64,000 nt of DNA from Candidatus Acidiferrales bacterium (GTDB taxonomy: Bacteria; Chloroflexota; Dormibacteria; Aeolococcales; Aeolococcaceae), in contig DATLRX010000014.1 of NCBI GenBank assembly GCA_035534435.1, positions 5,998 through 69,997 on the forward strand, given 5' to 3'. Within the stretch, counting starts at the first letter, position 1. Every line of letters starts with the position of its first letter. A program made the position numbers and the translations under genes. Under the pieces are notes generated by a model that was not told the DNA's origin, made no database searches, and saw nothing but the letters and a program-made list of their open reading frames with translations. Shown one piece after another: positions 1 to 64,000 of this stretch.

Positions 1-73
1 CCGCCTGGTCGTCGAAGTCCGCTGACCCCGAGGGGCACCCGATCGGGTCCCGGCACACTGGTAGGCTTCGTCG

Positions 74-1458
<1,385 letters not shown>

Positions 1459-1462
<4 letters not shown>

Positions 1463-4113
1463 GAACGAGCTCGAAGGCTCGGGCTCCGCACCTCGTCACA
1501 ACGACACCGGAGGCGCCACGGCAGACGCTCGACCTGGCCACGGCGGGCGACACGCCCATCCTGCGCGAATACCGGGCCATCAAGGCAGACTTCCCGGACG
1601 CCATCGTCCTCGCCCGTCTCGGCGACTTCTTCGAGATGTTCGGACCCGACGCCGAGCAGGCGGCGCCCATCCTGGGTCTGGCGCTCACCGGCCGCGGCTT
1701 CGGCGCCGCAGGACGGCTGCCGATGTGCGGCTTCCCGCACCAGGCACTGCCACAGCAGGTCCGCAAGCTCCTCGACTCGGGGCATTCGGCCGCTGTCTGG
1801 GACCAGGTCGGTGAGGTGGTCGCGGGGAAGCTGGTCCGCCGAGCGGTGACACGGGTCCTGAGCCCCGGCATGGTCGTTGAGGCGGAGCTGCTGGAGAGCT
1901 CGTCGGTGTCACGGTGCGTCGGGGTGTTCGTCGACCACGGCAGGACCGGCATCGCAGCGTTCGATCCCAACACCCAGCACCTGGAGTTGCTCGAGGTCGC
2001 AGGCGGCGTGGACGGGGTCGCCCTCGGGGACGAGCTTGCCCGGCTCGACACGACGGAGGTGCTCGTGCCGGAAGGCACCTCGGTCCCGTCGCCGTTCGGC
2101 GCCGGCGCGCGCGTCACGCCGCTGGCCCCCGCGCTCTTCGACCTCTCCCGCGCGGCGGAACGCCTCCGCGCCGCAACCGGCGCGATCTCGCTGGATGGCC
2201 TGGGTGTCGACGCCGTGCCGGCCGCGCTGCGCGCCGCGGGTGCGGTCCTCGCGTACTGCGAGCGCGCTCGCATCGTGATCAGCCCGGAGCTCCTGCGCAT
2301 CCAGGTCAGCGCGAGCGACGGCGCGATGCGCCTCGACGCGCACACGCGCAGGAACCTCGAGCTGTTCACGCGGCTCGGGGGCAGCGGTTCCTCGCTCCTG
2401 CAGCTGCTCGATGCGACCCGGACGCCGATGGGCGTGCGATTGCTCCGCGCGCGACTGCACGAACCGCTCACCGCCGTGGGGGACATCACGCGACGGCTCG
2501 ACTCGGTCACCACGCTGCGCGATGCGCGCGATGTTCGCCGGCGATTGCGCGAGGCGCTCGCGGGTGTGCGTGACCTCGAGCGCCTGGTCGCGCGCTGCGT
2601 GCAGGGCATCGCGACGCCGCGGGACCTCGGCTCCATCCGGGACACATGCGCAGCGCTCGACGCCACCGGCGCCGCCGTTCACGACATCAATGGCTCGCAG
2701 GAGCTCATCGAAGCCGCCGCCCACTGCGTCGCGCCACGCGGTCTGCGCGACCGTCTGCAGGAGCTGCTTGCGGACGAACTGCCCGCGACCGCCGCGGACG
2801 GCGGCGCGATCCGCCCGGGGGCCGACGTCGACCTCGACGCGCTGCGCACCTCGGGAAGCTCGGCGCGCTCCTACCTCGCGGCGCTCGAGTCGACGGAGCG
2901 CGAGCGTACCGGCATCCGTTCGCTCCGAGTCGGCTACAACCGCGTCTTCGGCTACTACATCGAGGTTCCCAACGCGCAGCGCGAGCGCGTTCCGGACGAC
3001 TACGCGCGCAAGCAGACTCTCGCCGGGGCCGAACGCTTCGTCACCCCCGATCTCAAGGAGCACGAGGCGATCGTGCTGCATGCCCGGGACCGAGCCGTCG
3101 CCCGCGAGGTGGAGCTCCTCGCCGAAGCGACGGCACTCGTTGCCGGTGAGGCGCGAGCGCTGGCGGACGCGGCGGCCGGCGTGGCGATACTCGATGTCAC
3201 GCAGTCGCTCGCAACCGTTGCCGAGGAGCAGCACTGGGTGCGGCCGTCAGTGGACATGTCGACGGTACTGCGGATCGTCGGCGGCCGTCACCCGCTCGTG
3301 GAGCGCACGCTGGGGCCGGGACGCTTCGTGCCCAACGACCTGGCGCTGGATGACGGGGCTCGCATCGTCGTCCTCACCGGCCCGAACATGGCCGGCAAGT
3401 CGACATATCTGCGCCAGACCGCGAGCATCGTGCTCCTCGCGCAGATCGGCTCGTACGTCCCCGCCGAGGAGGCCACGATCGGCGTGTGCGATCGCATCTT
3501 CACGCGCATCGGCGCCCACGACGATCTCAGCGGCGGCCTCTCGACGTTCATGGTGGAGATGGCAGAAACTGCTGCGATCCTGCGTCAGGCGAGCTCGCGG
3601 AGCCTCGTGATCCTCGACGAGATCGGCCGTGGCACCTCGACGTACGACGGCGTGAGCATCGCGCAGGCAGTCGTCGAGTACCTCCACGACGCCCCGCAGC
3701 TGAACTGCCGCACGCTCTTTGCGACGCACTTCCACGAGCTCACGGTCCTTGCGGGACAGCTCCCGAGGGTGCGCAACGCGCGTGTCGAGGTCGTCGAGGA
3801 CGGAGCGGACATCACGTTCCTCCATCGCATCGTTCCCGGGGGCGCGGATCGTTCGTACGGAGTCCACGTGGCCCGTCTTGCCGGAATTCCGGGCGGCGTC
3901 GTGGTGCGCGCTCGCCAGCTGCTCGCCGAACAGGAGCGTGCGAGGCCGCTCGCCGGCGGCGGAGGGCACGGGTCCGATCAGCTCACGCTGCCGATGGCTT
4001 CGCCAGGACCGCATCCGGTGATGAGCGAGCTCGCATCGCTCGACCTCGACGCCATGACTCCGATCGCGGCGTTGAACAAGCTGGTCGAGCTCCATGGACG
4101 AGCGGTCCGATGA
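1459..4113 (+). CDS. mutS: DNA mismatch repair protein MutS
   Basis: ORF 1357..4113. I set the start at the in-frame GTG 1459, which overlaps the miaB stop (GTGA). Motifs: 'GDFFEMFG' mismatch-binding region, Walker A 'GPNMAGKST', 'STFMVEM' and 'DEIGRGTSTYDG'. Confidence 0.93.
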
Positions 4114-5915
4114 TCACGAGCGCACCGATACACCGTTTGCCGCAGGTCGTCGCCGATGCGATCGCGGCGGGGGAGGTGATCGAGCGGCCTGCGTCGGTGG
4201 TGAAGGAGCTCGTGGAGAACGCGCTCGACGCCGGCGCGACGCGTATCGACATCAGCATCGAGGGAGGTGGGCTTGTCCGCATCGCGGTGGTCGATGACGG
4301 CTCGGGAATCGCGGCGGCAGACCTGGAGCTCGCGGTCGAGCGACACGCGACCTCGAAAATCGCGGAGGCATCGGACATCGCGCGCGTCGGCAGCCTGGGG
4401 TTTCGCGGCGAGGCGCTTGCGAGCATCGCGGCCGTCTCGGACCTGCGCCTGACCACGCGGACGGCGGCATCCGCCGGCGCCGCGACGCTGCGGATACGCG
4501 ACGGCGTCCTCCTGGAGCGCGGCGTTGCCGCGAGCGCGGCCGGCACGCAGGTCGAGGTGCACGAGCTCTTCGCAAGCGCCCCGGCGCGGCTTCGCTTCCT
4601 GAAGTCCGTGGCGACTGAGGCGGCCGCCGCGGTCCGCGTCGCTGCCGATCTCGCGGTCAGTCATCCTGAGGTGTCGTTCACCTGCAGGACCGACGGACGC
4701 GTCGTGGTGCGCACCCCCGGCGGTTCGCTGCGCGATGCGATCCGCGCAACGATCGGCACCCGTGCGGAGCGTGAGCTGCTTGCCGTCGACGCCCCCGGAG
4801 CGATCGCCGTCAGCGGCGCGATCTCGTCACCGCACGCACATCGCGCGTCGCGAAGCGGCCTGATCCTCATCGTCAATCGACGCCGCGTGCACAACCGAGC
4901 GCTGCTCGCGGCGATTGACGAGTCGTATCGCGGGCTCATCCCGGGCGGACGCCACGGGTTTGGCGTTGTGTGCGTCGACGTGGCGCCGGAGACCCTCGAT
5001 GTCAACGTGCATCCCGCCAAGCGCGAGGTCCGCTTCAGCGATGAGCGCGCCGTGTTCACCGCCGTGCAGCGGGCCTGCTGGGCAGCCCTGCGTGCCGCCC
5101 CTGCACTCGGCGCGGGCGGCGAGATCCCGAACGCCTTCGGCCGGCGCCTTGCGCCCGATGCGCCGGCGCTCGGGCTGCATGGGCTCGAGTTCCGGGATGG
5201 CGAAGGCGTCGTCGAGATCGTCGGACGCTCAGAGGCACAGCCATATGGGTTCGGCACGCACGATCGCGGTGCTCCGGCCGTTCCCGCCGGGAGCGCGACC
5301 GAGGACGGCGACGACGCGCTCGCGAGGCTGCCCGCGATGTCGGCGCTCGGGCAGGCTGGGAGCGGCTTCGTCGTTGCAACCGCGGGGGACTCCGTCGTGC
5401 TGGTGGACCCGCACGCCGCGCACGAGAAGATCCTCTACGCGGAGCTTCGCGAACACTGGAGCCGGCAGGGTTCGCAGCCCGCCGGATCGCAGATGCTGCT
5501 CATGCCCGTGGTGGTCGAATGCGGCGCGGATGCGGCCGCGCGAGTTGCGGACGAACATGACTTCTTCTCGCGCTGTGGCTTCAGCATCGAGCAGTTCGGT
5601 CCGTCGACGGTGCGCTGCACCGCCATCCCGGTCACCGCCGCGGGTGCCGACCCCGACCGGCTCGTCGCCGAGCTGCTCGAGCGTCTCGACCGGCCCGGCG
5701 CCGGACGCGACGAGCGCAACCACCGCCTGGCCGCCCTCGTCGCCTGCCACTCCGCGGTGCGCTTCGGCGATCGGCTCGACATCGATGCCCAGCAGCGGAT
5801 CCTCGACCGCCTGGTGGCGACTCCGGGCGGCACCACCTGCCCGCACGGGCGCCCCTCGGTGGTCATCCTCAGCGACCCGGTGCTGCGCCGCGCGTTCCGA
5901 CGCCCCGCGCGGTGA
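4110..5915 (+). CDS. mutL: DNA mismatch repair protein MutL
   Basis: ATG 4110 overlaps the mutS stop (ATGA). GHKL ATPase motifs 'VKELVENALDAGA', 'DDGSGI' and 'LGFRGEAL' are present. The 3486..4109 part of the listed ORF lies inside mutS and is treated as an artefact. Confidence 0.93.
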   Translation: MITSAPIHRLPQVVADAIAAGEVIERPASVVKELVENALDAGATRIDISIEGGGLVRIAVVDDGSGIAAADLELAVERHATSKIAEASDIARVGSLGFRGEALASIAAVSDLRLTTRTAASAGAATLRIRDGVLLERGVAASAAGTQVEVHELFASAPARLRFLKSVATEAAAAVRVAADLAVSHPEVSFTCRTDGRVVVRTPGGSLRDAIRATIGTRAERELLAVDAPGAIAVSGAISSPHAHRASRSGLILIVNRRRVHNRALLAAIDESYRGLIPGGRHGFGVVCVDVAPETLDVNVHPAKREVRFSDERAVFTAVQRACWAALRAAPALGAGGEIPNAFGRRLAPDAPALGLHGLEFRDGEGVVEIVGRSEAQPYGFGTHDRGAPAVPAGSATEDGDDALARLPAMSALGQAGSGFVVATAGDSVVLVDPHAAHEKILYAELREHWSRQGSQPAGSQMLLMPVVVECGADAAARVADEHDFFSRCGFSIEQFGPSTVRCTAIPVTAAGADPDRLVAELLERLDRPGAGRDERNHRLAALVACHSAVRFGDRLDIDAQQRILDRLVATPGGTTCPHGRPSVVILSDPVLRRAFRRPAR

Positions 5916-6844
5916 CCAGCCCGCTCCTCGTGATCGTCGGGCCCACCTGCACCGGCAAGACGGCGCTCGCGGTGGCGGCGGCCCGGGCGCTTGCCCCGGC
6001 GGAGATCCTCAATGCCGACTCGAGGCAGGTTCGGCGCGGCCTGACCGTTGGGACGTGCGCGCCGACCGCCCGCGAGCTCAAGGGCGTCCGATGCCAGCTG
6101 CTCGACCTCTGCGACCCCGACGCGCCGTTCACCGTCGCGGACTGGCTGACCGCGGCCCGTCGCTGCCTCGAGCGGCTCGACCGCGCCGGAACCCGCGCGG
6201 TGGTCTGCGGCGGCACGGGCCTGTACGTCACCGCGCTCGTCGACGGCTTCGACCTCACCGGCGCTGCGCCCGACCCTGAGCGGCGCGCGGAGCGCACGCA
6301 GGCGGCATCCACACCCGTGGGGCTCGAGTCGCTGGTACGAGAGCTGCAGGCTCGTGACCCTGAGGGTGCGGCGACAATCGACCGGCGCAACCCTCGCCGC
6401 GTGATCCGCGCCCTCGAGATTCTCGACGCCAGGGGCGGGTCGCTGCGAACCGCTCAGCGCCGCATCGCCGCTCGCGACGCGGTGATGATCGGGCTTGACG
6501 TCGCGCGCCCCCTTCACGCGCAGTGGATCGAACGCCGCACCGCCGCGATGTTCGAGGGTGGCGGGATCCAGACCGAGGTCCGGAGCCTCCTCGACGCAGG
6601 GCTCGACCGCACCGCGGTGGCGAGGTGCGGCATCGGTTACGCCGAAGCGCTCGACCTGATCGAGGGACGGTTGGGCGCCGAGGCGGCGATCCAGGCGGCC
6701 ATACGCCGGACGCTGCGCTACGCGAGAGCGCAGCGGACGTGGTTTCGCCGCGACGCGCGCATCCGCTGGCTCCGGCTCGATCTCATGAGCCCCGATGAGC
6801 TCCTCGCCGAGACGCTCTGCCTCGTCGCCGCCCCGCAGACCTGA
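5912..6844 (+). CDS. miaA: tRNA dimethylallyltransferase MiaA
   Basis: GTG 5912 overlaps the mutL stop (GTGA). P-loop 'VGPTCTGKTALAV' and typical IPP-transferase length and layout. Confidence 0.88.
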   Translation: MTSPLLVIVGPTCTGKTALAVAAARALAPAEILNADSRQVRRGLTVGTCAPTARELKGVRCQLLDLCDPDAPFTVADWLTAARRCLERLDRAGTRAVVCGGTGLYVTALVDGFDLTGAAPDPERRAERTQAASTPVGLESLVRELQARDPEGAATIDRRNPRRVIRALEILDARGGSLRTAQRRIAARDAVMIGLDVARPLHAQWIERRTAAMFEGGGIQTEVRSLLDAGLDRTAVARCGIGYAEALDLIEGRLGAEAAIQAAIRRTLRYARAQRTWFRRDARIRWLRLDLMSPDELLAETLCLVAAPQT

Positions 6845-6854
6845 TTTCATGCCA

Positions 6855-6866
6855 GAACATCCGTTT
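6855..6866. promoter_or_regulatory. Candidate LexA (SOS) box GAACATCCGTTT upstream of lexA
   Basis: GAAC-N4-GTTT lies 66 nt upstream of the lexA ATG. It is the reverse complement, with one mismatch, of the GAACGGATGTTC 12-mer found twice at 9369-9411. Confidence 0.6.
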
Positions 6867-6893
6867 GCATTTTTGACCATCCCGTGCTACATT
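6865..6893 (+). promoter_or_regulatory. Putative sigma70-type promoter of lexA (TTGCAT-17 nt-TACATT)
   Basis: The -35-like TTGCAT (6865-6870) overlaps the right arm of the SOS box. A 17-nt spacer precedes the -10-like TACATT (6888-6893). GGAGG at 6915-6919 precedes ATG 6932. Confidence 0.4.
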
Positions 6894-6931
6894 CCGGGGC
6901 GCCCAAGCTGGCTGGAGGAAGTTTCAAACCA

Positions 6932-7564
6932 ATGCCTGACTCCCTGAATCCGCGGCAGCGTCAAATCCTCGACTTTCTACGAGATCACAGCCGCGATCAT
7001 TCCTATCCGCCGACCGTCCGAGAGATCGGTCGCGCAGTGGGTCTCAGCTCGTCATCGACGGTGCAGAACCACCTGAACACGCTGGAGACCCGCGGGTACA
7101 TCACTCGGGACCCAGCGAAGTCCCGCACCGTGGAGATCGTCGACGCGCAGGAGTCCCGCGTGCCGAGCAACATCGTCAACCTCCCGCTCGTCGGCCGCGT
7201 CGCGGCCGGCACGCCGGTCCTGGCCGTCGAGAACGTCGAGGAGCACCTCAGCGTCGGCACGGAGATCGCGGGCGGCGACGACTCGTACGCGCTCACGGTT
7301 CACGGCGAGAGCATGATCGACGCCGGCATCCACGACGGCGACATCGTCGTCGTCCGCCCCCGGCGCGATGCCGCAAACGGCACGATCGTCGTCGCTCGCA
7401 TCGAGAACGAGACCACCGGCGAGAGCGAGGTCACGGTCAAGCGCTTCTTTCGCGAATCCGGTCGTGTGCGCCTGCAGCCGGAGAACGTGACCATGGAGCC
7501 GATCTACGCGAAGGACGTGACCCTCGAAGGGGTCGTCGTCGCGGTCATCCGCCTCCTGAAGTAA
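6932..7564 (+). CDS. lexA: SOS repressor LexA (S24 peptidase)
   Basis: N-terminal wHTH 'PTVREIGRAVGLSSSSTVQNHLNTLETRGYI', Ala-Gly cleavage region 'GRVAAGTP', catalytic 'GESM' Ser and 'VKRF' Lys. The start is taken at ATG 6932 behind an RBS, because the listed GTG 6884 falls inside the predicted promoter. Confidence 0.93.
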   Translation: MPDSLNPRQRQILDFLRDHSRDHSYPPTVREIGRAVGLSSSSTVQNHLNTLETRGYITRDPAKSRTVEIVDAQESRVPSNIVNLPLVGRVAAGTPVLAVENVEEHLSVGTEIAGGDDSYALTVHGESMIDAGIHDGDIVVVRPRRDAANGTIVVARIENETTGESEVTVKRFFRESGRVRLQPENVTMEPIYAKDVTLEGVVVAVIRLLK

Positions 7565-7606
7565 GCCTCGTCGCATCGGCCCGCTCATCGGTCCGGCACG
7601 TCGGTC

Positions 7607-8086
7607 TCAGCCTTGCGGACCGCTCCCGATGTTCTCGAGCGTGAGGCGAGGAAGCGATCCGAGATACGCATCGAGCGCAGCCGCGAGCTCGGAGCTGGCC
7701 TGCCCGTGCACGGTCACGCGGGTCCCCCCCATGTCGTCGGCCACGGCGCTGATCGCGAGATCAGGACGGTTGTCGAGCAGCAGGGGCACCGCCGGCAGCA
7801 ATGCCAGCGGCAGCAGGATGATGAGCACGGGCGTCACCGCGGTGAGGATGAGCACCGCCAGCACGATCGCAAGCCCAAGCAGAACCGCCACGTCGCCGCC
7901 GTACCTGCGCCGCTGCTGCGGCCGCAGGACCAGGTAGTTCGGTCCGCGCTCGGCCACGGCGATGCCGGGCATGCGTCGGGCGGCGAACTCGCCGAGCACG
8001 TCGTCGGGCGGCTTACCGGTCCGCAGCGAGAACTGATAGGCACGAGTCCGCAGGCGAGTCAGCGATGCGCGCATTGGGTTTCCCAT
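7607..8086 (-). CDS. Hypothetical membrane protein
   Basis: The C-terminal two-thirds of ORF 7607..8311 has protein-like composition and a long hydrophobic stretch, 'VAVLLGLAIVLAVLILTAVTPVLIILLPLALLPAVPLLL'. The start is uncertain (ATG 8086 or 8074). Confidence 0.4.
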   Translation of the reverse strand: MGNPMRASLTRLRTRAYQFSLRTGKPPDDVLGEFAARRMPGIAVAERGPNYLVLRPQQRRRYGGDVAVLLGLAIVLAVLILTAVTPVLIILLPLALLPAVPLLLDNRPDLAISAVADDMGGTRVTVHGQASSELAAALDAYLGSLPRLTLENIGSGPQG

Positions 8087-8111
8087 TTGTACCGCGTCGC
8101 GACAGCCACGC

Positions 8112-9083
8112 GTGACGTGCGATAGCCTTGGTACGGTGATGGCACGCCCGCCGGCATCCTCGCTGAACCTCGATCCGCTGCTGCTGGGTGTGGTCATCGT
8201 GATCGTGGGCGGCTGGCTGTGGCTCGCCCGGCGAGGCACGCAGCCCCTCGGCAGCGGGCGCCGATCCGCATTCGCCGTGGCCGTCCTGCTGCTGGTTGCC
8301 GTCTGGATCACGCCGCTGGCGACGCTCGCGCAGCACTACCTACTGGCGGCGCATCTGATCCAGGTGCTCATCGTCATGGGACCCGTCGCGGCGATGCTCC
8401 TGCTCTCGCTGCCTCCGGACGTCCGGATCGCGCGGAACTCCGTCCCAGGGCTCATCCGCCTGGCCGTCCACCCTGTGGTTGCGATCATCGCGCTCAACGC
8501 CACCTTCATCGCGTGGCATATCTCGCCCACGTACGACGCCGCGCTTGCCAGCTGGTGGCTCTACGACCTCATGGAGGCGAGCCTTCTGCTGGTCTCGCTC
8601 TTGTTCTGGTGGCCGATCGTCAGCCCGTGTTCGGCCCCGGGGCAACGCGTCTCGGGTTTCGCCAAGCTCGGGTACATCGTGCTCGCGACCATCCCGCAGA
8701 CCTTCGGCGGGCTGCTTGTGGCGCTGGCGAGTCATGTGCTCTACGCGGGGTACGGCGATGGGCCACGCCTCGTCGGGCTCGATCCGATAACGGATCAGCA
8801 GATCGCCGGAGCGAGCATCGCGCTCGTCAGCAAGATCGCGTTGCTGTTCGCGTTCTTCGTGGTCTTCATGAACCTCCTCAACGCAGACGGCGACGCTCGC
8901 GAGGAGGACGGCGGCGGCGGTGGCGGGGGAGGCTCGAATCCTCGGGTCGACGCGCCGACACCACGGCCTTCGGGCATCCCGCGCTGGCTCGACGACGTCG
9001 GCGACGGACGGACGACCGACGAGCCCGCCGTGGTTCCGCGGCCGGTCAGGGTGCCGGTAGGGTCAGGGTCTCGCCCGGCCTGA
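8112..9083 (+). CDS. Cytochrome c oxidase assembly factor CtaG-like polytopic membrane protein
   Basis: Multi-TM protein whose pattern ('HLIQVLIVMGP', 'HPVVAIIALNATFIAWHISP', 'LLFWWPIV') resembles the Caa3_CtaG family. Gly-rich low-complexity C-terminal tail. Confidence 0.5.
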   Translation: MTCDSLGTVMARPPASSLNLDPLLLGVVIVIVGGWLWLARRGTQPLGSGRRSAFAVAVLLLVAVWITPLATLAQHYLLAAHLIQVLIVMGPVAAMLLLSLPPDVRIARNSVPGLIRLAVHPVVAIIALNATFIAWHISPTYDAALASWWLYDLMEASLLLVSLLFWWPIVSPCSAPGQRVSGFAKLGYIVLATIPQTFGGLLVALASHVLYAGYGDGPRLVGLDPITDQQIAGASIALVSKIALLFAFFVVFMNLLNADGDAREEDGGGGGGGGSNPRVDAPTPRPSGIPRWLDDVGDGRTTDEPAVVPRPVRVPVGSGSRPA

Positions 9084-9357
9084 GAGCAGCGCTCTCGAGA
9101 TGGTTGGCGGATTCGATCTCCGAGATCGCCTGCTCGACGCTGGTGCCGGGGTAGTGGGCTTCCGCGATCCCCCACAGCGTCTGCCCGGCCTGTACGACCA
9201 CGCGGTCAGTGTGGCTCGGAGCGCCTGCATACGCGACGCCACCGACGACCACGAGCCCGCCGGCCACCGTGGCCAGGACGATGGCGAGCCGAGCCGGGAG
9301 GCTGCGACGCTGTGGGTGGTTGGAGTAGCGGTGAGGTCCGAGTGTGTCCTGGATCAT
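9046..9357 (-). CDS. Small TM + LysM-domain protein, candidate SOS-induced cell-division inhibitor (YneA/ChiZ-like)
   Basis: 103 aa. One TM segment, 'LAIVLATVAGGLVVVGGVAYA', is followed by a LysM motif, 'VVVQAGQTLWGIAEAHYPG...LRPGETLTLP'. Two perfect SOS boxes lie in its promoter. Confidence 0.7.
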   Translation of the reverse strand: MIQDTLGPHRYSNHPQRRSLPARLAIVLATVAGGLVVVGGVAYAGAPSHTDRVVVQAGQTLWGIAEAHYPGTSVEQAISEIESANHLESAALRPGETLTLPAP

Positions 9358-9368
9358 GTTCCTGCACC

Positions 9369-9380
9369 GAACGGATGTTC
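9369..9380. promoter_or_regulatory. LexA (SOS) box GAACGGATGTTC, promoter-proximal copy
   Basis: Perfect GAAC-N4-GTTC palindrome 12 nt upstream of the LysM gene start codon (9357, minus strand) and downstream of the predicted -10. Confidence 0.75.
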
Positions 9381-9389
9381 CATACCACG

Positions 9390-9418
9390 ACGATACAGGG
9401 AACGGATGTTCGAGTCAA
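9390..9418 (-). promoter_or_regulatory. Putative promoter of the LysM gene (TTGACT-17 nt-TATCGT on the minus strand)
   Basis: On the minus strand, TTGACT is the complement of 9413-9418 and TATCGT is the complement of 9390-9395. The spacer is 17 nt. Confidence 0.45.
9400..9411. promoter_or_regulatory. LexA (SOS) box GAACGGATGTTC, second identical copy
   Basis: Identical 12-mer 31 bp from the first copy. It sits inside the 17-nt spacer between the predicted -35 and -10 of the LysM gene promoter. Confidence 0.75.
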
Positions 9419-9434
9419 GGACCGGTCGTCACGA

Positions 9435-9479
9435 CCACGGCAACGATCGCCACGGCGACGATCGCCACGGCGACGAAGG
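9435..9479. repeat. 15-bp tandem repeat CCACGGCRACGATCG, about 2.8 copies
   Basis: Copies at 9435-9449, 9450-9464 and 9465-9476 (partial). The repeat is intergenic, between the stop of the 9503..10000 gene and the LysM promoter. Confidence 0.8.
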
Positions 9480-9502
9480 GACCTTTTCGACCGAAGGGCC
9501 AA

Positions 9503-10000
9503 CTAGGTCGCAGGCTGAAGCCACCGCTCCGCATCGCGACGGAATCTTCCGACGTACGCGGCGCCCCACAGCACGCGCTGCCGGTGGAAGGTCACGGTCT
9601 TCGCACCGAGGTCGACCAGTACCGGGAACTCGAACGATGACCAGTGCTTCGGCGGCGGTGTGGCTTCCACCGCAGCGATCAAGCCTGGGTCCGCGTGCGG
9701 AACCGCCGTCACGGCGACGCACACCCCTGAAGACCCGAGACCGCGACCACCACCGGTGCGCCGCACCGCCGTCTGGAAGCACGCGGCAGAGAATGCGGTG
9801 AAGTTGGCTGCGTCGACCGAGGTGTCGAGCCGAACGATCACGAACGTCGACACCGTGCTGAACATGCTCGCCTGAAAGTTCCGCCGCCCCGCCCAGATGC
9901 CCGCCATCCCGCCATCGACCGCGACGTTGGGCGTGACCTCGAAGCCGTCCGACACGAGGCGCTCCGATACAGTCGCCACGTACTGCTGAGGATCGGACAT
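9503..10000 (-). CDS. Hypothetical protein
   Basis: 165-aa ORF with balanced, protein-like composition ('MSDPQQYVATVSERLVSDGFEVTPNVAVDGG...'). I recognise no family. Confidence 0.5.
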   Translation of the reverse strand: MSDPQQYVATVSERLVSDGFEVTPNVAVDGGMAGIWAGRRNFQASMFSTVSTFVIVRLDTSVDAANFTAFSAACFQTAVRRTGGGRGLGSSGVCVAVTAVPHADPGLIAAVEATPPPKHWSSFEFPVLVDLGAKTVTFHRQRVLWGAAYVGRFRRDAERWLQPAT

Positions 10001-10037
10001 CGCCGCATCCTACGCGACAGCACCGGATAATCCTGCG

Positions 10038-10514
10038 GTGGCGCAACGCGCAATCCGGATCCGCTGCGCCGTCCTGATCTGGCGCGACGGCGAGGTGTTG
10101 CTCGTCCGCCACGAGAAGGGCGGTCACTCGTACTGGCTCGTCCCCGGCGGTGGAGTCGATCCGGGCGAAACGCTGGTCGAAGCGGGCGCCCGTGAGCTCC
10201 GCGAGGAGACGGGCTACAACGTCGAGGTGGGCCGGCTCGTCGCGCTCTGTGAGGCGATCGATCCGAACCCCGGAGGGCGGCACATCGTCAACACGGTGTA
10301 CTCGGGGACCATTCGCAACGGCGAGCTCGCGGTCGGCGCCAACGACAAGGCGCTGCGCGACGCGAGGTGGCTGCCGGTCGCCGAGCTCGCGACCCTGGAG
10401 ATGTACCCGCCGATCGGCGCCGAGCTGCTGGCAGTCATCCGTGAGAACGGCGAGGGTGCGGTGCGTGTGCTCGGCAACACCTGGCGCGACTGGGGCGAGC
10501 CCGAAAGCATCTGA
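10038..10514 (+). CDS. NUDIX hydrolase
   Basis: Nudix box 'GGGVDPGETLVEAGARELREETGY' (Gx5Ex7REUxEExGU). Confidence 0.85.
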   Translation: MAQRAIRIRCAVLIWRDGEVLLVRHEKGGHSYWLVPGGGVDPGETLVEAGARELREETGYNVEVGRLVALCEAIDPNPGGRHIVNTVYSGTIRNGELAVGANDKALRDARWLPVAELATLEMYPPIGAELLAVIRENGEGAVRVLGNTWRDWGEPESI

Positions 10515-10523
10515 GCGTCGCGC

Positions 10524-11573
10524 TCAGGACCGGGCCGCCACCTCGTCGAGGTAATCGCCGAGGCGTTGGTACGCGGCGCGCTTGCGCCGGTCGGTGATCT
10601 CCGTGTACACCTTGAGCGTCTCGAGGGTGGCGTGGCCCAGGACCTCCTGGACGAGGCGCACGTCGCCGTCGGTCGCCTCGAGCAGCGTCGTCGCCGCCGT
10701 GTGACGCGCGGCGTGGGGACTGCGCAGATCGCTGAACAGGTCGAACATCGCCGGGTCGGCGCCCATGCGCCGTCGCAGTGCCGTCAGCGCCCGCCGCGCC
10801 CCGTCGGTCGTCAGTCGGTTGTGCGGCAGCGCCCGGCCATGCGGGACGTCGGCGCGCGCGACACTGATGAAGAGGGCGGGGGAGGGATCCGGCCCGCGCA
10901 TGCGAAGGTAGTCCTCGACCGCGGCAAACGCATCATCCGTGCAGTACACCGTTCTGTATTTGCCACCCTTGCCAAGAACACGGAAGCCCTCGCGGTGGAT
11001 GTCACCGCGGTCCAGGCCGCAGGCTTCGGCGATCCTGCAGCCGGTGCTCAGCAGGAGGTGGATCAGCGCCCGGTCGCGCCGGTCGCGCAGCGTCTCGTTC
11101 GGAAGCGCGGCGAGCAGTCGCGGCACGTGATCCGTCGGTACCGGATGCGGATCGCCGACCACGTAGCGAGGCACGGTGACCTGCCGGCTCAGCTCAGCGG
11201 CAACCCAGCCCTCGTCGTACGCGTACCCGAGGAACCGGCGCAGCGCGACGAGCGCACGAGCGCGTGACCGCGGGTTCGGCAGGACGTCCGCAAGCTCGAT
11301 CTGATAGCGACGCAGGACCGGGCGATCCACCCCCGCCAGCAGGTCGTCGCCAAGCGGCCGCGTGCGCATGAAGGCGACGAACTTCGCGAGATCCTGGCGG
11401 TACGCGCGAACCGTTGTGGCGGGCCGGTTGCGCTGGACGCGCAGCCAGTCGAGGAACTGCTCGACCTGGTCTGGCAGCGAGTCCGACGGCCCGGGGACGT
11501 TCGGGGCCCAGGAGGGCCCGCGGCGCGCGTGGGGCGCTGTCGGCCGACGGGTGGGGAGGACGCGAGCTGCCAC
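10524..11573 (-). CDS. Tyrosine-type site-specific recombinase / integrase
   Basis: N-terminal SAM-like core-binding domain ('RAYRQDLAKFVAF'). Catalytic-domain signatures 'LSTGCRIAEACGL' (Arg), 'HAARHTAAT' (HxxR) and 'LGHATLETLKVYTEI' (His...Tyr). GTG start at 11573. Confidence 0.85.
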   Translation of the reverse strand: MAARVLPTRRPTAPHARRGPSWAPNVPGPSDSLPDQVEQFLDWLRVQRNRPATTVRAYRQDLAKFVAFMRTRPLGDDLLAGVDRPVLRRYQIELADVLPNPRSRARALVALRRFLGYAYDEGWVAAELSRQVTVPRYVVGDPHPVPTDHVPRLLAALPNETLRDRRDRALIHLLLSTGCRIAEACGLDRGDIHREGFRVLGKGGKYRTVYCTDDAFAAVEDYLRMRGPDPSPALFISVARADVPHGRALPHNRLTTDGARRALTALRRRMGADPAMFDLFSDLRSPHAARHTAATTLLEATDGDVRLVQEVLGHATLETLKVYTEITDRRKRAAYQRLGDYLDEVAARS

Positions 11574-11580
11574 GCTCCGT

Positions 11581-11595
11581 ATTATCAGGAGCTTG
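11581..11595. repeat. 15-bp direct repeat ATTATCAGGAGCTTG, copy 1
   Basis: Exact copy of 12589-12603. AT-rich relative to its surroundings. It contains the stop codon of the nucleotidyltransferase gene and ends 8 nt upstream of the integrase start codon. Confidence 0.85.
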
Positions 11596-12394
11596 GGGCG
11601 TCGTGACCGATTCCGGCCTCATCAAGGGCGAAGCGAATGAAGTCGAGGGTCGTGGCCCGTTGATCCAGCGCCCCAGCCGCCGGGTAGGCGACCGCAGCGC
11701 GAATCAGGTCCCACCACGGAGAGAGATATGGCCCGCGAAGAGCCCAGGCGGCTGCCTGAGGCTTGGTGACGATGTCGCCGGTCACGAGCATGCAGAGCGT
11801 CCGGCACATCGTGAGAACCGCGTATGCCTGGTAGGCATGGTCGAGGAACCGGCCCGGGAACTCGAGCTGCGGCAGCCACCACGTCCGCAGGTTGGCGATG
11901 GCCGCCTCGCGGAGCTCGCCCGGCGTCACCGGCGCGACGATCCGCGCGATCTCGCGACCGGCAAGGATGATCCCATGGGTGCGCAGCAGGTGCTTCTGGA
12001 TGACGAAGTCGGGGCCGAGCGGCTGCAGCTTGAAGCCCTCCTCGGGGTGGAGTTCGAGGACGGCGATGTCGGGCACCCCGTCGGACGCCAGCGCCTTGAC
12101 CGGCACGAACATCACCTCGAGCCGGTCCGCGCAGCGCTCACCGCCCCAGCCGAGCATCGCGTGGTGAAGCTCGGCGATGCGTTCGTTGGCGGCGTCGTCG
12201 GTGAGGGAGCGGGTCGCGACGAGAACGTCGATGTCGCTCGTGCGCGGGTTGAACGCGCCGGTGGAGAGCGATCCATATACGTAGACGCCGGCGAGGTTGC
12301 GACCGAGCACGCTCTGCCACGCCGCGGTGGCCGTCGCGAGGAACGCGCTGATGTGCGGGCCGCCGGCCCTGGTCACGCGCGCGTTCGGCTCCAT
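11585..12394 (-). CDS. AadA/ANT(3'')-like nucleotidyltransferase with a C-terminal helical (DUF4111-like) domain
   Basis: NTase motif 'VYVYGSLSTGAFNPRTSDIDVLVAT' (GS...DxD). The C-terminal helical region 'AYAVLTMCRTLCMLVTGDIVTKPQAAAWA' has the layout of aminoglycoside adenylyltransferases. The start is taken at ATG 12394; the listed ORF extends to 12565. Confidence 0.72.
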   Translation of the reverse strand: MEPNARVTRAGGPHISAFLATATAAWQSVLGRNLAGVYVYGSLSTGAFNPRTSDIDVLVATRSLTDDAANERIAELHHAMLGWGGERCADRLEVMFVPVKALASDGVPDIAVLELHPEEGFKLQPLGPDFVIQKHLLRTHGIILAGREIARIVAPVTPGELREAAIANLRTWWLPQLEFPGRFLDHAYQAYAVLTMCRTLCMLVTGDIVTKPQAAAWALRGPYLSPWWDLIRAAVAYPAAGALDQRATTLDFIRFALDEAGIGHDAPSS

Positions 12395-12588
12395 GCCGGT
12401 GAAGCCTACCGAGGAACCGCGTGCCGCTCGAACCGGCCCGGCGCCCGACCGTCGCGAACCCAAGGCCCTGCCATGCCGTGATCGCTGCCGCGTTGTTGGT
12501 GTTGACGTGGCGGTGGGGGATCTCGTGGCCGTGAGCCCAAGAGCCGGATCGTAAGCCGGTTCCACGCGTCTAGATCGTGAGAATATGC

Positions 12589-12603
12589 ATTATCAGGAGC
12601 TTG
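12589..12603. repeat. 15-bp direct repeat ATTATCAGGAGCTTG, copy 2
   Basis: Exact copy of 11581-11595, about 1 kb away, in a locally low-GC patch just upstream of the nucleotidyltransferase ORF. Confidence 0.85.
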
Positions 12604-12743
12604 AGTGCGGCTCTCAGACCCGTAAGGTAGCTCGCCCCACCCCAGCGTTCGCGGTTCCGGCTTGGTCCAGGGCCTAAAGGGTTCCGGCGCGTCTCTTACG
12701 GCGCCCGAAGATCGTCGCGCGCCCATCGCGTCGCGTCCTTCGC

Positions 12744-12968
12744 CTACTCGTGACGCCCTGTTCCTCTGACGGCCCTTACCGGTTGGATGACCATTTGAGC
12801 GATCGCGTTCAGCACGATCCCCGAACCCAGTAGGCCGAGGAGCGCCCATCCAATGCTGCCGGTCAGGAGGTAGACGATCAGGAACGTGGCGGCACCCCCC
12901 GCGCCCATCCATACCGCCCACAGGACCTTGAATCGGGTGCGCCGCTCCGTCCCCCGTTGCTGTTCCAT
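12744..12968 (-). CDS. Small two-TM membrane protein (hypothetical)
   Basis: 74 aa. GGAGG lies about 6 nt upstream of the ATG. Two hydrophobic helices: 'VLWAVWMGAGGAATFLIVYLL' and 'GWALLGLLGSGIVLNAI'. Confidence 0.45.
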   Translation of the reverse strand: MEQQRGTERRTRFKVLWAVWMGAGGAATFLIVYLLTGSIGWALLGLLGSGIVLNAIAQMVIQPVRAVRGTGRHE

Positions 12969-13118
12969 GCTCGGCCTCCAACCTTCACTCCCACCCTATG
13001 ACACCGCTCATGACGGCGGAAGTGCCGAAGGTCCCAGAATTCGGCAGGCACGCGATCGGGTATCGGCGCATAAGCCGTTCAACGTCATCTCCTCGGCGCC
13101 TCGGTCCGGGGTCGTCCC

Positions 13119-13358
13119 CTATGCACGACGTGCGACGTGGCGATCGAGGAAGCGCAATGTGCGCTCCCACGCATCCTTCGCTGCCGCGGGATCGTATGCG
13201 GGCAACGTGTCGTTGAAGAAGGAGTGCTTCGCTCCACCGTAGATACGAATGTCGTGCTCGACGCCGCGCGCCGTGAGGCCGCGATCGCGAACGCCACGGG
13301 TGAGATCGCCCGCGCCGGCCTGAAACGCCTTCACCCGGCCCAGCGGGAAACGAGCGAC
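13119..13358 (-). pseudogene. C-terminal remnant of a dienelactone hydrolase family gene
   Basis: The translation 'GVEHDIRIYGGAKHSFFNDTLPAYDPAAAKDAWERTLRFLDRH' matches the typical DLH C-terminus. The roughly 160 N-terminal residues and the catalytic Cys region are absent. The frame runs straight into the 3' end of the GH25 gene (stop at 13360). Confidence 0.5.
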
Positions 13359-13359
13359 G

Positions 13360-15096
13360 CTAGCCCGCTGGGTTGAACACCGGCGTCGCGGGCGCCGCAC
13401 ATCCCGGGCACGCAGGCGCGTACCAGAGCCCGCCTGCCGTCGACCGCCACACGACGTCGATGGCGCCGCTCCCGGCAAAGGCCACCGACGACGGGTCCGA
13501 CCCTGCCACGGCACCGAGACCCTCAGGCCCGATGAGCCCGCTCGCCGACGTGTACAGCGCCGACGCGAGCGTCCCGGAGCCGGACTCCCGGGTGTCGACG
13601 ACGACCGCCCCCGGCGCCAGGGTCACCGCCGACGGGTTGCCTTCCACGGCCACGGTCCCGAGCGCGGCGACGCCGCTCAGGACCCCGGCGTTCAGCAGAC
13701 CGTGCACGAGCTGCCCGCCGCCGTTCCAGAAGACGTCGATGCCGCCACTCGACGCGCTCACCGATGGGTTGGCCGCGAGCGCGGACGTGGTCAGCTGCTG
13801 AGCGCCGCCCCAGCCCCAGGACGCGCCGGTGTCCTCCCACAGGTCACCCGAGGCGGCACGCCAGAAGACGGTGTCCGAGCCGGCGCCCGCGCTGACGGCG
13901 ACGGGGGTGCCGGTGACAGTGCCGCTGTCAAGAGGTGTCGGTCCGCTCCAGGCGCCGTTGAACCGGTCGACCCAGAGGGCTGAGCCGGCGCCGACCCAGA
14001 AGAGGTCGATGAGCCCCGGTCCCGGGGAGACCGCCTCAGGCACCGATCCGACCGAACCGAGCCCCAGCGACACTGGGACGGACCATGTGCCGCTGCCGTA
14101 CCAACCGGCCGTGAACGTCGACTGCCAGACATTGCCGTCCGCTCCCTCCCAGAACGCGTCAATCCGTCCAGGCCCCGACGCCACCACTGACGGGTCCGTT
14201 GTCAGCGCGGCTGACGGGCCGGCCGCGGCGCTGATGTCTGTCGCGCCTGTCCCCCACACCGCGTTCCGGTATCGCAGCGTCCAGACGTGGTCATTCGTCC
14301 CCCGCCAGAGCACGTCGATGTCACCGGCCTGATCGGAGACCGTCTGCGGCGTGCCGGCAACGTTGGTGGCGGCAAGTGCCACCGGGTCGGGCCAGCCGTA
14401 GTACGGCAGTGATCGGGTGCCACCCTGGTCGAGGTCCACGCGCCCGCTGATCCCCGGCACGGAGCCGGCATCGCTGAACTGCCAGACCTGCCAGCCGGTG
14501 CCTCCCCAGTTGTTCGCCGGCACCTGAGGCGACGACACGAACCAGTTCGCCACCCACAGCGGATCGAGCGTGAACGCCGACGAGTTGATGTTGCCGTTCC
14601 ACCAGGCGGGTGATGCGTAGATTGCGGGGAGGGATCCGATTGCAGCGCTGACGGTGTCCACCACCGTCTTCAGATTTGCGATGACGACCGACTGCGGCTC
14701 ACCGCCCATGGTCTCGACATCGATCGCGGGCATGAGGTCGCCGTGACTGAACCCGACCGAGCGCAGCTGCGAGATCAGCACGTTGGCCTGCCCCACCGGG
14801 CTCTGCGATGGCTCGAAGAAGAGATACGCGCCAGGGGTCACACCCGCTCCGGTCGCGCCGTGCCAGTTGTTGGCGAACTGCTGGTCGCCGCTTCCGTTGC
14901 CGTCGGCGGCGCGGATATACGCAAAGGAGATCCCCGACGCCGCCACGGAATGCCAGGCGATGGTGCCCTGGAACGAGCTGACGTCGATCCCCTCCTTGGT
15001 CGCCGACGCCTGGGCGTCCATCGACCGCGCCAGCCCACCGGCGGCTGCGGCCAGAACGACCAGGGATGTGGCGGTGGCGGCGATCCGCGACCTCAT
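13360..15096 (-). CDS. Secreted GH25 muramidase fused to a 7-bladed Trp-rich beta-propeller (lectin-like) domain
   Basis: ATG 15096 lies behind a GGAGGTG RBS. Signal peptide 'MRSRIAATATSLVVLAAAAGGLARSMDAQA'. GH25 motif 'GIDVSSFQGTIAWHSVAASGISFAYIRAADG'. About 7 C-terminal repeats of the type 'IDVLWRG..', 'IDAFWEG..', 'IDLFWVG..', 'TVFWRA..', 'IDVFWNG..', 'IDVVWRS..'. Confidence 0.85.
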   Translation of the reverse strand: MRSRIAATATSLVVLAAAAGGLARSMDAQASATKEGIDVSSFQGTIAWHSVAASGISFAYIRAADGNGSGDQQFANNWHGATGAGVTPGAYLFFEPSQSPVGQANVLISQLRSVGFSHGDLMPAIDVETMGGEPQSVVIANLKTVVDTVSAAIGSLPAIYASPAWWNGNINSSAFTLDPLWVANWFVSSPQVPANNWGGTGWQVWQFSDAGSVPGISGRVDLDQGGTRSLPYYGWPDPVALAATNVAGTPQTVSDQAGDIDVLWRGTNDHVWTLRYRNAVWGTGATDISAAAGPSAALTTDPSVVASGPGRIDAFWEGADGNVWQSTFTAGWYGSGTWSVPVSLGLGSVGSVPEAVSPGPGLIDLFWVGAGSALWVDRFNGAWSGPTPLDSGTVTGTPVAVSAGAGSDTVFWRAASGDLWEDTGASWGWGGAQQLTTSALAANPSVSASSGGIDVFWNGGGQLVHGLLNAGVLSGVAALGTVAVEGNPSAVTLAPGAVVVDTRESGSGTLASALYTSASGLIGPEGLGAVAGSDPSSVAFAGSGAIDVVWRSTAGGLWYAPACPGCAAPATPVFNPAG

Positions 15097-15255
15097 GCCA
15101 CCTCCGAGAAGGGACCCACCATTGCCCTGAGGATAGACACGCATGTAGCAGTCTCGAGTTTCGTCACCGTATCTTCATCAGAGCTCTCCTCGCGGTTCTG
15201 ACACAGTTGTCTGCGAGACAGTCACACGAAAGGTTGTCTCCGGTACCCTCAGTCC

Positions 15256-16212
15256 GTGGACACGCCTCAGCGCAAGCCCGCGGGTAAGACGCCGCCTCCG
15301 GGTGTGAGGCCGTCCGGCAAGCCGCTCACCAAGAAGCAGCGCAGGAACCAGGCAGCGATCCGATCGGTCGCGCTGAGCCGCCGCCCGCCGTGGCAGTCCC
15401 CGACGGTGATCACCTCGGTGAGCGTCGGCATCGTCGCCGTCGTGCTCATCATCATCGTGCTCATCAACCAGGTCGGCGGCAGCAACGTCGGCACCAGCGT
15501 GCCGATCTCCGCGAACGTCGCCAGCATCCTTCTGCACCCGAACCCGTCGGTGATCTCAACTGTGGGCTCCGGCAGCCAGCCCGGCGAGATGGTCAAGCTG
15601 CCGGGCAACACCGTCCTCAAGGACTCGAGCGGGAAGCCGATGCTCGTGTACGTCGGTGCCGAGTACTGCCCGTTCTGCGCCGCAGAGCGCTGGAGCATGA
15701 TCTACGCGCTCTCGCAGTTCGGAACCTTCACTGGACTGACGCAGATCGAGTCGTCGTCGACCGACGTGTATGCGAACACCAACAGCTTCACGTTCCACAA
15801 GGTCACCTACACGAGCCCGTACATCGACTTCGTCCCCGCCGAGGTCCTGGATCGCAACCAGAACCCGCTCGACACACCGTCGGCGCAGGTGACCGCCATC
15901 TTCAAGAAGTACAGCACGCCGCCATACACCTCAACAACCGGCGGCTTTCCCTTCCTCGACATCGCCGGTCTCTACACGCTCTACAACACGAGCTACAGCC
16001 CGCAGATCCTCGCCAATCTCACGTGGCAGCAGATCGCGACGAAGCTCAAGAACCCCGCCGATCCGGTGACGCAAGCGATCGTCGGTAACGCCAACATCCT
16101 GACGGCGGCGATGTGCATCGCAACCGGCGACGTGCCTGCATCCGTCTGCTCCACCTCCACGATTCAGGCGATCGAACCGAGCCTCAAGGCACTCAAGACT
16201 CCGACGAGCTGA
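15256..16212 (+). CDS. DUF929-type membrane-anchored thioredoxin-fold protein with a CPFC motif
   Basis: N-terminal TM 'VITSVSVGIVAVVLIIIVLI' and 'YVGAEYCPFCAAERWSMIYALSQFGTF' (CxxC). Confidence 0.7.
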   Translation: MDTPQRKPAGKTPPPGVRPSGKPLTKKQRRNQAAIRSVALSRRPPWQSPTVITSVSVGIVAVVLIIIVLINQVGGSNVGTSVPISANVASILLHPNPSVISTVGSGSQPGEMVKLPGNTVLKDSSGKPMLVYVGAEYCPFCAAERWSMIYALSQFGTFTGLTQIESSSTDVYANTNSFTFHKVTYTSPYIDFVPAEVLDRNQNPLDTPSAQVTAIFKKYSTPPYTSTTGGFPFLDIAGLYTLYNTSYSPQILANLTWQQIATKLKNPADPVTQAIVGNANILTAAMCIATGDVPASVCSTSTIQAIEPSLKALKTPTS

Positions 16213-16226
16213 GCGGAGGCTTCGCG

Positions 16227-16859
16227 TTGGTCGCCGTCAGCTCGTTCTCGATCATCACCACGGGCTACGCCGTGCTCGCGCTCATCGCCGACGCGATGGT
16301 GGTCGTGGTGGTCATGGGTTTTCTGCTGACGCGGACGTCGCCTGCCAGTCGCGAAACGTGGCGACGGTTCCGCGATGCGGTGACGCCGTTCACATTGCAC
16401 CTCGCGTGGATCGTCGCGATGCTCGCAACGCTGGGGAGCCTCTATCTCTCGCAGATCGCAAACCTGACGCCATGTGAGTTTTGCTGGTTCCAGCGCATCT
16501 GCATGTACCCGCTCTCCCTGCTCCTCGGCATCGCAGCGTTCCGCGGTGACACCCGGATCGCCAAGAAGTATTTCCTCACGTTGTCGATAGTGGGTGCGGC
16601 TCTCGCCACATATCACTACCAGCTGGAGCACATCGCCGGAGAGCCCACCGTGTGCGGGGCGGCGGTCCCGTGCGATATGGCGGCATTCAATATCTTTGGA
16701 TTCATCTCCGTCCCCTTCCTCTCGCTGGCGGCGTTCCTCCTCATCACGACGTTGCTGCTCCTCGGTCGCACGCCGAGTGACGAGGAAGACGAGGACGACT
16801 CCGTCGAGGACGGCGACACCATCGAGCTTTCCGACACGACGCTGCCGGCGACCGCCTGA
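16227..16859 (+). CDS. Disulfide bond formation protein B (DsbB/BdbC family)
   Basis: In-frame TTG 16227 lies 7 nt after GGAGG. Four-TM layout with 'LTPCEFCWFQRICMYP' (CxxC) and a second Cys pair, 'VCGAAVPC'. Acidic C-terminal tail. Confidence 0.75.
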   Translation: MVAVSSFSIITTGYAVLALIADAMVVVVVMGFLLTRTSPASRETWRRFRDAVTPFTLHLAWIVAMLATLGSLYLSQIANLTPCEFCWFQRICMYPLSLLLGIAAFRGDTRIAKKYFLTLSIVGAALATYHYQLEHIAGEPTVCGAAVPCDMAAFNIFGFISVPFLSLAAFLLITTLLLLGRTPSDEEDEDDSVEDGDTIELSDTTLPATA

Positions 16860-16871
16860 CCTGTCGCCCGG

Positions 16872-17597
16872 TCAGGTGAGCTCGCCGAGATACTTCGGCA
16901 GCATCTCGCGCCACGTCGACCAGTCGTGGTCGTACTCGGATCCCCACAGATCGACGCGATTGGGAACGCCTTTGCTCCCCAGCACGTGCGCGAGTCGCCA
17001 CGACTCACCCGTGTTCTCCCAGCGGCCCTCGCCGGATGCCAGGATCGCCTGACGGCTGCGCAGCAGTGCCAAATGCTCGCCGTTCAGGCCGGGCAGAAAG
17101 TACGACGGTGTCGCGAAGTACAGGTCGTCGCCCGCGCCCTCTCCGACGAAGCGTGAGATGTCGTACGTCCCGCTCATGCCGAGCGCATTCGTCACCACGT
17201 CCGGGTAGTGACACAGGAGCGCCACCGCGTTGAAGGCGCCGATGGATGCGCCGGCAGTCATCACGGTGATGTCCGGGCTGTCGCAATCCATACGGATCAT
17301 CGGGATCAGCTCGTAGCGGACGAACTCGAGGAATCCGCGCAGCAGCGCAGCGCGATATCGCGGGTCGCCATCACCGCGCAGCATCGCCGCCCCCGATACG
17401 CTGTCGCACGAGTAGAGCTTCACCCGCCCGGCCTCGAGATACGCCCCCACCGAGTCGACGAGCCACATGCGCTCGATCTCCTCGGCGTCACCCCCGGCCG
17501 TCGGGAACACGATGACCGGCCGGCCGAAGTGACCCCAGCGCGCCACGGTGACGTCGGACGCGACTCGTCCCGAATACCAGCGCTCTCGCCGCTTCAT
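16872..17597 (-). CDS. Esterase-family (alpha/beta hydrolase) protein
   Basis: 'GRPVIVFPTAGGD' and nucleophile elbow 'TAGASIGAFNAV' (GxSxG). The start is taken at ATG 17597; the listed ORF runs to 17747 and overlaps the upstream gene. Confidence 0.65.
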   Translation of the reverse strand: MKRRERWYSGRVASDVTVARWGHFGRPVIVFPTAGGDAEEIERMWLVDSVGAYLEAGRVKLYSCDSVSGAAMLRGDGDPRYRAALLRGFLEFVRYELIPMIRMDCDSPDITVMTAGASIGAFNAVALLCHYPDVVTNALGMSGTYDISRFVGEGAGDDLYFATPSYFLPGLNGEHLALLRSRQAILASGEGRWENTGESWRLAHVLGSKGVPNRVDLWGSEYDHDWSTWREMLPKYLGELT

Positions 17598-17643
17598 GGC
17601 CGGGAAGTCTCGCGCATCGGCACGGGCCCGCGCTGGCTCAGGG

Positions 17644-18807
17644 TCAGGGATAGATGAGGCGCGCTTCTCCGGGGAACAGCCAGCCGAGACCGTCCAGGAG
17701 GCGGTCACGCCAGTTGATCCAGTTGTGGCCGTCGAGGGCTTCGACAACCTTCAAGGTCCCGGCCATCTGCTCCAGCACGCCGACCATTGCGCGGTCCGGT
17801 TCGGCGAGCGGCTCGAACACGCCGTAGGTCATGAAGACGCGCTCGGTGACCATCGGTGGGCCCTCGCGGACCTTGTTGACGAACCGGATGACGGGCTCGA
17901 ACACGCGACCATAGCTGTGCTCGCCCGGCTCACCGGTGAAGCGCAGCGACGGTGACTCGAGAAGCAGACCTCCGTAGAAGCCCGGCGCCCGGACGGCGGC
18001 GGCGAGCGACGCGACGCCGCCGAAGCTCGCGCCCATCAGCACGCGGGCGCTCGGGGCGCCGCGCAACTGGAACGTCCCCTCGAGTTGCGGCACCAGCTCG
18101 CTGGTGAGGAAGCGGCTGTGGGCGAGGCTTGCGGCATATTCCCGGAGACGGTCTCCGGGGTGCGTGAAGACCACGAGACAGTCCGCGATGAGGCGGCGGT
18201 GCATGAGGTTGTCGAGCACCGTTCCCATCGACGAATGGTTGAGGAAGTCACCGCCGTCGTGCACGATGAGCAGCGGCAGGCGCCGGTCGCGCCGCCTGCG
18301 CGCCGGGACATACACCGTGACGTGCGCCTCGCGACGCAGCGCCTTGCTCGCGATGCGCAGGTCGGCAAGCTCGCCCGGCACCGCCGCGGGGTCCGGGTAC
18401 GTCCAGTCGGGTCGCGCATAGCCGTCGGCTTCGAGCACGGACTGCGACCCGATGGCGTCGGACACCGCGTTCTGGTTGAGCGGATCGTTCATGCTCTCCG
18501 CGCTGTCGCCGCGGCGGACGAGCATCCGGTACTGAATGCGTGCACCGCGCGGCAGCTCGATGCTCGCGTGCCACAGGTCCGTGCCCTTCATCCGGCGAAG
18601 CGGCAGTGGGATGGGCACCCCCATGATACGGTGCTCGACGCCGACCCAGTCGGCCTCCCCTCGCCAGAGGAACGTGCACGTCGATCCTTCGACGAGCGGG
18701 ACCGAGTGATCGCGCAGCAGCTGGTCGATCGCCTCGGGAGAGGCGCCGTCGTTGCGAAGCCTGGCGAGGGCGTGCTGAGGCTGCGAGGGCGCAGGGCTCA
18801 CGCTCAA
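17644..18807 (-). CDS. Enterochelin-esterase-like protein (N-terminal Ig-like domain + esterase domain)
   Basis: N-terminal 'TFLWRGEADWVGVEHRIMG...LWHASIELPRGARIQYRMLV' resembles the Fes-type N-terminal domain. 'LPLLIVHDGGDFL' and 'LMGASFGGVASL' (GxSxG) mark the esterase domain. The TTG start overlaps the upstream stop (TTGA). Confidence 0.72.
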   Translation of the reverse strand: MSVSPAPSQPQHALARLRNDGASPEAIDQLLRDHSVPLVEGSTCTFLWRGEADWVGVEHRIMGVPIPLPLRRMKGTDLWHASIELPRGARIQYRMLVRRGDSAESMNDPLNQNAVSDAIGSQSVLEADGYARPDWTYPDPAAVPGELADLRIASKALRREAHVTVYVPARRRRDRRLPLLIVHDGGDFLNHSSMGTVLDNLMHRRLIADCLVVFTHPGDRLREYAASLAHSRFLTSELVPQLEGTFQLRGAPSARVLMGASFGGVASLAAAVRAPGFYGGLLLESPSLRFTGEPGEHSYGRVFEPVIRFVNKVREGPPMVTERVFMTYGVFEPLAEPDRAMVGVLEQMAGTLKVVEALDGHNWINWRDRLLDGLGWLFPGEARLIYP

Positions 18808-19733
18808 GCCGCCTCCGTCCCCCGCACGAGGCGGCCGTCGGGAGCGACGACCCCGACAGTGCCGAGGTCAGCGGGCAGGCCGGCGCTCAACTCGAGACGG
18901 TCGCCGGCGTCGAGAACGACACACACGCGCGGAGCGAACCGTGCTGCGAGCAACGCGCGCGCATCGGCGTCGTGTCCGTGCAGCCGCTCCGACACCGGGA
19001 GCGCGACGAGGCCGCGGGCCACGCCGATGCCGATGTCGTAGAGCTCCGCGGGTCGCGCGGCGGGATCGTCGTCGTCGATCACGACAATGTGCTCGGAGAT
19101 CGCCATGCAACCCGATGACCAGACGAGCAGCGGCTGCGCTTCGATGAGCGCCGCGAGGTTGCAGAGATGCAGGCAGTCGTTCAGCACGCCAACATGGCCG
19201 CCGGCAATCGCGATCGCGGCGCACTCCCCCACGATCGACGCGACCTCATCGCGATGCCGGCTGATCATCGACCGATGGTGCGGGGGGTGCGTGGCGTGGA
19301 AACGGTCGTACGCGGCCGCCATCGCCGCAGCGTGCGACTCGTCGATCGTGCGCACCGCCTCGATGGCGGCCGTGAGCTGCTCGCCCGCCCCGCCTGGTGT
19401 ACCGGCGAAGCGCTTGCGCATCACATCGACGCCGTCGAGCGCGGCGCGCACCCTGCGCTGGTACTGCTCGCGCAGGTCGTCGAGCTGCGTCCGCAGCAGA
19501 CGCTCGGCCTCGGCATACTCGGAGTCGCTGCTGAGCACATCGAGCCGACGCCCGTACAGCCCGAGGTTGCGCGAGCCACCGCCGAGACGGCGGTCGATCT
19601 CCGCGTCGTTTCGCTCACCCTCCTCCCATCCGGCGGTGATCAGGGCCACCGGACCGTCGACACCGAAGGCCTCGATCTCCGCCGCAAGGTCGACCTCGTC
19701 GTTGAGTGGACCGAGCAGCGTCACCCGCCTCAC
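18804..19733 (-). CDS. PepE/cyanophycinase-like (peptidase S51 / type-1 glutamine-amidotransferase-like fold) protein with an inserted helical segment
   Basis: 'AIAIAGGHVGVLNDCL' resembles the PepE 'VGGGNTFQLL' motif. 'LLVWSSGCMAISEH' resembles the PepE nucleophile motif 'IGWSAGANLA'. A charged segment of about 110 aa is inserted after the first strand. The GTG start overlaps the ATP-grasp stop (GTGA). Confidence 0.45.
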   Translation of the reverse strand: MRRVTLLGPLNDEVDLAAEIEAFGVDGPVALITAGWEEGERNDAEIDRRLGGGSRNLGLYGRRLDVLSSDSEYAEAERLLRTQLDDLREQYQRRVRAALDGVDVMRKRFAGTPGGAGEQLTAAIEAVRTIDESHAAAMAAAYDRFHATHPPHHRSMISRHRDEVASIVGECAAIAIAGGHVGVLNDCLHLCNLAALIEAQPLLVWSSGCMAISEHIVVIDDDDPAARPAELYDIGIGVARGLVALPVSERLHGHDADARALLAARFAPRVCVVLDAGDRLELSAGLPADLGTVGVVAPDGRLVRGTEAA

Positions 19734-20950
19734 GAGGCGCGCACGTGGACCGTCTCACCGACGACGTTGAGCATGTGGTGCACGGTGTCGAAGTCGGGAT
19801 GGGCCATGCGGATCCAGGCGTTCGCCATGTAGCCGGCCTCGACCGGCTGAGTCGCGGTGCCACTGGGAAGGTGCGTGTCCAGGATCCACTGGCCGAACTG
19901 GCGCTGTATGTCTTCGAGTCCCTCGTAGTGCGTGATCGTCCCGTCGCGATCCGGCCGGAGCGCGACGATTCCCGCGGACAGGCGGCGCGACAGCGGCCGG
20001 TCGACCGCGTGATGGACGATCGTGTTCGCCCACTCGCGGTAGATGTCGATGTCGTTCCCCGCCGCGTAGAGGTCCCAGGCGCGAACACCGGGCGGACGGC
20101 AGCCGATCTCGCTGAAGCGCAAGCCCTTGGGTCCGAAGAACCACTCCATGTGCGTCGCCGACGTGCCGATGCCGAGCGCGTCGATGGCACGCAGCCCGAG
20201 CTCGCGCACCTGCTCGTAGTCGCGGTTGGTGTCGACCTGGTTCGTCGAGACGAACTGCGGGCTGATCCAGCGCTCGCGCATCGCCTCGAGCACGTTCGGG
20301 AAGTAGTGCGAGATGAAGTCGTACGCGGGGTGGCCGTCGATGCTGATGGTGTCGTAGAAGCCTTCGTGGCCCTCGACGAACTCCTCCACCGCCACGTCCT
20401 GCGCGCCGGATGCGCCGAGCGCCGCAAGCGCCCGCTCGAGCTCGGCATCGGAGTCGACCCGGCTCGTCCCGGATGCCCCCGCCGCCGCACGCGGTTTGAG
20501 GATGAGCGGGTACCCGACCTGCGCGGCAAACGCCAGCACCTCTGCGGAGGAGCTCGCTCCGGTGGACTGTGCGGTGGCAATCCCGGCATCGCGCAGCGCG
20601 TCCTTCATCGCAGGCTTGTCGCGGCAGAGATATGCCGTGCGGACCGACGTCCCGGGAATGCCGCACGCCTCGCGCGCGTGGGCCGCCGACATCGTGTGCG
20701 CCTCGATGGTCGACTCGAGCGCGTCGATCCAGACCCTGCTCTGGGCAAAGCGCACGGCCTCCACCAGGGCGTCGACGTCCGTGACGTTGGGGACCTGCTG
20801 GTAGTGGAACATCCAGTCGCGAAGCTCCTGGTCGAGGAAGTCGACCGGGCGCTCGCCGATGCCGATGACGTTGGCTCCCGCGGCAGCGAGTCCGCGCACG
20901 AACTCGCGCTGGTTCGGCGGAAAGGCCGGCTCGACGAAGATGATGTTCAC
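19730..20950 (-). CDS. Stand-alone ATP-grasp ligase, paralogue A
   Basis: 406 aa. 'RDKPAMKDAL', 'GYPLILKPRAAAGASGTSRV', 'THMEWF' and 'EIGCRPPG'. Collinear with the 21016 and 22242 proteins. Confidence 0.8.
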   Translation of the reverse strand: MNIIFVEPAFPPNQREFVRGLAAAGANVIGIGERPVDFLDQELRDWMFHYQQVPNVTDVDALVEAVRFAQSRVWIDALESTIEAHTMSAAHAREACGIPGTSVRTAYLCRDKPAMKDALRDAGIATAQSTGASSSAEVLAFAAQVGYPLILKPRAAAGASGTSRVDSDAELERALAALGASGAQDVAVEEFVEGHEGFYDTISIDGHPAYDFISHYFPNVLEAMRERWISPQFVSTNQVDTNRDYEQVRELGLRAIDALGIGTSATHMEWFFGPKGLRFSEIGCRPPGVRAWDLYAAGNDIDIYREWANTIVHHAVDRPLSRRLSAGIVALRPDRDGTITHYEGLEDIQRQFGQWILDTHLPSGTATQPVEAGYMANAWIRMAHPDFDTVHHMLNVVGETVHVRAS

Positions 20951-21015
20951 GCGGGAGATCCTACCCGCAGCAGGCCACGGTCCTGAGGCCCGGCTGCCTA
21001 CACTCGCGGCGTCAC

Positions 21016-22245
21016 ATGCCGAATGCCGTGTTCGTCGCCCCGTTCCTCCTGCCCGCGACCGTGCGCTTCATCGCGGCCGCAGCGTCGCTCCCCGATGTCC
21101 GGCTCGGGCTGATCAGCCAGGACCCTGAACAGCGTCTCGGCGACGATCTCCGTACCGCGCTTGCCGGCCATTTCCGGGTGAACGACGGCACCGATCCGCA
21201 GCAGATCGCCGATGCGACGCGCGCGCTCTCACGTCATCTCGGGGGCGTCGACCGGCTCATCGGGATGCTCGAACAGCTGCAGGTGCCCCTCGGCGAGGTG
21301 CGCGACGCACTCGCGATCCCCGGCATGGGCGCGGAGGTCGCCAGGAACTTTCGCGACAAGGCACGGATGAAGACCGTCTTCGAAACGCACGGCGTTCCCT
21401 GCGCCCGTCACCGCCTCGTGCACGATGCCGGCGAGGCGCAGGCGGCCGCGGCGGAGCTTGGCTATCCCGTCGTCGCCAAGCCGCCTGCAGGCGCCGGCGC
21501 ACGCTCGACCTTTCGCATCGACGGCGACGAGCACCTCGGTGAGTGGCTCCGGGCCGACCCGCCGAGCGACCACGTCCCGGTCCTCCTCGAGCAGATGGTC
21601 GTCGGCGAAGAGCACAGCTTCGACAGCGTGCTGATCGACGGGGAATGCGTCTGGCATTCAATCTCGCGATACCTGCCGACACCGCTCGAGGTGCTCGAGA
21701 ACCCCTGGATCCAGTGGGCTGTGCTGCTCCCACGCGACATCGCGACGCCGGAGTACGACGTCATCCGCAGTGAGGGCGTGCGCGGGCTTCGCGCGCTGGG
21801 ACTGCGCACGGGACTCACGCACATGGAGTGGTTCCGTCGCGCCGGCGACGACATCGCGATCAGTGAGGTCGCGGCGCGACCGCCGGGTGCCCAGTTCACC
21901 TCGCTGCTGTCGTACGCGCATGACATCGACATGTACGCGGCGTGGGCGCGGCTCGAGATCTCCGGCACCTTCGAGCCGCCCGAGCGGCGCTACTCGGTCG
22001 GGGCGGCATACCTGCGCGGCCAGGGAAGCGGCACAGTGCTCGCTGTGCACGGGCTCGACGTCCTTCAGCGCGAGCTCGGCGACATCGTCGTCGAGGCCGT
22101 GGTCCCGCGCCCGGGGCAGGCCTCAACCGGCACGTACGAGGGCGAAGGGCACGTCGTGCTGCGCCATCCCGACACCGGGGTCGTCGAAGCGGGGTTGCGC
22201 CGAGTCGTCGAGGTTGCACGGGTCGAGCTCGGAGAGATGTCGTGA
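21016..22245 (+). CDS. Stand-alone ATP-grasp ligase, paralogue B
   Basis: 409 aa. 'RDKARMKTVF', 'GYPVVAKPPAGAGARSTFRI', 'THMEWF' and 'EVAARPPG'. Divergent from paralogue A across 65 bp. Confidence 0.8.
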   Translation: MPNAVFVAPFLLPATVRFIAAAASLPDVRLGLISQDPEQRLGDDLRTALAGHFRVNDGTDPQQIADATRALSRHLGGVDRLIGMLEQLQVPLGEVRDALAIPGMGAEVARNFRDKARMKTVFETHGVPCARHRLVHDAGEAQAAAAELGYPVVAKPPAGAGARSTFRIDGDEHLGEWLRADPPSDHVPVLLEQMVVGEEHSFDSVLIDGECVWHSISRYLPTPLEVLENPWIQWAVLLPRDIATPEYDVIRSEGVRGLRALGLRTGLTHMEWFRRAGDDIAISEVAARPPGAQFTSLLSYAHDIDMYAAWARLEISGTFEPPERRYSVGAAYLRGQGSGTVLAVHGLDVLQRELGDIVVEAVVPRPGQASTGTYEGEGHVVLRHPDTGVVEAGLRRVVEVARVELGEMS

Positions 22246-23465
22246 CCGCGACCGTGTTGATGATCTCTCCGGGCTACCCGGCCGAGATGCCCTTCTTCAC
22301 GCGCGGTCTGGCTCGCGCCGGCGCACGCGTCATCGGTGCCGGCGACCAACCCGTCATGGCGTTGCCGGAGATGGCGCGCGACCACCTCATGGACTACTGG
22401 CAGACCCCGTCGTTCGCGCACGAGGACGCGATCGTGCACGAGGTCGCACAGCGCGCGGCGGGGCTCCGCATCGATGTCGTGGCATCGCTGTGGGAGCCGA
22501 CGATGCTGCTCGCGGCGCGCATTCGCGAACGCCTCGGCATTCCGGGGATGACCGTCGAGCAGACCATCCCCTTCCGTGACAAGGAGACGATGAAGCAGGT
22601 GCTCGACGCGGCGGGGATTCGCACGCCACACCACTACCGCTCGGGAACCGCCGCGGGCGTCCGCGAGGCGGTGGAACGCATCGGCTATCCGATCATCGTC
22701 AAGCCGATCGCCGGAGCCGGGTCCGCGAGCACGTTTCGTGTCGATGGCCCCGAGGACCTGGAGCGCGTGCTCCCGCAGCTGCGACATGTCGCGGAGGTCA
22801 GCGTCGAGGAGTTCATCGACGGCTCGGAGTACACGTACGACACCATCTGCTCGGACGGTGAGGTGCTGTTCGACAACGTCTGCTGGTACCGGCCACGTCC
22901 GCTCATCGCGCGTCAGCTGGAGTGGATCAGCCCCGTCACCGTGGTCATGCGCGACATCGATGCGGCGAACCTCGCAAACGGACGCTCGATGGGACGCGAC
23001 GTCCTGCGGGCGCTCGGATTCCACGACGGCTTCACGCACATGGAGTGGTTCCGCACCGCGAGCGGCGAGGTGGTCTTCGGAGAGATCGGGGCGCGCCCGG
23101 CGGGCGCGCGCACCGTCGACACCATGAACTTCGCGAACGACGTGGACCTGTTCCAGCAATGTGCGGAGGCGGTCCTCCACGGGCGCCTGTCCGAGCCGAT
23201 CGAACGCCGGTACAACGCCGCGTCCATCTTCAAACGCGCGCAGGGAGGTGGACGCATCGCGCGCATCGAGGGACTCTCCAACCTGCTCGGCGACTACGGC
23301 GAATGGATCTGCGCGATCGATCTGCTTCCCATCGGCGCGCCGCGGCGCGACTGGCTCATGACCCTGATCTCCGACGGCATGGTGATCGTTCGGCACCCGG
23401 ACCTGGACACCTGCATCGAGATCGCCGACCGGTTCGCGACGGAGCTGCAGATCTACGCGGACTGA
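22242..23465 (+). CDS. Stand-alone ATP-grasp ligase, paralogue C
   Basis: In-frame GTG 22242 overlaps the stop of paralogue B (GTGA). 'RDKETMKQVL', 'GYPIIVKPIAGAGSASTFRV', 'THMEWF' and 'EIGARPAG'. Confidence 0.8.
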   Translation: MTATVLMISPGYPAEMPFFTRGLARAGARVIGAGDQPVMALPEMARDHLMDYWQTPSFAHEDAIVHEVAQRAAGLRIDVVASLWEPTMLLAARIRERLGIPGMTVEQTIPFRDKETMKQVLDAAGIRTPHHYRSGTAAGVREAVERIGYPIIVKPIAGAGSASTFRVDGPEDLERVLPQLRHVAEVSVEEFIDGSEYTYDTICSDGEVLFDNVCWYRPRPLIARQLEWISPVTVVMRDIDAANLANGRSMGRDVLRALGFHDGFTHMEWFRTASGEVVFGEIGARPAGARTVDTMNFANDVDLFQQCAEAVLHGRLSEPIERRYNAASIFKRAQGGGRIARIEGLSNLLGDYGEWICAIDLLPIGAPRRDWLMTLISDGMVIVRHPDLDTCIEIADRFATELQIYAD

Positions 23466-23504
23466 CGGTTGCGCGGATGAGTCGCCGGCCGTGGTGCCTG
23501 CTGT

Positions 23505-23771
23505 CTATCGTCCGGCTTTGGTGCGGTTCGCGCCCGCACCAGCACCATGGCGACGGCGAAGCGCGATCGGTGGCGCCGGACGCGCGTTCGTCGCCTCGGC
23601 GTTCGCGCGGAGCTTCGCGAGCGTCTGGATGAGGTGCTCACGGTCGGCTTCGCTGATGCCATCCGTCGGGTCGATCGAGGTTGCGTGCACCTGGGCAAGC
23701 ATCGGACCGACGAGCGCCCGAGCCTCGCCCGTGATGAGGACGTGCGAGCGAGGTGCAGCAGAACCTCGCCC
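23505..23771 (-). pseudogene. Possible C-terminal remnant of a MarR-family regulator
   Basis: The open frame directly after the hydrolase stop reads '...HVLITGEARALVGPMLAQVHATSIDPTDGISEADREHLIQTLAKLRANAEA'. This looks like the last helices of a MarR protein. No wHTH-encoding part is present. Confidence 0.35.
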
Positions 23772-24824
23772 TCAGCTCGCGGATGCCAGGAACTCGAAGA
23801 ACAGCGTCTTCCAGCGCTCTGCCGCGTCGAACAGCGGACCGTGCCCGGAGCCCTCGAACATCTCGATGCGCACTCGACCACCCGAGTCCCGATAGCGCTC
23901 GAGCACAGCGCGGATCTGCGCCACCATCGGCTGCGGGGCGAAGACCTCGTCTCCCGGCCAGCCCGGGATGACGCCCATCCTGCCGAGGGTGCCCATCTCC
24001 CACGCGGAGTTGTCGGAGACCACGATGTCAGCGGTGCCGTGCGTCCAGAGGACCGGCGGCTTGGGATCGACGTCGACGATGCCGGACCAGTTGCAGTATT
24101 TCCCCGACAGCGCATTGAGGATGCCGCGCGTTCCCGGGGCGATGCCCGGCCAGTTCTCGGAGGTCGTCGTGTCGCCGGGGTACCCGTCATCGCCGGTCTC
24201 CGACTTGAGGATCTCCTCGACGAGCATGTCCTCACGGTCTGCCGGCTCGCGATGCGCCGGCGCCCAGTACGAGCTGTTCATGACATTGCGCGGCGACACC
24301 GGCGAGCCCGACGAGGTGTCGTGCGCCGCGATGTGCTGCGTGAACTCGGCATTGCCCGTGCCTCCCCCCGAACCCGCGTAGTCGGGGAAGCAGGGCGTCC
24401 CGTCGAGCCGCACACCGCCGAAGCCGTACGGCGACACCGGGTCGATGAAGGTGAGGGATGCAACCGGACGGTCCTGCGCGTAGTTCGCGATTGCCGCGCC
24501 GCCGGTCGACCATCCGACGAGATGCACCGGTCGGGTGATCCCGAGCGCGCGGACGAGGGAGAATGTGTCGTCAGCCCAGTCGCGCAACCCGCGCGTGGCA
24601 TCGATCGGGATGCGCTCCGTGTCGCCGAATCCGCGCATGTCCGGTGCGATGCACCGGTAGCGCTCCGGCGCGGCGACCATCACGTGCTCCCAGAAGCGGC
24701 TCGTGGCGAGGTTGCCGTGGATGAGAACGACGGGTATGCCGTCTGACGGTCCCGACTCGATGTAGCGCATGCGCAGACGATCGGTCTGCGCCGTTGCCCC
24801 ACGAACGCCGTCCGGGAGGTTCAT
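23772..24824 (-). CDS. Alpha/beta hydrolase
   Basis: 'VVLIHGNLATSRFW', nucleophile elbow 'HLVGWSTGGAAI' and a C-terminal 'GSGHGP' His region. Confidence 0.8.
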   Translation of the reverse strand: MNLPDGVRGATAQTDRLRMRYIESGPSDGIPVVLIHGNLATSRFWEHVMVAAPERYRCIAPDMRGFGDTERIPIDATRGLRDWADDTFSLVRALGITRPVHLVGWSTGGAAIANYAQDRPVASLTFIDPVSPYGFGGVRLDGTPCFPDYAGSGGGTGNAEFTQHIAAHDTSSGSPVSPRNVMNSSYWAPAHREPADREDMLVEEILKSETGDDGYPGDTTTSENWPGIAPGTRGILNALSGKYCNWSGIVDVDPKPPVLWTHGTADIVVSDNSAWEMGTLGRMGVIPGWPGDEVFAPQPMVAQIRAVLERYRDSGGRVRIEMFEGSGHGPLFDAAERWKTLFFEFLASAS

Positions 24825-24842
24825 CCCATCAGCTCCGGCAGC

Positions 24843-26036
24843 TCAGTCCGCGGCGGCGACCGCGCGCGTGCCCACCGCCTGCAGCGACTGGGCACGCGGC
24901 GCGGGCCTATCGCTGCGCAGCTCCTCGATGAGGCCGTCGACGACGTCGCGGAGCGACCCACCCGCGTCGACGATCTCGCGCTGGCGGATGTAGCTCGACC
25001 CGCGCTCCATGATGTCCATCGCGCCGCGGAGCTCAGCCGTGCAGCCGAGCCGCGCAGCCACCGGCGTCAGATCCTCGACCAGCTCGCGGATGGCCTGGCG
25101 CAACGGAACGGTGGTGCCGCCTTCGTCGACGATGATCGACGCGTCGAGACCGTGCCGCGCCGCGCGCCACTTGTTCTCGCGTACGAGCCAGGCGCGTGGA
25201 GTCGGCAGCGTGTAGCCGCGGTCGATCATGGTGTCGAACTGGTGCACCAGGCACTGGCTCAACGCGGCGACGACACCGACCTCGCGCAGCGTCGGGATGC
25301 CGTCGCACACGCGGATCTCGACCGTGCCGAAGCTCGGATGCGGACGGATGTCCCACCAGACCTCGCGAATCGTCTTGATGGTGTGCGACGAGATCAGCGT
25401 GTCCATGAGCTGCTCGAACTGCGGCCATCCACTCAGCTGCCACGGCGGGCCGGCCGTCGGCAGGCTCTCGAACACCTTGGAGCGCCACGAGGCCATGCCG
25501 GTGTCATGCCCCATCCAGTACGGGCTCGACGCCGACAGCGCGAGGAAATGCGGGATGTACGCGGAGAGCGCGTTGACCATCGCGATGGCCTTCTCCCCGC
25601 TTCGCACGCCGACGTGGACGTGGATGCCGAAGATCTGCATCTGCTTCGCGGGCCATTGCATGTCGTTGACGAGCCGCTGATAGCGCGGGTCGGGACTGAT
25701 CTCCTGGAGGGCCGGGTCGCTGAATGGATGCGTCCCCGAGCACATGAGGTCGAGGTTGCGCGGCTCGGTGTGCTGTCGCAACTCGGCCATCGTCGCGGCG
25801 AGATCCGCGACCGCGGCGCCGGCGTTCTCGCAGATACCGGTGATGATCTCCACCGTCGACTGAAGGAGCTCCTTCTTGGCCTTCGGATGGCCGGCTTCAC
25901 CGAACGGATCGCCCATCTCCGTGAGGATCTCGTGCGCCCCCTTGACGAGCTCGCGCGAGTCGTGATCGATGAGCTCGAGCTCCATCTCCACGCCGATCGT
26001 GGGGCGAGGGCTGGAGACGAATTCGATCATGGTCAT
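24843..26036 (-). CDS. Carboxylate-amine ligase, GCS2 / YbdK family (gamma-glutamyl-cysteine-ligase-like)
   Basis: Start at ATG 26036 ('MTMIEFVSS'). 'TIGVEMELELID', 'FGIHVHVGV' and 'WWDIRPHPSFGTVEIRVCD'. The listed ORF extension to 26495 overlaps the upstream gene. Confidence 0.88.
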   Translation of the reverse strand: MTMIEFVSSPRPTIGVEMELELIDHDSRELVKGAHEILTEMGDPFGEAGHPKAKKELLQSTVEIITGICENAGAAVADLAATMAELRQHTEPRNLDLMCSGTHPFSDPALQEISPDPRYQRLVNDMQWPAKQMQIFGIHVHVGVRSGEKAIAMVNALSAYIPHFLALSASSPYWMGHDTGMASWRSKVFESLPTAGPPWQLSGWPQFEQLMDTLISSHTIKTIREVWWDIRPHPSFGTVEIRVCDGIPTLREVGVVAALSQCLVHQFDTMIDRGYTLPTPRAWLVRENKWRAARHGLDASIIVDEGGTTVPLRQAIRELVEDLTPVAARLGCTAELRGAMDIMERGSSYIRQREIVDAGGSLRDVVDGLIEELRSDRPAPRAQSLQAVGTRAVAAAD

Positions 26037-26049
26037 GGGGAACTGGACT

Positions 26050-27321
26050 CTACGCCGCAGTCGCGCGCTGATCGTGAGCCCACGCGGCGAGCAGTCCCCG
26101 GAAATGCGCGATGAACTGATCGTGCTCGTGCGCGGGGAAGGTCGTGCGGACGGTCTCGACGATGATCCGGTCGAACTCGGGGCTCTCGACCCAGGCCACC
26201 GACAGCTCATCGATGTGCCCGAGGTGGCGGTCGCAGAACTCGGTGTACCGGTCGACCTCGAGCTGCCGGTCGGCGATGCGCCGGTACCCGGCGAGCTTCT
26301 CCTCGTAGCTGAGGTCGGCGCGATCCGCGATCGCGAAGTATTCCTCGGTGTCGAGGTCGACGGACTGGTGGCGTCCGGTGACGCAGCAGAACACGACCCA
26401 CTTGAGCAGCGTCCGGATCGCCCACGGGAAGTAGTAGTGCAGGCTCGTGAGCGCGAGGTCCGGCGTGGCGTTCGCGTAGTCGATGGGATACACATCGTCG
26501 CCGCGGATCAGCGTCTCGCAGCTGTTGAGCTCCCAGCGGAAGAATGCGTTGACGGTGCGCAGGATGCTCACCACCTCGTTGCCGGCTCGCGGCTCCAGGA
26601 AGTTGTGCTCGACGGAGTAGCGCTCGTGCATCGGACGCTCGGGATGAAAGTTCAGCACCATGACCTCGGCGCCGATGCCGAGACTGCGCGCGAACGCGTC
26701 GTATCCATCCACCGCCGCCTGCAGGTGCATGAGGCGTTGCTCGGACTCGTCGTACGCCCGGTACAGCGTCGCCGAGTCCTCGATGCGCGAGACGCCGACC
26801 CACGCCCCGCCGTCAAACGGCTTCATGTACAACGGCATGCCGACCGCACCGGCAACCGCCTCGAGGTCGAAGTAGCGGAGATAGCGCTGCGCCGTCCCGG
26901 CAAAACGGGGGTTGTCGGGTGGGGTCTTGTTGGGCAGCATCCACGTCTCCGGTACCTTGAGACCGAGCCGGATCATCGCGCAGTACGCGGCGTGCTTCTC
27001 CATGGCCTGGAACGTGAACGGGTTGTTCAGCAGGTGGACGCGATCCATGAGGGTGACCTTCTTGAGCCACTCGCGCGGCATCGGATACCACCACCCGAGC
27101 CGGTCGATCACCAGGGACTGCCGCGGGCGCATGCGCAGGTCGAAGGGCTCGATCGTCATCCGCTCGGTGGTGAACCGGTGCGTCTCCCCGCCCTCGCGCA
27201 CGGTGAGGTCCGCGCGTCCGAGCAGGGCCTCGAACGCGGCAGGCCAGTCCTCCTCGACCCCGAGCAGCATGCCGATGAGATGGGTCGTTGGCATTGTGCA
27301 TGGGAGTATGCGATCCCCCAC
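26050..27321 (-). CDS. ATP-grasp-like ligase (glutathione-synthetase / RimK-like), divergent family
   Basis: 423 aa. 'AAYCAMIRLGLKVPETW', 'MPLYMKPFDGGAWVGVSRI' and 'YPIDYANATPD' fit an ATP-grasp core, followed by a C-terminal helical extension. Start is GTG 27321 or ATG 27294. Confidence 0.5.
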   Translation of the reverse strand: MGDRILPCTMPTTHLIGMLLGVEEDWPAAFEALLGRADLTVREGGETHRFTTERMTIEPFDLRMRPRQSLVIDRLGWWYPMPREWLKKVTLMDRVHLLNNPFTFQAMEKHAAYCAMIRLGLKVPETWMLPNKTPPDNPRFAGTAQRYLRYFDLEAVAGAVGMPLYMKPFDGGAWVGVSRIEDSATLYRAYDESEQRLMHLQAAVDGYDAFARSLGIGAEVMVLNFHPERPMHERYSVEHNFLEPRAGNEVVSILRTVNAFFRWELNSCETLIRGDDVYPIDYANATPDLALTSLHYYFPWAIRTLLKWVVFCCVTGRHQSVDLDTEEYFAIADRADLSYEEKLAGYRRIADRQLEVDRYTEFCDRHLGHIDELSVAWVESPEFDRIIVETVRTTFPAHEHDQFIAHFRGLLAAWAHDQRATAA

Positions 27322-27348
27322 TCGCGAAGTGCAGACTGCCGTCCCGCG

Positions 27349-28248
27349 TCAGCTCCGAGTGCCGCGGCTCCCGCGTGAGTGCGGCGAAGGTGGCTCCGCC
27401 GCTCGGTTCTCGAGCGTCGCCTCCAGGCGGAGGGTGCGCTCGAACGCGGCCCACACCGCGTCGCTCACGACGGTGCGGAGCCCACCGCGCTCGAGCTGGT
27501 ACAGCGCCTCTGCGGACGTGCCCCCGGGTGAGGTGACCATGTCGCGCAGCTCCGCCACGTGTTTCCCGCTCTGCAATGCGAATTCGGCGCTCCCCTGCAT
27601 CGTGTCGAGGACCAGCTCACGTGCGACATGCCGGGGGAACCCGAGGTGGACCGCCGCGTCGGTGAGCGCCTCGATGAACAGGAAGATGTACGTCGGCCCC
27701 GTGCCGCTGACCGCCGTGGCCATGGCCACCTGGCGTTCGTCATGCACCTCGAATTCCCGGCCGAGGGCCGCCAGCATCGCGCGAGTGCGCGCCTTGCCGC
27801 GCACATCGACCTGCTCTGTCGCGAACCAGACGGTCACGCCCCGGCCGATCTGCGCCGGGGTGTTCGGCATCGAGCGCACCACCGCCGCGTGATCGAGGCC
27901 CCGGCCGAGCGCGGTCGTGCTCGCGCCGGCGATGACGCTGATGACGAGCTGTTCGGGACGCAGCGACCCGCGCAACTCCGCCATGACGCCGCCGAGCATC
28001 TGGGGTTTGACGGCGAGGAGCACGATGTCCGTGTCCCGCGCCGCCTCGCGATTGTCAGAGGTCGTCCGGACCCCATGCGCCGCCATCAGCGAATCCCGCC
28101 GCTCGGACCGAGGGTGCGTGCAGATCACGTCGGCAGGTGCGATCAGCTCGCGTTCGAGCAATCCCGCCAGCATCGCCTCGGCCATGACGCCGGTGCCGAC
28201 GATGCCCAGCCGTGTTCCCCGGAGGCTTTCAGCGCTCATGAGCGCCAC
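27349..28248 (-). CDS. proC: Pyrroline-5-carboxylate reductase
   Basis: 'LGIVGTGVMAEAM' Rossmann motif, 'VKPQMLGGVMAEL', 'SMPNTPAQIGRG' and 'VTSPGGTSAEAL'. Confidence 0.9.
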   Translation of the reverse strand: MALMSAESLRGTRLGIVGTGVMAEAMLAGLLERELIAPADVICTHPRSERRDSLMAAHGVRTTSDNREAARDTDIVLLAVKPQMLGGVMAELRGSLRPEQLVISVIAGASTTALGRGLDHAAVVRSMPNTPAQIGRGVTVWFATEQVDVRGKARTRAMLAALGREFEVHDERQVAMATAVSGTGPTYIFLFIEALTDAAVHLGFPRHVARELVLDTMQGSAEFALQSGKHVAELRDMVTSPGGTSAEALYQLERGGLRTVVSDAVWAAFERTLRLEATLENRAAEPPSPHSRGSRGTRS

Positions 28249-28305
28249 ACATTACCGCCACCATTCCCCGGCGGGTTCCGCGTCCCGTGCCATGATCGTT
28301 GAGCG

Positions 28306-29274
28306 ATGAGCCAGATCACCACACCCGGCAGCGACGACCGGCCCGTCTATCAGTGGCTGCCCGACGCGTCGTCGACGCCGCCCGCCGATGACGCATCCTG
28401 GCTTCCGCCGCGGGGACCGAGCCGCCCGGTCGCGCCGCCACAGCACAGCCCAACAGCGCCACGCCAGCAGCGCGGCCGTCGCGAAGGCGCAGCCGGCGGC
28501 ATCCTCGCCGGGATCGCGGCGTTCCTGAAGTACGGGCTCTTTCTGGTCAAGTTCGGCACTTTCGGACCGACGCTGATCACGATGGTGATCGCGATCTGGT
28601 TCTACACGCTGTTCTTCGGCCCGGCGTTCGCGATCGGCATCGTCTTTCTCATCCTCGTTCACGAGCTCGGCCACTTCATCGTCGCGAGGTGGATGGGAAT
28701 CCCGGCGCGGCTGCCGATCTTCGTCGGTCCGCTCGGGGCTTTCACGGCCCTGCGCCGCTCGCCCGCCGACGCAGGCAGATCAGGGATCATCGCGCTCGCC
28801 GGGCCCGCGCTCGGCACTGTCGCGGCGCTCATGTGCTTCCTGCTTGCGTCAACGGCGCCCGAGGGATACGCGAGGTACCTGCTCCTCGCGCTTGCGTTCT
28901 TCGGGTGCTTCCTCAACCTCATCAATCTGGTCCCGGTCGGGTTCCTCGACGGCGCCAAGGTTGCGGATTCGATTCCCGCGTGGATGAACGTTGCGGGGCT
29001 GCTCGTGGTCGCCGCCGTCGTGCTGTTCTTCGGCAACCCGATCGGGCTGATCTTCCTCGTCCTCGGCATCTTCCACACCATCGGTCGATTCCGCCGCGCC
29101 AGTCAGGGTTCCGATCCCGCACAGCTCGCGGCATCGAAACGGGTCGGGCTCGGTGCCGCCTATGTCGCGATCCTGCTGGTCGCCGCCGGCGGGATGAGCA
29201 TCGCCAACACGTCGATCGTCAACAGCAACTTCGTGCCAGGCGTGAATCAGAGCACCGGGACGCAGGTGCTCTGA
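28306..29274 (+). CDS. Site-2 protease family (M50) membrane metalloprotease
   Basis: Polytopic membrane protein with 'LILVHELGHFIVARWMG' (HExxH) and 'NLINLVPVGFLDG'. Confidence 0.75.
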   Translation: MSQITTPGSDDRPVYQWLPDASSTPPADDASWLPPRGPSRPVAPPQHSPTAPRQQRGRREGAAGGILAGIAAFLKYGLFLVKFGTFGPTLITMVIAIWFYTLFFGPAFAIGIVFLILVHELGHFIVARWMGIPARLPIFVGPLGAFTALRRSPADAGRSGIIALAGPALGTVAALMCFLLASTAPEGYARYLLLALAFFGCFLNLINLVPVGFLDGAKVADSIPAWMNVAGLLVVAAVVLFFGNPIGLIFLVLGIFHTIGRFRRASQGSDPAQLAASKRVGLGAAYVAILLVAAGGMSIANTSIVNSNFVPGVNQSTGTQVL

Positions 29275-29301
29275 CGACCTCGAGCCAGTGCCGCGTCCTC
29301 C

Positions 29302-30234
29302 TCAGCCCAGCAGGTTGCGGATCTCCCGGACGAGGTCGATCGAGGCGTCGATCTCGATCTTGCGGTTGGTGAGGCTCTCGACGTTGACCCCGAACGGCAG
29401 GCCGAGCCGGCGGCAGAAAGCGATGAGGGCCCGGGCGTTGACGAGGCATTGCTCGTACGACGCCGTCAGCGGGTCCCCGGACCGGGTGATCTCGGTCCGC
29501 AGCCAGCCCGGGACGTCGATGCCGAGCCAGGACATGAACTCCAGGGTCTTCATCGAGCCGCACGGCGCCAGGGTCAGCACGACCGGCCGTGGTTCCAGAC
29601 CCTGGTCCCGGCAGCCGTAGGCATAGTCGGACAGGAGGTTCCGGGTGTGGTCCAGGTCGTAACAGACCTGGGAGACGAAGAACTCGCAGCCGGCATCCTG
29701 CTTGCGCAGCATGCGCTCGTGCTCTCCCCCTGCGTCAGCGTGCCGCTCGGCGACGACAACGCCGCCCATGCGCGGCGGACGCGCGAGAGCGGCGCGCCGG
29801 CGGTAGGCTTCAGCAAGGCTCGTCCTCACCACCTGGCGTCGCGACGCCGCCCCGACCAGCACCGTCAGCACCCGGTCGCGGTCCGCCTCCGACAGCCACT
29901 CACTGAGCTCGTCCCCGGTGTACTTGCCCACTGCGCGGTAGACGACCACCGGCCCGGCCCAGCCGGCCAGGTGGCGGTCGAGGAAGGTGGACGGATCCAT
30001 CATCGGCATGAATGGGAACGGCCGCGGGGTCGAGGACCGGTCCGCCTCGGCGTCCACGTCATAGAGGATGAGCCCGTCAACCTGCACGGACCGGAGCCGC
30101 GCCAGGGCCGCCTCGGCGATGGTGTCCGCCTGCTCCGGAGTGGTGGTTCGCCGCGGCGGGGTCAGCCCATAGAGCAGGACACCGTCACGGGTCCTGGCCA
30201 GAAGCTGAGCGACCCGATCTCCCTGACGAACCAC
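29302..30234 (-). CDS. Methylenetetrahydrofolate reductase-like protein (non-canonical)
   Basis: The 310-aa TIM-barrel-like pattern 'LLYGLTPPR...VDGLILYDV...FFVSQVCYD' resembles actinobacterial-type MTHFR annotations. This is a weak, motif-level call. Confidence 0.45.
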   Translation of the reverse strand: MVRQGDRVAQLLARTRDGVLLYGLTPPRRTTTPEQADTIAEAALARLRSVQVDGLILYDVDAEADRSSTPRPFPFMPMMDPSTFLDRHLAGWAGPVVVYRAVGKYTGDELSEWLSEADRDRVLTVLVGAASRRQVVRTSLAEAYRRRAALARPPRMGGVVVAERHADAGGEHERMLRKQDAGCEFFVSQVCYDLDHTRNLLSDYAYGCRDQGLEPRPVVLTLAPCGSMKTLEFMSWLGIDVPGWLRTEITRSGDPLTASYEQCLVNARALIAFCRRLGLPFGVNVESLTNRKIEIDASIDLVREIRNLLG

Positions 30235-31068
30235 TCAGCGGCTCGGGGTCGATGTCGGCGCGGCGGGCGCCTCGCACAGCGGGAAGGGGAACGACAGCGA
30301 GTTGTAGAGGTCGCCGAACACGTCGAGCTGACCGCTGTTCTGATAGTTGAACCCGATGAGCACCGCCTCGGTCTTGCTCAGCGTCAATCGGATCTCCGCG
30401 TACAGCGGCAGACGCGGCACCGGGAGCGCCGTCGGCGTGGCGCCGGTGTACGACGCCTCCTTGACGTAGTAGGACAGCGTCCCCGTGTACCCGCATACCT
30501 GCACCGGTCCCGTGTCGGATTGCGAGTACCCGGGCAGGCCGCGAGGACCGAACGAGCCGGGCGTGGTGCCCGTCTCGAGGAGGATGCTCTGCATCCCCTG
30601 TTGCGGCAGGAAGACGGTCCCATAGCTTTCCTGCTGAAATGCCCATGCCTGCGGATAGAGGGCCGAAAAGCCGCTGGCCTCCGCATACCGGTTGAAGCTC
30701 CCCGGGGCCGTGAGGGTGGGGTCGGCGACGATCCAGCCCGTCGTGGAGCGTCCCTGCACCTTCATCCAGCCGCCGCCTCCGCTCTGGTAGTCGAGCACGG
30801 TGAAGGACGCTCCCTGCCCGAAGTTGCCGACCACGTTGGCCGATCCGAGTGCCGGCGCGGAGTGGATGCGGAGCCCGAGCGGGCTGAGAACGGTTCGCGA
30901 GCTGCCGACGATCACCGGGGTCGGGCTGGGTGTCGGGCTGGTTGCGCTCGTCGGCGCGGTCGATGGCGTCGGCGACGTCCTGGACGGCGTGCCACCACAG
31001 GCCGCGATCAGCGCGGCTGACACGGCCGGCAGACCGGCAGCGATCAGGCGGCGAGCACGCGCAGGCAT
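30235..31068 (-). CDS. Lipoprotein with a bacterial SH3 domain
   Basis: Lipobox 'LIAACGG', a Pro/Thr/Ser linker, and an SH3b-like 'LRIHSAPALGSANVVGNFGQGASFTVLDYQSGGGGWMKVQGRSTTGWIVAD'. Start taken at ATG 31068. Confidence 0.6.
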   Translation of the reverse strand: MPARARRLIAAGLPAVSAALIAACGGTPSRTSPTPSTAPTSATSPTPSPTPVIVGSSRTVLSPLGLRIHSAPALGSANVVGNFGQGASFTVLDYQSGGGGWMKVQGRSTTGWIVADPTLTAPGSFNRYAEASGFSALYPQAWAFQQESYGTVFLPQQGMQSILLETGTTPGSFGPRGLPGYSQSDTGPVQVCGYTGTLSYYVKEASYTGATPTALPVPRLPLYAEIRLTLSKTEAVLIGFNYQNSGQLDVFGDLYNSLSFPFPLCEAPAAPTSTPSR

Positions 31069-31979
31069 CCGGCGGCGGACGCCGTGATGGCGCGCAGGTC
31101 GTAGCCACCTTCGAGGAGCCACAGGTTTCTTCCCTCAGCGTGCGTTTGCGCAAGCGTTCGGATCCGCGTGGCGACCGCGGAGTAGGTGTCGTCGTCAAGC
31201 ATGAGCTCAGCGAGCGGATCGTCGCGATGCGCGTCGAATCCCGCGCTCACCACGATGAGCTCGGGCGCATGGGCGGCCACGGCGGGAGCCACGATCTCGT
31301 CGAACAGCTCGAGCCAGCGTGTCCCGTCGGTTCCGGGCGGCACGGGGACATTCACGGTGGTCCCGGCCGCGCCCGGGTCGCCGCGCTCCTCGGCGCTTCC
31401 CGTGCCCGGGTACCACGGGAACTGATGCAGGGACGTGTACAGCACCGCCGGGTCGGCATAGAAGATGTCCTGCGTGCCGTTGCCGTGATGCACGTCGATG
31501 TCGACGATCGCGATCCGCTGCGCACCCGCTCGCTGCGCGACGCGCACGGCGATCGCCGCATTGTTGAAGAGGCAGAAACCCATTGGCAGATATGGTGTTG
31601 CGTGGTGTCCCGGAGGGCGCACCACCGCGAACGCGGCGAGCGCCTCGCCATCCATCAGCGCACGAGCGGCGCGCGATGCGCACCCTGCCGCGTTCAGCGC
31701 GACAGCGTACGAGTGCTCGGTCGCATACGTATCCGCGTCGAACCATCCCCCGCCCTTCACCGACATCCCTTCCACGCGACGGACCTCGGCGTCGGAATGC
31801 ACCAGCAGCGGCAGCTCACGCCGGCCGGTCGGCGCGTCGAGCCAGGGAAGCGCGGCAAGCTCGGGGTCCGCGGCGATCCCGTCGAGAATCGCGATCACAC
31901 GATCCGGCCGCTCGGGATGCCCGTCGCGAGCATGTTCGAACTGGTCGTCGTTGCGAATCAGCGCCAGCGGAACCGTCAC
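31044..31979 (-). CDS. Histone deacetylase-family (HDAC/AcuC-like) amidohydrolase
   Basis: 'VVRPPGHHATP' and 'IVDIDVHHGNGTQDIF'. The GTG start overlaps the pyrF stop (GTGA). Confidence 0.85.
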   Translation of the reverse strand: MTVPLALIRNDDQFEHARDGHPERPDRVIAILDGIAADPELAALPWLDAPTGRRELPLLVHSDAEVRRVEGMSVKGGGWFDADTYATEHSYAVALNAAGCASRAARALMDGEALAAFAVVRPPGHHATPYLPMGFCLFNNAAIAVRVAQRAGAQRIAIVDIDVHHGNGTQDIFYADPAVLYTSLHQFPWYPGTGSAEERGDPGAAGTTVNVPVPPGTDGTRWLELFDEIVAPAVAAHAPELIVVSAGFDAHRDDPLAELMLDDDTYSAVATRIRTLAQTHAEGRNLWLLEGGYDLRAITASAAGCLRVLAA

Positions 31980-32764
31980 GCGGGTGAAACTGCGGCCCGG
32001 ACGACCTCGATACGCTCACGCAGCTCGCGCGCCGCGGCGGCCGGACCATCCGTTGCGGCCGCGATGCCTCGACTTACGGCGACGATCACACCCCGGCCGC
32101 GGCTGTCGAGCCCCGCGCTGACCGCATCCTCGAGCGACCCACCCTGCGCGCCGACGCCCGGGAGCAGGAGCGGCGCCGACGGCGCTGCGTTGCGGATCGC
32201 CTCGACCTCCTGGGGCGCGGTGGCACCGACCACGAAGCCGACGGCTCCGCCGGGGTCGGCGGCGAGGCCGACCTCGACGATGCGACGGCTCACCGGCTCG
32301 CCGGATTCGAGGCGCGCGTCGAGGATGTCCGCGGCGCCAGGGTTGCTGCTCCGAGCCACGAGCAGGATCCCGCGTCCGTCGCGGTCGAGGAACGGCGTGA
32401 GCGAGTCACGGCCGAGGAGCGGGTTGATCGTGACGCAGTCGGCACCCAGGACATCGAAAAGCGCCCGCGCATACGCGGCCGCCGTGTTCCCGATGTCCCC
32501 GCGCTTGGCGTCCAGGATGAGGATGCGATCGGCGGGGATGTGCGAACGCAGCCGCTCGAGCACCGCGTAGCCAGCGGACCCGAACTGCTCGAAGAAGGCG
32601 AGGTTCGGCTTGAACGCGCAGACATGGTCGATCGTCGCCTCGACGATGTCGAGACAGCCGCGCTCGGCCTCAGCCGCGCTGGCGAATCCGGCAGGGTCGA
32701 GCCCGGCACACAGGAGCGACGCGGTCGCATCGACGCACGCGTCCAGGCGTGCGGCGAACGTCAC
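31976..32764 (-). CDS. pyrF: Orotidine 5'-phosphate decarboxylase (type 2)
   Basis: 'LCAGLDP', 'CAFKPNLAFFE' and 'LILDAKRGDIGNTAAAYA'. Confidence 0.85.
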   Translation of the reverse strand: MTFAARLDACVDATASLLCAGLDPAGFASAAEAERGCLDIVEATIDHVCAFKPNLAFFEQFGSAGYAVLERLRSHIPADRILILDAKRGDIGNTAAAYARALFDVLGADCVTINPLLGRDSLTPFLDRDGRGILLVARSSNPGAADILDARLESGEPVSRRIVEVGLAADPGGAVGFVVGATAPQEVEAIRNAAPSAPLLLPGVGAQGGSLEDAVSAGLDSRGRGVIVAVSRGIAAATDGPAAAARELRERIEVVRAAVSPA

Positions 32765-32768
32765 GGCG

Positions 32769-32966
32769 CTACCAGGCCTCCCTCGACGTGCTCGGCTGAA
32801 TGGCGCCCTGGTCCGGCCGCGGCCAGTACGGCATCTCGATGCGGTCCTTGTACTTCGCCGCGCAGTGCGGGCAGACGCGCGCGATGTGGCCGTCGAGGAT
32901 CACCGCGGACAGCCGGTAGATCGGAGTCTCCTCCCCGTCGCAGTCACACGTCGCAGTCACCGCCAT
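32769..32966 (-). CDS. Small Cys-rich (CxC...CxxC) hypothetical protein
   Basis: 65 aa. 'ATCDCDGEE' ... 'VCPHCAAKY' could form a zinc ribbon. Its stop is 4 nt from the pyrF start. Confidence 0.4.
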   Translation of the reverse strand: MAVTATCDCDGEETPIYRLSAVILDGHIARVCPHCAAKYKDRIEMPYWPRPDQGAIQPSTSREAW

Positions 32967-32993
32967 CAGTGCGATATTGCCACGGACGCGGGG

Positions 32994-34391
32994 TCAGCCC
33001 GCGGCCGGGACGGGAGCCGGCTGCGGTGGAGGGACCCGCCGCGAGAGGCGCGCGCGTTCACTGATGCGCCGGAGCATCTCGAGTGCCTCGGTCTCGTCGC
33101 GGCAGCGGGCGGAGGCCTGCCAGCGCCGGCCGGCAGTGTCGACGTCGACCGTCGCAACGCGAAAGGCGCGTTGCAGTGGCCCGGATTTCAGATGCACGCT
33201 CTGCACCTTGACGAGCGGAACGATGATCGTCGAGCTCTGGACCCTCCCCGTCCGGGCGTAGACGTAGCGCTCTCCGAACCATGCCGCGAGGAAATGAAAG
33301 GAGAACGGCGCCTTCAGGCGGGCTCGTCGCGGCGGCCCGGCGTCGGGGGGAGGGCCCGGGTGCGCGTCGGGCATCACCCGGGCGAGCAGCCAGAGTGCCT
33401 GCTCGCGAGAGGCCACCGGGATGAGGGTTCGCGCGACCTGCTGGGCATCGCGGTCACTCTCGCGCGAGACGGCCTGCCGGGCGACGTCCACCTCGAGGCG
33501 CGTCCAGCCGAAGACGCGCCAGAAGAGTGGCTCGACAACCCGCACCGCCTGGATCCGTCCGTACGGGATCGTCTCGTGGCGGCGCTGCAGGAGCCCGCGG
33601 TCGAGCCGGACCCCATCCCCCGCCTCGCTGATCGTGAAGTCGAAGTCCTCGTTGAAGGCACGCGCGACCCCGAGTGCGCTGATCGCCAGCACCGTGATCG
33701 CGCTGCCGAGCGCTCCCACGCCAACGATGGGAGCCGCGGCGATGGCGGCGATGGCGACGATCGCGATGAACACCGGCGTGACCACCTGCGCGCGCATCAG
33801 CAGCGCGGGCATGAGCAGCCCGTTCTGGATGTGCAGCAACGGCAGTGACGGCGGCTCGGGAGTTCCGGCCTCCAGGCCGTGCGCGAGCGCAAGGAGGCGG
33901 GCGCGAACGATCGGGGCCTGTGCCGCGGTCAGGTAGGCGAGCCGCCCGTGCTCGGCCCCACGCCCCGCCGACACGACGCGGACCTCGGCGAGGCCGAGGA
34001 ACCGCCCCGCAAGCGGAGCGATGACGTCGACGGCCTGGATGCGAGCCAGCGGGATGCGCAACGACTGTCGGCGGATCAGCCCCGTCTCGATCTGGAGCGC
34101 CCCTTCGGCAATCCGCCACCGCGTCACGAGCCAGGAGATGACCCCGCTGATCCCGCCGAGCGCGAGGAGCACGGCATACGCCGCCAGTGAGAACGGAAAC
34201 CCATGCGGATCATGGCGACCCTGGGAGTCGGCGATCGACGGCACAGCGATGACGAGCACCCCGATGACCACGCTGCCGAAGCGCACCACCGGGGAGAGTG
34301 GATGCAAGCGACGCCACGTCTCGCCCACCTCCGGCAGGATCGCGGCATCCATCGTCGACGCTGCTCCGGTCATCGGAGACGGTTGGACCAT
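32994..34391 (-). CDS. YdbT-like membrane protein with repeated bacterial PH (bPH_2) domains
   Basis: ATG 34391 overlaps the YdbS-like stop. Repeated units of a TM hairpin plus 'IPLARIQAVDV...', 'IPYGRIQAVRV...' and 'VPLVKVQSVHL...'. The listed 671-aa ORF extension is treated as an artefact. Confidence 0.6.
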   Translation of the reverse strand: MVQPSPMTGAASTMDAAILPEVGETWRRLHPLSPVVRFGSVVIGVLVIAVPSIADSQGRHDPHGFPFSLAAYAVLLALGGISGVISWLVTRWRIAEGALQIETGLIRRQSLRIPLARIQAVDVIAPLAGRFLGLAEVRVVSAGRGAEHGRLAYLTAAQAPIVRARLLALAHGLEAGTPEPPSLPLLHIQNGLLMPALLMRAQVVTPVFIAIVAIAAIAAAPIVGVGALGSAITVLAISALGVARAFNEDFDFTISEAGDGVRLDRGLLQRRHETIPYGRIQAVRVVEPLFWRVFGWTRLEVDVARQAVSRESDRDAQQVARTLIPVASREQALWLLARVMPDAHPGPPPDAGPPRRARLKAPFSFHFLAAWFGERYVYARTGRVQSSTIIVPLVKVQSVHLKSGPLQRAFRVATVDVDTAGRRWQASARCRDETEALEMLRRISERARLSRRVPPPQPAPVPAAG

Positions 34392-34888
34392 CACAGCCCG
34401 GTCGCCTTGGCCTCCCCCACCGTCGCCAGCCGGTCGCGCAGCGCGTCGGCGTCGACGCGCACGAGGCCGGGGATGCGTGCATCCGAAGCCGCCGCGGCGG
34501 TGTGGAGCTGCACTGTCGCCAGGCCGAACGCGCGATCGATCGGGCCGGCCGTGACGTCGATGAACTGCATGCGCCCGTACGGCACGACCGACACACGCCG
34601 GAACAGCAGGCCGCGAACGACGATGAGGTCGTCCTCGCGTTCCGCGTAGCCCCACGAACGAAAACGTCCGCGCTCGACAAGCCACGCGACAATCGCCATC
34701 AACACAATCACCACTGGCACCAGGGGTGCCGCGGGGACGCGCGTGACGAATGCGACGACGAGCGCGACGATGAGCACCGGCCCCCAGAAGAGCGCGATCT
34801 GGCACTGCCGCGCGACCCAGAACCGCGGCGAAAGGCGGCGCAGGTTCGGCGTGTCGAGCGTGTCCAGGGCTGTTGCAGCGGTCGTCAT
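34391..34888 (-). CDS. YdbS-like membrane-flanked PH-domain protein
   Basis: A TM hairpin, then 'VVPYGRMQFIDVTAGPIDRAFGLATVQLHTA'. Confidence 0.65.
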   Translation of the reverse strand: MTTAATALDTLDTPNLRRLSPRFWVARQCQIALFWGPVLIVALVVAFVTRVPAAPLVPVVIVLMAIVAWLVERGRFRSWGYAEREDDLIVVRGLLFRRVSVVPYGRMQFIDVTAGPIDRAFGLATVQLHTAAAASDARIPGLVRVDADALRDRLATVGEAKATGL

Positions 34889-35454
34889 CCCGCGGTCTCA
34901 GGGCATGCGTCGCAACGCGTGACTCCGGGGATCTCCGCGCGAGCGCCGCACGCGCACACCCATCCGGCCGGTCGCGCCGGTACGCCGAGCACGAGCGCGA
35001 ACGGAGCAACGTCGCGCGTCACCACCGCACCGGCGCCGACCATCGCCCAGCTGCCGATGCTGATCCCGGTGACGATCGTCGCGCTGGCGCCGATCGATGC
35101 TCCATCGCCCACGACTGTGTCGCCATGTGCCCACTGCGCCTCGGTGCGCAGCCGTCCATCCGGCATGACGGCGCGGGGCGAACGGTCGTTGGTGAACACG
35201 ACTGCCGGACCGACGAAGACACCATTGCCGAGTCGCAGACCGCTGTACAGCAATGCGGCGTTCTGCACCTTGCAGCGATCGCCGATGATCACCCCGAGGT
35301 CGACCGTCACATCCGATCCGATGATGCAGCTCGAACCGATGCGCGATCCGCGACGTAGGTGAGCGTTCGCCCAGACGAACGTCCCGGCGCCGATTTCGAC
35401 ATCGTCCTCGACACGCGCAAGGGGGTGCACGTACGGCGCGGAGAGCTCACTCAT
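34885..35454 (-). CDS. Left-handed beta-helix (hexapeptide-repeat) acyl/acetyltransferase
   Basis: Consecutive hexapeptide repeats: 'VEIGAGTFVWANAHL', 'SRIGSSCIIGSDVTV', 'VIIGDRCKVQNAAL'. Confidence 0.75.
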   Translation of the reverse strand: MSELSAPYVHPLARVEDDVEIGAGTFVWANAHLRRGSRIGSSCIIGSDVTVDLGVIIGDRCKVQNAALLYSGLRLGNGVFVGPAVVFTNDRSPRAVMPDGRLRTEAQWAHGDTVVGDGASIGASATIVTGISIGSWAMVGAGAVVTRDVAPFALVLGVPARPAGWVCACGARAEIPGVTRCDACPETAG

Positions 35455-35558
35455 CCTCGAGAGCTATATCACACCCACCAACCAGATCCCGAATCGCATG
35501 CGCAGCGCTGGACGTTTGGGGACCCCGAGCGCACGATAGACTGACCCGAGGAGAAAGG

Positions 35559-36017
35559 ATGAGTGCGCTGAAGCCCCGCGTCGAAGCCGGCCTGCGGCGA
35601 TTCGAGGGCAGGATCGGCATCGATCGCGAAGGGCGGACCGTCTGGGTGTGGCTGATGCCCCCGGCGATCGGCCTCGTGACGGCGTGCCTCGCGCCTTTCA
35701 TGCCCGGGCTTCCGGACTCGATGGGGCTCATCTACCGTCTGACGCTCGCGATCTTCGGTTTCGTCACCATGACGGCCATAACGTCGATCTACCTGATCTC
35801 GTTCGACAACGACCACAACCAGCAGGCACCGGTCGACGGCCCGGAGCAGGCTCGCGGTGACGACCGCGGACCCGAGGAGCCGCCCGCTCCCTCAGGCCCG
35901 CCGCCGAAATCGCTCCATCGCCTCGACGCCGTCTCCGAGCCCGGGGACGAGCAGCATGAGCCCGGCGCCGCCGACGAGCGGTCCAGAGTCCCGGCAGTTT
36001 CCGGAGCGAGGCGCTAG
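35559..36017 (+). CDS. Hypothetical membrane protein
   Basis: GAGGAG RBS. Two or three hydrophobic segments and a Pro-rich tail. Confidence 0.4.
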   Translation: MSALKPRVEAGLRRFEGRIGIDREGRTVWVWLMPPAIGLVTACLAPFMPGLPDSMGLIYRLTLAIFGFVTMTAITSIYLISFDNDHNQQAPVDGPEQARGDDRGPEEPPAPSGPPPKSLHRLDAVSEPGDEQHEPGAADERSRVPAVSGARR

Positions 36018-37648
36018 GCGGACGCGTCCCGCACGGGAAGGACGATCGCCGACGGGTGATCGTCGTCGTGCCAGATCTCCTGGTCGGCCACATGCATCGT
36101 CGTGGCGGATCCGAACGGCTCTCCCCCGCCAAGGTTGCGCGCGAATCGAGGATGCGCCCCGCTCGACACCTGGACGCGGATACGGTGGTCGCGGCGAAAC
36201 ACGTGCGCGGCCGGCCACAGGTCGACCGTCACGATCGAGACACCATCGGCGTCACGCCGCCACCCACCGGGCGTGAGCCGCACCAGGCCGTCGCTGATGT
36301 TGCGTGACGCGCCGGAGGGGTCGACATCGCAGAGACGGACGAAGAAGTCGGTGTGCTCCAGGGACGACCGGACGTGCAGGTGCGCGACGACGTCGCCCAC
36401 GATCTCGACATCGCGGACGAGCGCAGCGGATGTGTAGACGAGCACATCAGCTCGGCGCTCGAGCCCTCGGTTGTCCCGTGGGCCTCCCGTTCGCGCGAGC
36501 AGCGTGCCACCGACGGTTGGCGTCGGATCGGCCGGATCGTATCGATAGCGATCCGGCTCCGAGCGTGCCGCGGGGCTGACCTCGAGGCCGCCGTGCGGAC
36601 GCAGGTGCCAGCGCACCGGACGAGAGGGAGGCGGCCACTCGTCGAGGTCGACCCAGCGCCGCGTGCCGCCGACGAATATCCGCACGCGCGATACCCTGGG
36701 TGTTGAACGCCCCTGAAGATGCACCCCGAACCAGTCGATGGCGTCGCGAAGGCTCTCCGCGAGACCGCCGGGATCCACGTGCTTCCAGGGCCCGATGGTG
36801 AGCCGAGTGTCGCGTCCAGCCTCGCGAAGCGCGCGATAGTCGGCGAGCTGGACGGGAAGGAAGATGTCGTACCAGCCGGTGACCATCGTGACTGGCGCGG
36901 AGACGGCGTCGAGATGGCGGTCGAACTCGACCGGAGCCCAGAACACGTCGTCATCCTTGCGCGCGAGCCAGTCCTGATAGAACTGCACCCGGTCACCGGT
37001 GACCGCCCGGTCGGCGTCGGCAAGCGGCGTGGTGGCGAACCCGCGAGCAAGACGCTTCGCGCTGCTCAGGCGATCGTTGAGCTGTCGCAGACCCGTGTGG
37101 CCCTGGCTCGCGAGGATGTCGAGCCACGTGAGCGTGCTCGCCAGCGAGAACGTCCCCGCCGGGTACGTGAACGTTCGGGTCCGCGATGAGGTGATCGCGG
37201 GTGCAAGCGCGCGGAGCGTTGCGTGCGGGTCGGCCGCCACCGCCCACTGCACGATGCCGAGGTAGCTCGGCCCGAACATGGCCACCCCGCCTCTGGACCA
37301 CGGCTGCGCCTCGAGCCAGTCCAGCGTCGCAAGCCCGTCGCCCGCCTCGTCCCGATAGGCGTTGAACACCCCACCCGAGCCGAACGTCCCCCGGCAGCTC
37401 TGGACGACGACCTGGAAGCCGCGCTCCGCAAACGCTCGCGCCGCCAGCCCCCAGATGCTGCCGCGTCCGTAGGGACTGCGCATGAGGATCACCGGTTCGG
37501 TTCCGTCGTGGCGAGCACGGTATCGATCGGCCAGCAGTGTCACGCCGTCCGGCATCGGGATCTCGATGTTGCGCCGGACCGCGACATCACGCGTCCGGGC
37601 CGGCGGCAGCTGCGCGGCTCGTTCGAGGAGGCGGCTCGCGAGGCTCAT
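36014..37648 (-). CDS. CocE/NonD family hydrolase (S15 X-Pro dipeptidyl-peptidase-like)
   Basis: 'VILMRSPYGRGS', 'VVVQSCRGTFGSGG' and 'MFGPSYLGIVQW' (GxSxG), plus a C-terminal beta-sandwich region. Confidence 0.8.
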   Translation of the reverse strand: MSLASRLLERAAQLPPARTRDVAVRRNIEIPMPDGVTLLADRYRARHDGTEPVILMRSPYGRGSIWGLAARAFAERGFQVVVQSCRGTFGSGGVFNAYRDEAGDGLATLDWLEAQPWSRGGVAMFGPSYLGIVQWAVAADPHATLRALAPAITSSRTRTFTYPAGTFSLASTLTWLDILASQGHTGLRQLNDRLSSAKRLARGFATTPLADADRAVTGDRVQFYQDWLARKDDDVFWAPVEFDRHLDAVSAPVTMVTGWYDIFLPVQLADYRALREAGRDTRLTIGPWKHVDPGGLAESLRDAIDWFGVHLQGRSTPRVSRVRIFVGGTRRWVDLDEWPPPSRPVRWHLRPHGGLEVSPAARSEPDRYRYDPADPTPTVGGTLLARTGGPRDNRGLERRADVLVYTSAALVRDVEIVGDVVAHLHVRSSLEHTDFFVRLCDVDPSGASRNISDGLVRLTPGGWRRDADGVSIVTVDLWPAAHVFRRDHRIRVQVSSGAHPRFARNLGGGEPFGSATTMHVADQEIWHDDDHPSAIVLPVRDASA

Positions 37649-37666
37649 GGGCGGTGGAAACCCGGG

Positions 37667-39043
37667 TCAGCCGGTGACGAGCTCGAGGCCGCAGGCGACC
37701 GTGTTGCCGATCTGATCGCTGACGACCATCACGTCGCGACCCGCGCGGGCCAGGAGCGAGCCGGCCACCGCAGCGCGGTATCCCGCGGCGCAGTGGACCC
37801 ACACCCTGCCGGAGGGGATCTCATCGAGGCGATCGGGCAACTCGTGGAGCGGGATGCTCAGCGCGCCGGCCAGGTGACCGTCGGCGTGTTCGCTGCGGAG
37901 CCGGACGTCGACGATCACCTCGCCGCTCGCGCCGAGGAATGGCTTCAGCTCCTTGAAGCCGATGAGCGGATACGAGCCGGTCTCCAGATCGGCCCACGGG
38001 TCACCGCCTCCGTTCTGGGGCTCGCTGATCCCGCAGGCCGCGATCCGCTCGATCCCGATCCGGGCGAGGGCGCGGCGCGCCGTCGCAAGATCGGCCGAGG
38101 ATGCCGCGATGAGGCTCAGCGGGCTGCCCCAGGGGATGAGCCAGCCGAGGTACGTCGTCAGCGGATCGCTGAGCTCGAAGCCGACCGTGCCGATCAGGTG
38201 CCGATCCGCGAACTCGGCGCGCTCTCGAAGATCGACCACCCATTCGCCGGCGCGTGCGCGGGCCGCGAGCTCGCGCGGATCGGCGAACGGCGGCAGATCG
38301 AGGTCGATCGAGCCGGCACCCTCGCGGTTCCGCGGTCCGATGTACGCGTAGTAGCGGGGAAAGGCGTCCAGACCGGCGACGAGCCGCGCGACGAACGCGT
38401 CCTCCTCCATGAGCAGGGCCGGGTTCTCGGCGCGCTGGTGCCGGGCGTCCGCCGTGTCGGCGGCCCCGACCGGGAAGCCGGCCGAGCACAGGCTGCCGAA
38501 GCCGTGCGTGGGCAGGATCGCCGCGTCGTCCGGCAGTTCATCGGACAGCCGCCGGGCGGAGCGATGCTGCAGGTGGCTCAGGCGATCGGTCACCCATGGG
38601 CCGGCGAGGTCGGTCCGGCCCACCGAGCCGAGGAGCATCGATCCCCCCGTGAATGCCGCGACCGGCCTGGCGTCCTCCTCGAGGATGTAGCTCGTATGCG
38701 TCGCTGTGTGGCCCGGCGTATGTCGGGCGCGGATGATCAACCCACCGATCCCCAGCGTCTCCCCGTCCGCGATCGACTGCCGCTCGTAGCCGACGGCCTC
38801 GCCGGCCGGGATGACATGGGTGGCGCCGGTGACCCGGCAGAGCTCCGGGCCGCCGGAGACGTAGTCGTTGTGGATATGGGTCTCCAGCACGTGGCCGAGC
38901 CGGGCGCCGTGCTCCGCGAGCACTGCAAGGACGCGGTCGATGTCGCGCTGCGGGTCGATCACGACCGCCTGATCGCCGGCCAGGATCGCGTAGCTGCGGT
39001 CGCCCAGCTCGGGCGTCTCGATGGTGCTGATCTCGAAGGGCAT
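37667..39043 (-). CDS. MBL-fold metallo-hydrolase fused to two rhodanese-like domains
   Basis: 'HVLETHIHNDYVSGG' (HxHxDH-type) and 'HTPGHT'. The C-terminal rhodanese ends with the active-site loop 'VHCAAGYRA'. Start is ATG 39043 (or 39061). Confidence 0.75.
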   Translation of the reverse strand: MPFEISTIETPELGDRSYAILAGDQAVVIDPQRDIDRVLAVLAEHGARLGHVLETHIHNDYVSGGPELCRVTGATHVIPAGEAVGYERQSIADGETLGIGGLIIRARHTPGHTATHTSYILEEDARPVAAFTGGSMLLGSVGRTDLAGPWVTDRLSHLQHRSARRLSDELPDDAAILPTHGFGSLCSAGFPVGAADTADARHQRAENPALLMEEDAFVARLVAGLDAFPRYYAYIGPRNREGAGSIDLDLPPFADPRELAARARAGEWVVDLRERAEFADRHLIGTVGFELSDPLTTYLGWLIPWGSPLSLIAASSADLATARRALARIGIERIAACGISEPQNGGGDPWADLETGSYPLIGFKELKPFLGASGEVIVDVRLRSEHADGHLAGALSIPLHELPDRLDEIPSGRVWVHCAAGYRAAVAGSLLARAGRDVMVVSDQIGNTVACGLELVTG

Positions 39044-39122
39044 CCCCGAACGATCCCACATGGACACGCGAACGAGCGGGGTTGACCGTTCTTCGCGGGT
39101 TCTGCCAGTGTGTTCGAGCACG

Positions 39123-40649
39123 ATGCGCCAGCTCACCAGCCTCGACGCGCAGTTTCTCGCCCTCGAGACCCCCAGGATCTACGGCCACGTCTCCGCCGTC
39201 CTGATCCTCGATCCGTCGACGGCTCCGGGGAGCGCCATGACGCTGGCCACCCTGCAGCGGCTCATCCTCGAGCGACTCCCGCTGATCCCGGTGTTCCGCT
39301 GGCGTCTCGCGGAGGTGCCATTCGGTCTCGACCATGCGTACTGGGTCGACGACCCCGATTTCGACATCGACTTCCACGTCCGCGAGCTCGCGCTCGTGCC
39401 GCCGGGGAACATCTCGCAGCTCGAGGAGCAGGTCGCTCGAGTCTTCGCGCGGCCTCTCGACCGCACGCGGCCGCTCTGGGAGGTCTACCTCATCCACGGC
39501 CTCGAGAACGGGCGCGTCGCGCTGATGACGAAGGTCCACCACGCCGTCATCGACGGCATGTCCGGAGCCGAGATCCTCGGTTCGCTCCTCGACCTCACCC
39601 CGGAGGGGCGACCGGTCCCGGAACCGCTCGACGAAGACATCCACGCCGGCATGCCCTCGCAGCTCGAGATGCTCGTGCGCGGCCTGATCGGCCTCCCGCA
39701 GTATCCGCTCCGCCTGCTGCGCTCGCTCCCGACCACGCTCCCCAATTTCGAGGAGGTCGGCATCTTCAGCATGCTCCCCGGCGCGAGCATCGTCGGTGCC
39801 GCGAGCCGGCGCGTCGAGAGCATGATCCGGCGCGACGACACCGTCACCGGGCGGCGTCGCGGCAGCCCCCCACGCACATCGTTCAACGGCCGCATCTCCG
39901 CGCACCGGCGCATCGCCTTCGGTCAGATCCCACTCGATGCTGTCAAGGATGTCAAGAACACGTATGGCGTGACGGTCAACGACGTCGTCGTCTCCATCTG
40001 CGCCGGCGCGGTGCGCCGGTGGCTGCTCAAGCATCATGAGCTCGGCCGGAAACCGCTGATCGCGCAGATCCCGGTGTCGGTGCGCAGCCCGGAGCAACAG
40101 GGCACCTTCGGCAACCGCATCCTGCTGAACGGCGTGCCGCTGCACACGGAGATCGCGGATCCGGTGGAGCGGCTCCGCACAACGCACGAGTCGCTGGCCA
40201 GGATGAAGGAACGCAACCAGGCGATCCCGGCCACGCTGCTCCAGGACGCCAACAACTTCATCCCTCCCGCGCTCTTCTCTCGGGCCGCACGACTCACGTT
40301 CGCCTGGGCCAGCAATCCGCGCCTGCGGCCCATGTGGAACCTCGTCGTGTCCAACGTGCCCGGCCCGCAGTTCGCCATCTACTGCGCGGGGGCGCGCCTC
40401 GACGCGATCTATCCCGTGTCCGTCATCACCGACGGTCTCGGACTCAACATCACGGTGATGAGCTACGACGGCGACCTCAACATCGGGATCGTCGCCGACC
40501 GCGACGTCATCCCGGATGTCGGCTCGATGATCCCCTCCCTGAAGAGTGAGCTGGCCGCGCTCATGGTCACCAACGGGAGCGCCGAGGTGGCGACGCGGGC
40601 CCATCCGCGCCGTCGGCGCGCGCACCCGACCGCGCCGCGATCCGCATAG
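39123..40649 (+). CDS. Wax ester synthase / diacylglycerol acyltransferase (WS/DGAT)
   Basis: ATG 39123 ('MRQLTSLDAQFLALE'). Catalytic 'HHAVIDGMSG' (HHxxxDG). Conserved C-terminal 'NVPGP'. Confidence 0.85.
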   Translation: MRQLTSLDAQFLALETPRIYGHVSAVLILDPSTAPGSAMTLATLQRLILERLPLIPVFRWRLAEVPFGLDHAYWVDDPDFDIDFHVRELALVPPGNISQLEEQVARVFARPLDRTRPLWEVYLIHGLENGRVALMTKVHHAVIDGMSGAEILGSLLDLTPEGRPVPEPLDEDIHAGMPSQLEMLVRGLIGLPQYPLRLLRSLPTTLPNFEEVGIFSMLPGASIVGAASRRVESMIRRDDTVTGRRRGSPPRTSFNGRISAHRRIAFGQIPLDAVKDVKNTYGVTVNDVVVSICAGAVRRWLLKHHELGRKPLIAQIPVSVRSPEQQGTFGNRILLNGVPLHTEIADPVERLRTTHESLARMKERNQAIPATLLQDANNFIPPALFSRAARLTFAWASNPRLRPMWNLVVSNVPGPQFAIYCAGARLDAIYPVSVITDGLGLNITVMSYDGDLNIGIVADRDVIPDVGSMIPSLKSELAALMVTNGSAEVATRAHPRRRRAHPTAPRSA

Positions 40650-40654
40650 GCGCC

Positions 40655-41653
40655 GTGGACCCGGTCGCGCTGGCGCGCGCGCTCAGTGACGACGTGCTCT
40701 TCCCCGGTGCTCTCGAGGTGGACGCCGCGGACATCGTCCCCGTCGAACGGCTCGACTGCCTCGCGGAGGCCGGCCTGTACGGTCTCGCCGGCCCATCCAG
40801 GGCTCACGGGATGGGCCTCCCGGACATGGGCACGGGTCTCGAGATCATCGAGATCCTGGCCGGCGGCTGCCTCACGACCACGTTCGTCTGGATCCAGCAC
40901 CATGGCGCCGTGCGCGCGCTGGCCGAGGCCGGCTCTTCCCGGCTCAGCGACGAGTTCCTCGAGCCGATGTGCCGCGGTGTGGTGCGAGCAGGCGTGGCGT
41001 TTTCCGGACTCCGGCGTCCGGGCCCGCCGATGCTCGCCGCCGCCCCCGCTCCCGGTGGGTGGCGATTCGACGGTCAAGCCCCGTGGGTCACGGGTTGGGG
41101 GCGCGTCGACGTGATCCGGGCGGCTGCTCGTCGCGCGGACGGTGACATCGTGTGGGCGGTTGTCGACGCGCGGAGCAGCGACTCGCTCAGCGCGGAGCGA
41201 CTCCATCTGACCGCGGTCAACGCGAGCGCCACCGTCACCCTCACGTTCCGCGACCACTTCGTCGGTGACGATCGGGTGATCACGACCCAGCCGTTCGACG
41301 AGTGGCAGATGCGTGACCGTGCCGGCCTGCGTCTCAACGGTTCGCTCGCGCTGGGGGTCGCTGCGCGATGTGCCTCACTGCTCGAGAGCCACGCACTTCG
41401 CGACGCGGTCGCCGCATGTCGTGCAGCCCTCGATCACGCCTCACCGGACGCGATGCCGGACGCCCGAGCGCGAGCGTCAGCCCTTGCACTCCATGCGGCG
41501 ACGACCTTGGTGGTGACCGGCGGCGGCCGTTCGATCACGATGGACCACCACGCTCAGCGCCTTGCCCGTGAGGCGCTCTTCCTTCTCGTCTTCGGGCAGA
41601 CCGCGTCGATCAGGGCCGCGCAGCTCGATCGTCTCGGCCGCGTCCCGGTCTGA
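40655..41653 (+). CDS. Acyl-CoA dehydrogenase family protein
   Basis: The 332-aa layout 'LAEAGLYGLAGP...GGCLTTTFVWIQHHG' is typical of short ACAD-like proteins. Confidence 0.6.
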   Translation: MDPVALARALSDDVLFPGALEVDAADIVPVERLDCLAEAGLYGLAGPSRAHGMGLPDMGTGLEIIEILAGGCLTTTFVWIQHHGAVRALAEAGSSRLSDEFLEPMCRGVVRAGVAFSGLRRPGPPMLAAAPAPGGWRFDGQAPWVTGWGRVDVIRAAARRADGDIVWAVVDARSSDSLSAERLHLTAVNASATVTLTFRDHFVGDDRVITTQPFDEWQMRDRAGLRLNGSLALGVAARCASLLESHALRDAVAACRAALDHASPDAMPDARARASALALHAATTLVVTGGGRSITMDHHAQRLAREALFLLVFGQTASIRAAQLDRLGRVPV

Positions 41654-41695
41654 CCGCGCGGGTGCGCCGCGGGCAGCGCCGTCTATGATGATTTC

Positions 41696-42034
41696 ATGGC
41701 AGACGACGTCGAACGCATTGCATGGACGGCAGTCAAGACGGGTGAGTCCGTTGTCGCAAGCGATGGGACCGACATCGGCAAGGTGGTCGAGGTCGCGGCG
41801 CTCGCCCGCGAGGATATCTTCCATGGGATCGTCTTCGAGCACGCTCATCGCCACAAGCACTACCTGGCGCCCGCCGGCGACATCGATCACATCACCGAGG
41901 CGGCGGTGCACCTCTCCGTGGACAGCGAGAAAGCCGGCGAGTACGAGGAGTTCGAGCAGTTGCACGTGGAGCGTCTCGGCGTGCGCGGCATCTTCAGATG
42001 GAAGCACTTCGGCTGGAAGGACTCTGACGAGTAG
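41696..42034 (+). CDS. PRC-barrel/DUF2171-like small protein
   Basis: 112 aa with the pattern 'VVASDGTDIGKVVEV...IDHITEAAVHLSV'. Confidence 0.4.
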   Translation: MADDVERIAWTAVKTGESVVASDGTDIGKVVEVAALAREDIFHGIVFEHAHRHKHYLAPAGDIDHITEAAVHLSVDSEKAGEYEEFEQLHVERLGVRGIFRWKHFGWKDSDE

Positions 42035-42050
42035 CCATCGGTGACCGGCG

Positions 42051-42081
42051 AAGGGGATCGATCACCGAATCGGATCCCTTT
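42051..42081 (+). terminator. Weak candidate stem-loop terminator
   Basis: 9-bp stem AAGGGGATC / GATCCCTTT (one G-U pair) with a 13-nt loop. It starts 17 nt after the stop at 42034. Only a short T-containing tail follows. Confidence 0.3.
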
Positions 42082-42122
42082 CGTGTTCACGCGTCGTTCA
42101 CCCTTGCGGATATCTTTGGCCC

Positions 42123-42788
42123 ATGAGTTCGCCGCCGGCCACGCTCGTGTTCGACCTCGACGGCACGCTGCTCGACGTCTCGGTTCGTCATCACACCGTC
42201 TACAGCACGGTGTGCGCGTCCTTCGGCGCGAACCCACTCGACCGCGCGACGTACTGGCGCCTCCGGCGCCTTCGAGCCGGATGGCCGCAGATCCTCGCGG
42301 CGAGCGGCCTCGCCGCCGAGCGTTTCGAGGCGTTCGAGGCCGAGTACAACCAGCAGATCGAGCTCCCTGAGAACCTGGGCTTCGACGTCCTCTTTCCCGC
42401 CACCCTGCCGCTCCTCACCAAGGTCGCTGCTCACCACGTGTGCGTGCTGGTTGCGATGCGCGCATCGGCACCATCGCTTCGGGCAGAGCTGGGCGTGTTG
42501 GGCCTGCGGCCGTTCTTCGAGGCCACTGAAACCGCCGCGGGCCTCGGCGAGCCGGCGTTCAAGGTACGAGCCGGCCTCATTCGCAAGATGGTGCCCGGCG
42601 GCACCCCGGCGATCGTCATCGGGGACACCGAGGCCGACGTGATGGCCGCGAGCGCCCTCGGCTACCCGTCGGTCGCCGTGTGCTCCGGGTTCCGCGAGCG
42701 GGAGATCCTGGAGCAGCAGGAGCCGACGTACCTCGTCGATGACCTGGGCGGCGTCGAGGGAGCCCTCCGCCGCGCCGGCGTGCTCTGA
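42123..42788 (+). CDS. HAD-superfamily hydrolase (phosphatase-like)
   Basis: Motif I 'LVFDLDGTLLD' and motif IV 'VIGDTEADV'. Confidence 0.75.
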   Translation: MSSPPATLVFDLDGTLLDVSVRHHTVYSTVCASFGANPLDRATYWRLRRLRAGWPQILAASGLAAERFEAFEAEYNQQIELPENLGFDVLFPATLPLLTKVAAHHVCVLVAMRASAPSLRAELGVLGLRPFFEATETAAGLGEPAFKVRAGLIRKMVPGGTPAIVIGDTEADVMAASALGYPSVAVCSGFREREILEQQEPTYLVDDLGGVEGALRRAGVL

Positions 42789-43307
42789 GTGTCGGCCCGC
42801 GAGCGCAACGAAGCCCCGTTCGGGGTCGCCGTGCATCGGCAGCTGAAACTCATCCACCAGATGCTGCGCAACGACCTCACGGTCTGCCGGGAGCTGGCGG
42901 CCGACGTCGCGACCGGGGCGCCGTCCGCGCACGTTGCCGACCGCCTCGCCGAGCTGCAGGCCAACAGCCCGCTCTGGAACCTGCAGATCAACTGTCTGTA
43001 TCACTGCCGGATCGTGCACATGCACCACCACGGCGAGGACGCGGACATGTTTCCCGCACTGCGACGCTCCAACCCGGAGCTCGGCGTTGTCGTCGACCGG
43101 CTCGAATCCGATCACCGAGCGATCTCGGTGCTGCTCGACAACGTTGAGTCGCTGGCGCGCAAGCTGGATGACAGCACCACAAGCGCCGAGCGCGACTCGC
43201 TGGTGATCGCGCTGCGTGATCTCGGCACCCGCCTCCTCGAGCACCTCGCGTTCGAGGAGGAGAACATCGCCGCGACGATGCGCAGCTGGGCGACCTGGCC
43301 CGCCTAA
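42789..43307 (+). CDS. Hemerythrin-like (HHE cation-binding) domain protein
   Basis: 'HMHHHGEDADMFPAL' and 'ESDHRAI', with an 'HLAFEEENI'-type His/Glu pattern. Confidence 0.65.
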   Translation: MSARERNEAPFGVAVHRQLKLIHQMLRNDLTVCRELAADVATGAPSAHVADRLAELQANSPLWNLQINCLYHCRIVHMHHHGEDADMFPALRRSNPELGVVVDRLESDHRAISVLLDNVESLARKLDDSTTSAERDSLVIALRDLGTRLLEHLAFEEENIAATMRSWATWPA

Positions 43308-43316
43308 GATGCGGCC

Positions 43317-44414
43317 ATGCCACACAGGGTGCCGGGTGTCATCGCGCGCCGCCGGGGCGCCCCGGTCGAGGTCGCCACCGTGACCGTGCCCGACCCTGGG
43401 CCCGGCGAGGCCCTCATCCGGGTCGAGGCGTGCGGCGTCTGCCACACCGACCTGCACTATCGCGAAGGTGGCATCGGCGACGACTTCCCGTTCCTGCTCG
43501 GGCATGAAGCGGCCGGCCGCGTCGAGGCCATCGGCGACGGCGTGGCCAACGTCGCGCCGGGTGATGTGGTGGTGATCGCATGGCGCGCTCCCTGCGGCAC
43601 GTGCCGCAGCTGTCTCCGCGGCCGCCCCTGGTACTGCTTCGACAGCCGCAACGCTCGGCAGCGCATGACCCTCGATGACGGCACCGAACTCACGGCCGCG
43701 CTTGGCATCGGTGCGTTCGCCGAGCTGTGCCTCGTCGACGCCGGACAGGCGGTGACGATCGATCCGAGCGCTCGGATGGAGGCCGCAGCGCTGATCGGTT
43801 GCGGCGTGATGGCGGGATTCGGCGCCGCCGTCAACACGGGCGCGGTCGCGGCGGGTGACACCGTCGCCGTGATCGGATGCGGCGGCGTCGGCAACGCCGC
43901 GATCGCCGGCGCGGCGATCGCCGGCGCGCGCATGGTCATCGCCGTCGATGTCGTCGAACGCAAGCTGGAGTGGGCGAAGCGCTTCGGCGCAACGCACACC
44001 ATCGACGCGCGGACGCAGGATCCGATCGAGGCGATCCGGGCGCTCACCGGCGGGTTCGGCGCCGACCTCGTCATCGACGCGGTGGGCCGGCCGGAGACTT
44101 ACGTGCAAGCGTTCCTGGCGCGCGACCACGCCGGCCGCCTCGTCAACGTCGGCGTGCCGCCGGAACAGGGCATGACCGTCGAGCTGCCGATGTCGGAGGT
44201 CTTCGGCCGAGGCGGGTCGCTGCGCTCGTCGTGGTATGGCGACTGCCTGCCGACACGCGACTTCCCCGTGCTCATCGATCTCTATCGCAAAGGCCGTCTC
44301 GACCTCGACGGTTTCGTGTCGGAGCTCATCACCGTCAATGACGTCGAGGACGCCTTCACGAAGATCGTGAACAGCGAGGTGCTGCGTTCAGTGGTTGTGT
44401 TCAAGCACGACTGA
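43317..44414 (+). CDS. Zn-dependent class III alcohol dehydrogenase (S-(hydroxymethyl)thiol / formaldehyde dehydrogenase-like)
   Basis: '[11 protein letters not shown]', '[17 protein letters not shown]' and Rossmann '[12 protein letters not shown]'. Confidence 0.85.
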
Positions 44415-44416
44415 CG

Positions 44417-45481
44417 TCAGCGCAGCCGTTGCGCGAGGTACGCCAGTGACTTCGAGTAGCGGTAGTCGATGCCCATGTGCGTTGCGTCGAACAGCTCGAA
44501 CTCCACGTCGGTGACCCCGATCCTCGACAGTTCGTCGCGAAACGCGGTCGCGCCAAGGTCGAGATACCAATCGTCCCGCGTTCCCGCGTCGATCCACACG
44601 GCGCGAAGCGAGCGCAGGGGTTCCGCATACCGCGGCACCATGCGCACCGGATCCAGCGCCAGCCACTTCGCCCAGATGTCGTCGCGGATCCGGCCGGAGT
44701 GCGGGTCGAACGGGAGCTCCGGCGTTCCGTCTTCACGCGCCGAGAAACAGGCCGCCACACCGAACGTCATGACGACGCTGCCGTCGGTGTCCTTGGTGAA
44801 CGCCGTCCGTGACTTGAAATCGGACCACCACGCCATGATGTCGCCGTCAAAATCGCGCAGCGCACGCACGACCTTGGCGAACTCCGGGATGTAGCAGTAC
44901 TCGTACAGGGTGTCTCCCGCGTGGGTGGCCATGCCGCCGAAGAGATCCGGGCGCCACATCGGCGTGATCATGGCGCCGAAGCCCCCGCTCGACTTCCCCT
45001 GGATGCCCCGATGCGCGGGATCGTTCATCGTCCGGTAGTTGGCGTCGACCCAGGGGACGATCTCGTCGCAGAGATACGTGTGATACCGCCCGGTGCCGGG
45101 CGAGTCGACGTATTGCGACCCGCCGTACGACGTCCACGCATCCACGTAGACGACGATCGCCGGGGGCGCTTCCCCGGTCGCGAAGACGCGGTCCGCCGCA
45201 GCGGGAAAGGATTCGCGGAACGCGGCGCGATTCCACCACATCGCCGCCTGGCCCATGTAGCCCTGGATGACGTACACCGCCGGATACCGCTCGTCCGACG
45301 TGTCGTAGCCCGGCGGTACGTAGACCCAGAGCGGTCTCTCGGCAGGATCGGCGAGCACGTTCCCCGCGAGCGCCTCCGACTCGAGCACATGCTCGGCCAC
45401 GCGCCCGGCAAGGTTCTGGCGCCACCAGCGGGGGGACTCCGCCTGGCCGGCCGCGGCAGGATCGATCTCGCGTGCACTCAT
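44417..45481 (-). CDS. Esterase-family (esterase D / enterochelin esterase-like) protein
   Basis: ATG 45481 ('MSAREIDP'). 'LWVYVPPGYD' and 'IQGKSSGGFGAM' (GxSxG). The listed ORF extension to 45772 is an artefact. Confidence 0.7.
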   Translation of the reverse strand: MSAREIDPAAAGQAESPRWWRQNLAGRVAEHVLESEALAGNVLADPAERPLWVYVPPGYDTSDERYPAVYVIQGYMGQAAMWWNRAAFRESFPAAADRVFATGEAPPAIVVYVDAWTSYGGSQYVDSPGTGRYHTYLCDEIVPWVDANYRTMNDPAHRGIQGKSSGGFGAMITPMWRPDLFGGMATHAGDTLYEYCYIPEFAKVVRALRDFDGDIMAWWSDFKSRTAFTKDTDGSVVMTFGVAACFSAREDGTPELPFDPHSGRIRDDIWAKWLALDPVRMVPRYAEPLRSLRAVWIDAGTRDDWYLDLGATAFRDELSRIGVTDVEFELFDATHMGIDYRYSKSLAYLAQRLR

Positions 45482-45608
45482 CGCCACCACCTCACGTGAA
45501 CGTTCGCTCCCCGACGCGTGATCGTAGCGACCCCGTACCGGAGGTCGGCGGCCCGTCGCCGGGGCCGAGTCGGCTAGCCTGAAACGACAATCACACGGAG
45601 GCACGTCA

Positions 45609-46577
<969 letters not shown>

Positions 46578-46691
46578 CCCGCGTGAGAGTCACCGTCTCA
46601 CGGCCTGGGCGCTGTCTGATGTGTCCGCCCTGAGAGCGCGGCGTAACCGGCCCGTCATCGCCACTGCGGTGCTCGAACCTACTATCGAGAC

Positions 46692-46904
46692 GTGTCGAAT
46701 CTCTCTGCGCTGCTGTCCGCGCTCTACTTCCGTGGCACCGAGTTCGTTGCCCGGCACCTCGAGCGAGATGAGGAAGGACAGGGCATGGTCGAGTACGCGC
46801 TGATCCTCGTCCTCATCGCCATTGTCGTGATCGTCATCCTCACGACGGTCGGCAAGCGCGTGAACAACGTCTTCTCGAACATCAGCAACGGGCTCGGTCA
46901 GTAG
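46692..46904 (+). CDS. Flp-family type IVb pilin
   Basis: 70 aa. 'GQGMVEYALILVLIAIVVIVIL' is the Flp motif (G/xxEY plus a hydrophobic stretch). The leader is unusually long, so the start is uncertain. Confidence 0.65.
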   Translation: MSNLSALLSALYFRGTEFVARHLERDEEGQGMVEYALILVLIAIVVIVILTTVGKRVNNVFSNISNGLGQ

Positions 46905-47023
46905 GCCGGACCGGCGGAGCGGCGCGGCTGCGCCAGGGAAACGGGCCTTCGCGCTCGTCGCGGCGTGCCGGACGGATAAGCCGGTACGCTGGAGTCCGGT
47001 TCGAAGTCAGTAGGAGGACTCGC

Positions 47024-47452
47024 ATGAGTGTCGACAGCAGCGCCACAGCGACGTGGGTGGGCGATCTCGCGACCGGCCAGGGCACCGTTCGCCCCGCCAG
47101 TGGTGCCTTTCCCGAGCTCGCGATGACCTCCGCCCGGCGCTTCCAGACCCGGGACACCGGCTCGAGCCCTGAGGAGTTGATCGCGGCGGCCCACGCATCC
47201 TGCCTGTCGATGGCGCTTGCGCACGGCCTCGCCACAGCCGGATACCCGCCCAAGCAGCTCAACGTCACCGCGCGCGTCACCGTCGGGTTGCCGGAGGGCA
47301 TCTCCGCCATTCACCTGACGATCAACGGCAAGGTCCCCGGCATCGACGCGGAGACGTTCTCGTCGGCGGTCGAAGCGGCCAAGGCGGGCTGTCCCGTGTC
47401 GAAGGCGCTCGCGGCCGTCCCGATCACGGCGGAGGCGACGCTGGAGCTGTAG
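47024..47452 (+). CDS. OsmC-family peroxiredoxin
   Basis: AGGAGGA RBS. 'SPEELIAAAHASCLSMAL' and 'AKAGCPVSKAL' carry the two conserved Cys residues. Confidence 0.8.
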   Translation: MSVDSSATATWVGDLATGQGTVRPASGAFPELAMTSARRFQTRDTGSSPEELIAAAHASCLSMALAHGLATAGYPPKQLNVTARVTVGLPEGISAIHLTINGKVPGIDAETFSSAVEAAKAGCPVSKALAAVPITAEATLEL

Positions 47453-47470
47453 CCCGACCGGGCTCGAGAG

Positions 47471-48523
47471 CTACTCGGGACCGGCGTCGAGCAGGCGCCA
47501 CGCCGATCCGCTCAGCTCCCATGTCTGCACGGGCTGCGCGATGGACTGCGCCTCGCTGAAGGCGAAGCCGAGCAGCAGCAGCTGCGACCGCGTGACGTCG
47601 GTCACCTCGGCCTGCGGCTGCGGCGGGACGCGATCGGTGGCAAGCGGCAACCACCGCGACCCGTCCCACGTCCAGAGCGCCGGCACCACGCCACCGACGA
47701 GGTCGCAGTTGCAGAGCACCAGGCTCCCCCGGTTGGGATCGAGGGCGATGGCCGTCGAGTCCGAGGGACTGTTCACCCCGGTCACGACGTGCCACTTCGA
47801 CCCGTCCCATCGCCACGTCGAAGCGGGCTCGGTGACCAGGTTGGCCGCCTGCGCAGCGCAGCATCCTTCGGCCAGCATCGTGCGCGAGATGGGGTCGTAC
47901 GCCAGGAGGATGCTCGAGTCGATCACCCCGAGCATCCCCGCGCTCTGACGGAGCCAATGGGTGCCTGTCCAGATCCATGTCTGACCGCCGCCGCCGCCCG
48001 GCGCTGACAGGGTTACCAGCAGCATCTGGTTCAAGGCCGGATCCCAGGCCATCTGTGACCCGCCGCCGGCCGGAGGCTCACCGGCGCCACCTGCGCTCAA
48101 CCTCTCCCAGTTCGTCCCATCCCACCCCCAGGTGTCGTTGACCGGAGCGCCCGACTGGAGATGCCCCCCGAAGAGGAGGATCTGCCCGCTCTGCGGGTCG
48201 AACGCCGCCGACGCGGCATAGCGACCCTTCGGGCTGTTCGCCGGGTGCAGGAGCGTCCATGTGGCGCCGTTCCAGGCCCACGTGTTGGCGACGTTCGAGA
48301 CACCGCCGAACAGCACCACCTCGCCGGTGGACGCGTCGTCGGCGACGCTGAACGCGAACGCCACCGACGGCTGGCGGGGCACCGGTGTCGGCCCGACGCT
48401 CGCCGGCGTGATGCGTGGCACCGGGTGTGACGGCGGTGGACGCTGGATCAGGGAAACGACGATGCCCATCGCCGCTGCAACGGCGATGAACGCCGCAAGA
48501 ATGACGCCTGGCCGCACGGTCAT
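47471..48523 (-). CDS. Membrane-anchored Kelch-repeat beta-propeller protein
   Basis: N-terminal TM 'VILAAFIAVAAAMGIVVSLI'. Repeated 'LFGG...TW.W.G..W' units. Confidence 0.65.
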   Translation of the reverse strand: MTVRPGVILAAFIAVAAAMGIVVSLIQRPPPSHPVPRITPASVGPTPVPRQPSVAFAFSVADDASTGEVVLFGGVSNVANTWAWNGATWTLLHPANSPKGRYAASAAFDPQSGQILLFGGHLQSGAPVNDTWGWDGTNWERLSAGGAGEPPAGGGSQMAWDPALNQMLLVTLSAPGGGGGQTWIWTGTHWLRQSAGMLGVIDSSILLAYDPISRTMLAEGCCAAQAANLVTEPASTWRWDGSKWHVVTGVNSPSDSTAIALDPNRGSLVLCNCDLVGGVVPALWTWDGSRWLPLATDRVPPQPQAEVTDVTRSQLLLLGFAFSEAQSIAQPVQTWELSGSAWRLLDAGPE

Positions 48524-48642
48524 CAGCTGCTGCTGCGAATGGCCACGCGGTCAGGATAGGCCCCGGAGCGCCGCGTGCAGGTTTGGTACGCTTGCCGTCA
48601 ATCGGCAAGCCTGACAATCGACAATTCGAGGGGGGACTGCGC

Positions 48643-49416
48643 ATGCGTCGGATGACTCTCGCCGTGGCCACCGGATGGCTCGCCATTCCGTTGGCGCTCG
48701 CGAGCACGACCAACGGCGTGGCCGCCGTGAGTCACGGTACGTTCCATTCAGGAAGCGCGATGGCCAGAGAAGCGGACTTCGAGTCTACCAACTGGTCGGG
48801 CTACGCGGACACCGGTCTCACGTACACACAGGTCAAGGGCACATGGAAGGTGCCGACCGTCAAGACCCAGAGCGGCAACAAGTACGCATCGGACTGGGTG
48901 GGCATCGGTGGGTTCAACGATGGCACGTTGATTCAGGCCGGGACGTCTGAGCAGATTCAGGGGGGCGTGATCTCGTACAACGCGTGGACTGAGATCATCC
49001 CTGCGCCCGAGGTGCCGATCCCCCGGTTCATCGTCCATCCCCGCGACTCGATGACCGTGACCGTGACGAAGGTCGCGGGCGTGAACCAGTGGTCGATCAC
49101 CGTCAAGGACACGACCGAAAGCGAGTCGTTCACGGAGGGATTCACCTACTCGTCATCGCAGGCGAGTGCCGAGTGGATTCACGAGGCGCCGACGGTCGGC
49201 GGCGGACAATCGGTGCTCGCCCTGACGACGAACGTGACGTTCACCCGCGGCACGGTCAACGGCTCGACGAAGATCGCCAGTGGTGGGACGGCCAACTCGA
49301 TCCAGATGGTCACGTCGGCGAACAAGCCCGAGGCAACACCGTCGTTGCTGAGCACGAAGGGCGACGCGTTCGCGGTTGCCGACGGCGCCAAGGCACCGAA
49401 GCCACCGTCCAGCTGA
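48643..49416 (+). CDS. Secreted peptidase G1 (eqolisin / scytalidoglutamic peptidase) family protein
   Basis: ATG 48643 lies behind GAGGGGGGA. Signal peptide present. 'STNWSGYA', 'DWVGIGGFNDGTLIQAGT' (candidate catalytic Gln) and 'ASAEWIHEAP' (candidate catalytic Glu). Confidence 0.7.
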   Translation: MRRMTLAVATGWLAIPLALASTTNGVAAVSHGTFHSGSAMAREADFESTNWSGYADTGLTYTQVKGTWKVPTVKTQSGNKYASDWVGIGGFNDGTLIQAGTSEQIQGGVISYNAWTEIIPAPEVPIPRFIVHPRDSMTVTVTKVAGVNQWSITVKDTTESESFTEGFTYSSSQASAEWIHEAPTVGGGQSVLALTTNVTFTRGTVNGSTKIASGGTANSIQMVTSANKPEATPSLLSTKGDAFAVADGAKAPKPPSS

Positions 49417-49428
49417 CCTCCAGGAGCC

Positions 49429-50208
49429 TCAGGGCGACCAGTTGAAGTCAACCACGACAGGCGCGTGGTCCGATGGTCCAGTGCCCTTGCGCGCATCGCG
49501 ATCGATGTACGCATCGGTGACCGTCGCGGCCACCGCCTCGTCGAGGAGCACCAGGTCGATACGCATGCCCTTGCCGGTGTGGAACATCCCGGCACGATAG
49601 TCCCAGTACGTGAACGGCAGTCCCTTGAACGCGCGCGGCTGCACGTCACGCAGTCCCAGCGCCACCAGCGCGGCGAGCGCCTCGCGCTCCGCCGCGCTGA
49701 CATGCGTGGAGCCGATGAACTCAGCCGGGTCCCAGACGTCGGCGTCGGTCGGTGCGATGTTGAAATCGCCGCACACCGCGAGTGCCTGGCCGGAGTCGCG
49801 ACCGGTGGTGAGCGCGCCCTTGATGGCGGCGAGCCAGCGCAACTTGTACTGATAGTGGTCGTTGTCGAGCGTCCGGCCGTTGGGGACGTAGACCGACCAG
49901 ACGCGGAGCCCTCCGCAGGTCGCGCTCAGTGCCCGCGCCTCCGGGTCCGGAAAACCCGGCTCACCGGTGAAACCACGCTCGACGTCGATGAGCCCAACCT
50001 TCGAGACGATCGCGACGCCGTTCCAGCGACCGTCACCGTGCAGCGCGAGCTCGTATCCGAGCGCCTCGACCTCCGCACGCGGAAAGCCCCCGTCAGCGAT
50101 CTTCGTCTCCTGCAGGCAGAGCACGTCCGGCCGCGCCGTTTCGAGCCACCCGACGAGGCGGGGAAGCCGCGCGACGACGGAGTTGACGTTCCAGGTGGCC
50201 AGGCGCAC
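49429..50208 (-). CDS. xthA: Exodeoxyribonuclease III
   Basis: 'MRLATWNVNSV', 'LCLQETK' and 'PSDHAPVVVDF'. Confidence 0.9.
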   Translation of the reverse strand: MRLATWNVNSVVARLPRLVGWLETARPDVLCLQETKIADGGFPRAEVEALGYELALHGDGRWNGVAIVSKVGLIDVERGFTGEPGFPDPEARALSATCGGLRVWSVYVPNGRTLDNDHYQYKLRWLAAIKGALTTGRDSGQALAVCGDFNIAPTDADVWDPAEFIGSTHVSAAEREALAALVALGLRDVQPRAFKGLPFTYWDYRAGMFHTGKGMRIDLVLLDEAVAATVTDAYIDRDARKGTGPSDHAPVVVDFNWSP

Positions 50209-50234
50209 GCGTGCAAGGATAGTCGGCTCACGGC

Positions 50235-50855
50235 TCAGAGCCGGAGGCCGCCTTCGAGGTGTCCCATCGCCTCATCGAACAGCGTTGCCAGATGGGCCGA
50301 CGGGTCCTCGAGCATCGAAAACAGTACGGCCATCGCCACGCCGACGACCGCGCCGGCGAGTGTCCTGACCGCCATGTCATCCGTGCTGCGTCCAGTTCGT
50401 TCGGCCAGGACGCTCGCCAGCAGACTCATCGCCTGGCCGAATTGATCGAGCATCGAGGCACGGAGCTCGGGGACCGCGAGGATGAGCTGCATGCGCTCCG
50501 CCTGCGCCGCAATCTCCTCGGCGGTGAGCTCCGCGAACGACTCGTGAAACGCGACGCGCAGCGCCTGCAGGGGGCTGAGCGACGCGGGCTGTCGCTGGAA
50601 CGCGGCAACGATGATCGGATCGAAGTCGTCGGAGAGGACGACGTCGGCCTTGTTCGGGAAATACCGGAAGAACGTGCTCTCGGAGATCTCGACGTCGTCG
50701 ATGATCTGCTGCACCGTCGTCGCGTCATATCCCTGCGTCATGAAGAGCTGCAGCGCGCGCCGGCGGATCGCCTCGCGTGTGCGCTCCTTCTTTCGCTCGC
50801 GCAGCCCGGCGGCCGGGTGGCTAGCTGATTCCGACAAGTGGCCGTTCCTCGACAC
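50235..50855 (-). CDS. TetR-family transcriptional regulator
   Basis: HTH region 'REAIRRRALQLFMTQGYDATTVQQIIDDVEISESTFFRYFPNKADV'. Its start overlaps the 3' end of the MFS gene. Confidence 0.85.
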   Translation of the reverse strand: MSRNGHLSESASHPAAGLRERKKERTREAIRRRALQLFMTQGYDATTVQQIIDDVEISESTFFRYFPNKADVVLSDDFDPIIVAAFQRQPASLSPLQALRVAFHESFAELTAEEIAAQAERMQLILAVPELRASMLDQFGQAMSLLASVLAERTGRSTDDMAVRTLAGAVVGVAMAVLFSMLEDPSAHLATLFDEAMGHLEGGLRL

Positions 50856-52374
50856 TGTTCACCTGCAGAGTGTCCTGCAATTGGTTGTGTCGCGGCAGGA
50901 ACAGCAACGTCAGCACCACCCCGACGAGCGCGATCCCCGCGGAGACGAGCAACGCCGCGTCCATGCCGTCCACGAACGCGGTGCGGACGGAATGCAGCAG
51001 CGCGCTCGAGCCGAGCTGCTGCGCAACCGCGACGCCGCCGAACACGCTCTGACGGACGGCCGTGGCGGCAGCGGTGGGCAGGCCGGACAGCGCGAGCCGG
51101 GAGAGATAGATCGAGCTGAGCACGCTGCCGAGAATCGCGGTGCCGAACGGACCGCCGACCTTGTTCACCGCCTGCAGGACCGCCGAGCCGACACCACTGC
51201 GCTCCTCGGAGAGCTCGACGAGCGCTGCGGACGTCGACGTCGACAGCGCGAGACCCATGCCCACCCCGACGACCGCCATCCAGATCACCACGAAGAGGGC
51301 GCTCGAGCCGACAGCGGTGGTCGCCCCGATGGACAGCCCGACGCTCAGCAGGACGAAGCCGGCGGCGGCGGTCAGCTTGGCCCCGATGGTCCGGACCACA
51401 CGCTCGGCGGGGATCGCCCCGACAACGAGGCCACCGATGATCGGCAGGAGCCGGAGGCCGGATCCCATCGCGTCGGTGCCGGCGACGCCCTGGAAGTACT
51501 GGGGCAGCGTGAAGAGGACACCGATCATGGAGAGCACGGCGACCGCGGCGAGCAGGACTCCCCAGGTGAACGACGCTGACCGGAACAGGGAGAGATCCAG
51601 CAGCGGCCGGCCTCCCGGCCGGTTGGTGAGATGGCGCTCCCAGGCGAAGAACCCGGCCAGGACGACGACCCCGGCGATCATCGCGAGCAACGCGCGAGGG
51701 TCGCTCCATCCGTCCTGACCTGCGGTGATGAGTCCGTACGTCAGCGCCACGAGGCCGGCCATCGAAAGAGTCACGCCGATCAGATCGATGGCGGGACGCT
51801 CCAATGGGCGTGACTCGGGCACGAGCGCAATCAGGGCGATGACTCCCACCACCGCAATGGGCGCATTGATGAGGAACACCCACCCCCACCAGAAGTTGGT
51901 CAGCAGCCAGCCGCCCAGAATCGGACCGATCGGCAAGGACAGGAAATTCGCCGCGGCCCAGATCCCCACGGCCTTCGGGCGCTCCTCCTTGGTGAAGAGC
52001 ACGGTCAGTGCGGAGATGGCCATGACGACGACGCCCGCTCCGGCGAAACCCAGCAGAACGCGGGCGGCGAGGAACTCCCCCACCGTGGTCGAGAACGCGC
52101 ACAGGACCGATCCCGCCCCGAAGAGCGAGAGCGCGATCACCAGCACCCGCTTGTGTCCGTACCGATCGCCGAGGAGTCCGGCCGGCAGCATCGCGGCAGC
52201 GAGCACCAGGAAGTACGCCGACGAGAACCACTGGAGGTCGGACTCCGACGCGTGCAGCGACTTCGCGAGCGTCGGCAGCGCCACGCTGAGCACCGTGCCG
52301 TCGAGCCCCACCGCCAGAACGCCGAGGCTCACCGCCGCCAGCGCCCACCACCTCTGTGCTCTCTGCGTCTTCAT
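50821..52374 (-). CDS. MFS transporter, 14-TM DHA2 (EmrB/QacA-like) type
   Basis: ATG 52374 lies behind AGAGGTG. 'LGVLAVGLDGTVLSVALPTLAKSL', 'LLGDRYGHKRVL' and many TM segments. Confidence 0.85.
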   Translation of the reverse strand: MKTQRAQRWWALAAVSLGVLAVGLDGTVLSVALPTLAKSLHASESDLQWFSSAYFLVLAAAMLPAGLLGDRYGHKRVLVIALSLFGAGSVLCAFSTTVGEFLAARVLLGFAGAGVVVMAISALTVLFTKEERPKAVGIWAAANFLSLPIGPILGGWLLTNFWWGWVFLINAPIAVVGVIALIALVPESRPLERPAIDLIGVTLSMAGLVALTYGLITAGQDGWSDPRALLAMIAGVVVLAGFFAWERHLTNRPGGRPLLDLSLFRSASFTWGVLLAAVAVLSMIGVLFTLPQYFQGVAGTDAMGSGLRLLPIIGGLVVGAIPAERVVRTIGAKLTAAAGFVLLSVGLSIGATTAVGSSALFVVIWMAVVGVGMGLALSTSTSAALVELSEERSGVGSAVLQAVNKVGGPFGTAILGSVLSSIYLSRLALSGLPTAAATAVRQSVFGGVAVAQQLGSSALLHSVRTAFVDGMDAALLVSAGIALVGVVLTLLFLPRHNQLQDTLQVNSVEERPLVGIS

Positions 52375-52391
52375 GGCAGTCACCTCTTTCT

Positions 52392-52421
52392 GAATGTTAC
52401 TTTCATATGATGGTAGCATTC
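52392..52421. promoter_or_regulatory. AT-rich imperfect palindrome, candidate TetR operator
   Basis: GAATGTTACTTTCATATGATGGTAGCATTC has 24 of 30 positions symmetric about the central CATATG. It lies 18 nt upstream of the MFS start, in the divergent region shared with trpB2. Confidence 0.45.
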
Positions 52422-52521
52422 ATGGCGACGCGGCGCAATACGCGCCGGCGCTGACTCGGCATCCCGACGGGGCGTATCCTCCGTGCACGCATCGGAGCGG
52501 CACGGGCATGAGGTGGATGAG

Positions 52522-53889
52522 ATGACAACCAAGTACCTGCTCTCGGAAGACGAGCTCCCGTCGCACTGGTACAACATCCTTGCGGACATTCCCGAGCCGA
52601 TGGGCGCCTTCCTGAGCCCGCGGACGCTCGAGCCGCTCACACCGCCCGACCTCACGCCGATCTTCCCGATGGCGATCATCGGGCAGGAGGTGTCGACCGA
52701 ACGCTGGATCGAGATCCCGGATCGCGTGCGCGAGATCTACAAGCTCTGGCGGCCCACTCCGCTCTACCGCGCCAAGCGGCTCGAGAAGGCGCTCGATACT
52801 CCGGCGAAGATCTTCTACAAGTACGAGGGCGTCTCGCCCGCGGGATCGCACAAGCCGAACACCGCGGTGGCACAGGCGTACTACAACGCCGAGGAGGGAA
52901 TCAAGCGGCTCACCACCGAGACCGGAGCCGGCCAATGGGGCTCCGCCCTCGCGTTCGCGGGCGGGCTCTTCGGCCTCGAGGTGATGGTCTACATGGTGAA
53001 GGTCTCGTACCAGCAGAAGCCGTACCGCCGGGCGCTCATGGAGACCTGGGGAGCGAAGGTGCTGCCCTCGCCCACCGATCAGACCGAGTTCGGCCGGAGC
53101 GTGCTCGCCAAGGATCCGGACTCGCCCGGCAGCCTCGGCATCGCGATCTCGGAGGCGGTCGAGGACGCGGCGACACGTGATGACAGCCACTACTCCCTCG
53201 GATCCGTCGTCAACCACGTCCTGCTCCACCAGACGGTCATCGGCCAGGAGGCCAAGCGTCAGATGGAGATGGCCGATGCGTACCCGGACGTCGTCATCGG
53301 CTGTGTCGGCGGTGGTTCGAACTTCGCCGGCGTCGCCTATCCGTTCCTCGCCGACCGCCTCGCCGGCACCGCCAAAACCCGGTTCATCGCTGCAGAGCCC
53401 GCAGCCTGCCCGACGCTGACACGCGGTCTGTACGCGTACGACTTCGGCGATACCGCCGGCATGGGCCCGGTCGTCCCGATGTACACACTCGGGCACAGCT
53501 TCATTCCGGACAGCATCCACGCCGGCGGGCTCCGGTACCACGGCGATGCGCCATCCCTGTGCCTCCTCGTCAAGAACGGGCTCATCGAAGCACGCGCATA
53601 CAAGCAGAACGAGTGCTTCGCCGAGGCGGTGCGCTTCGCACGCAGTGAGGGCATCCTGCCCGCGCCCGAGCCGTCGCACGCGCTGCGCGCCGTCGCCGAG
53701 GAGGCAGCCGCCGCCCGCGAGGCCGGCGACGAGCGCGTGATCCTCTTCAACCTCTCGGGGCACGGCCACTTCGACCTCGCCGCGTACGACGCGTACTTCG
53801 CCGGTCAGCTCAAGGATGTCGAGCTGCCCCAGGAGCGGCTCGACACCGCGCTCGCCGAGCTGCCCAAGGTCCCAGTCGGCGCTGCCTGA
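52522..53889 (+). CDS. TrpB-like PLP-dependent enzyme (tryptophan synthase beta, TrpB2 type)
   Basis: ATG 52522 lies behind GAGGTGG. '[17 protein letters not shown]' (PLP Lys) and '[11 protein letters not shown]'. No trpA is adjacent. Confidence 0.85.
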
Positions 53890-53925
53890 GGCCACGCTCT
53901 GTCACCCGCACAGGTACGCTGACCT

Positions 53926-54462
53926 GTGACCGACCATGCCGTGGTGGATCGCGGTCTCACGGACGCGGGTGCCGGCCCGCGCCCGCACGGCCTCGGGATC
54001 GCGGTCGTCTTCGACTGGGCGCTGACCGCGCAGCTGACGACCCAGGCGCTGGCATCCGCAACCCGGAACCTCGGCCTCACGCCGAACCCACTCATGATCT
54101 CCGGCGCGCTGCTGGCCGCGGCGCTGCTCTTCGCGCTCGGCGAAGGGGTGCGCCGCGGGGTCAAGGCGCTGCGCCTCGTCCAGGTGGGGCTGATGGCGGT
54201 GATCACGGCGATCGGCGTCGTGTCACTGGTGCAGCTCATCATCGGGCCGCGCAGCGGTAGCCTCGCCTTCACCACCGCGATCGAGCTCAGTTACCCGCCC
54301 TGGGTGCTCTGGCGGCTGCTCACTCCGCAGACCGCTGCGTGGTTCGCGCTCCCGGGACGGCACAAACGCGCGCCCCTGACATCCGGCTGGAAATGGGTTG
54401 CGGTGCTCGCGATCTGGGCGATCGCGTGGGGCGTCGTCGTCGCGTGGGCCGAGTCGCTCTAG
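53926..54462 (+). CDS. Hypothetical membrane protein
   Basis: 178 aa with four or five hydrophobic segments. Confidence 0.45.
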   Translation: MTDHAVVDRGLTDAGAGPRPHGLGIAVVFDWALTAQLTTQALASATRNLGLTPNPLMISGALLAAALLFALGEGVRRGVKALRLVQVGLMAVITAIGVVSLVQLIIGPRSGSLAFTTAIELSYPPWVLWRLLTPQTAAWFALPGRHKRAPLTSGWKWVAVLAIWAIAWGVVVAWAESL

Positions 54463-54983
54463 GGTGTGCCGAGCAACTGGCTCAGCGTCACGGTCTGCAG
54501 TCCTTTGCTCGTGAGGTAGGCGACGATCTCCGGCAACTCCACTTCCAGCAGCTCAGAACGGATCTGGGCATCGGAGAGCGTGGCAAGGTCGGGGTGCGAG
54601 AACGTGTGATTGCACATTTCCACCCGGCCTTCCGCGATCAACACCCTGATCCGGGCAACATACGGTGCGAAGTTCATGGCGTACATGCCGTTTGGGCAGA
54701 AGGTGGCGCTCGCGCCGGTCAACGCAAGGTTGGTGACCAACGTCCCGATGCAACTCTCACAACGCCTTTCGTCGAACGTCAGGGCGACCTCATTGCTGCT
54801 CCTCGGTCCTTGATAGACCGTGAGTGCATTGCCGGGGACGGCCGGCGGAATCGGTGGAAGGGTGGGAATCGAGCTCGGCTCCGGGCTCGGCGCAACCGTG
54901 GGCGCGGCAGATGCAGAAGGCGTTTGACCTGGCGTCACGTTCGCAGCCGCGCATCCGGTCATGGCGAAGGCAGTGACCGCCAC
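54459..54983 (-). CDS. Lipoprotein with a short, degenerate NodB (polysaccharide deacetylase)-like domain
   Basis: Lipobox 'AMTGCAAA'. 'ALTFDERRCESC' replaces the TFDDG motif. 'MCNHTFSHPDL' is H(S/T)xxH-like. The protein is about 60 aa shorter than a full NodB domain. Confidence 0.4.
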   Translation of the reverse strand: MAVTAFAMTGCAAANVTPGQTPSASAAPTVAPSPEPSSIPTLPPIPPAVPGNALTVYQGPRSSNEVALTFDERRCESCIGTLVTNLALTGASATFCPNGMYAMNFAPYVARIRVLIAEGRVEMCNHTFSHPDLATLSDAQIRSELLEVELPEIVAYLTSKGLQTVTLSQLLGTP

Positions 54984-55462
54984 GAGGTGACCCCCAAGCG
55001 TGCCTTCACGAAGCCACGACGGTGGTGCGGGGTCATAGCCCGATGTCCGGAGTCACCCTCCCGATTGTCCGCTCAGCGCTCCGTCGTGTCGCGCACCACA
55101 GCAGTGACGAGGGGCTGGCCGTCGACGCTCACGTCAGCGGGCGTTCGGGCTGCCCCAGCCGGGTGAGCTCGTCCTGCTCCGGACTGCGCTGCACGGACGG
55201 CTTCCTCCGCCGCGCCCGCTCGACACGATTTGCGGTGATCATGCGTGTGACGAGTTCGCTGAAGCCCACATCAGGCCCGAGGGGTTGCTGTCGCGGAGTC
55301 GTCTGGCGGCCGGTCATACCTGCACCCTGAGACGGATTCCGGTGCAACCGGGCGCATCAGCCATGGTCGCAACAGCCTCCGCTCAGATGCGTTGCACACG
55401 GCTATGTCCGCTGGCGCGCACTGGACTCCGACGGATTCGACGCGCTCCGTAGACTGAAGCGG

Positions 55463-56293
55463 GTGCCCCTACGGCATACCTATCTCTTCAGCGTGGACCT
55501 TGAAGACGTCCGATTTGCGATGACGGATGGACGTCGGTATCGAGAACGGGTGCCTCGCAACGCCCACGCATACCTGGACTGGCTCCGCAAGCACAAGTTC
55601 ACGTGCACGTTCTTCGTCGTGAGTGACGTGGCCGAGGCCTATCCGTCCCTCATCGAGGAGATCGCATCTGAAGGACATGAGGTCGCCTGTCATGGCTACC
55701 GCCACGTTCCGCTCGATCAGCAGAGCGCAGAGGATTTCAAGCGCGACACGGCCCTTGCGATCGAAGTGCTTCTCAAGACCGGCGCCAAACGCGTCGAGGG
55801 CATCCGCGCGCCAGTGTTCTCGATGACAGAGGCGACGCAGGACCGCTACCCGATCATGGAAGCACTGGGATTCACATACTCGAGCTCCGTGCTCCCCGCC
55901 CGCAATCCCCTCTACGGGTGGAAGGCCTTCGGCACAGACGCGCGGCGGGTGGGGACGAGACTCGTCGAGATCCCCATGTCCGTTGCGCGGGTCGGACCGG
56001 TGACAGTGCCGCTCGCCGGCGGGATCTACTTCCGCAACCTTCCGGAGCGGCTGATCACCCGACGCGCGACGCAGTACCAGCGCAGCGGCATTCCCATGAG
56101 CGGGTACTTTCACCCGTACGACATCGATACCGAGCAGGAGCACTTCATGCATCCGGGGATCAAGAACAATCGCGTGTTCAACGCACTGATGTATCGCAAC
56201 CGTCAGAGCGTGTTCCGCCGGCTCGATTCGCTCGTTGCACATGGCTTCTCGGTGTCGACGTATCGGGACCATGTCGCGGTGTGCTTTCCCTAG
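55463..56293 (+). CDS. Polysaccharide deacetylase family protein (DUF3473-type C-terminus)
   Basis: 'YLFSVDLEDV', 'CTFFVVSDVAEAYPSLIEEIASEGHEVACHGYRH' and 'YFHPYD'. Confidence 0.75.
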   Translation: MPLRHTYLFSVDLEDVRFAMTDGRRYRERVPRNAHAYLDWLRKHKFTCTFFVVSDVAEAYPSLIEEIASEGHEVACHGYRHVPLDQQSAEDFKRDTALAIEVLLKTGAKRVEGIRAPVFSMTEATQDRYPIMEALGFTYSSSVLPARNPLYGWKAFGTDARRVGTRLVEIPMSVARVGPVTVPLAGGIYFRNLPERLITRRATQYQRSGIPMSGYFHPYDIDTEQEHFMHPGIKNNRVFNALMYRNRQSVFRRLDSLVAHGFSVSTYRDHVAVCFP

Positions 56294-57118
56294 ATGTACG
56301 AGCTTCGGCAGACCGGCACGTCTCCCGGTGAGATCGGGTTGTACGCGGATCTTCTCTCCGCCGTGTTTCCCGCGACTCATCACTTCAACGCCGACTTCCT
56401 GACGTGGCAGTACAAGCTCAATCCTCTCGGACCGGTGGTGGGATTCGATGCGTGGTCCGGCCGCGAGCTGGCGGCACATTACGTGACGATTCCCGTGCAG
56501 TTCGCGATAGCCGGGCGTCTCACCAAAGGCCTGCTCTCGCTCAACACCGCAACCCGACCTGATCACCAGGGGAAGGGCCTGTTCACGTCGCTCGCGACAA
56601 AGACGTATGAGCTCGCGCGGACGCTGGGATACGAGTTCGTCGTCGGCGTCGCCAACCAGAACAGCACACCGGGATTCCTGAAGAAGCTCGGCTTCTCCTT
56701 GATCGGTCCGCTCGACGTGAAGATCGGCATCGGACGGGTGCGCTCGAAGCCTCGGTCCGCGTATGCGCTCAACCCCATCTGGAGCGACGAACACCTGCGC
56801 TGGCGTTTGCGCAATCCGTCGCGGACGTACCGGGCGAGGGGCGGCAACGTCTTCGCGAGGACCGGCACGATGGGCATCAGCGCAGTGCTGTGCCTCAACC
56901 GGAGTCTCCCGGGTCGCGCCGCGCGGATCCCGGCCCTCGGGCTGCAGACCTGGATCGGCATCGATCGCAACGTTCGATTCCGCGGCATCTTCATCGACCT
57001 CCCCGAGCGCTTCAGGCCATCGCCGCTCAACTGCATCTTCAAGGACCTCGGGAGCAGTCATCCCGTCTTCGCGCACGACGACGTGCACTTCGAGCTGATC
57101 GATTTCGATGCGTACTGA
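56294..57118 (+). CDS. GNAT-family acyl/acetyltransferase
   Basis: Acyl-CoA binding-like 'QGKGLFTSLATKTYELARTLGYEFVVGVAN' and 'GFLKKLGF'. The start immediately follows the upstream stop. Confidence 0.6.
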   Translation: MYELRQTGTSPGEIGLYADLLSAVFPATHHFNADFLTWQYKLNPLGPVVGFDAWSGRELAAHYVTIPVQFAIAGRLTKGLLSLNTATRPDHQGKGLFTSLATKTYELARTLGYEFVVGVANQNSTPGFLKKLGFSLIGPLDVKIGIGRVRSKPRSAYALNPIWSDEHLRWRLRNPSRTYRARGGNVFARTGTMGISAVLCLNRSLPGRAARIPALGLQTWIGIDRNVRFRGIFIDLPERFRPSPLNCIFKDLGSSHPVFAHDDVHFELIDFDAY

Positions 57119-57953
57119 GTCTGCGCCGGCGACACGTGACCGCCGGCATGCGCTGCGGCGGCTGCTGGCCCTCCCGGAACTGGACGGCATCGACGCCGAC
57201 AGCCCGCGGCGTCTCGAGGTCCACGCCGCGGTGCTCCAGCGCAAGCCGATGCTTGCCGGCGTCTTCCGCGAATGCCACCACGTCATGCGCCGTCTGGATC
57301 GCGCCACGTTCGGTGACACGCCGGGCCTTCGAGTCGAGATCGGCTCGGGTGTCGCCCCGATCGCCGCGACGTTTCCCGATGTCCTCGCGACCGATGTGGT
57401 TCCGGGAGCAGGCCTGGACAGGGTCATCGACGCGCAGGACATGGATCTGCCCGACGCTTCAGTTCGTGTCCTCTATGGCCAGAACTGTTTCCATCACTTC
57501 CCGGACCCGCGCAGGTTTCTCGCCGAGGCTGAGCGTGTCGTCGCGCCGGGCGGAGGTGTCGTGCTCATCGAGCCGTACTACGGGCCGCTCGCCTCGGTGG
57601 TGTTCCGGCGGCTCTTTGCGTCGGAGGGCTTCGACAAGAAGATGCGGGGATGGCAGACGTCGGCGACCGGACCGATGGTGGGCGCCAACCAGGCGCTGTC
57701 GTACATCGTCTTCAAGCGCGACCGAGCGCGGTTCGAGCGCGAGATGCCGGGCCTCGAGCTCGTGTCGAGCTTCCCATTGGGCAACTACGTCCGCTACCTG
57801 CTTTCGGGAGGGTTGAACTTTCGCCAACTCGCGCCGACAGCGTCGGTACCCGCGCTCGAGCTCCTGGAGATGGCGCTGCGTCCGCTCCGTCACACGCTGG
57901 CGTTGCACCACGTGATCGTGCTGCGCCGCCGGCCGGTGTCGCCTGCCTCCTAG
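57108..57953 (+). CDS. Class I SAM-dependent methyltransferase
   Basis: Motif I 'RVEIGSGVAPIA', 'FHHFPDPRRFLAEAERVVAPGGGVVLIEP'. Confidence 0.75.
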   Translation: MRTESAPATRDRRHALRRLLALPELDGIDADSPRRLEVHAAVLQRKPMLAGVFRECHHVMRRLDRATFGDTPGLRVEIGSGVAPIAATFPDVLATDVVPGAGLDRVIDAQDMDLPDASVRVLYGQNCFHHFPDPRRFLAEAERVVAPGGGVVLIEPYYGPLASVVFRRLFASEGFDKKMRGWQTSATGPMVGANQALSYIVFKRDRARFEREMPGLELVSSFPLGNYVRYLLSGGLNFRQLAPTASVPALELLEMALRPLRHTLALHHVIVLRRRPVSPAS

Positions 57954-58411
57954 ACCTCGATTCCTCGAGACCGGCGGGCCGCCCGGCCGGTGGAGTTGCG
58001 AGCCGGAGCCTCCCGACCATCCAGCTCCCGACCATCCAGCTCCCGATCAGCGCTCCGAAGCTCCGCCTCCGCGCGCTGCAGGCGCTCCCCGAGGAGGGCG
58101 TTTGCCTCGCTGAGCTCGCGGATGGACTCCTGCTGTCCGGAGAGGGAGATCGAGAGCTGCAGCGCGATCACCAGCAGGAAGGCAAGCCCCACACCCGCAA
58201 GCAGCCCCGTCGGGGTCACCGGCAGCGAGGGGGAGATCCCACCGATCAGCAGCAGCACGATGGCCGCCAGGACCAGCAGGAGCGATATTGCCATCCAGCC
58301 CAGCGCGTATCGGAGCGAGAGCAGTCTCCGGCGCGCGAGCACGAAGACGATCGCGAGGAGGCCGACGCCTCCGAGTGCGACGAGCGCCGACTGGACAGCG
58401 ACGGTGCTCAT
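57950..58411 (-). CDS. DUF2304-type small membrane protein
   Basis: ATG 58411 overlaps the upstream stop (ATGA). Four TM segments are followed by a coiled-coil tail ending in a 'GRELDGRELDGRE' repeat. Confidence 0.65.
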   Translation of the reverse strand: MSTVAVQSALVALGGVGLLAIVFVLARRRLLSLRYALGWMAISLLLVLAAIVLLLIGGISPSLPVTPTGLLAGVGLAFLLVIALQLSISLSGQQESIRELSEANALLGERLQRAEAELRSADRELDGRELDGREAPARNSTGRAARRSRGIEV

Positions 58412-61119
58412 ATGGCGACCCGCCGCAGCCCGGCGGCATCCTTGGCCCAGGCGAGGGCGGCCGTGTGCGAGTGCCGGAGGTCCGGTGCCCCGGGCCAGTG
58501 CACCACCAGACGCCCTCGGTGACCGGTCCATCGCTCGGGCTCGGCCCAGGCGATCTCCAGAACCTCGTGCGGCAGCACTCCCGTCTTGATGACCAGCTCG
58601 GTCCGGTCGGGCAGCATCTCGACAAGACCGGCGAGCGTGCACGGTTTCGTCGTCCCCAGCGCGACGACCACGTCCAGGAGCGATGCGATGGCCGGGATGT
58701 GCGGACCCAGGCGGACGCCGGCGTTGACCTCCAGACCGATCCTCGCGTCGGGGCAGTGGCGTCGGAGGTCGTTCAGTGCGGCGCCGATGACGTCGATGTT
58801 GCCGGTCGCCGTGGCGAGATCGACGACGTAGGCGTCGACGACAAGGGCTCCGCGGTAAGCGCGCGGAATCCGCCCCAGCTCTGCTCGAAGCAGCAGCAGT
58901 AGCGCTTCCCATGGGCGGCCGGACCCCGACAGCGCGCGTGGGGGAGCCACTCCCAGGGCCGCTCGCCCGAGACGCACAGCGCCCAGCTCGCGAATGAGCG
59001 CGAGCGGCCCGCGGTTGGTCAGCGATCGGAAATGACCAGGTGCGTCGGGCAAAGCGATGATCGACTCGGGCGAGAGGTCGTCGGGGTCGACGTGCTCCGT
59101 CAACGTTCCCGTGAGCGCAGGGCCGGGCCACGCGTCAATGAGCCCGAGAGGCGCCCCGCGGAGATCCGGCATGACCGCTCGTGAGTCCTGCCGCACGTGC
59201 ACTTCCTCCCTCATCGTCGTGACGGCCGGACGAACGATGCGTTCTCCGCTGCGATACGCGTGCGTGATCAACGCCTCGACGCGAGCCGCAAGCGCGGCCG
59301 AGTTCGCGCCGTCGTGGTGCCGAGCGAGGAGGTCCTGCTCAGCCCAGAACGCGCCCCCCGCCTCCATCGGTGCGAGGTCGAAGCCGCGATCGGCGTCGAG
59401 CTGATGCACCACGTGCACATCGCCGCCGCCGACGAAGGCAACGCACGAGGTGGTGCAGACCAGGTATCCCCGGTCGGTATCGATGCGAAGGTGGTTCTCG
59501 GCGAGGTCGAAGCCGGGGAGATGCCACGCTGTCGAGAAGCGCCCATGGATCCCGCCTGCTCGGAGCTCGAGCGATGCACCGTCCTCCGCGCTCCGAGCTC
59601 CGGACATGACGAGGATCGCGTTGTCCACGACCGCCGACCCGAGCAGCAGGTCGATCATCGCCAGCACGTGCACGCCGAGGTTCACGAGTGCCCCGCCGCC
59701 GCTGATCCTCGGGTCGAGCTCCCACACCGCTCGCTTGCCGTCCGTCGCTGCGTCGATTCGTGACACGAATGCGTGTGCCTCGAATGACACCGGCATCCCG
59801 TACCGCCCGGCCCTGAAATCCGCGGCAATCGACGTCAGGTGCGGCAGCAATCCGGCGAGATACCCGGTCCCGACGTATCGATCGGGGTGCGCCGCGATCG
59901 CCGCGGCAAGCGCAGCGCGATCGCGTTCCGACGCCGCGACCGGCTTCTCGATCAGCACGTCGACACCTGCCTCGAGCAGCTTGGTTGTCAGTGCCACATG
60001 GCTCGAGGGCGGTGTCCCGATGATCGCGACGTCCGGGCGCAGCGCCGTCAACGCCTCGTCGAGATCGACGAACGCCGCCACGTCCTTGCCGGCAAATGCC
60101 TTGAGCCGTCCGGCTGCGTTCCGGTTGAGGTCGACGATGCCGACCAGCACCATGCGCTGGTGGTGAGCGGCGGTGAGTGCATGGACCAATCCGATGCGTC
60201 CCGCGCCGACGAGGATCAGACGGCGCGGCCGCGTCGCGTCCACCGGCGTCTGCTGCGCCGCCCCGGCCGGAGTGCGTCCGAGCAGGCCGAGTCGTTGCAT
60301 GTCTCCAGTGGTGTCCATGGGCCGGAAGGCCTCGATGCCGTCGATGTTCTCCTCGCTGATCGGCGATGGCAGATGCAGCCGTGACGCGAGCCGGACTGCT
60401 GCTCTGGCGACGCCGATCGAGACCGGCACGCGCACCGTTCGCACGCCAAACCGTTCGAGCGCGCGAGCCTGGACGAGTCCGCCGAGCTCGCGCACGGTGG
60501 GATCTGCCAGTTCGACGAGCGCCGGTGGTTCGACGGCATCCGCGAGGTCGAGGAGCGCAGCGCACAGCGTGTCAACGTGGATCGGCTGCGCTCGTGAAGC
60601 GGCGCCGCCGATGTCGGGGAAGAAGCGGAGCCTCGCAGCCGTTCGCGCGGCCCGTCCCATGAGCCCATCGTCCGCGTCGCCGACGACCAGACCCGGACGC
60701 ACGACCACGACACGGGTATCCGTCGTGAGCGCGCGCTCGACGGCGAGCTTGGATCGCCCGTATGCGGAGCGCGCTCCTGCATGCGCCGACTGCGAGGACA
60801 CGAACACGAACCGACCGACGCCGGCTTCGGTCGCAGCCTCGAAGACCCGCAGCGTCCCGAGACGGTTCACCGCGTCGACGACCGAGGGCGCCGCAGTCGT
60901 CGACGCGACAGCGAGATGCACCATCGCGGAGACTCCTCGCATCGTGTCCGGCTCCGGCCGGGCAGGGAGCTCGAGGAAATGTCGGTGCTCCAGAGGAACA
61001 TACGGCGCGCCGGACCACGGGCGCCTGCTGAAACCGACGACCTCCCACCCGCGCGCGAGTGCCTGCGTCGCAAGGTGACGCCCGATGAACCCCGTCACAC
61101 CCGTGATCGCGATCCTCAC
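58408..61119 (-). CDS. Three-domain fusion protein: NAD-dependent epimerase/dehydratase + Gfo/Idh/MocA oxidoreductase + C-terminal domain of unknown function
   Basis: GTG 61119 overlaps the GT2 stop (GTGA). N-terminal 'RIAITGVTGFIGRHL' and 'YGRSKLAVE' (YxxxK). Middle 'LILVGAGRIGLVHAL' and 'DVLIEKPVA'. I do not recognise the last ~250 aa. Confidence 0.7.
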   Translation of the reverse strand: MRIAITGVTGFIGRHLATQALARGWEVVGFSRRPWSGAPYVPLEHRHFLELPARPEPDTMRGVSAMVHLAVASTTAAPSVVDAVNRLGTLRVFEAATEAGVGRFVFVSSQSAHAGARSAYGRSKLAVERALTTDTRVVVVRPGLVVGDADDGLMGRAARTAARLRFFPDIGGAASRAQPIHVDTLCAALLDLADAVEPPALVELADPTVRELGGLVQARALERFGVRTVRVPVSIGVARAAVRLASRLHLPSPISEENIDGIEAFRPMDTTGDMQRLGLLGRTPAGAAQQTPVDATRPRRLILVGAGRIGLVHALTAAHHQRMVLVGIVDLNRNAAGRLKAFAGKDVAAFVDLDEALTALRPDVAIIGTPPSSHVALTTKLLEAGVDVLIEKPVAASERDRAALAAAIAAHPDRYVGTGYLAGLLPHLTSIAADFRAGRYGMPVSFEAHAFVSRIDAATDGKRAVWELDPRISGGGALVNLGVHVLAMIDLLLGSAVVDNAILVMSGARSAEDGASLELRAGGIHGRFSTAWHLPGFDLAENHLRIDTDRGYLVCTTSCVAFVGGGDVHVVHQLDADRGFDLAPMEAGGAFWAEQDLLARHHDGANSAALAARVEALITHAYRSGERIVRPAVTTMREEVHVRQDSRAVMPDLRGAPLGLIDAWPGPALTGTLTEHVDPDDLSPESIIALPDAPGHFRSLTNRGPLALIRELGAVRLGRAALGVAPPRALSGSGRPWEALLLLLRAELGRIPRAYRGALVVDAYVVDLATATGNIDVIGAALNDLRRHCPDARIGLEVNAGVRLGPHIPAIASLLDVVVALGTTKPCTLAGLVEMLPDRTELVIKTGVLPHEVLEIAWAEPERWTGHRGRLVVHWPGAPDLRHSHTAALAWAKDAAGLRRVAI

Positions 61120-61889
61120 GCCGAATCGTTCTCCCAGTGTGTGTGCTGCACGGCACGTCTCCCGCTCGGACGGTAGCTCTGCACGCGCAGCGCGCTCATC
61201 ACGCGAACCACGTACCACATGGAGCTGAAGGTCGAGGCCGAGGACACGCCGGATGCGCGCGGACGCATGTGCACGCCGACCTCGACGACCGTGTGGCCGC
61301 CACGGCCTGCGCGTGCGAGTGCCTCGACTGTGTCGCTCAGATACTCGGACGGGTAGTTCGCCGCGAATGAGCCGAGCAGCGTGCCGCTGATCGCCCGGAA
61401 CCCCGATGTCGCGTCGGTGATGTGCGCACCGGTTTCGCGGGACGCGGTATGTGCGAGCCGGGACATGGCCAGCCGGCGCCCGAAACCCACGTCATGCGGA
61501 CGCCCGTCGGTGAAGCGCGATCCGATGACCAGGTCCGCGTGGGTGTCGGCCATCGCCTGCAGGAGACGCGGAATCTCGCCGGGATCATGCTGCCCGTCCG
61601 CATCGCACTGAACCACGGTCACGAACCCGTTGACCACGGCAAAGCGGAACGCGCATCGGAGCGCGCCACCGACACCGAGGTTGACGGGCAGGTGCAGCAC
61701 AACAGCGCCCGCGAGCTCCGCGACCTCGGCGGTGCGGTCCGAGGATCCGTCATCGACGACGAGCGCGGCGAAGCCTTCATGCCGCACCTCGGCGACGACG
61801 GTCCCCACATTGGATTCCTCGTTGAATGCCGGGATCACCACGAGGACATCGCTCGTGCCGTCACCGCGATGGGATCGGGAGAGGGTCAT
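61116..61889 (-). CDS. Family 2 glycosyltransferase (polyprenyl-phosphate sugar transferase-like)
   Basis: ATG 61889 overlaps the upstream stop (ATGA). 'VLVVIPAFNEESNVG', 'LVVDDGSSDRT' and 'VVQCDADGQHDP' (DxD). Confidence 0.85.
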   Translation of the reverse strand: MTLSRSHRGDGTSDVLVVIPAFNEESNVGTVVAEVRHEGFAALVVDDGSSDRTAEVAELAGAVVLHLPVNLGVGGALRCAFRFAVVNGFVTVVQCDADGQHDPGEIPRLLQAMADTHADLVIGSRFTDGRPHDVGFGRRLAMSRLAHTASRETGAHITDATSGFRAISGTLLGSFAANYPSEYLSDTVEALARAGRGGHTVVEVGVHMRPRASGVSSASTFSSMWYVVRVMSALRVQSYRPSGRRAVQHTHWENDSA

Positions 61890-64000
61890 TGCGGTCGTGC
61901 TCCGATGGTGCGTTGCCCTCGAAGAGAAACCGCCGCCCGGCCGGCGATCCGACGCGCGCCGAGCCGGCGCCACAGCCACGGCGCCAATCCCAGCCCCAAC
62001 AGTGTCAGCACCCCGATGCCGAGCAGGAATGGGTAATGCGCGTACGACACGTACTGGAAGACGACGGTGTGCTCCCCGGGACCGACCGTCACGGCGACGA
62101 ATCCGGGAACAACCATGTACGGGTTCACGGCTTGCCCGTCGACAGTGACGTGCCATCCCGGATCGAATGTCGTTTTCAGCACCACCGCAGCCGTTCGATT
62201 CGCGGTGACGCTCGCCGCATAGAAGCCGTCCTGTCCGTCCTCGACCGTGTCGACGCTCGTGCCGGCTGCCGTCCTGGACGCAGCGATGATCGGCTGCGTC
62301 GGCGACGCCGCGGGGCCACCGCTGAACGCGACGGTGGCGAGGTCGCCATGCCGGAATGCCGCTGATTGCAGGAACGGTTGCATCTGCGTCGCCATATCGG
62401 CGCGGTTCGCCTCAACGACTCCGGAGGTGTCGACAACCTGCACATAACCCGACGTCGCGACGGCCCAGAGGCGGTGCCTGCCGCTCGAGTCGATCAACGT
62501 CGCAGGTACCGGCGGTTGCATGCCATCCGGCATGACGATGTAGCGAACGCCGTAGAGCTGATACTGCGCCGGGTCGTTCTGGTTGAAATACGCCTCGTTG
62601 TCGGCAACGAGCGACGGTGTGCGGAGCGTGAAGCCGACCTCGTCCACGCTGTTGTCGGCAAGGTACTCGTAGACAGGCACCTGGCCGATGTCGTATTGCG
62701 CACCCCAATTCCCAGGCATGCCCGCGTAGGTCCGCCCTCCCCCGCCCGACTTGATGACACTCAGCAGCACGCCGAGCGCCGCGCCGTCGGTCTGGTCGCT
62801 GTCGGCCTGGAACGCGATGGTCGCGGAGTTGCTCGCAGCGTATGCCGCACGGTTCGTCCATGCGGGGAGCGTCAGCAGCACGGCAGCTCCCATGAGACCT
62901 GCGGCGATGGGAACGATGCGGACCCGTGGCCTCCACGATCTCACCAGACTGACAGCGGACTCCCCGGCCCACGCGATCCCGACACCGGCGAGCATCAGTC
63001 CGGAGAGCTGGACTCCCACGAGGTAGCGATGCAGGAGCACGTCGCTGCTGCCGGGCAGCAGGTTGATGATGAAACCGAAGGTCGGACGTCCGGAGAACAG
63101 CACGAGACTGAGCGTCATGAGTCCGAGCAGCACACGCGCACGAGCGTCGGTCCGAAAGCGATACACGCAGACGGCGGCGCCCAGGGCGACCAGCAGGCTC
63201 ACGATGGGGAACCGGCCGTTGTCGAAGAGCTGACCCGTGAACAGCCAGCCGAACACCTGGGGTGCGCCCCATGAGTTGAGCCAGAAGGTGTTCTGGTTGA
63301 ACTCGCTCAGGTTGGAATACGCAGCGCCTGAGATCAACGGCACCACGACCCACGACGCAACGAGCGCAGCGCCGCCAAACACCACAACGGCGCGACCGAT
63401 GCGCTGGAGCACCCCTCGCCAGACGACGATGACCAACACGCCGATCGACAGCAGCGCGAGATATCCCGTGAGGAAGTGCATGGCGACCGTCAGCCCGACG
63501 ACAAGCGCTGCGAGGGCATACGTTCCGCGACCCATTCCGTTGACCGCGCGCCAGCTGAGCCCCCACGCAACAGGGAGCAGGAACATGCCCCATTCCTGAG
63601 ACCACAGCCCGTTGCCGAGCCACGTGTAACTGAAGGATTCGTAGCCGTAGCCGGTGACGCTCACGAGGAGCGGGGTCAGGAGCGCTGCACCGCCGGCCGC
63701 CCACGACGACCAACCCAGCAACCTGCTGCCTGCGTACACGCTGATGGGAAAGAGCGCGAAGAGCAAGAACCCCATCCAGCGCTCCGTCGACATCGTACCG
63801 AAGGCGAGCGAGAAGTATGCGGTGATGAGATGCGGCAAGCTCTGATAGTGGGAGAACTGCGGATCGCCGAGACTCAGGAACGGGAACCAACCGTCCAGTG
63901 GGAGGATGTTTCCCTGGTGCATCTGCTGCACCGCCCACGACACCATCTCAAAGTGACCGGCCTCGTCGTTGACCGGCTGGACGTTCGTCAGCTCCGCGGA
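61886..64000 (-). CDS. Large polytopic membrane protein, probable GT-C-type glycosyltransferase (5' end probably outside the window)
   Basis: More than 12 TM segments, then a soluble region of ~200 aa and a final TM. The frame stays open from 63946 to the window edge, so the gene is likely partial. Confidence 0.5.
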   Translation of the reverse strand, partial: SAELTNVQPVNDEAGHFEMVSWAVQQMHQGNILPLDGWFPFLSLGDPQFSHYQSLPHLITAYFSLAFGTMSTERWMGFLLFALFPISVYAGSRLLGWSSWAAGGAALLTPLLVSVTGYGYESFSYTWLGNGLWSQEWGMFLLPVAWGLSWRAVNGMGRGTYALAALVVGLTVAMHFLTGYLALLSIGVLVIVVWRGVLQRIGRAVVVFGGAALVASWVVVPLISGAAYSNLSEFNQNTFWLNSWGAPQVFGWLFTGQLFDNGRFPIVSLLVALGAAVCVYRFRTDARARVLLGLMTLSLVLFSGRPTFGFIINLLPGSSDVLLHRYLVGVQLSGLMLAGVGIAWAGESAVSLVRSWRPRVRIVPIAAGLMGAAVLLTLPAWTNRAAYAASNSATIAFQADSDQTDGAALGVLLSVIKSGGGGRTYAGMPGNWGAQYDIGQVPVYEYLADNSVDEVGFTLRTPSLVADNEAYFNQNDPAQYQLYGVRYIVMPDGMQPPVPATLIDSSGRHRLWAVATSGYVQVVDTSGVVEANRADMATQMQPFLQSAAFRHGDLATVAFSGGPAASPTQPIIAASRTAAGTSVDTVEDGQDGFYAASVTANRTAAVVLKTTFDPGWHVTVDGQAVNPYMVVPGFVAVTVGPGEHTVVFQYVSYAHYPFLLGIGVLTLLGLGLAPWLWRRLGARRIAGRAAVSLRGQRTIGARPQ

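Follow-up and report, generated by a model that had tools for sequence, protein, structure and literature searches.

The window analyzed here, a 64,000-nucleotide stretch of a Dormibacteria metagenome-assembled genome, carries three ATP-grasp ligase genes, denoted A, B, and C, which are accompanied by genes for hydrolases and for two further ligases, in the following arrangement.

16872 to 17597, minus strand: esterase 2 (Est2), PF00756; likely start at ATG 17597 (241 aa), from comparison of orthologue N termini
17644 to 18807, minus strand: esterase 1 (Est1), 387 aa; PF00756 esterase with an N-terminal domain of the enterochelin-esterase type
18804 to 19733, minus strand: S51-like protein (S51L) with a peptidase-E fold, 309 aa including a ~110-aa helical insert; its translation is coupled to that of A
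19730 to 20950, minus strand: paralogue A (from the ORF list), 406-aa ATP-grasp ligase resembling L-amino-acid ligases; heads the operon A / S51-like / esterase
20951 to 21015, no strand: divergent A-B spacer, 65 bp between the start codons of A and B
21016 to 22245, plus strand: paralogue B (from the ORF list), 409-aa ATP-grasp ligase; precedes C in the B-C pair
22242 to 23465, plus strand: paralogue C, ATP-grasp ligase, 407 aa from GTG 22242; its start overlaps the stop of B (GTGA)
23772 to 24824, minus strand: alpha/beta hydrolase, 350 aa, in the other arm of the cluster
24843 to 26036, minus strand: GCS2 / YbdK-type carboxylate-amine ligase, ~397 aa
26050 to 27294, minus strand: X423, a fourth ATP-grasp ligase (Ddl / LysX / ArgX / RimK type) that has a helical domain at its C terminus

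The longest ORF of Est2 extends to 17747. The original prediction had A and B diverging from a 65-bp intergenic region, which is confirmed as the spacer at 20951 to 21015, and placed A at the head of a hydrolase operon, where it indeed lies, followed on the same strand by the S51-like protein and the esterase. The lengths given for the three proteins (406, 409, and 408 aa) are right for A and B but not for C, which has 407 aa when read from GTG 22242. The proposed translational coupling of B and C through GTGA also holds: the TGA stop of B (22243 to 22245) overlaps the GTG of C (22242 to 22244), with GGAGAG located 6 nt upstream of that GTG, and a GTGA overlap likewise joins A to its next gene (19730 to 19733).

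Two −10-like hexamers in the A-B spacer suggest back-to-back promoters that would yield leaderless or very short-leader mRNAs. On the minus strand, TAGGAT (20958 to 20963) lies 7 nt before the GTG of A, and on the plus strand, TACACT (20999 to 21004) lies 11 nt before the ATG of B. The sequence GGTAGGATC is kept before A in the window and in 9 of the 10 aligned Dormibacteria loci, locus L007 having GGTACGATC; on the B side, a TA[CG]ACT-type element is kept in most of the aligned Dormibacteria loci. When the spacer was scanned for sigma-70 promoters under strict criteria and for terminators, no match was obtained.

The three genes encode ATP-grasp paralogues that are collinear over their full length and share 31 to 36% identity. 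Aligned end to end, A is 31% identical to B and 35% identical to C, and B is 31 to 35% identical to A and C across the full length. A genome-wide search with A retrieved C at E = 1.5e-70 and B at 5e-52, and no additional close copies in the genome. Among the motifs reported to be common to the trio, RDKxxMK, THMEWF, and E(I/V)(G/A)xRPxG are present in all three proteins, but GIPG is AIPG in B, and AGAG reads AAAG in A. The divergence previously assigned to the N- and C-terminal ~100 aa is only modestly concentrated there: when the A, B, and C consensus sequences were compared two at a time in 25-column windows, the fraction of agreeing columns was 0.12 to 0.56 over the first 100 columns, 0.36 to 0.60 over columns 101 to 150, and 0.20 to 0.40 from column 351 to the C terminus, so that the ends diverge somewhat more than the core. 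Residues at both ends are nevertheless invariant in all three families (P8, F17, E83, and R93; R332, G337, G344, and G364), and the likeness claimed for the whole length of the proteins thus stands. Similarity confined to the ATP-grasp core is ruled out by these shared invariants, which run from P8 to G364, and by the alignment with the L-amino-acid ligase (LAL) RizA over residues 45 to 403.

To examine conservation, 173 orthologues (81 A, 48 B, and 44 C sequences) were sampled. Across these families, 36 columns hold the same residue in A, B, and C with a conservation of at least 95%, among them K112, K152, E189, H267, E269, E281, and R285 (A numbering). The last two correspond, in the HMMER alignment, to the E and R of "IEMNPR", the Mg-ligand and catalytic-Arg motif of Escherichia coli carbamoyl-phosphate synthetase (CPS); the roles of K112, K152, E189, E269, E281, and R285 are assigned from the structures of CPS and biotin carboxylase. 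The ATP-, Mg-, and acyl-phosphate-binding residues are kept in A, B, and C, and therefore none of the three looks like a pseudo-enzyme; given that every family in the 173-orthologue sample conserves the catalytic columns, pseudo-enzyme copies are ruled out, and A, B, and C are apparently active ligases. Nine further columns (for example, A positions 14, 127, 227, 230, 231, 331, 333, 339, and 378) are invariant inside each family but different between families. The existence of three separately conserved families, each with its own invariants, argues for three different reactions rather than redundant ones.

Membership of A, B, and C in the ATP-grasp superfamily is evident from domain models together with the conserved Lys/Glu, acidic residues, and Arg. 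In Pfam, A exceeds the cut-offs of CPSase_L_D2 and ATP-grasp (PF02786, 36.8 versus 19.8; PF02222, 34.4 versus 27), and C exceeds those of ATP-grasp_4, ATP-grasp, and ATPgrasp_N (PF13535, 34.3 versus 27; PF02222, 30.8 versus 27), whereas B is marginal, with CPSase_L_D2 (PF02786) at 20.1 bits versus a cut-off of 19.8. The nearest solved relatives of the trio are the LALs RizA, BL00235, and BacD, and the likeness to the best PDB matches is full length. For A, the best solved relative is RizA (4wd3, E = 3.2e-13, residues 45 to 403 of A against 44 to 403), with CPS close behind in the PDB search but over the core only (109 to 319); for C, the best are the LALs 4wd3 (2.4e-17) and 3vot (1.2e-16). No curated NCBIfam model reached its cut-off for A, B, or C, and the BacD model NF053745 gave the ligases 22 to 40 bits versus a cut-off of 850. 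Cyanophycin synthetase (CphA) was rejected as an assignment because TIGR02068 and NF010623 score only 30 to 35 bits against cut-offs of 850 and 877, and over the ATP-grasp segment only. Also rejected was a graspetide (microviridin-type RiPP) macrocyclase, since A, B, and C match LALs and CPS, not MdnC. Judged from gene packing, no graspetide precursor gene lies next to the ligases: the genes adjoin with 4-bp overlaps or short gaps, and the sole 306-bp gap (23466 to 23771) is missing from related Dormibacteria loci, in which C abuts GCS2.

Among the partner genes, the S51-like protein matched no Pfam model, including that of S51, and no NCBIfam model, and a profile search against the PDB gave only weak PdxT-type matches. 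Its AF2 model (pLDDT 89.7) has peptidase E as all of its best 7 Foldseek matches. Ser206, at the nucleophile position, is nearly invariant, but the Dormibacteria and Myxococcota copies have no conserved His at the candidate catalytic positions; the protein may not be a conventional peptidase. Est1 matches the Pfam families Esterase (2.7e-19) and Enterochelin_N (8.7e-7) and falls under the cut-off of the NCBIfam Fes model; Est2 matches the Pfam esterase family PF00756. The GCS2 ligase, whose start was set in the same comparison as that of Est2, matches Pfam GCS2 (3.8e-60) and NCBIfam NF010043 (577 bits versus a cut-off of 409). X423 has no Pfam match; a profile search against the PDB finds Ddl at 9e-5, and its AF2 model (pLDDT 82.7) leads in Foldseek to Ddl, VanA, LysX, ArgX (TM 0.73), and RimK. 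The alpha/beta hydrolase is lineage specific, with an orthologue in only 1 of 80 related loci.

Whether the triplication is ancient or recent was addressed by phylogeny, and it is ancient: each paralogue forms one clade across at least six phyla (SH-aLRT 100 for A, 99 for B, and 99 for C), with members from Dormibacteria, Actinomycetota, Myxococcota, Gemmatimonadota, Planctomycetota, and Acidobacteriota. A recent local triplication is ruled out by these cross-phylum clades. The gene order C-B<>A-S51L-Est1-(X423)-Est2 recurs in soil bacteria of the same six groups. Of the 80 related loci, 62 have the S51-like gene after A, 63 have Est1, and 51 have Est2. X423 lies within the A operon in Myxococcota, Gemmatimonadota, and Planctomycetota, and a GCS2 gene lies inside or beside the cluster in Pseudonocardia and one Planctomycetota genome. 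Besides these two ligases, genes for an M20 peptidase and for glycogen synthase (GlgA) also join the block, the additions varying with lineage. In one actinobacterial locus, C is fused in frame to an M20 peptidase. The system as a whole is rare and patchy, being found in ~1% of the sampled Actinomycetota species and in 2 of 121 genomes from the GTDB phylum to which the window belongs.

Within this block, A forms the core, whereas B and C make up an accessory pair whose members evolve in close step with each other. The slowest-evolving of the three, A, is 62 to 68% identical across phyla and is the only member of the trio in 3 of 10 whole genomes examined; the adjacent B-C pair is missing in 18 of 50 well-flanked loci. 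Distance matrices correlate most closely for B and C (r = 0.95; 0.87 for A-B and 0.89 for A-S51L). A 4-bp stop/start overlap is the commonest spacing at the A-to-S51L, S51L-to-Est1, and B-to-C junctions, the last in 19 of 41 same-strand loci.

The reading that we favor, with moderate confidence, is that A, B, and C are catalytically competent, functionally distinct LAL-type ligases within one conserved cytoplasmic "build and break" module; the ligase-plus-hydrolase block probably makes and degrades an amino-acid-derived compound. Each ligase would convert a carboxylate, carried by an amino acid or small peptide, to an acyl-phosphate and couple it to an amine, a hydroxyl acceptor being less likely. 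A would be the core ligase, with its product presumably hydrolyzed by the co-translated peptidase-E-like protein and the Fes-like esterases. The translationally coupled accessory pair, B and C, may perform further ligation steps or make related compounds, and the fourth ATP-grasp ligase and the GCS2 ligase would round off the set. As to the product, our best guess is a small nonribosomal peptide or short oligomer, probably with an acidic residue, that would be synthesized and turned over inside the cell. Points against this reading are the lack of a conserved candidate His in S51L and the presence of esterases instead of extra peptidases, which hints at ester bonds.

The suggestion that the trio carries out three successive or alternative ligation steps on one scaffold is plausible. 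A strict chain, however, is countered by the A-only genomes and the missing B-C pairs, which show that three fixed steps are not required, by the only modest concentration of divergence at the termini, and by the behavior of B and C as a pair apart from A, as seen in their distance correlation and conserved overlap. Full-text literature searches returned no description of this gene combination. The pairing of a lone LAL with an M20 peptidase has a precedent in LdmS/HmrA of Staphylococcus aureus (PMC9486568).

The recurrent linkage of glgA is unexplained by a simple small-peptide pathway and bears on an alternative that we regard as tentative and on balance unlikely, namely, that the product is an intracellular reserve, a cyanophycin-like polyamide or mixed ester/amide polymer that is either produced in parallel with glycogen or bound to it; A would build the chain, and B and C would add side groups. 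GlgA (GT5) adjoins the cluster in 13 of the 80 loci, from six phyla; in a Planctomycetota genome, it is translationally coupled to A, with GlgB adjoining C, and in one Gemmatimonadota genome, the cluster-linked glgA is the only copy. Consistent with such a reserve, synthetase and hydrolases share one operon, as do cphA and cphB; A adjoins a hydrolase with the fold of S51, the family to which cyanophycinase belongs; and some LALs and RimK produce oligomers or polymers. Conversely, glgA is missing from the Dormibacteria loci and from most actinobacterial loci, Pfam detected no glucan-binding module in A, B, or C, a Mur-ligase M domain is lacking, the CphA models score 30 to 35 bits where cut-offs are at least 850, and we know of no ATP-grasp ligase that esterifies polysaccharide. 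More speculatively, and with similarly low confidence, the trio, X423, GCS2, S51L, and the esterases might constitute an unrecognized storage/stress branch of soil bacteria of many phyla, devoted to a cytoplasmic amino-acid oligomer or polymer, possibly ester-containing, that is glycogen-synchronous or glycogen-attached.

We consider it quite unlikely that B and C assemble into a single hetero-oligomer with just one activity, A being a separate homomeric enzyme, which would reduce three reactions to two. The nearly constant co-occurrence of B and C, their distance correlation, the tightest found, and their usual translational coupling would fit such an enzyme; yet both proteins retain the complete catalytic set, whose residues silent heteromer partners usually lose, B and C are on opposite strands in three Myxococcota loci, and the characterized LAL LdmS is a monomer (PMC9486568). 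Finally, although the nearest solved relatives RizA and BacD are antibiotic-dipeptide ligases and the rare, patchy spread of the system is typical of accessory clusters, it is very improbable that the trio lies at the heart of a gene cluster for a secondary metabolite, here an exported bioactive peptide of two or three residues such as bacilysin, rhizocticin, or tabtoxin, because the block has no conserved gene for export, for self-resistance, or for the tailoring of an unusual amino acid, the identity of A across phyla and the fixed gene order are unusually conservative for a natural-product cluster, and the four hydrolases, with no N-terminal signal peptide recognizable when the sequences were read by eye, fit turnover rather than export.

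By 2022, ~14 LALs had been characterized, nearly all in antibiotic pathways (PMC9486568). What is new here is the presence of three strongly conserved orthologous groups within a fixed ligase/hydrolase module common to six phyla. Identification of the product would add a new nonribosomal peptide or reserve compound to bacterial core or accessory metabolism and make three ligases of new specificity available for the enzymatic synthesis of peptides. Although the window's own organism is uncultured, cultured carriers exist, namely, Pseudonocardia adelaidensis JCM 18302 and Geodermatophilus sp. CPCC 206100, and the function is therefore directly testable.

Several ATP-dependent ligases act in succession in the Ddl/MurC-F pathway and in the LysX/ArgX carrier-protein pathways. 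X423 is structurally nearest to Ddl, LysX, and ArgX, but the block described here is without a LysW-like carrier gene, Mur ligases, or cell-wall genes. The cyanophycin system (CphA with CphB, peptidase family S51) resembles the block in its synthesis-plus-degradation layout and in the direct coupling of an ATP-grasp gene to an S51-fold gene. Unlike CphA, however, the members of the trio are stand-alone enzymes of ~400 aa without the Mur-ligase-type M domain or the CphA N domain, and S51L is nearer to peptidase E than to cyanophycinase, with its ~110-aa helical insert and no conserved His at the candidate positions. The LALs (RizA, 4wd3; BL00235, 3vot; BacD/YwfE, 3vmm; and LdmS) share with the trio the ~400-aa, multidomain ATP-grasp architecture. 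The alignment with RizA is full length and collinear, C also matches the ATPgrasp_N domain, the ATP-binding Lys/Glu, Mg-binding acidic residues, and catalytic Arg (E-x-x-x-R) are kept, and a ligase gene is paired with a peptidase gene, as in hmrA-ldmS. The trio differs from every characterized LAL in its low similarity (E = 1e-13 to 1e-17 only) and in its setting: three paralogues are combined with two further ligases and three or four hydrolases, in a block that is conserved over at least six phyla instead of belonging to a lineage-specific antibiotic cluster.

The three ATP-grasp paralogues A, B and C lie in a window of ∼69% GC within a metagenome-assembled genome of 2.95 Mb whose closest public relatives are labeled Candidatus Dormibacterota/Dormibacteria. 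All three open reading frames (ORFs) were found where the original prediction had placed them, the length of C being corrected from 408 to 407 aa, and the 65-bp spacer between A and B was confirmed on the sequence. Positions of the trio and of the S51-like protein gene (S51L) are as follows.

18804-19733, minus strand: S51L
19730-20950, minus strand: ORF of A, 406 aa
21016-22245, plus strand: ORF of B, 409 aa
22242-23465, plus strand: ORF of C, 407 aa from GTG 22242

A overlaps its next gene through a GTGA; likewise, the GTG of C is overlapped by the TGA of B, with a ribosome-binding-like GGAGAG element upstream. The three proteins align end to end and collinearly, as had been claimed, with few gaps and identities of 31% (A/B) and 35% (A/C). 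The motifs listed for them are present, with minor departures in B, which reads AIPG, and in A, which reads AAAG. When A was searched against the whole genome, C (1.5e-70) and B (5e-52) were recovered strongly, whereas the other matches were weak, the best (7e-11) falling within an open frame of 1503 codons and the rest having E values of 2e-5 or weaker. The paralogy is well beyond what chance would give, and the copy number is exactly three.

Searches of A, B and C against Pfam and NCBIfam yielded generic ATP-grasp matches only, with no curated family at its cutoff. The best matches among solved structures are L-amino-acid ligases (LALs), namely RizA (4wd3; 3e-13 for A, 2.4e-17 for C), BL00235 (3vot; 1.2e-16 for C) and BacD. 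Residues 45-403 of A align with RizA 44-403, and the whole multidomain architecture is therefore common to both. The orthologues gathered from 80 related loci number 81 for A, 48 for B and 44 for C. In 36 columns of their alignment, one and the same residue is at least 95% conserved in each of the three families; these columns include K112, K152, E189, H267, E269, E281 and R285. In a HMMER alignment with Escherichia coli carbamoyl-phosphate synthetase (CPS), E281 and R285 fall on the E and R of “IEMNPR,” and E269 falls on the Q of “VQF”; going by the CPS and biotin carboxylase structures, we take these residues to be Mg ligands and the arginine that stabilizes the acyl-phosphate. Because the catalytic columns are conserved in all three families and match CPS, a pseudo-enzyme copy is ruled out at the level of sequence. 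By sequence, A, B and C belong with LALs, and they would work like them. Nine more columns are invariant inside each family but differ between families, as expected of three different specificities. Divergence concentrated at the two ends, as originally proposed, was borne out in part: it is somewhat higher in the 100 columns at either end than in columns 101 to 150, but it is spread over the whole protein, and both ends contain family-wide invariant residues.

Orthologues of A (62 to 91% identity) were found in the same 80 loci, with one genome scanned per species. Beyond Dormibacteria, these loci come from Actinomycetota, Myxococcota, Planctomycetota, Gemmatimonadota, Acidobacteriota and Krumholzibacteriia, and the cultured carriers include Pseudonocardia adelaidensis JCM 18302 and Geodermatophilus sp. 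CPCC 206100. In a maximum-likelihood tree built from 80 sequences, for which two distant single-copy homologues served as the outgroup, A, B and C each form one clade (SH-aLRT 100, 99 and 99, respectively) with members from six named phyla, and so the triplication is older than the cluster's spread across phyla; of the ancient and recent origins originally considered, the tree thus supports the ancient one. A has the shortest branches. Because long branches come together at the deepest nodes, the branching order of A, B and C was not relied on. The pairwise distance matrices are strongly correlated (A-B, r = 0.87; A-C, r = 0.81; B-C, r = 0.95), and the genes travel together. The system is rare, being present in 3 of 400 evenly sampled species genomes of Actinomycetota (besides the seed genome) and in 2 of 121 genomes of the window's own GTDB phylum, one of which is the window's own.

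Mapping of the 80 loci by tblastn revealed a recurrent layout: C-B, divergent A, S51L, the PF00756 esterase Est1, optionally the fourth ATP-grasp ligase X423, and a second PF00756 esterase, Est2. Counting matches that cover at least 80% of each query, Est1 is present in 63 of the 80 loci, S51L in 62, Est2 in 51, B in 47, C in 45 and X423 in 35. Where A is flanked by 6 kb or more on each side (50 loci), B and C are adjacent in 32. The divergent A-B spacer measures 24 to 243 bp in 42 of 44 loci, and in the other two the glycogen synthase gene glgA is inserted there. A 4-base stop/start overlap is the commonest spacing from A to S51L (35/62), from S51L to Est1 (26/57) and from B to C (19/41). Whole-genome checks of ten genomes whose A operon has no adjacent B-C pair showed A only in three, B- and C-like genes elsewhere in six (for example, ∼18 kb or 9 kb off on the same contig), and, in one, A together with just one more homologue, weak (32% identity) and unassigned. 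Because S51L and Est1 accompany A with or without B and C, A and its hydrolases are the core of the module and B-C is an accessory pair.

The A-B spacer contains conserved hexamers ahead of both starts. GGTAGGATC lies 7 to 11 nt before the start codon of A in the window and in nine of ten aligned Dormibacteria loci (L001 to L010), the tenth, L007, having GGTACGATC; in most of the same set, a TA[CG]ACT-type hexamer lies ∼11 nt before the start of B. The window copies are as follows.

20963-20958, minus strand: TAGGAT, 7 nt before the GTG of A
20999-21004, plus strand: TACACT, 11 nt before the ATG of B

A strict promoter consensus scan of the spacer returned nothing. Because of the paired hexamers, 20951-21015 fits two putative back-to-back promoters, each with a −10 element, that would yield leaderless or near-leaderless mRNAs.

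The model of S51L (pLDDT 89.7) has peptidase E, family S51, as all of its best seven structural matches, and a helical insert of ∼110 residues (59-170). Ser206, at the nucleophile position, is nearly invariant, but in Dormibacteria and Myxococcota none of the candidate positions holds a conserved His. The His residues of the “FHD” and “LPHAR” motifs found in most orthologues are both replaced in Dormibacteria, and that of “LPHAR” is replaced in Myxococcota too; S51L may serve as a binding subunit or be a hydrolase of non-canonical type. The model of X423 (pLDDT 82.7) is that of an ATP-grasp enzyme whose nearest matches are Ddl, VanA, LysX, ArgX and RimK and which has an additional helical domain at its C terminus. 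In the window, X423 lies on the other arm with a GCS2/YbdK-type ligase (GCS2) and an alpha/beta hydrolase. Comparison with orthologue N termini revised the GCS2 and X423 starts, leaving 13 nt between these two genes (24843-27294); the start of Est2 was also revised.

26036: most likely ATG start of GCS2, giving 397 aa, not the 550 of the longest ORF
27294: most likely ATG start of X423
17597: probable start of Est2, shorter than the longest ORF

In one Planctomycetota locus (L084, 15353-18231), the cluster goes on with a GCS2-CBS fusion and an AstE/AspA-family (succinylglutamate desuccinylase/aspartoacylase-like) gene; such fusions, ∼640 aa long, occur in eight further loci.

Another recurrent neighbor is an M20 peptidase gene, which follows C in ten actinobacterial loci, separate in nine and fused in one. 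In the latter (L044, uncultured Actinomycetes), the reading frame of C continues into an M20/M25/M40 peptidase; the resulting 891-aa ligase-peptidase may be either a genuine fusion or the result of a frameshift in the assembly. In Staphylococcus aureus, the L-Asp-L-Met ligase gene ldmS and the M20D peptidase gene hmrA share one operon, and the physiological role of ldmS is still open (PMC9486568).

On balance, we favor the reading that A, B and C are LAL-type ligases of a cytoplasmic ligase/hydrolase module. Each would convert an amino acid or short peptide into an acyl-phosphate at its carboxylate and join this to an amine; the cotranslated hydrolases would act on the product of A, and B and C would extend or vary the compound. 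The resemblance of the partner to peptidase E hints that the product may contain an acidic residue, aspartyl or other, and the esterases hint that some bond may be an ester.

A bolder and doubtful extension would make the product a reserve oligomer or polymer linked to glycogen. A GT5 glgA (Pfam Glyco_transf_5, 7e-71) adjoins the cluster in 13 of the 80 loci, from Myxococcota, Gemmatimonadota, Acidobacteriota, Krumholzibacteriia, Planctomycetota and one Acidimicrobiia (among them L084, 8370-10004, and L026, L038, L047, L051, L055, L061, L067, L069, L071, L074 and L077). For example, glgA overlaps the start of A in one Planctomycetota genome, with GlgB next to C, and directly follows B in a Sandaracinaceae genome, where A is ∼17 kb off. 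A second glgA is present in most glgA-linked genomes; in one Gemmatimonadota genome the linked copy is the sole one, and the window itself has none. An exported antibiotic dipeptide is unlikely, given that the block is very conservative, includes several cytoplasmic hydrolases and is without export or resistance genes; conserved transporter or tailoring genes are likewise absent from the block, and no signal peptides are evident at the predicted N termini. A graspetide (RiPP) reading fails, as there is no room for a conserved precursor gene.

Full-text searches of the literature returned no published description of this gene set. The preferred LAL-type module resembles cyanophycin metabolism solely in that an S51-fold protein accompanies an ATP-grasp ligase, whereas A, B and C lack the features that define CphA; we regard A, B and C as new LAL-type families inside an undescribed multi-ligase/hydrolase module.
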